Shown piece by piece: positions 1-39,534 of a DNA stretch of 39,534 nucleotides (its first letter is position 1; each line of letters opens with the position of its first letter). Made by a program: the position numbers and the translations under genes. The DNA lies in NCBI RefSeq assembly GCF_001194135.2, contig NC_069000.1, positions 14,123,722 to 14,163,255 on the forward strand, read 5' to 3'. Source of the DNA: Octopus bimaculoides (taxonomy: Eukaryota). The notes beneath the pieces are model-generated. The model did no database searches. It was not told the origin of the DNA and saw only the letters and a list, made by a program, of their open reading frames with translations.

Positions 1-345
1 TATATGTACACATATATATATATGTATATGTACACATATATATATATATGTATATGTACACATATATATATATGTATATGTACACATATATATATATGTA
101 TATGTACACATATATATATATGTATATGTACACATATATATATATGTATATGTACACACATATATATATGTATATGTACACACATATATATATGTATATG
201 TACACATATATATATGTATATGTACACATATATATATGTATATGTACACATATATATGTATATGTACACATATATATATGTATATGTACACATATATATA
301 TATGTGTGTGTGTATATATGTATGTATATGTGTGTATGCATGTAT
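1..345. repeat. TA-rich compound minisatellite (unit ~22-26 nt, TATATGTACACATATATATATATG)
   Basis: Unit repeated about 12 times from base 1, grading into (TG)/(TA). Confidence 0.95.
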
Positions 346-390
346 TTATTCCAACATTTATCTCTTTCTCTGTATCATACATTTCTCATA

Positions 391-414
391 TTTTTTTTCT
401 TTCTTTTTTTCTAG
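391..414 (+). promoter_or_regulatory. 3' splice acceptor upstream of the alpha-kinase-like CDS
   Basis: Polypyrimidine tract ttttttttctttctttttttctAG ends at 414; ATG follows 11 nt later in atcATGG context. Confidence 0.75.
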
Positions 415-425
415 GTTATCCCATC

Positions 426-1334
426 ATGGATAATGAAACACTCTCATTTCAATATAACAACGAGAATTACTTTGCAAATTTTTCATATAAACCTTCCGTG
501 ATAACAAAGGATTATCTTCTCTACGATGGAGTTCTTAATGGCTCTGGAATACATCGTGGAAACAGGTGCATTATTCGTGTTTTGAAAACCAAACCTCACT
601 CTAAAAATGCTTGGAAATCATATCTTAACACCAGAGCATTACTTCATAAAGCCAAATCTTATTTTGTATCTCGCTCTGACGTGGAATTTTTTCAAGTTCC
701 AGATTATACCGAAGCACTAATTGACAGAATCTCTCTTATTACAAAATTCACTGTCTCAAGACACCCTGTTCCTGATGAGACTGTACTTATTGATCACTAC
801 AAAGGTGCACATGGAGAAGAAAAATTAACAAGTCCAAGTCTTGATGCTATTTCTCATTTCACTTTCTTAGAATCCAAAGGACAAACAATACTGACCAATT
901 TCCAAGGATTTCGAATTAACAGAAAGACTATTTGTATTACTGGTGCAGATTGCGTTGCTATAAATGCTGAAACTTTCTTAAAGCAACATAAATGCAATAA
1001 ACACTGTAAAATATTACAGAATGTACCTCAGCTAATACCACAAGTGACTTATATACAAGACAAGAATCAAGCACCTAGTTACCATAGCATCGTAACAGCA
1101 AGAGCTAGTCTGCCACACATAATGTATGGTCATTACATTTGTGATCATTGTGATATATATAATCATGGTGGCATGTATAATCACTGTGGCAGTTATAATC
1201 ATTGTGCAGTGTATAACCATACAGCTTTAATGCATTCTTCAAGCGTGCAAGAGAGAGAAACATTTGGACATCTTCATCTTCGACCAGAGCCATCAGCTCC
1301 GCCATTTGATGAAGTCTTTTATAGAGCTTCTTAA
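426..1334 (+). CDS. Alpha-kinase (eEF2K/MHCK/TRPM7/ALPK family) domain protein, probable pseudokinase, 302 aa, single coding exon
   Basis: Complex open frame. LDAISHFTFLESKGQTILTNFQG matches the alpha-kinase AFSHFTYExSxxxLLVxDLQG motif; FLKQHKCNKHCKIL matches FxxxHxCNxxCxxL; RCIIRVLK matches CVVKxFK. Confidence 0.85.
   Translation: MDNETLSFQYNNENYFANFSYKPSVITKDYLLYDGVLNGSGIHRGNRCIIRVLKTKPHSKNAWKSYLNTRALLHKAKSYFVSRSDVEFFQVPDYTEALIDRISLITKFTVSRHPVPDETVLIDHYKGAHGEEKLTSPSLDAISHFTFLESKGQTILTNFQGFRINRKTICITGADCVAINAETFLKQHKCNKHCKILQNVPQLIPQVTYIQDKNQAPSYHSIVTARASLPHIMYGHYICDHCDIYNHGGMYNHCGSYNHCAVYNHTALMHSSSVQERETFGHLHLRPEPSAPPFDEVFYRAS
1125..1229 (+). repeat. In-frame 18-nt coding repeat (YNHxxx x4, preceded by YGH and CDH)
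   Basis: TATAA(T/C)CA(T/C) at 1158, 1176, 1194 and 1212 (period 18). Confidence 0.9.
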
Positions 1335-2243
1335 AACAGTAGCAACACAAATTTTCCATTTATGCAGTGGAAATTAAAATTTGAACAGCTACAACTAATT
1401 CTGGCTTAGCTATAAGTTTTAAACAAGGGATTTTCTGTTACAGAATTCCACTGGCTACACAGAAAACAAAGCAAAATTATTAGTGCTATCTTTTGCAGCA
1501 TACTTTTTTTTATGCCAAAGCTGCTTCAGACAACAAGATAGCCAACAGTCTGCGGGTCTCCCTTCATTTAGTTCAAGCTTGAGAGTTGTAGATGCAATAT
1601 CTTTTATGATAATATGCTGTCACAAGGGTTTGTAAGGTGACTTACAACTTTCACGAAAACCAAAAGCAATTAACATGCTAATTATTTACGGAAGAAAACA
1701 ATTTCATTACTGGTGAGTTTGACATTGTTCTAGATGTTTTACTTTGTCAAAATTGTTTAGAGAAGCTACAGCTAAAACATAAGAGGGACTTGTTACCAGA
1801 CCTAATGCAGAAGAATGAGTGGTTGCCAGACGTTTCCCTTCCTTTCAGTTAATTGCTGGGATATATTTGTATTGGCTTCAGAAGATTAAAAACTTAAGCT
1901 GTGCCAATGTTGAACTCTCATCATAATATTACAAAGCTCATATGATGTGGCTTCGCGTAAGCTACCTTTTTGACTGCAAGTCTACATTAAGCAATGCTAC
2001 TGAAATTCTGAGAGGGAGAAAGGAGAAAGATAAAGTGAGAGTGAAAGAGAGAGAGAAGGCTCACAATTATTTACATGCGGGTTTCTGAAAACCAATATCT
2101 GTAAAATCAATATCTGTAAAATCAATATAAATATTTGTGGGAATAGTGTTATTGATATTGACAAATCAGAACAAAAACTGAACATCCAAAAATAAAAATA
2201 TTTGTAAATACATAGAATTTGTTTTCAGTTGTCTTTCTTTTTT

Positions 2244-2565
2244 TATCTTTTACATGTTTTGGTCATTGGACTGTGACCATGCTGGGGCACCCTTTTGAAG
2301 AGTTTAGCCGAACAAATCAACCCAGTATTTATTTTTCAAGTCTGTTTGACAACTTATTCCATCAGTCTCTTTTGCCAAACCACTAAGTTATGGGGATATA
2401 AACAAACCAACACCAGTAGTCAAGCAGTGGCAGGGAACAAGCACAAACACACATATATATACAATGGGCTTCCCCAAGTTTCCATCCATTAAATTCACTC
2501 ACAAGGCATTGGTTGGCCCAGGGCTACAATAGAAGACACTTGCCCATGGTACCATACAGTGGGAC
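2244..2565 (-). mobile_element. tRNA-derived SINE family B (octopus OK-like), CpG-decayed copy
   Basis: Colinear with the copy at 15347-15716, with many CG>CA/TG changes (e.g. ccgaaccgct>ccaaaccact). Confidence 0.85.
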
Positions 2566-2569
2566 AATA

Positions 2570-2680
2570 AGCACTAGACTTAAAAAGAATAGGTCCTGAG
2601 GTCAATTTCTTTGACTAAACCCCTTTAAGGCGGTGCTCCTGCATGGCCACACTCGGATGACTGAAACAAGAACAAAAACA
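2570..2680 (+). mobile_element. SINE family B 3' fragment
   Basis: aaggcggtgctcctgcatggccac...gactgaaacaag is the reverse complement of the B 3' end seen at 15347-15430. Confidence 0.75.
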
Positions 2681-2714
2681 AATCCCAGTTACAATTCACC
2701 GGAATTTATTTGTA

Positions 2715-2853
2715 ACTAGGAATGGCTCTGTGGTTAAGAAACTTGCTTTGCAGCAATGTGGTTTGCCAAACCACTAAGTTGCAAGAACACAAACATGCCA
2801 ACCCCAGTTGTCAAGTGGAAAACAAACAGACACAAAGACGCACACACACACAC

Positions 2854-2860
<7 letters not shown>
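2715..2860. mobile_element. Rearranged SINE B (plus-strand head joined to inverted body)
   Basis: Head ggaatggctctgtggttaagaaacttgc is followed directly by minus-strand body tttgccaaaccactaagtt. Confidence 0.6.
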
Positions 2861-2886
<26 letters not shown>

Positions 2887-2892
2887 TGTATG

Positions 2893-2923
<31 letters not shown>

Positions 2924-3982
2924 TTATTTATTTATGTGTTTCAGCCAAGGTCATGCTGGTGCACCACCGTGATTTTCACGCTCCTCGCATGGCTCTTCTC
3001 CCCCACCTGACATGGTCCAATCAAGAGTTTTAATGGCATATATATATATGTATGTNNNNNNNNNNNNNNNNNNNNNNNNNNNNNNNNNNNNNNNNNNNNN
3101 NNNNNNNNNNNNNNNNNNNNNNNNNNNNNNNNNNNNNNNNNNNNNNNNNNNNNNNNNNNNNNNNNNNNNNNNNNNNNNNNNNNNNNNNNNNNNNNNNNNN
3201 NNNNNNNNNNNNNNNNNNNNNNNNNNNNNNNNNNNNNNNNNNNNNNNNNNNNNNNNNNNNNNNNNNNNNNNNNNNNNNNNNNNNNNNNNNNNNNNNNNNN
3301 NNNNNNNNNNNNNNNNNNNNNNNNNNNNNNNNNNNNNNNNNNNNNNNNNNNNNNNNNNNNNNNNNNNNNNNNNNNNNNNNNNNNNNNNNNNNNNNNNNNN
3401 NNNNNNNNNNNNNNNNNNNNNNNNNNNNNNNNNNNNNNNNNNNNNNNNNNNNNNNNNNNNNNNNNNNNNNNNNNNNNNNNNNNNNNNNNNNNNNNNNNNN
3501 NNNNNNNNNNNNNNNNNNNNNNNNNNNNNNNNNNNNNNNNNNNNNNNNNNNNNNNNNNNNNNNNNNNNNNNNNNNNNNNNNNNNNNNNNNNNNNNNNNNN
3601 NNNNNNNNNNNNNNNNNNNNNNNNNNNNNNNNNNNNNNNNNNNNNNNNNNNNNNNNNNNNNNNNNNNNNNNNNNNNNNNNNNNNNNNNNNNNNNNNNNNN
3701 NNNNNNNNNNNNNNNNNNNNNNNNNNNNNNNNNNNNNNNNNNNNNNNNNNNNNNNNNNNNNNNNNNNNNNNNNNNNNNNNNNNNNNNNNNNNNNNNNNNN
3801 NNNNNNNNNNNNNNNNNNNNNNNNNNNNNNNNNNNNNNNNNNNNNNNNNNNNNNNNNNNNNNNNNNNNNNNNNNNNNNNNNNNNNNNNNNNNNNNNNNNN
3901 NNNNNNNNNNNNNNNNNNNNNNNNNNNNNNNNNNNNNNNNNNNNNNNNNNNNNNNNNNNNNNNNNNNNNNNNNNNNNNNNNN

Positions 3983-4009
<27 letters not shown>

Positions 4010-4019
<10 letters not shown>

Positions 4020-4160
4020 GACGAGTTTCTTTCAGTTTCCGTCCACCAAATGCACTCACAAGGCTTTGGATAAACTGAGGTTATAGCAGCAGATGCTTAC
4101 CCAATCCAGAATCATGTGGTTGGGAAGCAAGCTTCTTACCACAGAGCCATGCCTGCGCCT
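4010..4160 (-). mobile_element. SINE family B 5' half
   Basis: acgacgagtttctttcagtttccgtccaccaaatgcactcacaaggc...gcttcttaccacagagccatgcctgcgcct. Confidence 0.8.
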
Positions 4161-4731
4161 ATTTTCTCCTTTGTTGTTTTGTTTGTTTTTACTTTAAACA
4201 AGCTTATTCTTTTCAGACCTTCTCAATAAATGGACACGAGCCACATATGTATTTTACATAATATATAAAATACATCGTTCATAATACTAGTTCTGTGACG
4301 AATAAAAATAATTGCAGGCATAACATAGTTACCTCCCTTACCATTTTTTAATCTTCACTTTTTCTAATTTTTTTTATAGAGTCAGATATCTTAGATTTTT
4401 TTGTCATATAATTCAAAATCATACATTGATGTTCACTCAGCTAATTACTGTATATGGTATTCAGAAATAATTTGTTAGGTCGATTTGGAGCAGAAAAACT
4501 TTTGTACATGTACAATATTTTCATGTTCAGTTTTATATTTTTGCATGAGTTCGACAAAGTTAATTGCATTTTCTATGGCCAGATGCCCTTCATGTTGCCA
4601 AATCTTACCTATTTCTAAGTAAGGTGACATTTCCACATACTCAGTGGCAAGGAATGACATTCATTTACAACAACAATGTAATGTTAAGACAAGGCAACAC
4701 AAATACACACACACACACATATACATTTACA

Positions 4732-5118
4732 TTGTTGTTGGCACTCCGTCGCTTACGACGTGGAGGGTTCCAGTTGATCCGATCAACGGAACAGCCTGCT
4801 CGTGAAATTAACGTGCAAGTGGCTGAGCACTCCACAGACACGTGTACCCTTAACGTAGTTCTTGGGGATATTCAGCGTGACACAGTGTGACAAGGCTGAC
4901 CCTTTGAATTACAGGCACAACAGAAACAGGAAGTAAGAGTGAGAGAAATTTGTGGTGGAAGAGTACAGCAGGGTTCGCCACCATCCCCTGCCGGAGCCTC
5001 GTGGAGCTTTAGGTGTTTTCGCTCAATAAACACTCACAACGCCCAGTCTGGGAATCGAAACCACGATCCTATGACCGCGAGTCCACTGCCCTAACCACTG
5101 GGCCATTGCGCCTCCACA
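4732..5118 (-). mobile_element. Full-length tRNA-Arg-derived SINE family C (octopus OR-like)
   Basis: Minus strand starts ggaggcgcaatggcccagtggttagggcagtggacTCGcggtc, with A box, TCG anticodon-like loop and B box gtttcgattccc; it ends in a (CAA)n tail. CpGs are retained, suggesting a young copy. Confidence 0.85.
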
Positions 5119-5416
5119 CATTTGCATATAGAAGAGGAACACTGAAAATGTCAGTATTAATGCTAATATAATGTATAAGTGTTTTGAGAGACCAGCAGGC
5201 ATCAACTGTAAGAGCATAAAACTTATTACATGAACAAATGTTGCAATAACAGAGGAAAATAAAGTAGAAGGAAGAGAGAAGAGTTGGATACACAAAGCAT
5301 GTAACCAAACCCACCCACAAGACTTTAGTCAGGGGTTATAATAGAAGATACTTGCCCAAGGAATAAGTTTGGACAAGAATTATATAGTTTTTACATTGAT
5401 CACAGTACAGTATTCC

Positions 5417-6979
5417 ATAATAATAATAATTCTTTCTACTATAGCCACAAAGCCTGGAATTTGTGGGGAAAGGGCTAGTCTATTACATCAACCCCAGTAT
5501 TTGACTGGAACTTATTTTATTTACCCTGAAAGGATGGAGGGCAAAGTCAACCTCAGCGGAATTTGATCCCAGAACATAAAAACAATCAATAGGCACTTAT
5601 CATTTTGTCCAGCATGCTAATGACTGTCAGCTCACCACCTGACTGTATTCCATTAGAATTCTTTCTACAATAGGCACAAGGCCCGAAATTTGGGAGAGGG
5701 GCTCGTCAATTACATCCACCCCAGTGCTCAAAAGGTACTCATTTCATCAACCCTGAAAGGAAAAGTTGACCTCAGCAGAATTTGAATTCAAATTCTAAAA
5801 ACAGGTGAGATGTCACTAAGCATTTTGTCCTGCATGTTAACAATTCTGCCAACAACAACAACAACAATAATAATAATAATAATGATCCTTTCTTCTATAG
5901 ACACAAGGCCTGAAATTTGTGGGAGGGAATAAATCGATTACTTCGACCCCAGTACTTAGCTGGTACTTATTTTATGAACACCGAAAGAATGAAAGGTAAA
6001 GTCGACCTCAGCAGAATTTGAACTCAGAAAGTGAAGATAGACAAAATACCGCTAAGTATTTCCCCCGATGTGCTAACAATTCTGCCAACTTACCACCTTA
6101 ATAATGATAATAATAATCCTTTCTACTATGGACACAAGGCCTGAAATTTGTGGGGAGGAGGATAGTCAATTACATCGAGCCCAGTCTTTCACTGGTACTT
6201 GATTTATCGACCCTGAAATGATGAAAGGCAATGTCAACCTCAGTGGAATTTGATCTCAGAACGTGAAGACAGACAAAATACCACTAAGCATTTCGCCCAC
6301 CGCACTAACGATTCTGCCAGCTCGCTGTCTTATTTATTATTCCATAATAAGAATAAGAATAATAATTCTTTCTACTATAGGCACAAGGCCTGAAATGTTC
6401 GAGGGAGGGAGCTAGTTGATTACATTGACCCCAGTGCTTACTTCATTAACCCCCAAAGGAATGAAATGGAATGTCGACCTTAGCAGAATTTGAATTCAGA
6501 ATCTAAAGACAGATGAAATGCCACCAAGAATTTTGTCCTGCACACTAACAATTCTGCCAACAACAACAACAACAATAATAATAGTAGTAGTACTCCTTTC
6601 TACTACAGGCACAAGGCCCGAAATTTTATGGAGATGGGGGTCTAGTCAATTACATTGATCCTAGTTCTTGACTAGTAGTTATTTCATCAGACCCGAAAGG
6701 ATGAAAAGTAAAGTCAGCCACACTGGAATTTGAAATCACAATGTAAAGATGAACAAAATGTTGCTAAGCATTTTGTGCAACTCAGTAACCGTTCTGTCAG
6801 CACACCACTTTCCATAATAATAACAACAATAATAATAATAATCCTTTCTATTGGAAGCACAAGGCCTCGAAATTTGGAGGAAGGGATTAAGTCGATTACA
6901 ACGACCCCAGTGCATAACTGGTACTTATTTAATTGACCCCGAAAGGATGAAAAGGCAAAGTCGACCTTGGCGGAATTTG
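5417..6979 (-). mobile_element. Head-to-tail array of 7 SINE family A copies (~200-250 bp each)
   Basis: Copies start near 5417, 5657, 5854, 6100, 6345, 6562 and 6814. Each has a ctttctactataggcacaaggcc...ccccgaaaggatgaaaggcaaagtcgacctc core, mostly separated by (AAT/AAC)n tails. Confidence 0.9.
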
Positions 6980-7024
6980 TATGTGTATATAAAAATATAT
7001 ATATACACATATATATACTATACA

Positions 7025-7061
<37 letters not shown>

Positions 7062-7231
7062 GCATATGTATATTGTACATGCATATATATATTATACACG
7101 CATATATATATACTATACACGCATATATATATACTATACACGCATATATATACTATACACGCATATATATACTATACACGCATATATATACTATACACGC
7201 NNNNNNNNNNCACGCATATATATACTATACA

Positions 7232-7270
<39 letters not shown>

Positions 7271-7280
7271 ACACACACAC
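6980..7280. repeat. (TA)n microsatellite plus ~20-nt minisatellite (CACGCATATATATACTATA)
   Basis: Directly visible, with a 10-N gap inside. Confidence 0.9.
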
Positions 7281-8392
7281 ATAAAATATAGGGTAGCAAG
7301 TTTTTTCTAGAAATTTCACTACCAGTGGCCTAGCATGTATAAAAATCAATAGACAACATATTCTCAATATGAAATAGTGTACATTTAAACACAAGAGAAA
7401 CTACCTTCAACAAGCAGTTTTACATGCTATGAAGTAGTGGTTTTGGTCGTCTTGACTACTAATTCTAGCGTGTAAAACTGGTTGTTGAAAGCAGTTTCTT
7501 TTGTGTTAAAATGCACACTATTTTATATATATACACTTNNNNNNNNNNNNNNNNNNNNNNNNNNNNNNNNNNNNNNNNNNNNNNNNNNNNNNNNNNNNNN
7601 NNNNNNNNNNNNNNNNNNNNNNNNNNNNNNNNNNNNNNGTGTGTGTGTGGGTGTGCATACATACATGTACATTATGTACGTATATATACATACATATATA
7701 TCACATGGGTATATATATATATAATTTTTAGTTCATTTTACTTACATACAAATTAGTACCATAATTAAAAACAGTTCACCACAGTGGAATATATCAAATA
7801 TTTTTGTGGTTGAAGTCCTGCAGTGAACTGAGAAAACAAAAAAAAATGACAGCCACACATTAAAATCCTTAATCTGCTTGATCATTGGGTCCTTATTTTC
7901 AGTTCAGACTGCATAAGACGGAGAGTGTTCAATACTTGACTCTGCTTACCTCTGTGAAATGTCACAAAATTAGAGTGACCTCCCTTTATTAAACAAGGGA
8001 GATAATTCTAGCATTTTTTTTTTCTTTCTTCCAAACATGAATTTTCTTAGTAGATCTCACTATTAAAGTTTCTTAAAAATTTGACTTAATTTTTTTTTTT
8101 AACAGCAATTTGCTTAAAATACTCTTTAAAAAAATGGAATTTCCAAATGTTTCAAGAACAAGACGGCAATTATTTCTTCGATATAAACGATAATACATGT
8201 TCAAAGTAATGCAAAATAATCTTCAAATAAGCATTAAACATTAAAACAAAACGTAGGAGTCTATGGAACCAACGAGAAAGACTTTATGTAGTCGCTGTGC
8301 CTCTTAGATATAGCAACCACATCTCCCTTAAGTCTCATCTTACAGCCTAAACAAAAACGAAGACATTGGATAAGACCCAAATTTATACAAAT

Positions 8393-8520
8393 GTGGCTTG
8401 CTTTCCGGCCATATGGTTCCGAGTTCAGTCCCACTGCGTGGTACCTGGTGCAAGCATCTTCTGCTATAACCTCTGGCCGACCAAAGCCTTGTGAGTGGAA
8501 ACTGAAATAAGCCCGTCTTA
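8393..8520 (+). mobile_element. SINE family B 5' half
   Basis: ggttccgagttcagtcccactgcgtggtacc...ggccgaccaaagccttgtgagtgg. Confidence 0.8.
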
Positions 8521-8602
8521 TGTAAACAAATGTATATTAATCTGATGGGTTACTCTATATTTTTGTAGAGAACAAATTTATTATTCTTATACAAGAATGT
8601 TG

Positions 8603-8653
8603 TTGACAGTGACTTCGAAGTTTCGGCTAGCTAAGCCATCGTCGGACGATTGT
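8603..8653 (-). ncRNA. Minimal type I hammerhead ribozyme motif (Penelope-like), probably degenerate
   Basis: Minus strand CCGACGA-T-GGCT-TAGCT-AGCC-GAAA-C-TTCGAA-GTC: near-canonical core (U4>C), 4-bp stem II, palindromic loop III and a GTC cleavage triplet; AATAAA lies ~28 nt downstream. Confidence 0.65.
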
Positions 8654-8714
8654 AATTGACAAGTTACATACACAGACAAAAGTTAAATGCAAAATAAAAC
8701 TGACCAGTGATACA

Positions 8715-8885
8715 AGTGCAGATGTGGTTACGTGGTAAGAAGCTTCCCAGCCACATGATTCCGGGTTCAGTCTCACTGTGTGGCGCCTTGGGTAAATGTT
8801 TTCTACTATAGCTTCGGGTCGACCGAAGTCTTCTGAGTGGATTTGGTAGATGGAAACTCAAAGAATCCCATCGTATATATGTGTG
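8715..8885 (+). mobile_element. SINE family B 5' half
   Basis: gtggttacgtggtaagaagcttcccagccacatgattccgggttcagtctcactgtg...gatttggtagatggaaactc. Confidence 0.8.
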
Positions 8886-9740
8886 TTGTAAAGTGGGCTC
8901 CTCCCATTGGTGTGATGTGTGACTGCCGATGGACTGTAGTTGCTGTTTTATGCTAGAAACCACAATAGTTACTAGTCATCGGATACCGATGTTTCTTTTC
9001 GTACCGTCGTACCGGAATAGTAATACACTAACTTTTTCGGTCTTACAATCGCTGAGAGCTCCGCAAGACACCGACTAAAACTGTCGATTCTCAACTCTTT
9101 GGCTTTCGATGACCGGCTACTGGTCTATTTATAATGGGCTATCTCCTACTACTTTTTACCTGGAGGGAAATACAGTTTTATTATACACCATCTCCCCTTG
9201 TAATTATTTTATTTAACAATCAATTTCTTTTATTCACCCCACCTCTTTATATATATATANNNNNNNNNNNNNNNNNNNNNNNNNNNNNNNNNNNNNNNNN
9301 NNNNNNNNNNNNNNNNNNNNNNNNNNNNNNNNNNNNNNNNNNNNNNNNNNNNNNNNNNNNNNNNNNNNNNNNNNNNNNNNNNNNNNNNNNNNNNNNNNNN
9401 NNNNNNNNNNNNNNNNNNNNNNNNNNNNNNNNNNATATATACAATCAATATCTTTTCTTCTTAGAGTCTACTTTTAGGAATTCAACGTTCTTCCTCTTCC
9501 TTGTATGCGTGGTTTCGACTTCTTGTAACGGTGTTAGAACCTGAAAAGTGTCATATAGCCAATCCATCAGTATTTCTACTCTTGTTGGTTCTTTTTCTAT
9601 GACACTTTCCTTAAGCTGATTTTTACGTCTCCTTTCCAATCCATTTCTGTTTCTTACACCATACATCATTCTTTCTATGTATGTTATAATTTCGTCTTCT
9701 CAGTATTGGATTAATTCGACCATTCCTTATTGATGGTAGT

Positions 9741-10259
9741 GTGACTGGTACATTTTACTTGAACTGTCCGACAATCTGTCGTACCAAGCATTCAAGAGGA
9801 CTTTGAAGATGTAGAATTTTACTTCCAGCAAGATGCCCCCCCACACACACACACACTACCATAGTGATGTAAGGGCCTACCTTGATGAAATTTTGTCAGA
9901 CAGGTGGATTTGACGAAGAGGTTCACAAGAATACTTTTCGCGTTCACTGGACTCGACACTATTAACCATTTTTTTTTTTTTATGGTGGTACTCAAAAGAT
10001 GAAGTTTGCGGTACGAAACCAGCAATAGTCAACGAATTGAGTGCAACCATTGAACGAGAATGAGCACAACAACCGAACGAAATACCTCTTGTTTGTAGCA
10101 GATGGACCGGAACGGCCATCAGTTTGAAAACAGGCGTTCATAAAGGAAAATTAAATTCTGTATGTAGATTGTATTAAATTTTGAAAATTAAATAAATTTT
10201 AATTAAAACTGACTTTATAATCATTCAATGTGTATATATATTTTCGGGCGGACTCTGTA
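9741..10259 (+). mobile_element. Tc1/mariner (maT/DD37D-like) transposase 3' remnant with terminal repeat
   Basis: Decayed frame FYFQQDAPPH..HYHSDVRAYLDEILSDRWI*RRGSQEYFSRSLDSTLL resembles FQQDGAPPHY..RWIGRRG..WPPRSPDLTPLDF; ends gggcggactctgta. Confidence 0.8.
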
Positions 10260-10473
10260 TTCATTATTTCAAAGATTAAGCACAAAAACAAGTTTACTTT
10301 ATATTAGAGTAATGTATGTGGATCAGTAATGGAGACGGCGAGGTACACGTAGGTACGACGTATATCTACGTCTTAATTTCCTGGAGGTGGAGTCTACTAA
10401 TGGAGACATTTATTATTAGCTATGATTTGTTAAGTTTCTATTGACAAAAATACACTCCTTCATATATTATAAT

Positions 10474-10667
10474 TATCTTTTACTTGTTTCAATCATTAGA
10501 CTACAGTCATTCTTGGGTACCGCCTTGAAGAACTTTTAGTCGAATGAATCGCCCCCCCCCCCAGTATATTCTTTTAAATGTACTCGGATTGATTCATTCG
10601 ACTAAAATTTCTTCGAGGAGGTGCCCCAGCATGGCTGTAGTCTAATGATTGAAACAAGTAAAAGATA
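10474..10667. repeat. Foldback element: two inverted SINE-B 3' ends, 77-bp arms, 40-nt spacer
   Basis: Arms 10474-10550 and 10591-10667 differ at ~7 of 77 positions by hand alignment. Confidence 0.9.
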
Positions 10668-11011
10668 CAGTTTCTACTATATGAAAGATTTATGTTCGAC
10701 GAGAGAGCTTCTCAAATTCAGTAAGGCCAACCATTTGAAGCTACAGCGAGGATTCTAGTTACGTGCTATTCATATTTAGAAGGCGGGAACAGCTGCGGTG
10801 ATTGTGCTTCTTTTTTCTTGTTTTCATTTTTCTGTCGAAGGAGACAAGATTGGTGCGATTCCATTCGGGAACGCTGACCTGCATTTTTATTCTTAATACA
10901 TTCTAGCAGAATCGAACGTGAATATGCTAATCGCTGCTGGATTTCGTTGCAAGAGTACAGCTTTTCCTTTAGACGAATATGTGTTCATAACACACTAGAT
11001 TCATTAGAGGT

Positions 11012-11481
11012 AATATTTATCACTACTTAAATGTGGATGTTCTATTAGAGCAAACAATACTGCGGGGGTTACCATGCGAGAACTCTCACACTGGTTTTGT
11101 AGTGGAAAATGCAGTTTTGTTTATATCGCTAACGGGGAGATAAATCCCTGCTACCTCCAGCACCGAAACCACCAGAGCACGTGATTTCGACCTTGTTTGA
11201 TCTTTTCAATGATTGACACTCAACCGCAAGAGGCTATAGCGATTCATCTCCCCACCAGCATCTAGCGGTCGAGTGCCCATCATTGACAAGACCAAACAAG
11301 GTCGAAATCACATGATCTGGTGGTCTCGGCGCCGGAGGAGGCTGAGATTTGTCTCCCTGTTAGTGATATAAACAAGAGTGCATTTTGCATCAAAAAACCA
11401 AGACGAGAGTTCCTGTCATGTTAACTACCGTAATATAGTTTGTTCTAATAGAACATCCACATTTAAGTGGAGATCAATATT
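11012..11481. repeat. Long inverted repeat, ~217-bp arms, 37-nt spacer
   Basis: Arms 11012-11227 and 11265-11481; about 40 differences by hand (~82% identity). Confidence 0.9.
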
Positions 11482-11830
11482 GCATCACGATATCAATACT
11501 GGCTCTGTCGCGAATATATTCAATTCTTTAGTAAAAGGGGATTCTGGGACAGTCGGTATTTCGACATCGTTGTGTAGGGTCAGCCAGAAGTACTCCCAGA
11601 CCAATGGATCTAACAAGAATCTTGTTTATAATCTCAACGAACAAACCGTTCGCTGATCCGTGCTGATATCTGCCGGCCGATAACAATTCGTCATATGACG
11701 AATGTTTTCGAGGTGTCTTTTCATGTGGTTGGTGTAAATTCGGCCTGAGGTGACGAGGTTGAAGAAATATGACACTTGGGTGGAGAAGGTTAAGGATGAA
11801 TAGAGGATGATATCATCTGTGTAGAAGTGG
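11265..11830 (-). mobile_element. Decayed CR1-like LINE reverse transcriptase fragment
   Basis: Minus frame HFYTDDIILYSSLTFS (YADD-like) followed downstream by LNIF.., LKCGCSI.. and FRPCL (IRPCLEY-like). Confidence 0.55.
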
Positions 11831-12289
11831 GGGGNNNNNNNNNNGGGGGGGGGTTGGCGGTGACGGTAAGTAGGTCGTTGATGATTCTTTTATACAAAAC
11901 ACCAAAGAAAAAATGACAAAGGTGATCAAAGTAAATTCAAAGAATATCGTCTCTCCACACACCCTACTCCACGTACCCTACTCCACCAACGTTCTAGTTA
12001 CTACTCCTCAAAACATTTCCCACTCATGTCGGCGTGAAAAGGAGATAACGAATTAATCTACTTCTCTAAACCTATGTATTATTATTATTATTATCACTAT
12101 CTGTGCCAATGAACTCATTATAAAATACTAATGAAATGGCGATTTTTTTTTTCTTTCAAAATGAAGTATAAATAAAACAGAACAAATTTCTTGATCTGAT
12201 CCCCTAAGAATATTGGTTGACCTTTGATATTTAGCAAACAGGTTTTTTCCAATATTTTCTAGAATCAGATCTAGAAATTTGTTACGTTG

Positions 12290-12541
<252 letters not shown>

Positions 12542-13112
12542 GGTGTCGCATAAACGATCTCCTTCCTAGTTCACTAGCAAACTTATTGCCTCCAACCAGA
12601 CGACCGTTATTACTTCCCAAACCGGTTAATAATATGTTTATTTAGTTCTCACGTCCAGCTTGGACAGGTTTTCTTGTGCTTCTTTGCCAGTTAAACTATT
12701 TATTCACGTGTGTTTGCATGCCTTATACATCAAGACATTACTGGCTAACCAATTATTTTTGTTACTTTAGAACAGACACATACACCTTCTTCTGTTTCAC
12801 TTGTCCTATGCATTATTACTTCACTCAATCTTTTAATCTTTTTTCTCTTCCTTCTTTTTTTCTGCTCTCTCTCTCTCTCTCCCTTTCTTTCTCCCGTTGC
12901 TTGCTTTCTTTTTCCCCTCTCTTTCTCTCTATCACCCTCCTTTTATCTCGCTCTTGTTCTCTTGCTTTTGCTAACTATCAAAGTACGTCAACCTACATCT
13001 TTGCTCTCAAGAAAATTCTTTTAACCAGCCCTACCCACCACCACCAACAACATACACCAGAATCAAGCAAGAAAAGGAGAAAGACAGGATATGCATATAC
13101 AAGATAGACAGG

Positions 13113-13177
<65 letters not shown>
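13113..13177. repeat. (GATA)n microsatellite
   Basis: Directly visible. Confidence 0.95.
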
Positions 13178-13178
<1 letters not shown>

Positions 13179-13558
13179 CATACATATGCAGGCACGTACA
13201 TAAACGAGTATATTATATGCGTGTGTCAGCATGTGTTTGTATTATTGTACTGGTGACGTCTATCGAGGCAGAAACATGTGCATAGTTGTCTTTTCCTTAC
13301 TAGCATATCAATTTTAATGAATTCTTGATTCTTGAAATAATCTCCCCTTCTGATCTGGAGACAGTACGAACTGCCAACAAGCGACTGGTTTATCTGTTCC
13401 AGAAAGGGAGATCATTCTAATAAATCGAGAATTTTATCTTCTATATTATTTAATATACCTTTATTCGAGCTTTTCGCTCGGAAACATGCCACTGGTCACC
13501 CTGCGATGTACGGAGGTTCTGCGCCCACGTGCACGAAACTTAAGTAAAGCGGAGTAAA

Positions 13559-13560
<2 letters not shown>

Positions 13561-13626
<66 letters not shown>
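13561..13626. repeat. (AC)n microsatellite
   Basis: Directly visible. Confidence 0.95.
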
Positions 13627-13628
<2 letters not shown>

Positions 13629-13913
13629 ATACAATAAACTGAACGGAAGCAGGAAAAAAGAAGGTAATTATTTTTTGAATTGTAAAATGAAAAAGAAAAA
13701 GAATTGGCTTTTAACAGATTTTTCAGTCAGTGGGTGTGGAACTATGTCAGTAAGCAGGTAATAGTTGTATGACGAAAATTGTTGACACCTTATGAAATAA
13801 ATGTAAGATACATACGACATTAACAGCTTAGTGTGGGGAAGGCGACGAGCTGGCAGAATCGTCAGCATGCTGGACGAAACGATTAGTGATATTTCGATAT
13901 ATATATATATATA

Positions 13914-14023
13914 CCGAAAAATTTCGTAATGAAAAAAATTCATCGTTTCTTCATAGATATATTTAATTATATATAAAGGGCATTAACTGTGTATTAATGC
14001 CTCACGCTATCGAGGGACTAAAT
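13914..14023 (+). repeat. ~110-bp dispersed repeat, copy 1 (copy 2 at 39336-39442, opposite strand)
   Basis: aaatttcgtaatgaaaaaaattcatc...gcattaactgtgtattaatgcctcacgctatcgagggactaaat matches the reverse complement of 39336-39442. Confidence 0.85.
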
Positions 14024-15122
14024 AAGTAAAAAAAAAAAAAAACTACCAAAAATAAGCAACATATTTCAGGGATATATAATTGTGAACAAAAGTCATCGTT
14101 GCTGTGATGGCTACATCGTGATAGGTTGATTCTTGTTTATTTTTATATATCTTGACCATACGTGTACTGATGAACAAAAGAATACAGGTTACTTCACNNN
14201 NNNNNNNNNNNNNNNNNNNNNNNNNNNNNNNNNNNNNNNNNNNNNNNNNNNNNNNNNNNNNNNNNNNNNNNNNNNNNNNNNNNNNNNNNNNNNNNNNNNN
14301 NNNNNNNNNNNNNNNNNNNNNNNNNNNNNNNNNNNNNNNNNNNNNNNNNNNNNNNNNNNNNNNNNNNNNNNNNNNNNNNNNNNNNNNNNNNNNNNNNNNN
14401 NNNNNNNNNNNNNNNNNNNNNNNNNNNNNNNNNNNNNNNNNNNNNNNNNNNNNNNNNNNNNNNNNNNNNNNNNNNNNNNNNNNNNNNNNNNNNNNNNNNN
14501 NNNNNNNNNNNNNNNNNNNNNNNNNNNNNNNNNNNNNNNNNNNNNNNNNNNNNNNNNNNNNNNNNNNNNNNNNNNNNNNNNNNNNNNNNNNNNNNNNNNN
14601 NGTGTTCTGTATATGTGTATGTGTGTTGTCGTCACGGAAGCTATGTATTTTTTTCGTGAAGAAATAACAAAAAATTGCGTTTAATCGTTTAAATGGAGGT
14701 CCAAATGTCACAAAAGTTTGTACTGCACTACCGAAGGTAAGTAGGAAAATAAGTATGTAAAAAGAAAATTAAGATAAGATATACTTTTTCTGAGATATTT
14801 CAGTTACACACAAACATCCCTAGAGTTCTAGTATTATCAAGATATGCATGTGTGTGTGTGTATGTGTGTGTGTGTGTGTGTGTATAGTAAAAGACACTTG
14901 CACAACGTGTTATGCATTCGACTAAACCCGTATGTATTTGTGTGTAGATAGATAGATAGATAGATATAAAACAAAACAAAAAATGGAACAAGAACGTAAC
15001 AGGTGACAACAAAACATTCGAACAGTTAGACGATAAAAAAAAAGGACAGGAAAAAACAAGAACGGGTTATTCGGAGCTTTCAATCTTCAGTCGAGTACCA
15101 GATCGTCTTTGCAGTTTCGGCC

Positions 15123-15170
<48 letters not shown>

Positions 15171-15346
15171 GGACACGCACACATATACAAACATGCGTGC
15201 ATACACAAATACGCCTACAAACAGACAAGCACACAACATATATTATATATCGATATACGTTTCCTATAGATAATATGTAAATCATATAATACTGACTTAG
15301 TTGTCTTCACTGCTATGGGCCTTCTGTTATTTCCTTTTTAATGTAT

Positions 15347-15716
15347 TACTCTTTTACTCTTTTACTTGTTTCAGTCCTTTTGACTGTGGCCATGCTGGAG
15401 CACCGCCTTTTAGTCGAGCAAATCGACCCCAGGACTTATTCTTTAGAAGCCTAGTACTTATTCTATCTGTTCTCTTTTGCCGAACCGCTAAGTTACGGGG
15501 ACATAAACACACCAGCATCGGTTGTCAAGCGATGTCGGGGGGACAAACACACACATACAAACATACATATATATACATATATACGACGGGCTTCTTTCAG
15601 TTTCCGTCTAGCAAATCCACTCACAAGGCTTTGGTCGGCCCGAGGCTATAGTAGAAGACACTTGCCCAAGATGCCGCGCAGTGGGACTGAACCCGGGACC
15701 ATGTGGTTGGTAAGCT
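15347..15716 (-). mobile_element. Near full-length SINE family B, CpGs intact
   Basis: tRNA-like head, ttgggcaagtgtcttc core, internal (TA/TG) microsatellite and 3' end gactgaaacaagtaaaagagta. Confidence 0.9.
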
Positions 15717-15893
15717 AAGAAACTAACTATGAGTATGAGAACGGAAGATCTTTTCGAGAATTAAACATTTTTCGGAAGTGACACATCTTTAAATAAAAGC
15801 AGCCTTGGATTTTGTATGTGGGTGGGTGGAGGAGTTCCTTCACAGTTAGTATATACTTTTGTTATTTACACCACCTGTCCTCGTCTGTTGTTA

Positions 15894-15950
<57 letters not shown>

Positions 15951-16079
15951 ATAAAACTTACTTGGAAATGGATGCATGGCGTTCAATCATATGGTAACAT
16001 ATGATAATATATAAATATATATGCATACATACAGATATATATTTACATACATATATTTGTCTATACATGCATATACGGG

Positions 16080-16390
16080 CACAGGACACCACGGAACGTA
16101 AACAACATAAAATAAACATAATATACGAAAACCACCTGAAATACGAAATACGACAACATGGAAGACGAACTGTTTTTGCGAACAACGAAAGAAACAAACG
16201 AAAAATAAGACAAGCAACACGAAAAAACGACCCTTCATCAGTTGTTGGCTGCTTTTCTACTTCGTATTTCGAGCATTTCACAACAAGATACCTTTTCGAC
16301 ATAACAGTTGCTCCTGCAAAGCGGGTTAAATAAAATTTGGGATTTTGTGGAGGGTCAAGGTTGGTAAAAAAAACAAGACAGTGAAAACAG
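16080..16390. repeat. Probable interspersed repeat (possibly Penelope-associated)
   Basis: Recalled resemblance to an abundant octopus repeat (ggttaaataaaatttgggattttgtggaggg); only one copy in the window. Confidence 0.3.
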
Positions 16391-16748
16391 ACAGGAGGGG
16401 CTATGCATGTATGCATGTATGTATGTATGTATGTATGTATGTATGTATGTATGTATGTATGTATGTATGCGTGTGTGTGTGTATCGTTTGCCAATGTATA
16501 TAGAAAGAAAGAAAGAAAGAAAGAAGCACCTGAAAGAGAGCAGAGCAGTAAAATTGCCTTGTGGGTAGTGGAGTATCCAGCGTTTTGGGGAGAGTTCTTC
16601 GGAGTAAGGATGATGGGAGGGAAATAAAAGAGGAAACACAAAAAGTTCTATATCCTCTGTTGTCTTTCATTTCCCTCTTGTTAACTTTAGGCATCTAAAC
16701 ACACACACACACATGTTCATACATACCTACATATATACATACATACAC

Positions 16749-16874
<126 letters not shown>

Positions 16875-16910
16875 GCGTATTTTATTAATAATTATAAAGA
16901 CATTGAAATA

Positions 16911-17096
16911 CTGGTTTCAGATCTTGACACAAAACCAGCAATAGCGGGATAGGGGATAAGTCGATTACATCACCTCCAGTGCTCATATGGTACTTATTTA
17001 TGAACCCCGAAAGGATGAACGGCAAAGTCAACCTCTGCGAAATTTGAACTCAGAACGGAAAGACGGACGAAATGCAGTTAAAAATTTTGCCCGGTG
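16911..17096 (-). mobile_element. 5'-truncated SINE A with 15-bp target-site duplication
   Basis: AAAGACATTGAAATA at 16896-16910 and 17097-17111 flanks the copy. Confidence 0.9.
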
Positions 17097-17111
17097 AAAG
17101 ACATTGAAATA

Positions 17112-17254
17112 TTTATTTCTTTATTTGCCCACAAAGGTCTAAACATAGAGGGGACAAACAAGGACAGACAGAGGGATTAAATCGATTGCATCGACCCCAG
17201 TGCGTAACTCATACTTATTTAATCGACCCCGAAAGGATGAAAAGCAAAGTCGAC
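17112..17254 (-). mobile_element. SINE A variant (alternative 3' tail), 5'-truncated
   Basis: Same core (aatcgaccccgaaaggatgaaaagcaaagtcgac); the tail matches that of the copy at 38148-38355. Confidence 0.85.
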
Positions 17255-17259
17255 AGAAT

Positions 17260-17424
17260 GTGTTACGCTGACCCTTTTAAATACAAGTACAACTCATTTT
17301 TGCCAACTGAGTGAACTGAAGAAACGTGAAATAACTTGTCTTGCTCAAGGACATAGCGCGTCGCCAGGTATCGAACTAACGACTTTAGAATCGTGAGCCG
17401 AATACCCTAATCCCTTAGCCACGC
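17260..17424 (-). mobile_element. tRNA-derived SINE family D
   Basis: Minus head gcgtggctaagggattagggtattcggctcacg...gttcgatacc, then tgtccttgagcaagac core; sibling at 24214-24342. Confidence 0.75.
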
Positions 17425-17720
17425 ACAAATAGGTATAATCTCAAAATTTCTCCTAGGGATATCTAAGCAAAGATTAGAAGTCTCTTTGGGAAGACACTGT
17501 CTCTGCTGAGTTCATCTGTCCTTTTGTACGGTTGCCGGTTTAACCGCTTTATATTTTGAATAGGTGAAAAAAGATTTTTCTACATAGAGAAAGGGATGAA
17601 TGGCTAGGGCTCATGGGATATAAATCAAAGTAGAGTTGCTAAGGAGTTTCTTATTTAAATGGAATTCTTTTTTGTTTGGATTCCATTTGTGGTGACCGAA
17701 ATCACTCATAAGTCTTAAAG

Positions 17721-18185
17721 CAGTGACTTTTCAACCGGGGTCCGTATAAGATATTGATTTCAAGTTTTGGCACAAGGCCGCCAATTTCGGGGAGCGGTTA
17801 AGTTGATTACATCGACCTCCAGTACTCAAGTGGTACTTATTTTAATGACACCCAAAGGATAAAAGGCAAAGTCGGTCCCGGCGAAATTTGAACTCACAAA
17901 GTAAAGATGGATGAAATGCCGCTAAGCATCTCGTCCGGCGTGCTAACGATTCTGCCAACTTGCCGCCTTAAGGGGGGAAGCATATGAGATATAGTTGCTA
18001 AAATGTATGCGTAATACATTGGTTATATACTCCTACGATGCACAAAATATTTTAACAATTTTTTATAGAATTCCTAATAATATTTAATTATAGAAATATG
18101 ATATAATTTTTTTTAAACATCGAATTGCTAGGAGAGTCCATCTAAGTAAAATAGGAATTAAAACGGTCCATAGGTAGAAAAGGTC
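17721..18185. mobile_element. hAT-like MITE remnant interrupted by a SINE A
   Basis: Starts cagtgacttttcaaccggggtcc (Charlie/hAT-like terminus); ggtccataggtagaaa at the far end. Family assignment is from recall. Confidence 0.45.
17756..17969 (-). mobile_element. Full-length SINE A
   Basis: Head aaggcggcaagttggcagaatcgttagcacgccggacgagatgc, B box gagttcaaatttc and conserved core. Confidence 0.9.
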
Positions 18186-18356
18186 TTATAGTTAAAGTAG
18201 CTCTTGGAGAATTAAAACAGGTGTCTTAGAAGAACACGAATTAGAATACAGACGTTCCTAAATACATACTCACTGAGATTTACAGGTAAATAAATATACA
18301 CACCTGAAAGTATATATACTTATCTAAGTACATAAACATATCTAAAAATACAAAAG

Positions 18357-18357
<1 letters not shown>

Positions 18358-18401
<44 letters not shown>

Positions 18402-18501
18402 TCAATACCTGCATATAGCAACATAGCACATACACACACACACACACACACACGCACACACAAGCACACAAGCACACACGCACGTTCACGCACATGTACA
18501 C

Positions 18502-18561
<60 letters not shown>

Positions 18562-18805
18562 GGACGGACGGACGGACGGACTAACAGACAGACAGATAAT
18601 GTATATTCCCAGAAATACATACATACATACATACATACATACACACGTATGTATGTACTGTATGTATGTATGTATGAATTTGTGTGTATGTATATATATA
18701 TATAAGTATGTAATGAATGCATATAATGAATGCATATAATGAATGCATATAATGAATGTATAAACAGGTACACATAAATACACACACACACACACACACA
18801 CATAA
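18358..18805. repeat. Microsatellite cluster (TG, AC, GACA, GACG, TACA) with 13-nt repeat AATGAATGCATAT
   Basis: Directly visible. Confidence 0.95.
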
Positions 18806-18883
18806 TAACAATCACCAGCATACAACTCACATAATTGCGTTACCGAATTATATGACATAATGGGAGCCGTTAGAATAAATGTT

Positions 18884-18900
18884 GCCCCACCTAGTGGCCA
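18884..18900 (-). promoter_or_regulatory. CTCF-like motif TGGCCACTAGGTGGGGC
   Basis: Matches the CCASYAGRKGGC consensus with one mismatch, plus the TGG 5' flank. Confidence 0.35.
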
Positions 18901-19541
18901 TTCATCTGTTCCGTCTTAATCAAACATGTTTTGAATTCATAGAGAATAAACAAAATCTGGTATGTTGTGATGTACGGACTCAAACGCGGTTTATTGTTGC
19001 TTTAAGTTTCAATAAATATATCGTTGTCACTCGGTGACTGGCTGAGAAAAATACTCAGAGCCACACATACATACATACATACATACATACATACATACAT
19101 ACATACATACATACAAACATGCATGCATGCATAATTTGTTTTAGCTATTATGGCTAAGACCATGCTGGAGCATACGTGTTCGTAAGACATACAGCCGGTT
19201 ACCTTATGTGTTACATGTATTTCACCAATTGTACTGGGACTGTTGTCTAGTTCCCGTTAGTTTTCAGTGTCGAGGAAACAATTCTGTTTCTCGAGAACAA
19301 AAAGAAGAAAAAAAACACTCCTAGATTTCACAAAAGGACTTTAAGAAACGATAGGAAGTAACTTCAGTTGAAGAAAAGAGACGGATTTAAGGAAATCAGA
19401 CGATCAAATTGCCATGATAACTCAACAGAAAAGGTAAATAGATTTTAACTTTACTTTCTGTCGCTAAGTTTTGGTAATATTAATTTGCGAGCGTACTACA
19501 GTTGTCAATTGTTGAAAGAAAGAAATTGTAAAATAAGAATG

Positions 19542-19613
<72 letters not shown>

Positions 19614-20162
19614 TGTGTAGGAAGTGAAGGATAAAAATATGGAGAGAAGTGGACAGGTGGACAGGTGCACATACATACATACATACATACATGCGTGTGT
19701 ATGTATGTGTATTAATGTGTGTGTTATGTTATAATATAAACAGTTTAACATTTATCATACCTATACCTTATTATGTTCATCTTAATTTATTTTACTTTTT
19801 CAAGAAGAGGATTTGACAGTAACAAAAGCTAACAAATCGGAACTTCGAAGTCACCCCTCTTCTTGTCAAAGTTTGCGTGTCCTTTCGCGCGCGCGTATGT
19901 GTGTGTGTGTACGGAAAACTGTACGTTAGCGTACTGGGACATTCGTTCAGTTATTCCACCCGTTTCATTCTGGAATTTGTCAAATACAAATTTTTTTAAT
20001 AAAATTACGTTTTCCAAAGATACCGGCATAATTTGAAAAATTATGGTGAATTCGTCGGTATTGTTGTTTTAGTATATTACGAATCAAAACTCCGCTCCAC
20101 CTCGGGAAAAATGTTTTGATAACAAAATCCGTTATAACCCGAAAGCTACACCATCTAAAGAG

Positions 20163-20504
20163 TACTTGTTTGTCATTAGACTGTGTCCATGCTGGAGCAC
20201 CACCGTGAAGAATTTTAGTCGAATGAATCGACCCCAGGACTTTTTTTAAAGCCTGGTACTTATTCTGTTGAAATCTTTTGCCGAACCGCTAGATTACGGG
20301 GATGTAAACACACCAACACCGATTGTCAAGCGGTGGTGGTTGGGGAACACACACACACACACACACACACACACANNNNNNNNNNNNNNNNNNNNNNNNN
20401 NNNNNNNNNNNNNNNNNNNNNNNNNNNNNNNNNNNNNNNNNNNNNNNNNNNNNNNNNNNNNNNNNNNNNNNNNNNNNNNNNNNNNNNNNNNNNNNNNNNN
20501 NNNN

Positions 20505-20536
<32 letters not shown>

Positions 20537-20690
20537 GACGGGTTTCTTTCAGTTTCCGTTTACCAAATCCATTAACAAGGCTTTGGTCTGATCGAGGTTA
20601 TAGTAGAAGACACTTGCATGAGGTGCTAACTGAACTCGGAGTCATGTGGTAGGTAAGCAAGTTTCTTACCACACGGCCACACATGCGCCT
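20163..20690 (-). mobile_element. SINE family B (internal microsatellite spans an N gap)
   Basis: Both halves are colinear with 15347-15716. Confidence 0.85.
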
Positions 20691-21499
20691 ATATTAGAAG
20701 AAAATTTCATTGAAGAAAAGTATCCGTTTTTCAGAAAGTTAAAGGGAAACAAAGTCAGAGCCGGGGCACGATTCTGTAGTTATGCCATTACAACTTATTA
20801 TCTTTAAAAATAGAAAAACAAAAAGAAATAAGGAATGAGAGATGAAACTGGAAAGGAATACAGCAAACCACTAAACACAGGAGGAAGGAAACCCAGCTTG
20901 AAATAGTGCAAGTTCATGCAGTGGTTTGTGTAGCTGAGCAATAGGCTCATCTAAAGACTGTGAGTTCAGTTCCCACTGAAGGCAGCATTTAAATATCAGC
21001 TGGAATACACCTAGGAATCACTACCCAGGTGGGCCCGGCCCCCTTAGAGTGTCAAGAACTGACGGACCGAAACACTTGTTTGACGGGAGTTCTTCTGATG
21101 AAGATGCATCCTGTTATCCGCTTGCCCCGTAACGAGTTTCCGCTCACTATAAAGAAAACTATGTAGTCATAAATAACAAAAACAAAAAAAAAATGAGATG
21201 GTTACGGTTGGAATGACTCGAAGAGGACTGGCCTGGAACTAAACAATAAACTACTGGGGGTTTTTTGTGTTTTTTAATTACTTCTAAGGTAACTGTATTC
21301 GGTTACCTTGGAAGTGATCATATATATAATTATATATCGTCATAGACATTTGCTTGGCGCTTGAAAATATATTTTGTTACAATTATTCCCTTAATTATTT
21401 GTTTGATCATTAGTTTAAATGTTTTAATATTAAGGAGATTCAAAGCGGCGCGCTGGCAGAAACGTTAGCACGCCGGGCGAAATGCGGTACTTCGTCTGT

Positions 21500-21635
21500 T
21501 CTCATCTTAGATTCACACGCTTATTGCAACAATCCTTCAGTTTCTCTAAGCCCTGTAAAAGAACCCGGAAGGCGAGCCTCCAACCAGACCTTTCACGATC
21601 CCCTTAATGCCAGGAACTTTTCAGCGACCCTCGTA
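21500..21635. mobile_element. Partial copy of the mariner-derived MITE
   Basis: Matches the right half of 21656-21876; ends gaacttttcagcgaccctcgta. Confidence 0.8.
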
Positions 21636-21655
21636 TATGAATATATATATAATCG

Positions 21656-21876
21656 TACGAGGGGATTCTGAAAAGTTCCTGGCTTTGGGTAAAAGAAAAT
21701 TCAGGAGGATCAGTTAATTATGATGTTATTCAGCACATTCCCCTCTCAGATTCACACATTTATTGCAGTGGTCCTTCAGTTTCTCTAAGCCCTATAACAG
21801 AACTCGGAAAGTTTGGCCTCCAAGAAGCCTTTTCGCGATAACTTTAAAGCCGGGAACTTTTCAGCACCCCCTCGTA
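21656..21876. mobile_element. Mariner-derived MITE (~220 bp)
   Basis: Terminal inverted repeats TACGAGGGGATTCTGAAAAGTTCCTGGCTTT and AAAGCCGGGAACTTTTCAGCACCCCCTCGTA, with TA ends. Confidence 0.85.
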
Positions 21877-22450
21877 CAAGCTGGTGCTTCAGCATGGCCG
21901 CAGTCCAATGAGGGAAACAAGTAATAGAATGTGAGTTAAAGTATATTAAATCCTCCTCTCCCGTTTGACAACCCGAATATANNNNNNNNNNNNNNNNNNN
22001 NNNNNNNNNNNNNNNNNNNNNNNNNNNNNNNNNNNNNNNNNNNNNNNNNNNNNNNNNNNNNNNNNNNNNNNNNNNNNNNNNNNNNNNNNNNNNNNNNNNN
22101 NNNNNNNNNNNNNNNNNNNNNNNNNNNNNNNNNNNNNNNNNNNNNNNNNNNNNNNNNNNNNNNNNNNNNNNNNNNNNNNNNNNNNNNNNNNNNNNNNNNN
22201 NNNNNNNNNNNNNNNNNNNNNNNNNNNNNNNNNNNNNNNNNNNNNNNNNNNNNNNNNNNNNNNNNNNNNNNNNNNNNNNNNNNNNNNNNNNNNNNNNNNN
22301 NNNNNNNNNNNNNNNNNNNNNNNNNNNNNNNNNNNNNNNNNNNNNNNNNNNNNNNNNNNNNNNNNNNNNNNNNNNNNNNNNNNNNNNNNNNNNNNNNNNN
22401 NNNNNNNNNNNNNNNNNNNNNNNNNNNNNNNNNNNNNNNNNNNNNNNNNT

Positions 22451-22676
22451 ATTTCAAGATCTTTATATTTGCTCAGTTTTTGGTAGGTCTTGACAGATAC
22501 GTTTATATCGATTGGGACAGACATATCAATGAGGAGGCATGATTTTTGTCTGAAGTCTTTCAATATGATGTCTGGCCTATTTGCATCTATCTTTCTGTCA
22601 GTTTGAATGGTGAAGTTCCAGAGGAGTGCGATGTGATCATTTTCAAGTACTGAGGGTGGTTTGTGTGCCTACCAGT
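22451..22676 (-). mobile_element. R4/Dong-clade non-LTR retrotransposon, restriction-like endonuclease fragment
   Basis: Minus frame HKPPSVLENDHIALLWNFTIQTDRKIDANRPDIILKDFRQKSCLLIDMSVPIDINVSVKTYQKLSKYKDLEI (RPD..D..K motif); its 5' end abuts (TAA)n at 22686-22762. Confidence 0.85.
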
Positions 22677-22681
22677 TTTTA

Positions 22682-22733
<52 letters not shown>

Positions 22734-23149
22734 CATTATTGTTATTATTATTATTATTATTTTCATTAAAAAGTTATTAACCTTTAAAATTTGCAAAATT
22801 TGGGTATTTTAGTCAATCAGAAGCGAATATTTTACACATCACCGTGAAGTTCTATTAGCATAGTAAGCACAGAAGCACCGTGTGTTCCAAAGCTGATTGC
22901 GAAGAACTCTACTACTTTTTTATACGCCTGGGTCAAGAAAATTACCTCATTCCTTTTTTGCACGGAAGAACTGGGTATGAATCGCAACACAACTGTTACA
23001 ACAATTAACTAATCAATTACTTGATTAATCGTTCGGTCAATCAATCAATCAATCAATCAGCTAGGTTTGTCAAAGTTCTTTCATCATCATTCTCGACCTC
23101 TCTACTTCAGGTCTATCTACCTCGTATATTTTACCAACATAATTCTTGC

Positions 23150-23352
23150 ATCCTCCTCATCATCATCATCATTATCATCTTCATCATCATTTAATATGTT
23201 TCCCATACTGGCATGGGTTGGACGGCTTGATAGGAGCTGGCAAGGCCTGAGGCCCACCAGGTCCCACAGTCTGTTTTAGCATGGTTTCTACACTGGATGC
23301 CCTTCCTAACGCCAACCACTCTATATTGGGTGCATTTTACGTGACACCAGCA
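23150..23352 (-). mobile_element. Retroposon fragment family E with (GAT)n tail (RTE-associated type)
   Basis: gcatgggttggacggc...ggatgcccttcctaacgccaacc motif next to (CAT)n; family assignment is from recall. Confidence 0.5.
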
Positions 23353-23429
23353 ATTCATTAATCAGACTACAGTCCTCTTGTTGGTTTAGACTACCGCAGG
23401 AGCTTTCGCACTTAGAGTATATATGCATT

Positions 23430-24130
23430 TGCGGTGGTGAGCCTGGTATAGCGGAAAGGAATAGTTTGGGGAGTAGATTTATTTAGAGTTGCAGTGTTGA
23501 GTTAAATGCAAAGAGAGCAGGGAATGTGAAAGCTTGAAGAAGTATTGCTTAGAAAAACATCATAGTTGAGAAGTTGAAGAAAGGAAGTTTTTGCAAAGAT
23601 GGTTGAGATCAATTGTGCAAAGGATCAAAAGGATTGGCCGCAGATTGAGAGTTAGAAGAGATTAAGGGCTGTGCAGTACACAGGGGCATCCTTCACAGTT
23701 TGGATAATGGTCTTGCAGGGGCTGTAAAAGCCGTCCATTTTTGTTGAGGTGGATTATTTTCCCCAAACGTTATAAACCATATTCTTCTAAAAAGAACTGT
23801 TGACTTGATGCAGAGAGATTTGGTAGTGTGTGTGGCGTGGAAGGGGAACATAATAAGGTTAAGTTCAGTCAATTGCCTGCTGCTTTTGATGGGTCAAGGA
23901 GAAATGCGTACATTGCCAGGAATAGTAAACATACACCTGGCAGTGCTCTGAAAAGTCAACTAATTTGAAGTACTCTAGAGTCCGGAAGACAAGAGTATTG
24001 TATTGATTTTAGTACTGTGGCGGATAGTTACGATAAGGTGATGATAGGTGGGAAAAACGATGATGATACAGCAGATGTTGGGTTTAGAGATAAGAAACAG
24101 ATCAAAGTGTTTCAAGTGTCTGTGTGTTGG
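23430..24130 (-). mobile_element. Decayed CR1-like LINE (APE C-terminus/linker)
   Basis: Minus frame PTHRHLKHFDLFLISKPNICC..HHLIVTI resembles PT..NILDLFLTSNP..SDH.LI. Confidence 0.5.
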
Positions 24131-24213
24131 TCTAGGATAGCCGTTCTTAACCAGGGTCCATATGAATACAAAGAGCCATATGGGTTCAAGAGCGATATGG
24201 ACAATTCATTTAT

Positions 24214-24342
24214 GCTAGATGAATGGACTGGAGCAACATGAAATAAAGTGTCTTGCCCAAGGATACAACGCGCTGACGGAAATCGAACTCGTAGCCTCAT
24301 GATCAGAAGCCGAATACCCTAACAACTAAACCACGCGCCTTC
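24214..24342 (-). mobile_element. SINE family D
   Basis: Sibling of 17260-17424 (gccgaataccctaa...ccacgc; tcttgcccaagga). Confidence 0.7.
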
Positions 24343-25156
24343 TCTGCATGAAAGACACATGTGTATGGTGGGAGGAAAGTCAGGCTTGGCAATACAAACT
24401 AGAGGAACTAAACGATCGCCTTCTGTAGTGTCTCTTAAACTATCAAAAACCGTAACTCAACCCCAAAGACACATCCACCCCTTCTTCCACAGCATTAATG
24501 AAAATATCAGCTATGTGCTCCGCCTTCTCTTGTTTGTCTTGTTTAATAATGGTGGGGAAATGAAATGGAGTTTGTGTCCTTGTATTTCTTCATTCTTCAC
24601 CCTGGTGTTTTACAAGTTTAACAAGTTGGAAATCATTGTCATTTTATTAAACACGGCAATTTTCCCACTTTCTTTTCAATCTCCGCAGTCCACCCACCCA
24701 GTAACGTATCTTGAGTGGGGAGGAGAAGTGAGAGAAGAAGAGGTCAAGGTGACAGTCCGTCTCGATCGATGCTTTTATGGAAGCGGCACTTTTGGGATCT
24801 GGGATATGGCTGGCAAACTCAGGAGCTGCCCCGGACGGTACGCTGTACACATTCTAGTTACGCCACTGCACCCACCACAACCACATCCACCATCACCATC
24901 TCCACAAGCACCACCACTATAACCACCACCACCACTATATGTAAAATATTGACCTAAGGCTACAAAATCTGGAGACATCACAGAAATTCTGAACAATTTA
25001 GACAAAGTTTTGTAATTCAAGTTCGAAAGAATTTTAAATAGAGACAATAAGTGAGATCACTCTCCGTACAGAGAAACGATGGAGGGCAGGTGTTCGGCGG
25101 AGCAGTGAGGAGGTGGAGGGGAAATGTGAGGTCATGACATTGTTTGGCGTGCAAAA

Positions 25157-25383
25157 CACGGCCAGCATGCAAAAAAACGTCAGCGCGTCGGACTAAATGC
25201 AGAGCGGCATTTTCTTGCGGCTTTACGTTCGCAGTTCAAATTCTGTCGAACTCGACTTTGCCTTTCATCCTTTTCAGCGTCGATAAAATAAGTTCCCCAT
25301 TTTGAAACAGAAGTTGATGTAATCCTCTAACCTCAATTCCCCACAAAATTGCTGGCCTTGTGCCAAAATTTGAAACCATTATT
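25157..25383 (+). mobile_element. SINE family A (diverged)
   Basis: gcagttcaaattctgtcgaactcgactttgcctttcatcc...gctggccttgtgccaaaatttgaaaccatt. Confidence 0.8.
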
Positions 25384-25880
25384 TGGCATAAAACATTTCT
25401 TTTTTTCTCCAGGCTAATTAATTTCCATTTATAAGAAAATTCTCGCTCTATGAAATGCTTAATTTATATATCTCAGGTTATGTGATGCTGATGGTTTCTA
25501 AAAAGAATGAAATAGTACTATACATGATTATCATTGACTAGAAATTTTGAGAACTTAGTTTTAAGTAAGCAAAAATGTAAAAAATGAATATGTGTATTCT
25601 AGGCATCTTTTTTCCTTATTCCTTAGTTTCAAATTAAAACTTCTAATCCCGCCAAATACTATGAAGAAATGATTATCACCCTTGTATTAAGTGTCCGCTA
25701 GGGGGACACTAAATGAGATTTACTCAGTGGTATATATTTATCATAAAATTTCATATTCCTTATTCGCGAGTTTGACATAATATTTTGTCTGCATTTTGCA
25801 GCTAGAATAAAGCGAGTAGCGGCTGGAAGATATAGAAAAAAAATAAGAACAGGACGTCCATTCGAGGACAGAAAGAAGAG

Positions 25881-26257
25881 GGGTGCATACTGTAGAGTTG
25901 GAAGGAGGAGGCTTACATTTTAAGGCTGGGAGAAGGGACTCCATAGTGTAGAGTTTGGAGAAGAAAGTGCACATTGTAGTAATGGACAAAGATGATGTAC
26001 ATTTTAGGGATGGAAGAAAAGGTTGCATATTGTAAGTCTAGGAGAAGGCGGTGCACATTGTGGGAACGGCGAAGAGGGGGCACGTTTTAGGACAGGAAGA
26101 CAGGAAGGGGGCGCATATTGTGGGGATGGGAAAGGGGAAACACGTTATAGGGCTGGGAGCTGCACAGTGTAGTAGCTTGGAAAAGAAGTACACACTGTAG
26201 AATTGGGTGAAGAGGATTACAATCACAACCATGCGCATCGTTGCTATCACCACCACT

Positions 26258-26288
<31 letters not shown>

Positions 26289-26293
26289 CCACC

Positions 26294-26327
<34 letters not shown>

Positions 26328-26572
26328 TCTTTTCATTCTTTTTTAGGGCTCGAAAAATGGAGTGTATATTATAGGGTTGATGGAAAGGGACTTAGATTGT
26401 AGGGCCAGGAGAAGGAGCTACACAGCAGAGAGCTTAGAGAAGAAGGTGCACATTGCAATAATAGAGGTAGAGGGCGTGCATTCTACGCCTGGAAGAAGTG
26501 TATATTGTACGGCTGGGAGAACAGGGTATACAATGTAGGGCTTGGAGGAGACACATATCTGTAGGGCTGGCC
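25881..26572. repeat. Degenerate ~28-bp minisatellite split by a (CAT/CAC)n insertion
   Basis: Consensus approximately GTGCACATTGTAGGGCTGGGAGAAGGG; ~12 units at 25881-26216 and ~7 at 26357-26572. Confidence 0.75.
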
Positions 26573-26939
26573 TAGAATGTTGAATACCATGGCACCGGCT
26601 CTGGGACGGATATATTCAAATCAGTATATAACTGGTATTTATCATGTCGACTCCAAAAGTAATCCAAACCATAACCGCCACCATCTCCAAAACTTCTACC
26701 ACAATTAATACCACGTCCCATTCTGTCAACATATTAACACTAATACCGCCATTTGACCCAGTGGTCTACATGGGGATACAAGGCCCGGCATTTGTTGAGG
26801 AGTCAAGTATAATTTGCAAATATCGATCCTGAAAGACTGGTACCCACTCCAAAAAATGCCAAGATTTTGAACACACGACGTAGAGGGGGGGAATTACCAA
26901 ATACCGGAAGATCTACACCGGTTTTCTGCCGTTTTGCTG

Positions 26940-27870
26940 CCCCACAACCCATCTGTCTCTCTTCCTCCTCCTCCTCCTTTCTCATCTTTTCCTTTCACTC
27001 TCTCTTTCACTCTTTCCCTATTTTCTTTTGGCCCTCTGCTGCCACACCACTTTAGACGATTTCTCTCTCCCTCTTTGTCTCTCTTCTGTTCTCCCTCTTT
27101 CACTCTCCCCCATTTTCTTTCACCCCTCTACTCTTTAGCCATCCCATAGCATCTCTCTCTCCCTTTTCTTTCTCTCTTTCTTTCTCTTTCTCTCTCCCTC
27201 CTTCTGTCTTTCTCTCTCACTTTTCCTCTTTCACTTTCTCTCTGCTTCCTATTTTCCCCCTACGGCTTCACCACTTTATCTCTCTCTCTCTCTCTCTCTT
27301 TATCTCCCTCTTTCTCTCTCCAACTTTCTCTCCCTCTTTTTTCCTTGCTTCTCTCCCCTCTCTCTTTCTCCCTCTTTCACTCTCTCCCTATTTGTTTTTG
27401 GCCCTCTAATCTTTTGCCATCCCACAACATCTCTCTCTCTTTCTCTCTCTCTCTCCCCCCTCCCCCCCTCTCTCTCTCTCTCTCNNNNNNNNNNNNNNNN
27501 NNNNNNNNNNNNNNNNNNNNNNNNNNNNNNNNNNNNNNNNNNNNNNNNNNNNNNNNNNNNNNNNNNNNNNNNNNNNNNNNNNNNNNNNNNNNNNNNNNNN
27601 NNNNNNNNNNNNNNNNNNNNNNNNNNNNNNNNNNNNNNNNNNNNNNNNNNNNNNNNNNNNNNNNNNNNNNNNNNNNNNNNNNNNNNNNNNNNNNNNNNNN
27701 NNNNNNNNNNNNNNNNNNNNNNNNNNNNNNNNNNNNNNNNNNNNNNNNNNNNNNNNNNNNNNNNNNNNNNNNNNNNNNNNNNNNNNNNNNNNNNNNNNNN
27801 NNNNNNNNNNNNNNNNNNNNNNNNNNNNNNNNNNNNNNNNNNNNNNNNNNNNNNNNNNNNNNNNNNNNNN

Positions 27871-27933
<63 letters not shown>
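26940..27933. repeat. Polypyrimidine (CT)-rich low-complexity tract, N gap, then (TG)n
   Basis: Directly visible. Confidence 0.9.
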
Positions 27934-27935
<2 letters not shown>

Positions 27936-28344
27936 ATGAGTGTGGTTATGTTTGACGTCCTTGTATGAACAAACTGTGGCTTGTGTAAACAGAACACGAC
28001 GAGTGGTGTAAGATGTCATATGCTACGAAAGTCAACAACTTCGCCTTCTCCGCCGACACCTCTAAAACTATACCGCCGCCATCGCCGCACCCGACTCCAC
28101 CGACGTATTCATTATATCACTACTACTAACTACCACCACGACCGCGACGAATAACTATGGCCACCGTCCTCTATGTGGCCGTTCGGCCTGCTAGAAATGG
28201 TAACCGAGTAATCCTCAGATCACCCCCGCCCCTAACCTATCGTGGATAATGTGGTTTTGACCAAGGGACTACACAACAACAACAACATTACTTCTTTTAC
28301 ACTCGTCATTGACTACACCGCTACAATCACCACCAATATCGTCG

Positions 28345-28480
28345 CTATCACCACCACCACCACAACGTCATCACCATCATCATCATCATCATCACCATCA
28401 TCACTATCATCGACCTCGTGATCATCATCATCATCGTCATCATCGTCATCATCATCGTCATCATCATCATCATCATCATC
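28345..28480. repeat. (CAT/CAC/CGT)n microsatellite
   Basis: Directly visible. Confidence 0.9.
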
Positions 28481-28739
28481 AACACTGTTATTTGAAAAGA
28501 GAGAATACAATTTACAGCAATTTGTATATTCTGTAGACGATGTATAAATATAGTGTATACAATATTACATATGTGTGTATATATATATATATATNNNNNN
28601 NNNNNNNNNNNNNNNNNNNNNNNNNNNNNNNNNNNNNNNNNNNNNNNNNNNNNNNNNNNNNNATATATATATATATAATACAAATGATATATGAGCATAT
28701 GCATATATACATACATATATGCATATTTGTGCGTCTGTA

Positions 28740-28920
28740 TATGTGTCTGTGTGTCTGTGTTTGAGCCCATCACTGCTTGTCAACCGGTATTCGTGTGTTT
28801 ACGTCCTCGCTTCAGCAAAAGAGACCGATAGAATAAGTACAGACTTTTAAGAAAAATAAGTACTTCTAGGTGATTCCCCAGCATAGCCGCATTCTAATAA
28901 CTGAAACAAGTAAAAGATAA
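28740..28920 (+). mobile_element. SINE family B 3' half
   Basis: gcttgtcaaccggtattcgtgtgtttacgtcc...cagcaaaagagaccgatagaataagtac...ctgaaacaagtaaaagata. Confidence 0.75.
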
Positions 28921-29554
28921 AACGTGTATGTAGCAGCGTTGAATAAACTATATGCAAATACATGCATGTACAAAGATATTTAACACATTCATGTACACTC
29001 GAACGTTGGAATAATTTTCGGTGCAGCAATAATTTCAGGAGAAATTTCTAAACAACATGTGTGAAAATCCATGCGTGTGTGTATATACGCAAAAGCGCGA
29101 ACACACACACACACACACACATACATATTTTTTGAAGTGGGTTTATTTTTTGTGTATAAGTATTGTTTTCAATTACCAGTTTCTAAACATTGTTTTGTTA
29201 AATTGTTGCTTATGGTTGTAGTTGTTTCATTTTCCAATTCGTTTGTTATTCTTTTTATTGTTCAGCTTTGCTATTATGTCTGAGTTGTCATCTGATTTTT
29301 ACTCAGGTATTTTTTGTTTCTTAATAATTGTCATGGGATCGCTTTTCTTTAGCTATATCAGTAATAATTCTGGTTCTGGTTGTCAATTACATAATTATAT
29401 TTTTTTCTAAAACTTATTTGACTGTTGGTCGATTTTCATTACTTACTTCATTAGTTGCTTCTGTCTGTCAATTACTTCATCATCTCCTGTTTCCCTACAA
29501 TATTCGTTCTGCCTGCTTCATAAACTTATATTTTTATATTTTATGTCACTTTTT

Positions 29555-29820
29555 ATCGTGTGATTGTTTTACTCATTAGGTTGCGGCTAAATCGAAGTAC
29601 CGCCTTGACGGGTTTGGTCAAACAAATCGACTCCAGTACTTTGTTTTTTGTGTGGTACTTATTCTATTGGTCAGCTTTGCTGAACCGCTAAGCTACAGTC
29701 AGGTAAGTAAACCAATACCAGTTTTCAGGCAGAGTCGATCTGTTCGACTAAACCCTTCAAGGCCGTGCCCCAGAATGGCTGCAATCCAACAACTAAAACA
29801 AGAAATAAGATAAAAGATAA
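29555..29820. repeat. Second foldback of inverted SINE-B 3' ends (more diverged)
   Basis: Left arm ~29555-29634 (minus orientation) and right arm ~29731-29820 (plus orientation). Confidence 0.65.
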
Positions 29821-30060
29821 GGTTTTTTTTTAAGTAACTTATCCAATATTTTTCAATGGCCGAACTTTAAATAACCAAACAACGAGGAAAGTTTGAAAAA
29901 TTATTTCATTTGTTGTTAACAACCAACAGTTAAATAAGAGAGATTGTTCGCTACTCATCAGGTTATTAACCTATTACCTCCCATAATTCTATTAACTGGA
30001 AGTTTTTCATGAAACTTCGATTTCTAGCATAAAACAGCCTTAGAAACACGCTGGATTGAT

Positions 30061-30113
30061 CAAAATAACATTTCAAAATAACATTTCAAAATAACATTTC
30101 AAAATAACATTTT
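30061..30113. repeat. 13-bp tandem repeat (CAAAATAACATTT)x4
   Basis: Directly visible. Confidence 0.95.
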
Positions 30114-30399
30114 AAATAGAAATAAGCGAGATATTGGGTGAAAAATTAGCAAACCTCATTTGAATATCAGAGAAATATACCTAGTAGATATAGCAAAAAC
30201 GTTAGATATGTGTAAATATTGACAGATAATTACGAAATTTGTAATTTTTAAATGATCTCATATGAGATCACTGGTAGGTAATGGGTTAAGTGAATCGCAA
30301 GAGCGAGTTTACAGATTCTCGAATCTTTCATTCGTAGAAATTTCCCTCACACATGGAAACTTCTCTCGATTTCTGCCAGTATTTTGCCGAGTATATTTT

Positions 30400-30760
30400 G
30401 AACAAATACCCCGTTCGTTACCCTCATGATCCGGGTCATTCTTACGTCCATGGTACCCTACTCTAGCACAATGTTTCAAGTATGAATTTCAGAGGTGGGA
30501 TCACTTGAGCTTTTTCGTCAGTAGGCGGATGTTATTGGAGAGACAGTAACTTAAGCACCTCGGCTCAGCCTGAGCTGTTTCCAAACGCAAGTACTGAGCC
30601 CCAAGTACACTTACCACCTCTCCACACATGGATACGTCACGAAGGTAAGACAAGTTAAAATATTCGCGGCATCCATGGAGCTGCAAAGGATGTCAAATAT
30701 TGGTTAAGTATGACTGTTCGTATTTTTGTCTTAGGGTCCCTCCCACTAGATATTCTGTCG
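30400..30760 (-). mobile_element. Decayed RTE-like LINE RT C-terminal fragment
   Basis: Minus frame FNLSYLRDVSMCGEVV..RLETAQAE..LSNNIRLLTK resembles F.YLG..G.V..RI..A...NI.L.TK. Confidence 0.4.
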
Positions 30761-30887
30761 GGATTTACTCCCTTAAACTTTTTTAAACGTTCGGTAAATC
30801 GTCCCCAACAAAGCAGCAGGGGTTTATAATTATAGTGAACATGGTTTATGCAGAGCCAATCCCTCTCTCTCTTTCTTTCTTTCTTTC

Positions 30888-30935
<48 letters not shown>

Positions 30936-30954
30936 TCAAACTAGTGCAAACTTC

Positions 30955-31190
30955 ATCTGCCTGGGTTCGTTGGGGTGTCTGTCTTTAGCCTTCTTCTGGA
31001 AGCGAGATCACTAAAGCACTGTGACCAACAGCGAAATTCTAAACACCAGAATCTTCTCTAATTTGCCATACGTACCCAACAAATCAGGCCAAACCGCATT
31101 GCCAGGTGATACCTTTTTGTAACTTAGTCAGTTGGCAAGGTATTGACATTGCACTAGCGAACCCCAAGAAGCAAGAGTCTAAAGTTCTGT
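30955..31190 (-). mobile_element. Highly decayed R4/Dong endonuclease fragment
   Basis: Frameshifted pieces CFL..MSIP, (G)ALVI and QKKAKDRHP; shares ~48 nt with 34700-34742. Confidence 0.45.
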
Positions 31191-31199
31191 AATTACTGC

Positions 31200-31900
31200 T
31201 TTCTTAGAGCTCGCACACTGCAATACCAAATGTCCATTGCAACGCCAAGTATCTGTACACTAACAATTCGCCGACAAGAGTTAAGCTGATGGCCGACACT
31301 ACTATCATAGTTTCGTTCACTCTGGTTGATCTGATTTTTGTCTTCTGTGAGTCTTTAATCTCCCAGAAGCATCCGTCATCGATTTTATTTCTTCTTAATA
31401 CGCATAATTGGGTCATTAATCTGAAATACAAACAATGGACGATGCATCTGGAGACGATTAGCTTTTGGACTCATGGTTCAACCGCACTCAACTTCTTCAC
31501 CCAGAATTCTCTAATAAGTTTGAACCAATCCGCAACACATTCACTGAACATGGCAAAGTTCACCACGGTTTTCTATAGCAGCGCTTGTTGATCTAATATT
31601 TCGTCATCTTCAGCATCCTCTCTGGAAAAAGCTACACATTTCTCCCGTTGGTATGGCAATAAAATGGGAAGCAATCCATGGTTGGAGGTGAGAGATTTTT
31701 GGCCAGCAACCAGTGAAGAGAATGCATCGCTTAGATTTTTTTTGCCTCTGCTCTCTCAACTTGACTGCATTTTCGAGTGTTAAATTTCTGGTTCCTTTAT
31801 CTAGTTTTAAACGGATCTTCTGAGTGAAAGCAATGCATATTTCGTCTGAAGATATAAAATCAGTTTCCTCAGCCAGTGAAAGAAACTGAATCATATTTGT
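31200..31900 (-). mobile_element. Ty3/Gypsy-like gag-protease remnant
   Basis: IRLKLDKGTRNLTLENAVKL (gag-like), followed by a decayed protease-like stretch (YFRLMT..KIRSTRV..FGIAVCEL). Confidence 0.4.
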
Positions 31901-32312
31901 TATTTCATTATATTACTACAATAAAATCTATTATTTCATTATATTACTACAATAAAATTCTAAACAGAACAAACTGATACTGAAACTCGGTCGCATGAAA
32001 AAATATCTTAGTAACTAGGCGGCCATAACGCAGCTTCATCAATAGAGTTTCTCCTTCCAGCCGTCAAACAAACGATTCCATTGATATTTAAATCATAACC
32101 ACTAAACAATATGAAACGACAATCAAGCTTACAGGCAGTATTTCTATGTTCACAGTTTCATTGACATTAATACAATATGGCGGCCGCTCATTTTCATAAC
32201 CAGATCTTCTTCGGAACTGACCTAGCTATTGCTGAGACAAGGACTTTATTGAGAAGAATTATGTAAATGATAATAAATATTTTGGAGTTATAATTATATC
32301 ATTCAAAGCAGA

Positions 32313-32358
<46 letters not shown>

Positions 32359-32884
32359 NNNNNNNNNNNNNNNNNNNNNNNNNNNNNNNNNNNNNNNNNN
32401 NNNNNNNNNNNNNNNNNNNNNNNNNNNNNNNNNNNNNNNNNNNNNNNNNNNNNNNNNNNNNNNNNNNNNNNNNNNNNNNNNNNNNNNNNNNNNNNNNNNN
32501 NNNNNNNNNNNNNNNNNNNNNNNNNNNNNNNNNNNNNNNNNNNNNNNNNNNNNNNNNNNNNNNNNNNNNNNNNNNNNNNNNNNNNNNNNNNNNNNNNNNN
32601 NNNNNNNNNNNNNNNNNNNNNNNNNNNNNNNNNNNNNNNNNNNNNNNNNNNNNNNNNNNNNNNNNNNNNNNNNNNNNNNNNNNNNNNNNNNNNNNNNNNN
32701 NNNNNNNNNNNNNNNNNNNNNNNNNNNNNNNNNNNNNNNNNNNNNNNNNNNNNNNNNNNNNNNNNNNNNNNNNNNNNNNNNNNNNNNGAAATGTTTCCCA
32801 AGAAAAAAATGTAATTAACATTAGATTTTCTTTTAATTTCTTTTTCTGTATCTTTACTATATTGTTTTGTTTTGTTTTTTTCAG

Positions 32885-33784
32885 ATCAAACTAATCGGTT
32901 ACTTAAAAAAGAAATTTCAGAGATACTCTAAGAAAACATTATATTCAACACGAATCATGGAAAAAGCTCATTCGGAATTAGTTTTGTGGCAGCTTTCACA
33001 AAAATTGCTTAGTGAAAATGAAAACAAACAATTCAAATATTTTTTCACAGAATTTCAACGTAATCACTCGGTACCGATGTTATGTACTCGTTTAAAACCA
33101 CTTATTAACACATCTGAACGTCTTGTCTTACTAGTGGAAATGAGTTACCTTCTACCAAACCATCTCTCAGACGACTTTCATCGTATTTGCTCACTGGAAT
33201 TTGCCAATTATAGTCAAGCACTTCAGGCTTGTCGTCCAGGTACGTTGCCACGGATTGAGAGATCACGTGTCATCGCCCAGGACTCGTCAGGTAAAACACG
33301 TATCGTATCACAAGGTAACTTGAAGAAGCTTATTATAAACCGTTCTCCTGATTTACGGAGCAGTCATCAATCCTCATCAATGCAAAACAGCAATAAACCT
33401 TACGATGAATTTGATGATGCTGTTGAGAGTGTCTTCTTAGATAATAATATTTCACCAAAATCACACAGAAAGTTTGAAGATTATAACAATATGAGAAATT
33501 GGCAGGAAGCAGATTTAAGAACGGATTCAAGGAGGTCATCAGGTCGTAATTACAACAACGGAGTTCGTTCTAAGAGGGATGAAATAACAGTCTACGAAGA
33601 TAAAGGTTTAACTATTAGTAAAATTTCGAATAATCCTGGAGAACTTGGAAAAAAGACACATCTTATTCATTTAGTACGCCAAAGTGGAAACTGTAGTTTA
33701 GGTATGTCCCTAAAAGGTGGAATGGACGAAAATACTCCAATAACAGTGGACTGGGTCGAAGAAGGAAGTTTAGCAGATCTACAA
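32885..33784 (+). CDS. WHRN: Whirlin-like (harmonin-homology domain + PDZ1 start), 900-nt exon; likely start ATG at 32957; gene continues beyond visible exons
   Basis: Acceptor tttttttcAG|32885 and donor CAA|GTAAGT at 33785, frame open throughout. LLSENENKQF..LKPLINT..LLVEMSYLLP resembles whirlin HHD1 (LLSEAEREQF, recalled). LIHLVRQ..SLGMSLKGG..VEEGSLAD is a PDZ beta-A/GLGF loop. Exact orthology among WHRN/PDZD7/USH1C is unproven. Confidence 0.75.
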
Positions 33785-34020
33785 GTAAGTCACCATATTG
33801 ATAAACATTTTATTTCATTCGTTTTTATAATGTCATTCACTGAAAATACTTTAATTTGTTGTCATTATTTTTGTCGTATTCCACATCATTCGGGATGATT
33901 CGGGATTTGCGTATCACTTGACTAACCCTAGGTATCTCTCTCTCACACACACACACACCTTTCGGGACTTTTCTTTGTTGATATATTTTTATCTTGTTTT
34001 CATTTCTTTTTTTTTTTTTA

Positions 34021-34242
34021 CACGGCGAGCAGGCAGAAATGTTAGCGCGTCGAACAAAATGCTAAGCGGCATGTTTTTCGGCTCTTTACGTTCTGAGTTC
34101 AAATGCCATCCAGGTTGACTTTGCCTTTCTTCCTTTCGGGGGAGATAAAATAAGTACTAATTAAGCACTAGGGTCGACGTAATCGACTTGCCTCCACTCC
34201 TCAAAACTGCTGGCCTTGTGCCAAAATTAGAATGTTATATTA
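34021..34242 (+). mobile_element. Full-length SINE A
   Basis: Head cggcgagcaggcagaaatgttagc, B box gagttcaaatgcc, core and tail. Confidence 0.9.
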
Positions 34243-34342
34243 TTTTTTACACGATTTTATACAAACCCGTACTCTGTTGTAACCCTGTCCTTTGTATTGT
34301 CCTCATCGTCTATAGGACATTGTGGCTATTAAATTATTATTA

Positions 34343-34373
<31 letters not shown>

Positions 34374-34375
<2 letters not shown>

Positions 34376-34503
34376 CGCTGAGGTCGACTTTGCTTTTCAT
34401 CCTTTCGGGGTCGATGAAATAAATACCAATTGAGCACTGGAGTCGATGGAATCGACTAGTCTCCTCCCCTAAAATTTCAGGCCTTGTACCTTTAGCAGAA
34501 AGG

Positions 34504-34530
<27 letters not shown>
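34374..34530 (+). mobile_element. 5'-truncated SINE A with (TTA)n tail, also preceded by (TTA)n
   Basis: ccgctgaggtcgactttgcttttcatcctttcgggg...gcagaaaggattattatt. Confidence 0.9.
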
Positions 34531-34536
<6 letters not shown>

Positions 34537-35170
34537 ATTATTCTGTAGTTTTATTTTGTATTTGTATCGCGTGCTTTCACTGCACTACCCAGCGNNNNNN
34601 NNNNTATATATATATTCGTAAATCCTGGGGTTTTGGTTATGTATTTGCCTGCATTTTTTCAGGGTTTTTTTTTTTACCATACCTAAAGCACATCATCTAC
34701 CCTGGATCCGTTGGGGTGTCTGTCTGTAGCCTTCTTCTGGACGGGCGATGCTTCTGTTTTGAAGCTCCTCCTCCGGATTATTTCTATTTCCAGATCTTTG
34801 TATTTCGATAATTCCTCCATTTCTTTTCGAGATAAACTGCCATCTATTGGAACTGATTTGTCGATTACGAAGCTTTTTTTTTTATCTTTATGATCCTTGA
34901 CGACAATATCTAATCGATTAGCCTCGATCTCTCTATTTGTAGGTATTGACATATTCAAGAGTATAGCTGTTGCGTCGTTTCTAAGACCTTTTCTTGGGCA
35001 TTCCTATCCTATTTTATTTCTTTTAGCATTCTTGCAGTGTATGTAAGTCCCAACTTATCATATACCTGTGGATATATTCTTTCTTTGTCAAAACTGGACA
35101 ACCAGAGACTAAGTAATTTAGTAATTCTTCCTCCCATCATCACATGTTATGCAGTTACTGTATTCTACTT
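34520..35170 (-). mobile_element. R4/Dong-clade element 3' portion (CCHC region, endonuclease, 3' UTR, (TAA)n tail)
   Basis: Minus frames LVSGCPVLTKKEYIHR, NMSIPTNREIEANRLDIVVKDH..LSKYKDLEIEI and ALGMVKK; 3' UTR ggtagtgcagtgaaagcacg is shared with the 36573-37012 copy. Confidence 0.85.
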
Positions 35171-35959
35171 TATTATACATTTTTTTGTTGGTTTCTGGGA
35201 TCCAAAATACTTTAAAACAAACACATTATTCAAATCGAATTACAAAAGGTAGAATGAGAGGATATGCATGATTTTTTTGTTAGTTGCTAATTAATAGATT
35301 TGCCATTCTTTTTCTCTATTTCGATATATTAAACTCGTCATACAATAATTAATTGAGCTTAATCATTATTTTCCCCATAAATTAGATCAGTTGCGCTGAT
35401 TAGATTATTATTAATATATTATACAGAGTTGGTCAAAAGTCACTTTACAGTAAGCAAAAAACCATTTGATTCCAAGGTTAAAACAAATAATTATTTTATG
35501 TGAGACATTGCTAATAGACAAATGTTGAAAAAAAAAAAATGGTGATTTTTAACTCACAGTATTCAATTATTAAATATTCATAATTGAAATGAATAAATAA
35601 AATTAAATATTAAGCATTTATGGAATTTCTGATTTACTGTCGGATGACTTTTGGCCAACACTGTTGATACATTAATGCTAACCGTTTCCATTAAATTGAA
35701 ATTGTGATATTTAAACGGATAAGAAACCTTATATTCTACCCTTAAACAAAACAATAAGCACAAATACCACTATAATTGATGGTATTTAGTATGTACTTTT
35801 TCTCAAAGAAAGCCACAAAAATCACCTCGGTACCTCATCGAAGATGAGCTGCCGTAAGCAAACTTTGTCTCTGACGATCATTATTGTAGGCTAATTTTAA
35901 TCCACACGGCCTCTTCTACCTAGCCTGACTCCTTGATAATGCTATTTACTTAAATATTA

Positions 35960-36572
35960 TTATTATCATTATTATTATTATTATTATTATTATCATCATC
36001 ATCATCGTTATTATTATTATTATTAGAGAGAGGAAGCAGCGCATGCCATCAAAGAGACACTGGGGTACAAATATACAAAGCCCAATATACCCATCATGAC
36101 TATCCGTCTGATAAAGGAAATACCAGGCACATGCATCGCAACAATATGCGCGCGACATGCTGATCCCGTAACAAGATAAACAGCGTATGAACATCGCAGG
36201 TGGGGGCCCAGTTAGAATTTTCTTCAGGTCGAGTAGCCCATTCTACTCAAAAGGTCCCTGAATAAGGGTTGTTTAAGGATGTTGAACGAAATACCCATGT
36301 CTCCGGGAGTGAATTATTCAAACCCCAACGAATTCCTCTCAGCACATGGCTATGACGCTCCCCCACTACTTCTGCTCGTGATCAGGGATGCACATATCGT
36401 CAGCCACCAAGGGACATGTTCAAGTGGTTATGGTCAAGCAACTGACAAGCAAATCTGTGGTATTGAGCAGAATACAGTATTTGCTGTAGCCCATCTTCTG
36501 CACAAAGACAAAACATGTACATGATAATATTTCCAAACAGTTAAGATCAGAAGCCATGAGAGCCAGTGCCCG
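35960..36572 (-). other. ~600-bp probable non-autonomous element ending in (TAA)n on the minus strand
   Basis: Complex, relatively GC-balanced block between two microsatellite tails; resembles a recalled octopus repeat; single copy here. Confidence 0.35.
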
Positions 36573-37012
36573 GTTGTTGTTGTTGTTGTTATTCAGTAGT
36601 CTTCTTTTTATCACGTGCTTTCACTGCACTACCGAGCGCAGCTCTGGTGTGCCTTGGGTATATGCTGTGGTTTGTTGTGGTGCTCTTATTTTCATTGTAT
36701 TGAAAGTGTTTTACGTAGGTTGTGTGTGGTGCCTAGTAGTGCTATTTTCTGTATGCTATATATACTTGTAAGTCCTGATTTTTTTTGTTATGTATCAGTC
36801 TAAATGCTTTTTATCATACCTAACGCGCCTACTATGATAGGAATTGGTTTTGTTTTTAGACTCCACATTCGAGTTACCTCTATTTCCAGATCTTTGTATT
36901 TTGAAAGTTTCTCCATTTCTTTTAGAGAAACGTTGTCATCTGTTGATATTGATACATCGATTAGAAAGCATTTTTTCTTGGTGATCTCTGACAACTATAT
37001 CCGACCTTGGCT
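36573..37012 (-). mobile_element. R4/Dong-clade element 3' end
   Basis: KCFLIDVSISTDDNVSLKEMEKLSKYKDLEIEVTRMWSLKTKPIPIIVGALGMIK, then QKIALLGTTHNLRKTLSIQ*, 3' UTR and (AAC)n tail. Confidence 0.88.
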
Positions 37013-37049
37013 TAGGTTCGGTCTTATTCCTGGTAGGAATTATGTGGAT

Positions 37050-37256
37050 AGCGAAGTCGACTTTGTCTTTCATCCTGTCGGGGTCGATAAAATAAGTACC
37101 ATTCAACTACTGATGTCGATGAAACCAATTTCACCCTCCCATCATAAACTGATGTCCCTGTGCCGAGGTGCCGCGCAGTAAAACTGAACCCAGAACCACA
37201 TGGCTGGGAATCAAACGTCTTAACCTTGCAAATCATGCCTGCGCCTACTAAATCTA
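37050..37256. mobile_element. SINE A core (+) joined to SINE B head (-)
   Basis: gtcgactttgtctttcatcctgtcggggtcgataaaataagtacc, then gaggtgccgcgcagtaaaactgaacccagaaccacatgg. Confidence 0.7.
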
Positions 37257-38147
37257 TAGTTATAATCAGCCAAGAGTGTCAAATGGTTTGTTAATTTAGC
37301 AATCCCTATTTGAATAGCTCTAATTGTTTCATCAACAGGAAAATTAACAATTCGTACTAAGCACTGGATTATACATTCCAACAATGAACTGTTGACACGT
37401 CTGGAATGGGTTACACCCAACAAGTCCTATACGTCGAACTATCGCCGATTAAATCTCAATGTTTACAAAATGATTTACGCTTAACTATTTACTGTATCAG
37501 TTTGACTAGATTTTTCATCAAATACAGTACTGTATTTGATGACATAAAAGATGCACTTGGTATGTGAGACGCGACCCATTTTCATCAGCGCATATTTAGG
37601 GGGAAATGTTTTTAGTGCATTAAAGTTTTATGTGAGAAGTTAAACTTTGCATATATGACCCAGGGTAATTTTTTTTTTCTTTGAGGCACATTTTTTTCTT
37701 TTAAAAAATGCGTTTTATATGCCATAAAATACGGATCAAAACTAAATATATATTCTCAAAGAACATGTCAGTTGTGATTCTTCAATTAAAGTGTGCCAAA
37801 GAAATTTACGAAGATATAGTTACTCCCTAGATATAGATTGTGAATGTGCACTATAAGGCAATAGTAGTATATTTGTCCACTTACCCGGCGTTCTTCCTAG
37901 AGATAAGACGAAAATGTTTCATGTTCGCCGCCGCACACATCTTTGCTTATATATACATTCAATGAAGCTTTACACAGCTTCGTACGGTTATCGACTGCTA
38001 TTTCCAGCAAACATTGGTGCCTTGTTTTGCTACTATTCCTATATATATATAGATAAATATCTAGCTTGGTTTACATGAGACCAGATATTACAAACTGGCA
38101 GTATTTAGCCGTTGGCTATAGCTTCGTAATCGAAGATAAAACACAAA

Positions 38148-38355
38148 CAGAAACGTTAGCACACCGGGTGAAATGCTTAGCGGTATTTCGTCTGCCGTTA
38201 CGTTCTGAGTTCAAATTCCGCCGAGGTCGACTTTGCTTTTCATCCTTTCGGGGTCGATAAATTAAGTACCAGTTACGCACTGGAGTCGATGTAATCGACT
38301 AAACCCCTTTGTTTGTCCCCTTTATGTTTAGCCCCTTGTGGGCAATAAAGAAATT
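38148..38355 (+). mobile_element. SINE A (near full length) with 16-bp target-site duplication
   Basis: GAAGATAAAACACAAA at 38132-38147 and 38356-38371; CpGs intact. Confidence 0.92.
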
Positions 38356-38373
38356 GAAGATAAAACACAAAGC

Positions 38374-38405
<32 letters not shown>

Positions 38406-38785
38406 ATTAGTGGTGGGAACCCAGTTTACACTTTCTTTCTCATAACGTGATGCTCTTCATAGCTAGATACCCTTCCTACAACCACCCACCTTATAGAGAC
38501 TACTGAGTGCATTTTATCATAACACAAACACTAGATATTTACTTTAAGGAGTGCGAATTACTTTATAGTGTACTATTCACGTTTTATCATTACATCAGCA
38601 CTAGTGAGGTTGACACTGCAAGACAAAAGGGAGACCTCGTCGTTATACGAGACCAATATAATGGGTAAAAACTAGAATGACTACATAAAGCAAAACCAAG
38701 GCAGAAGAGAGGAAGAAGGGAGAAGGAAAGGATAGTGTGGTGGGCGTGACAGAGTGATTGAGGTGACGGTATGGAAAAAAAAATA

Positions 38786-39010
38786 TGTCCAGAAAGTCCG
38801 TACCGATTTTTAAAGGAAAGAAAAAGGTCAATAAATACTTGCCATTACATTTTTAATCAACCAAATATGAAACATTTTGTTGCACAATGCGTCTCCATCT
38901 TTCCTTTAACTTGAAAATACCCTCTTCCCAGAATTGAGGTGGTTTCATGGCAGATAAGTCGAAAGGTAAGCTACTATAAATCGGCACGAACTTTCTGGAC
39001 AACCCAATAT
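38786..39010 (-). mobile_element. Internally deleted mariner element
   Basis: Terminal repeats TATTGGGTTGTCCAGAAAGTTCGTGCCGATTT and AAATCGGTACGGACTTTCTGGACA; the transposase C-terminus QFWEEGIFKLKERWRRIVQQNVSYLVD* is retained. Confidence 0.85.
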
Positions 39011-39335
39011 ATGTGTATGTACATATATATGCATACATATATATATATGTAAAGAATAAAAAGTTTTGAATGGTACAACAATGCACTATAATACAAAAAA
39101 TGGACTATATACCTGTTGTAATTAAGTCATCCATAGTCTGATTAATATTTCGGAATAAATTTCCTTCTTCAGATATTCTAAATTACAACAGGTATATAGC
39201 TCATTGTTTGTATTATAGCGCATTGTTGTGCCATTCAAAACTTTTTTATTCTTTACAAACAATACACAATGCTTCAAGCAAACTACAATACTGTCATATA
39301 GATATATATATTTATATATATATACAGATATATAT

Positions 39336-39442
39336 ATTTAGTCCCTCGAAGCGTGAGGCATTAATGCACAGTTGATGCCCTTATATATAATTAATTATAT
39401 TTATGAGGAAATGATGAATTTTTTCATTACGAAATTTTCCGT
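39336..39442 (-). repeat. ~110-bp dispersed repeat, copy 2
   Basis: Reverse complement of 13914-14023 with a few substitutions. Confidence 0.85.
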
Positions 39443-39534
39443 TATTTTTTCATTATGAGGTTTTTTTCACGCTGACTACTTGATAAATTCTTATAAAGAA
39501 TTTATCCTATATTATATTATATTATATATATATA

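Follow-up and report, generated by a model that had tools for sequence, protein, structure and literature searches.

Does a single open reading frame at the start of this stretch of Octopus bimaculoides DNA belong to a working gene, and, if so, what would an alpha-kinase-fold protein do with its active site dismantled? The window, that is, the whole stretch of DNA that was analysed, is 39,534 nucleotides long (contig NC_069000.1, positions 14,123,722 to 14,163,255, forward strand), and the initial annotation had proposed that it contains an intronless gene for a catalytically dead protein with an intact zinc site. At the gene level the following features were delimited, in window coordinates.

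426..1334, + strand: coding sequence, complete, single exon, 302 codons plus TAA
391..414, + strand: probable 3' splice acceptor of the coding exon, a polypyrimidine tract at 391-412 followed by AG at 413-414
1335..2056, + strand: probable 3' UTR, collinear with the second Octopus locus

The unbroken 302-codon frame is present as described: it runs intact from ATG to TAA at 426..1334, and a protein identical to its product is found in public collections as P0001. The G+C content is 32% over the first 2 kb of the window, at which stop codons are calculated to occur at ~7.6%, so that the chance of an open frame of 302 codons is roughly 4e-11. The term "intronless" holds for the coding sequence, which occupies one exon, but probably not for the gene, since all three octopod loci, the second Octopus locus (L002) and that of Argonauta (L001) among them, have a conserved polypyrimidine tract and AG 11-22 nt ahead of the ATG. 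Both elements are missing from mRNA-like contigs of other species (L006, L012). The acceptor implies that a non-coding 5' exon should sit upstream of the window. The coding sequence is likewise a single exon in those scallop and Physella relatives that were checked, and this arrangement is therefore a family trait and not a sign of retroposition.

The second Octopus locus aligns to window positions 228-2056, and the 3' flank (1335-1925) is 88% identical to it, above the level at synonymous sites (pS about 0.24). Microsatellites flank the coding exon. We considered contigs L002-L005 as transcript evidence and rejected them: they look genomic, as they run collinear with the genome across both the acceptor and the microsatellite that precedes it, and their ends are microsatellites. 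A scan for poly(A) signals returned 128 matches against 135 expected, Rfam and tRNA scans of the whole window gave no matches, and no further copy of the gene turned up when the window and the Argonauta locus were searched with tblastn.

The protein divides into a folded N-terminal domain, described here, and a tail that is taken up below.

426..1025, + strand: alpha-kinase-fold domain, residues 1-200, from AlphaFold2 pLDDT, Foldseek and the HMMER span
855..1007, + strand: C-lobe core with the zinc module, comprising His144 (855-857), His188 (987-989), Cys190 (993-995) and Cys194 (1005-1007)

The fold assigned from the sequence was confirmed by Pfam, by a profile search of PDB sequences and by Foldseek on a confident model, all of which agree. 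The octopus protein matches Pfam Alpha_kinase (PF02816) at 25.5 bits, above the curated cut-off of 21.3 (E 1.6e-5), with the match limited to residues 133-194 in the C-lobe (profile positions 116-185 of 185), and no Pfam domain besides Alpha_kinase was found in it. The Argonauta ortholog scores 28.9 bits, and the profile is matched by 40 of 41 relatives, the best at E 1.2e-46. These relatives were revealed by an exhaustive HMMER search, whose matches align across residues about 2-200; a word-indexed protein search gave very few. Single-sequence phmmer with the octopus protein found nothing among PDB sequences at E <= 10, and the solved alpha-kinases were reached only with a profile of the 41 sequences, which retrieved EhAK (4kuj, 1.5e-32) and MHCK A (1.7e-22) as well as eEF2K, TRPM7 and ALPK1. 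AlphaFold2 with a two-sequence alignment produced an unusable model (pLDDT 29.6); with the 41-sequence alignment, pLDDT was around 90 over residues 1-200, exceeding 90 at most of them. The best 39 PDB matches to the latter model in Foldseek are all alpha-kinase domains, with E values of 3e-7 to 5e-5, probability 1.00, 11-15% identity and TM scores of 0.45-0.55, which are lowered on the query side because the 100-residue disordered tail dilutes them.

On the best reading, the protein is a pseudokinase member of an uncharacterised family of short invertebrate "vwkA-like" alpha-kinases, with representatives in molluscs, a brachiopod and a sea star. In Dictyostelium vwkA-type kinases, the source of the name, the alpha-kinase domain is preceded by a fused von Willebrand factor A domain. 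Pfam detects no vWA domain, either in the octopus protein or among its 41 relatives; the name is due to best-hit annotation only.

The four zinc ligands are all kept, as had been proposed. His144 (in SHF), His188, Cys190 and Cys194 align to His742, His794, Cys796 and Cys800 of MHCK A and form the only invariant columns of the 41-protein alignment. The C-lobe His-His-Cys-Cys zinc module thus appears to be retained. The residues that carry out phosphotransfer in active alpha-kinases have fared differently.

576..578, + strand: codon (cgt) for Arg51, which replaces the ATP-binding Lys (MHCK A K645, TRPM7 K1646), from the family alignments
897..905, + strand: Asn158-Phe159-Gln160 in place of D-(L/I)-Q, the catalytic Asp (D756 / D1765) being replaced by Asn
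942..944, + strand: Gly173, at the metal-binding Asp of T-D-P (MHCK A D766, TRPM7 D1775), from the family alignments

Residues were mapped with two independent family alignments (A2; L-INS-i). The family profile was aligned to MHCK A, for which chain index + 534 gives K645, H742, D756, Q758, D766, H794, C796 and C800. The equivalence of MHCK A and TRPM7 residues, which we take to be established, was applied to the octopus positions. TRPM7 residue numbers hence derive from the MHCK A alignment, this equivalence and the published mutagenesis (PMC4197629). In both alignments, the octopus residues and their MHCK A counterparts are Arg51 and K645, Asn158 and D756, Gln160 and Q758, and Gly173 and D766. 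The residue numbers given initially for CIIR (R51), SHF (H144), NFQG (N158), TGAD (G173) and the remaining zinc ligands proved exact, as did each of the three substitutions read from them. The strand of the catalytic loop, NFQGFRIN, is still highly conserved, which could mean ligand binding or simply core packing. The metal-binding Gln (Q758 / Q1767) is kept as Gln160 in the three octopod sequences and lost in P0003, P0059 and P0004, while Gly173 is replaced by Glu in Argonauta and by Asn or Ser in P0003 and P0059.

The two segments reported as missing are indeed deleted when the protein is compared with MHCK A and with canonical relatives. About 12 residues are gone where MHCK A has EFKKNNSNYG and canonical relatives have KFNxNNGW (the phosphate-binding K-x-N-x-N segment), and a second deletion of about 12 residues, after Gly173, removes the Gly-rich substrate loop (G-x-x-D-x-G-x-x-G-I). 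One further loss had escaped the initial annotation: where most relatives have a basic K/R in the P-loop (R in MHCK A), the octopus protein probably has Tyr30, and Thr27 probably stands in for the loop Gly, an assignment that rests on a weak N-lobe alignment to MHCK A (domain 1 score negative). In TRPM7, activity falls below 1% with any one of the substitutions K1646R, D1765N, D1775A, R1622L, K1727A or N1731V, and to about 2% with N1795A, which affects the Gly-rich loop (PMC4197629); the D766A mutant of MHCK A, which is among the PDB matches, was deposited as an "inactive" domain (3lmi). As judged from the sequence, the octopus protein carries changes of the kind engineered to kill TRPM7, in line with the loss of catalysis first proposed, and by homology to these mutants of other alpha-kinases we infer that it is catalytically dead.

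Function rather than decay had been argued from the intact frame, and the substitution rates support it, pointing to purifying selection. Against the close Octopus relative, dN/dS is 0.19 at dS 0.28; against Argonauta, where synonymous sites are near saturation, it is at most 0.2, and 0.09 in the domain. The P0003/P0059 pair gives pN 0.30 against pS 0.76. Codons 201-302 show higher ratios (0.25-0.45) than the domain (0.09-0.17). The reading frame is intact in Argonauta and in two further species with saturated synonymous sites, and the dead configuration is conserved in three octopods and two further species, the state with Arg51, Asn158 and the loop deletions being common to P0002, P0042, P0003 and P0059. 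P0003, P0059, P0004 and P0057 are presumably from other cephalopods, since both paralog types co-occur, as in Octopus; the Logan runs concerned are SRR27666080/066/067, SRR8281674, SRR25158137, SRR20545809 and the SRR118693xx series. Orthologs are represented by mRNA-like contigs in many sequencing runs (P0060 on 117 contigs).

The remainder of the protein is a tail with conserved islands.

1041..1331, + strand: predicted disordered C-terminal tail, residues 206-302, with pLDDT <50 at 206-290 and 295-302
1080..1127, + strand: conserved tail island 1, residues 219-234 (YHSIVTARASLPHIMY), conserved between Octopus and Argonauta where the rest of the tail has diverged
1144..1220, + strand: 18-bp coding tandem repeat (TRF), 4.3 copies of Y-N-H-C-G-type units, lineage-specific
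1278..1319, + strand: conserved C-terminal linear motif, residues 285-298 (LRPEPSAPPFDEVF), with a P-S-A-P core, from the Argonauta comparison

The close Octopus relative also has the 18-bp repeat, and the Argonauta sequence does not align over this stretch. The C-terminal motif (LRxEPSAPPFDEVF), by comparison with Argonauta, is identical at 13 of 14 residues, and its PSAP (residues 289-292), which lies within the part of the tail with pLDDT <50, is conserved in orthologs; P0003 and P0059 carry an equivalent PTAP/PSAP. The ESCRT-I subunit TSG101 recognises P(S/T)AP as its consensus, and PPxY is a ligand of NEDD4-type WW domains. Across the family, P[ST]AP occurs in 18 of 41 tails (0.44 expected from shuffles) and PPxY in 16 of 41 (1.9 expected); PPxY is absent from the octopod tails and present in those of P0003 and P0059. 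The family also includes 18 members out of 41 that begin Met-Gly, an N-myristoylation-like start that the octopus protein does not have. For the octopus protein, the link to TSG101 and ESCRT is at the level of the motif, and the conserved stretch, which is longer than P(S/T)AP, could bind something else.

Given that the catalytic residues are lost yet the gene is kept by selection, the product is most likely a non-enzymatic binding or adaptor protein, of which we infer the adaptor role. It seems probable to us that this is a functional gene with a single coding exon, whose pseudokinase domain and motif-bearing tail act together as a binding module. This 302-residue cytosolic protein consists of an alpha-kinase-fold domain of ~200 residues, with its zinc-clasped C-lobe intact and the phosphotransfer machinery removed, and a disordered tail of ~100 residues. 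It would not phosphorylate; instead, a partner would dock on the conserved pseudo-active-site face (NFQGFRIN, LIDHYKGA) or on the N-terminal strand, and the tail motif would recruit other machinery.

A possible, if rather unlikely, alternative places regulation in the fold itself, with the tail secondary: the pseudokinase would act by binding a nucleotide or another small ligand that it does not turn over, or by pairing with an active or semi-active alpha-kinase paralog and controlling it allosterically. Alpha-kinase domains dimerise. The strands that line the cleft are strongly constrained despite the loss of catalysis, NFQGFRIN, LIDHYKGA and the N-terminal MDNETLSF being identical between Octopus and Argonauta, and Thr5 is nearly invariant in the 41-protein family. 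Octopus has at least one paralog (the P0058 cluster, LOC115226000) that keeps the D-x-x-G Asp and the Gly-rich loop, and the family has lost catalytic residues repeatedly while keeping the fold, which would also suit a regulator. However, all three phosphate-binding elements (the P-loop basic residue, the Lys and the K-x-N-x-N segment) have changed, which speaks against ATP being bound in the normal way, and the paralog may itself be inactive, having Arg in place of the Lys and no Asp in T-D-P.

We also speculated on a broader version of the binding-module reading, which we regard as doubtful. The octopus protein would belong to an undescribed invertebrate system in which short alpha-kinase-fold proteins, anchored at the membrane by N-myristoylation and bearing P(S/T)AP and PPxY tails, serve as ESCRT- and NEDD4-recruiting adaptors in trafficking or budding. 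Phosphotransfer would be dispensable in such a system and would have been lost many times independently, and the octopus protein, its most degraded member, would be a non-myristoylated soluble regulator or decoy.

That the protein is still an enzyme, an atypical kinase or another phosphoryl or nucleotidyl transferase using, for example, Arg51, Gln160 and the acidic residue at 175, strikes us as very improbable. Some proteins formerly termed pseudokinases have been found to be active, and weak or unusual chemistry is conceivable here given that Gln160, Gly161 and Thr172 are retained in the octopods and position 175, two residues beyond the lost Asp, is acidic in four of five orthologs (D/D/E/D). 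Five or six independent catalytic elements have nonetheless been lost together, including the catalytic base and the entire Gly-rich loop, and each equivalent single change abolishes TRPM7 activity (PMC4197629). Nor do Gln160 and Asp175 persist across the wider clade: the residues are R and Q in P0003, and P0004 carries H.

A non-functional relic or chance ORF, in the form of a decaying alpha-kinase retrocopy with its frame open by chance, would fit a single-exon coding sequence between microsatellites, the lost catalytic residues and a His/Cys/Tyr-rich tail with an 18-bp tandem repeat, but it is effectively refuted by the dN/dS of 0.19, the frames kept intact in Argonauta and two more species despite saturated synonymous divergence and the mRNA-like contigs of orthologs, and a retrocopy is rejected because the single-exon coding sequence is the family norm and the splice acceptor is conserved.

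Returning to the binding-module reading, its wider interest lies in the family. To our knowledge, only one pseudokinase has been reported in the small alpha-kinase family, vertebrate ALPK3, and that assignment is still debated. The present family suggests that the alpha-kinase fold turned non-catalytic independently and repeatedly in invertebrates, with the zinc module as the one strictly preserved feature in every case, and it therefore constitutes a natural experiment on which parts of the fold serve structure or binding and which serve chemistry. The combination of the fold, P(S/T)AP/PPxY tails and an N-terminal Met-Gly offers a testable functional lead for proteins now listed as "uncharacterized" or "vwkA-like", and annotations of cephalopod kinomes should not list these proteins among the active kinases.

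The solved active alpha-kinases MHCK A (3lkm, 4zmf), EhAK (4kuj), TRPM7 ChaK (1ia9), eEF2K (7shq) and ALPK1 (8zd3) have the same fold as the octopus protein and share with it the His/His/Cys/Cys zinc module and the G of D-x-Q-G. They keep the K, D, Q and D residues, the K-x-N-x-N segment and the Gly-rich loop, whereas the octopus protein keeps only the Q.

The short relatives, annotated as "alpha-protein kinase vwkA-like" or "eEF2 kinase" (Lingula XP_013396847.1, Acanthaster XP_022097549.1, scallops XP_021379141.1 and Physella XP_059144427.1), resemble the octopus protein in having a ~200-residue domain that starts at the N-terminus and a disordered tail, often with P[ST]AP and PPxY. Unlike it, the Lingula and Acanthaster members are canonical, with K, D, Q, D and all loops present, and many of the relatives begin Met-Gly. 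The octopod and P0003/P0059 lineage, with both loop deletions, is the most degraded in the family. Its sister group in a neighbour-joining tree, which was built without support values, is that of the Octopus paralog LOC115226000 (O. sinensis XP_029652833.1; the P0058/P0004/P0057 group). In both groups the protein starts (M)D-x-N-x-T-L-x-F, the Lys is replaced by Arg and the T-D-P Asp is gone; unlike the octopus protein, the paralog group keeps the Gly-rich loop and a longer linker between the N-lobe and C-lobe, its Octopus copy keeps the Asp in the D-x-x-G strand, and its tail is short and lacks P[ST]AP.

Among cellular P(S/T)AP/PPxY adaptors, ARRDC1 and HRS each have a disordered, P(S/T)AP-bearing tail after a folded binding domain. 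The likeness is one of working principle only, a putative binding domain with a disordered P(S/T)AP tail (and PPxY in the relatives of the octopus protein); there is no sequence or fold relationship, and the octopus motif extends past the four-residue core.

The precedent for a non-catalytic alpha-kinase domain is ALPK3, in which only four conserved residues diverge (PMC9698156). Like the octopus protein, it has substituted conserved cleft residues and is retained under selection; it is reported to be without catalytic activity and to have a localisation or scaffolding role. We rejected orthology to ALPK3 and the vertebrate ALPK2/3 group, as the octopus protein has 302 residues and an Alpha_kinase domain only, and its nearest relatives are the short invertebrate "vwkA-like" proteins. 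ALPK3 is a very large, multi-domain muscle protein that diverges at those four residues; the octopus protein, a stand-alone domain with a disordered tail, lacks the Lys, both Asp, the basic P-loop residue and two entire loops.

The octopus protein P0001 (302 residues) gives a match to PF02816 (Alpha_kinase) of 25.5 bits, above the curated threshold of 21.3, that covers residues 133-194 only. Exhaustive HMMER searching that started from the Octopus/Argonauta pair (E <= 1e-3) identified a family of 41 proteins, P0001-P0041, whose alignments span residues about 2-200; PF02816 was matched by 40 of these. Searched against solved structures, the 41-sequence profile retrieved Entamoeba EhAK (PDB ID: 4kuj, E 1.5e-32), MHCK A (1.7e-22), eEF2K (3e-22), TRPM7 (4e-20), and ALPK1 (1e-15). 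A structure model from the two-sequence alignment was useless (pLDDT 29.6), and with the 41-sequence alignment the model reached a pLDDT of about 90 over residues 1-200 and showed residues 206-302 as disordered. Foldseek analysis against the PDB returned alpha-kinase domains for all 39 best matches (MHCK A, EhAK, TRPM7, eEF2K, and ALPK1; E 3e-7 to 5e-5, probability 1.00 throughout), followed by conventional kinases at E > 0.02. Given both the PF02816 and the structural matches, the alpha-kinase fold proposed in the initial annotation is upheld.

H144, H188, C190, and C194 are the only invariant columns in the 41-sequence alignment, and they correspond to the MHCK A zinc ligands H742, H794, C796, and C800, respectively (numbered as chain index + 534, which reproduces the published numbers in the printed alignment). 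At the catalytic positions, profile columns equate R51 with K645, N158 with D756, Q160 with Q758, and G173 with D766, and a second alignment method gave the same residue states. Two deletions, each of ~12 residues, account for the missing Gly-rich loop (G-x-x-D-x-G-x-x-G-I) and for the missing counterpart of MHCK A E-F-K-K-N-N-S-N-Y-G, which reads KFNxNNGW in canonical relatives. The initial reading of an intact zinc site, of Lys to Arg51, catalytic Asp to Asn158, and TDPQ Asp to Gly173 substitutions, and of missing KYNxN and Gly-rich segments thus holds in full. The P-loop Gly is replaced by Thr27 and the P-loop basic residue by Tyr30, in a region that aligns weakly to MHCK A. Separately, Thr5 (window 438-440), part of an N-x-T pattern on the first β-strand, is at least 90% conserved in the 41-protein alignment, in active and degenerate members alike, and could be a structural residue, a dimer-exchange element, or a phosphosite.

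Mouse TRPM7 retains <1% activity with any one of the substitutions R1622L, K1646R, K1727A, N1731V, D1765N, Q1767N, or D1775A and ~2% with the Gly-rich-loop substitution N1795A (PMC4197629); the standard knock-in for a kinase-dead TRPM7 is K1646R (PMC4274504, PMC5813043). MHCK A D766A has been deposited in the PDB as an inactive domain (3lmi). The octopus substitutions coincide with such engineered kinase-dead alleles, and the protein combines natural equivalents of at least five. Judged from sequence, these data support the assignment of P0001 as a pseudokinase of the alpha-kinase fold. Some doubt about catalytic death stems from Q160, T172, and the acidic residue 175, which are kept in octopods and vary across the wider clade.

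The following features of the gene were read on the + strand.

391-414, + strand: polypyrimidine tract of 22 nt, then AG, directly upstream of the ATG
426-1334, + strand: uninterrupted frame of 302 codons, read directly from ATG to TAA as first described
1144-1220, + strand: coding 18-bp tandem repeat, 4.3 copies, with His/Cys/Tyr-rich units of the Y-N-H-(C/G)-G type

At the local composition (32% G+C), the probability that a frame stays open for 302 codons by chance is ~4e-11. For a second Octopus species, the contig L002-L005 is 87% identical to and collinear with window 228-2056, and comparison of the two genes gave dS 0.28, dN 0.055, and dN/dS 0.19 (0.17 for the domain alone). Against the Argonauta hians ortholog P0002 (51% identity), dN/dS does not exceed 0.2 over the full coding sequence and is 0.09 within the domain, with synonymous sites near saturation. 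Two further orthologs, P0003 and P0059 (pN 0.30 and a saturated pS of 0.76 between them), share with P0001 the Arg and Asn replacements, the loop deletions, and the zinc ligands. The gene is not decaying, and function is favored over decay, as originally argued; fold, lost catalytic residues, and selection together support a conserved-fold pseudokinase with probable loss of activity. The exact P0001 sequence is present in NCBI, UniRef, EukProt, and MetaClust, and no second gene copy was found in the window.

The gene had been described as intronless, which is correct for the coding sequence but probably not for the gene. The CDS lies on a single exon in the window, as it does in A. hians P0002 (one 897-nt exon) and in relatives from scallop and Physella; because the latter two share it, the single exon is a family trait, and recent retroposition was rejected as its source. 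In the window, at the second Octopus locus, and in Argonauta, a polypyrimidine tract and AG precede the ATG by 11-22 nt, so that a 5'-UTR intron, with the first exon upstream of the window, is most likely. The P0003 and P0059 contigs (L006 and L012) have long 5' leaders without a polypyrimidine-AG ahead of the ATG and therefore look like spliced mRNA; one ortholog variant was found on 117 contigs from many runs. Across the 3' flank (window 1335-1925 versus L002 1170-1765), the two Octopus species share 88% identity, above the conservation of CDS synonymous sites (pS about 0.24), a sign that the 3' UTR may be under constraint. L006 and L012 share a short conserved 3' UTR block just past the stop codon.

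The sequence around the ORF is AT-rich (32% G+C) with many microsatellites, including 13 copies of a 24-bp unit at window 1-305 that abut the probable splice acceptor of the gene; a 428-codon ORF starting at position 48 is merely read-through of this upstream microsatellite. The window assembly is a gapped draft, with long N runs flanked by TA/CA/GA microsatellites (1-349, about 2950-4060, 14200-14640, 21950-22460, 27450-27900, and 32300-32800, among many). A 343-codon ORF on the same strand (32867-33898) has the appearance of a large exon from an unrelated scaffold gene, with a weak match to harmonin-homology (CCM2_C, E 0.13). Residues about 235-281 of the query window:32951-33895 weakly resemble PDZ domains over their first half, the whirlin PDZ 1uez being one of the matches (E 0.1), and the PDZ part appears to be cut by an exon boundary.

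The predicted disordered tail (residues 206-302) evolves faster than the domain. The 18-bp repeat is present in the close Octopus relative and not alignable in Argonauta, and therefore represents a lineage-specific expansion. Within the tail, Octopus and Argonauta share two conserved islands: one at residues 219-234 and one at the C-terminus, L-R-x-E-P-S-A-P-P-F-D-E-V-F (window 1278-1319). Among family tails, taken as the sequence of P0001-P0041 beyond the C194 column, P[ST]AP occurs in 18/41 (composition-preserving shuffles: mean 0.44, maximum 4), usually with an aromatic residue and then an acidic one behind it, and PPxY in 16/41 (1.9 expected from shuffles). A Met-Gly start resembling an N-myristoylation signal (e.g. 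MGQQVS, MGNQFS) is found in 18 of the 41 proteins. Since P(S/T)AP is the ligand of the TSG101 UEV domain and PPxY that of NEDD4-type WW domains, we propose from these motifs that the protein may act as an adaptor.

Named family members come from scallops, Physella, Lingula, and Acanthaster and are labeled 'alpha-protein kinase vwkA-like', 'eEF2 kinase', or 'uncharacterized'; no vWA domain was found in the family proteins, and full-text searches for invertebrate short 'vwkA-like' proteins returned incidental mentions only. Canonical members, such as Lingula P0034 and Acanthaster P0041, have retained every loop along with K, D, Q, and D. The catalytic Asp is kept in only about a quarter of the 41 and the full K/D/Q/D set in five, counts that are biased because the search was seeded with a pseudokinase. 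In a neighbor-joining tree without support values, canonical members are basal or scattered; octopod sequences group with P0003, and the sister of this group is a second set of cephalopod paralogs (P0004/P0057/P0058), O. sinensis LOC115226000 among them. The Octopus paralog of this type, in the P0058 cluster (O. sinensis XP_029652833.1, O. vulgaris CAI9744378.1), combines an Arg in place of the Lys and the absence of the T-D-P Asp with a retained Gly-rich loop and a retained D-x-x-G strand Asp; it represents an intermediate state of degeneration and is a possible partner of the octopus pseudokinase. Given the spread of canonical members over the tree and their residue states, catalytic residues seem to have been lost several times and the zinc module never.

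Beyond the octopus gene itself, the lead of greater interest is the pattern across its family: catalytic residues lost repeatedly, a zinc site that never varies, tails with P(S/T)AP and PPxY, and Met-Gly starts. The octopus protein would be a new, independently evolved example of an alpha-kinase-fold pseudokinase. Like ALPK3, it has a pseudokinase-type alpha-kinase domain, but its architecture is unrelated to that of ALPK3 and its dismantling far more thorough.
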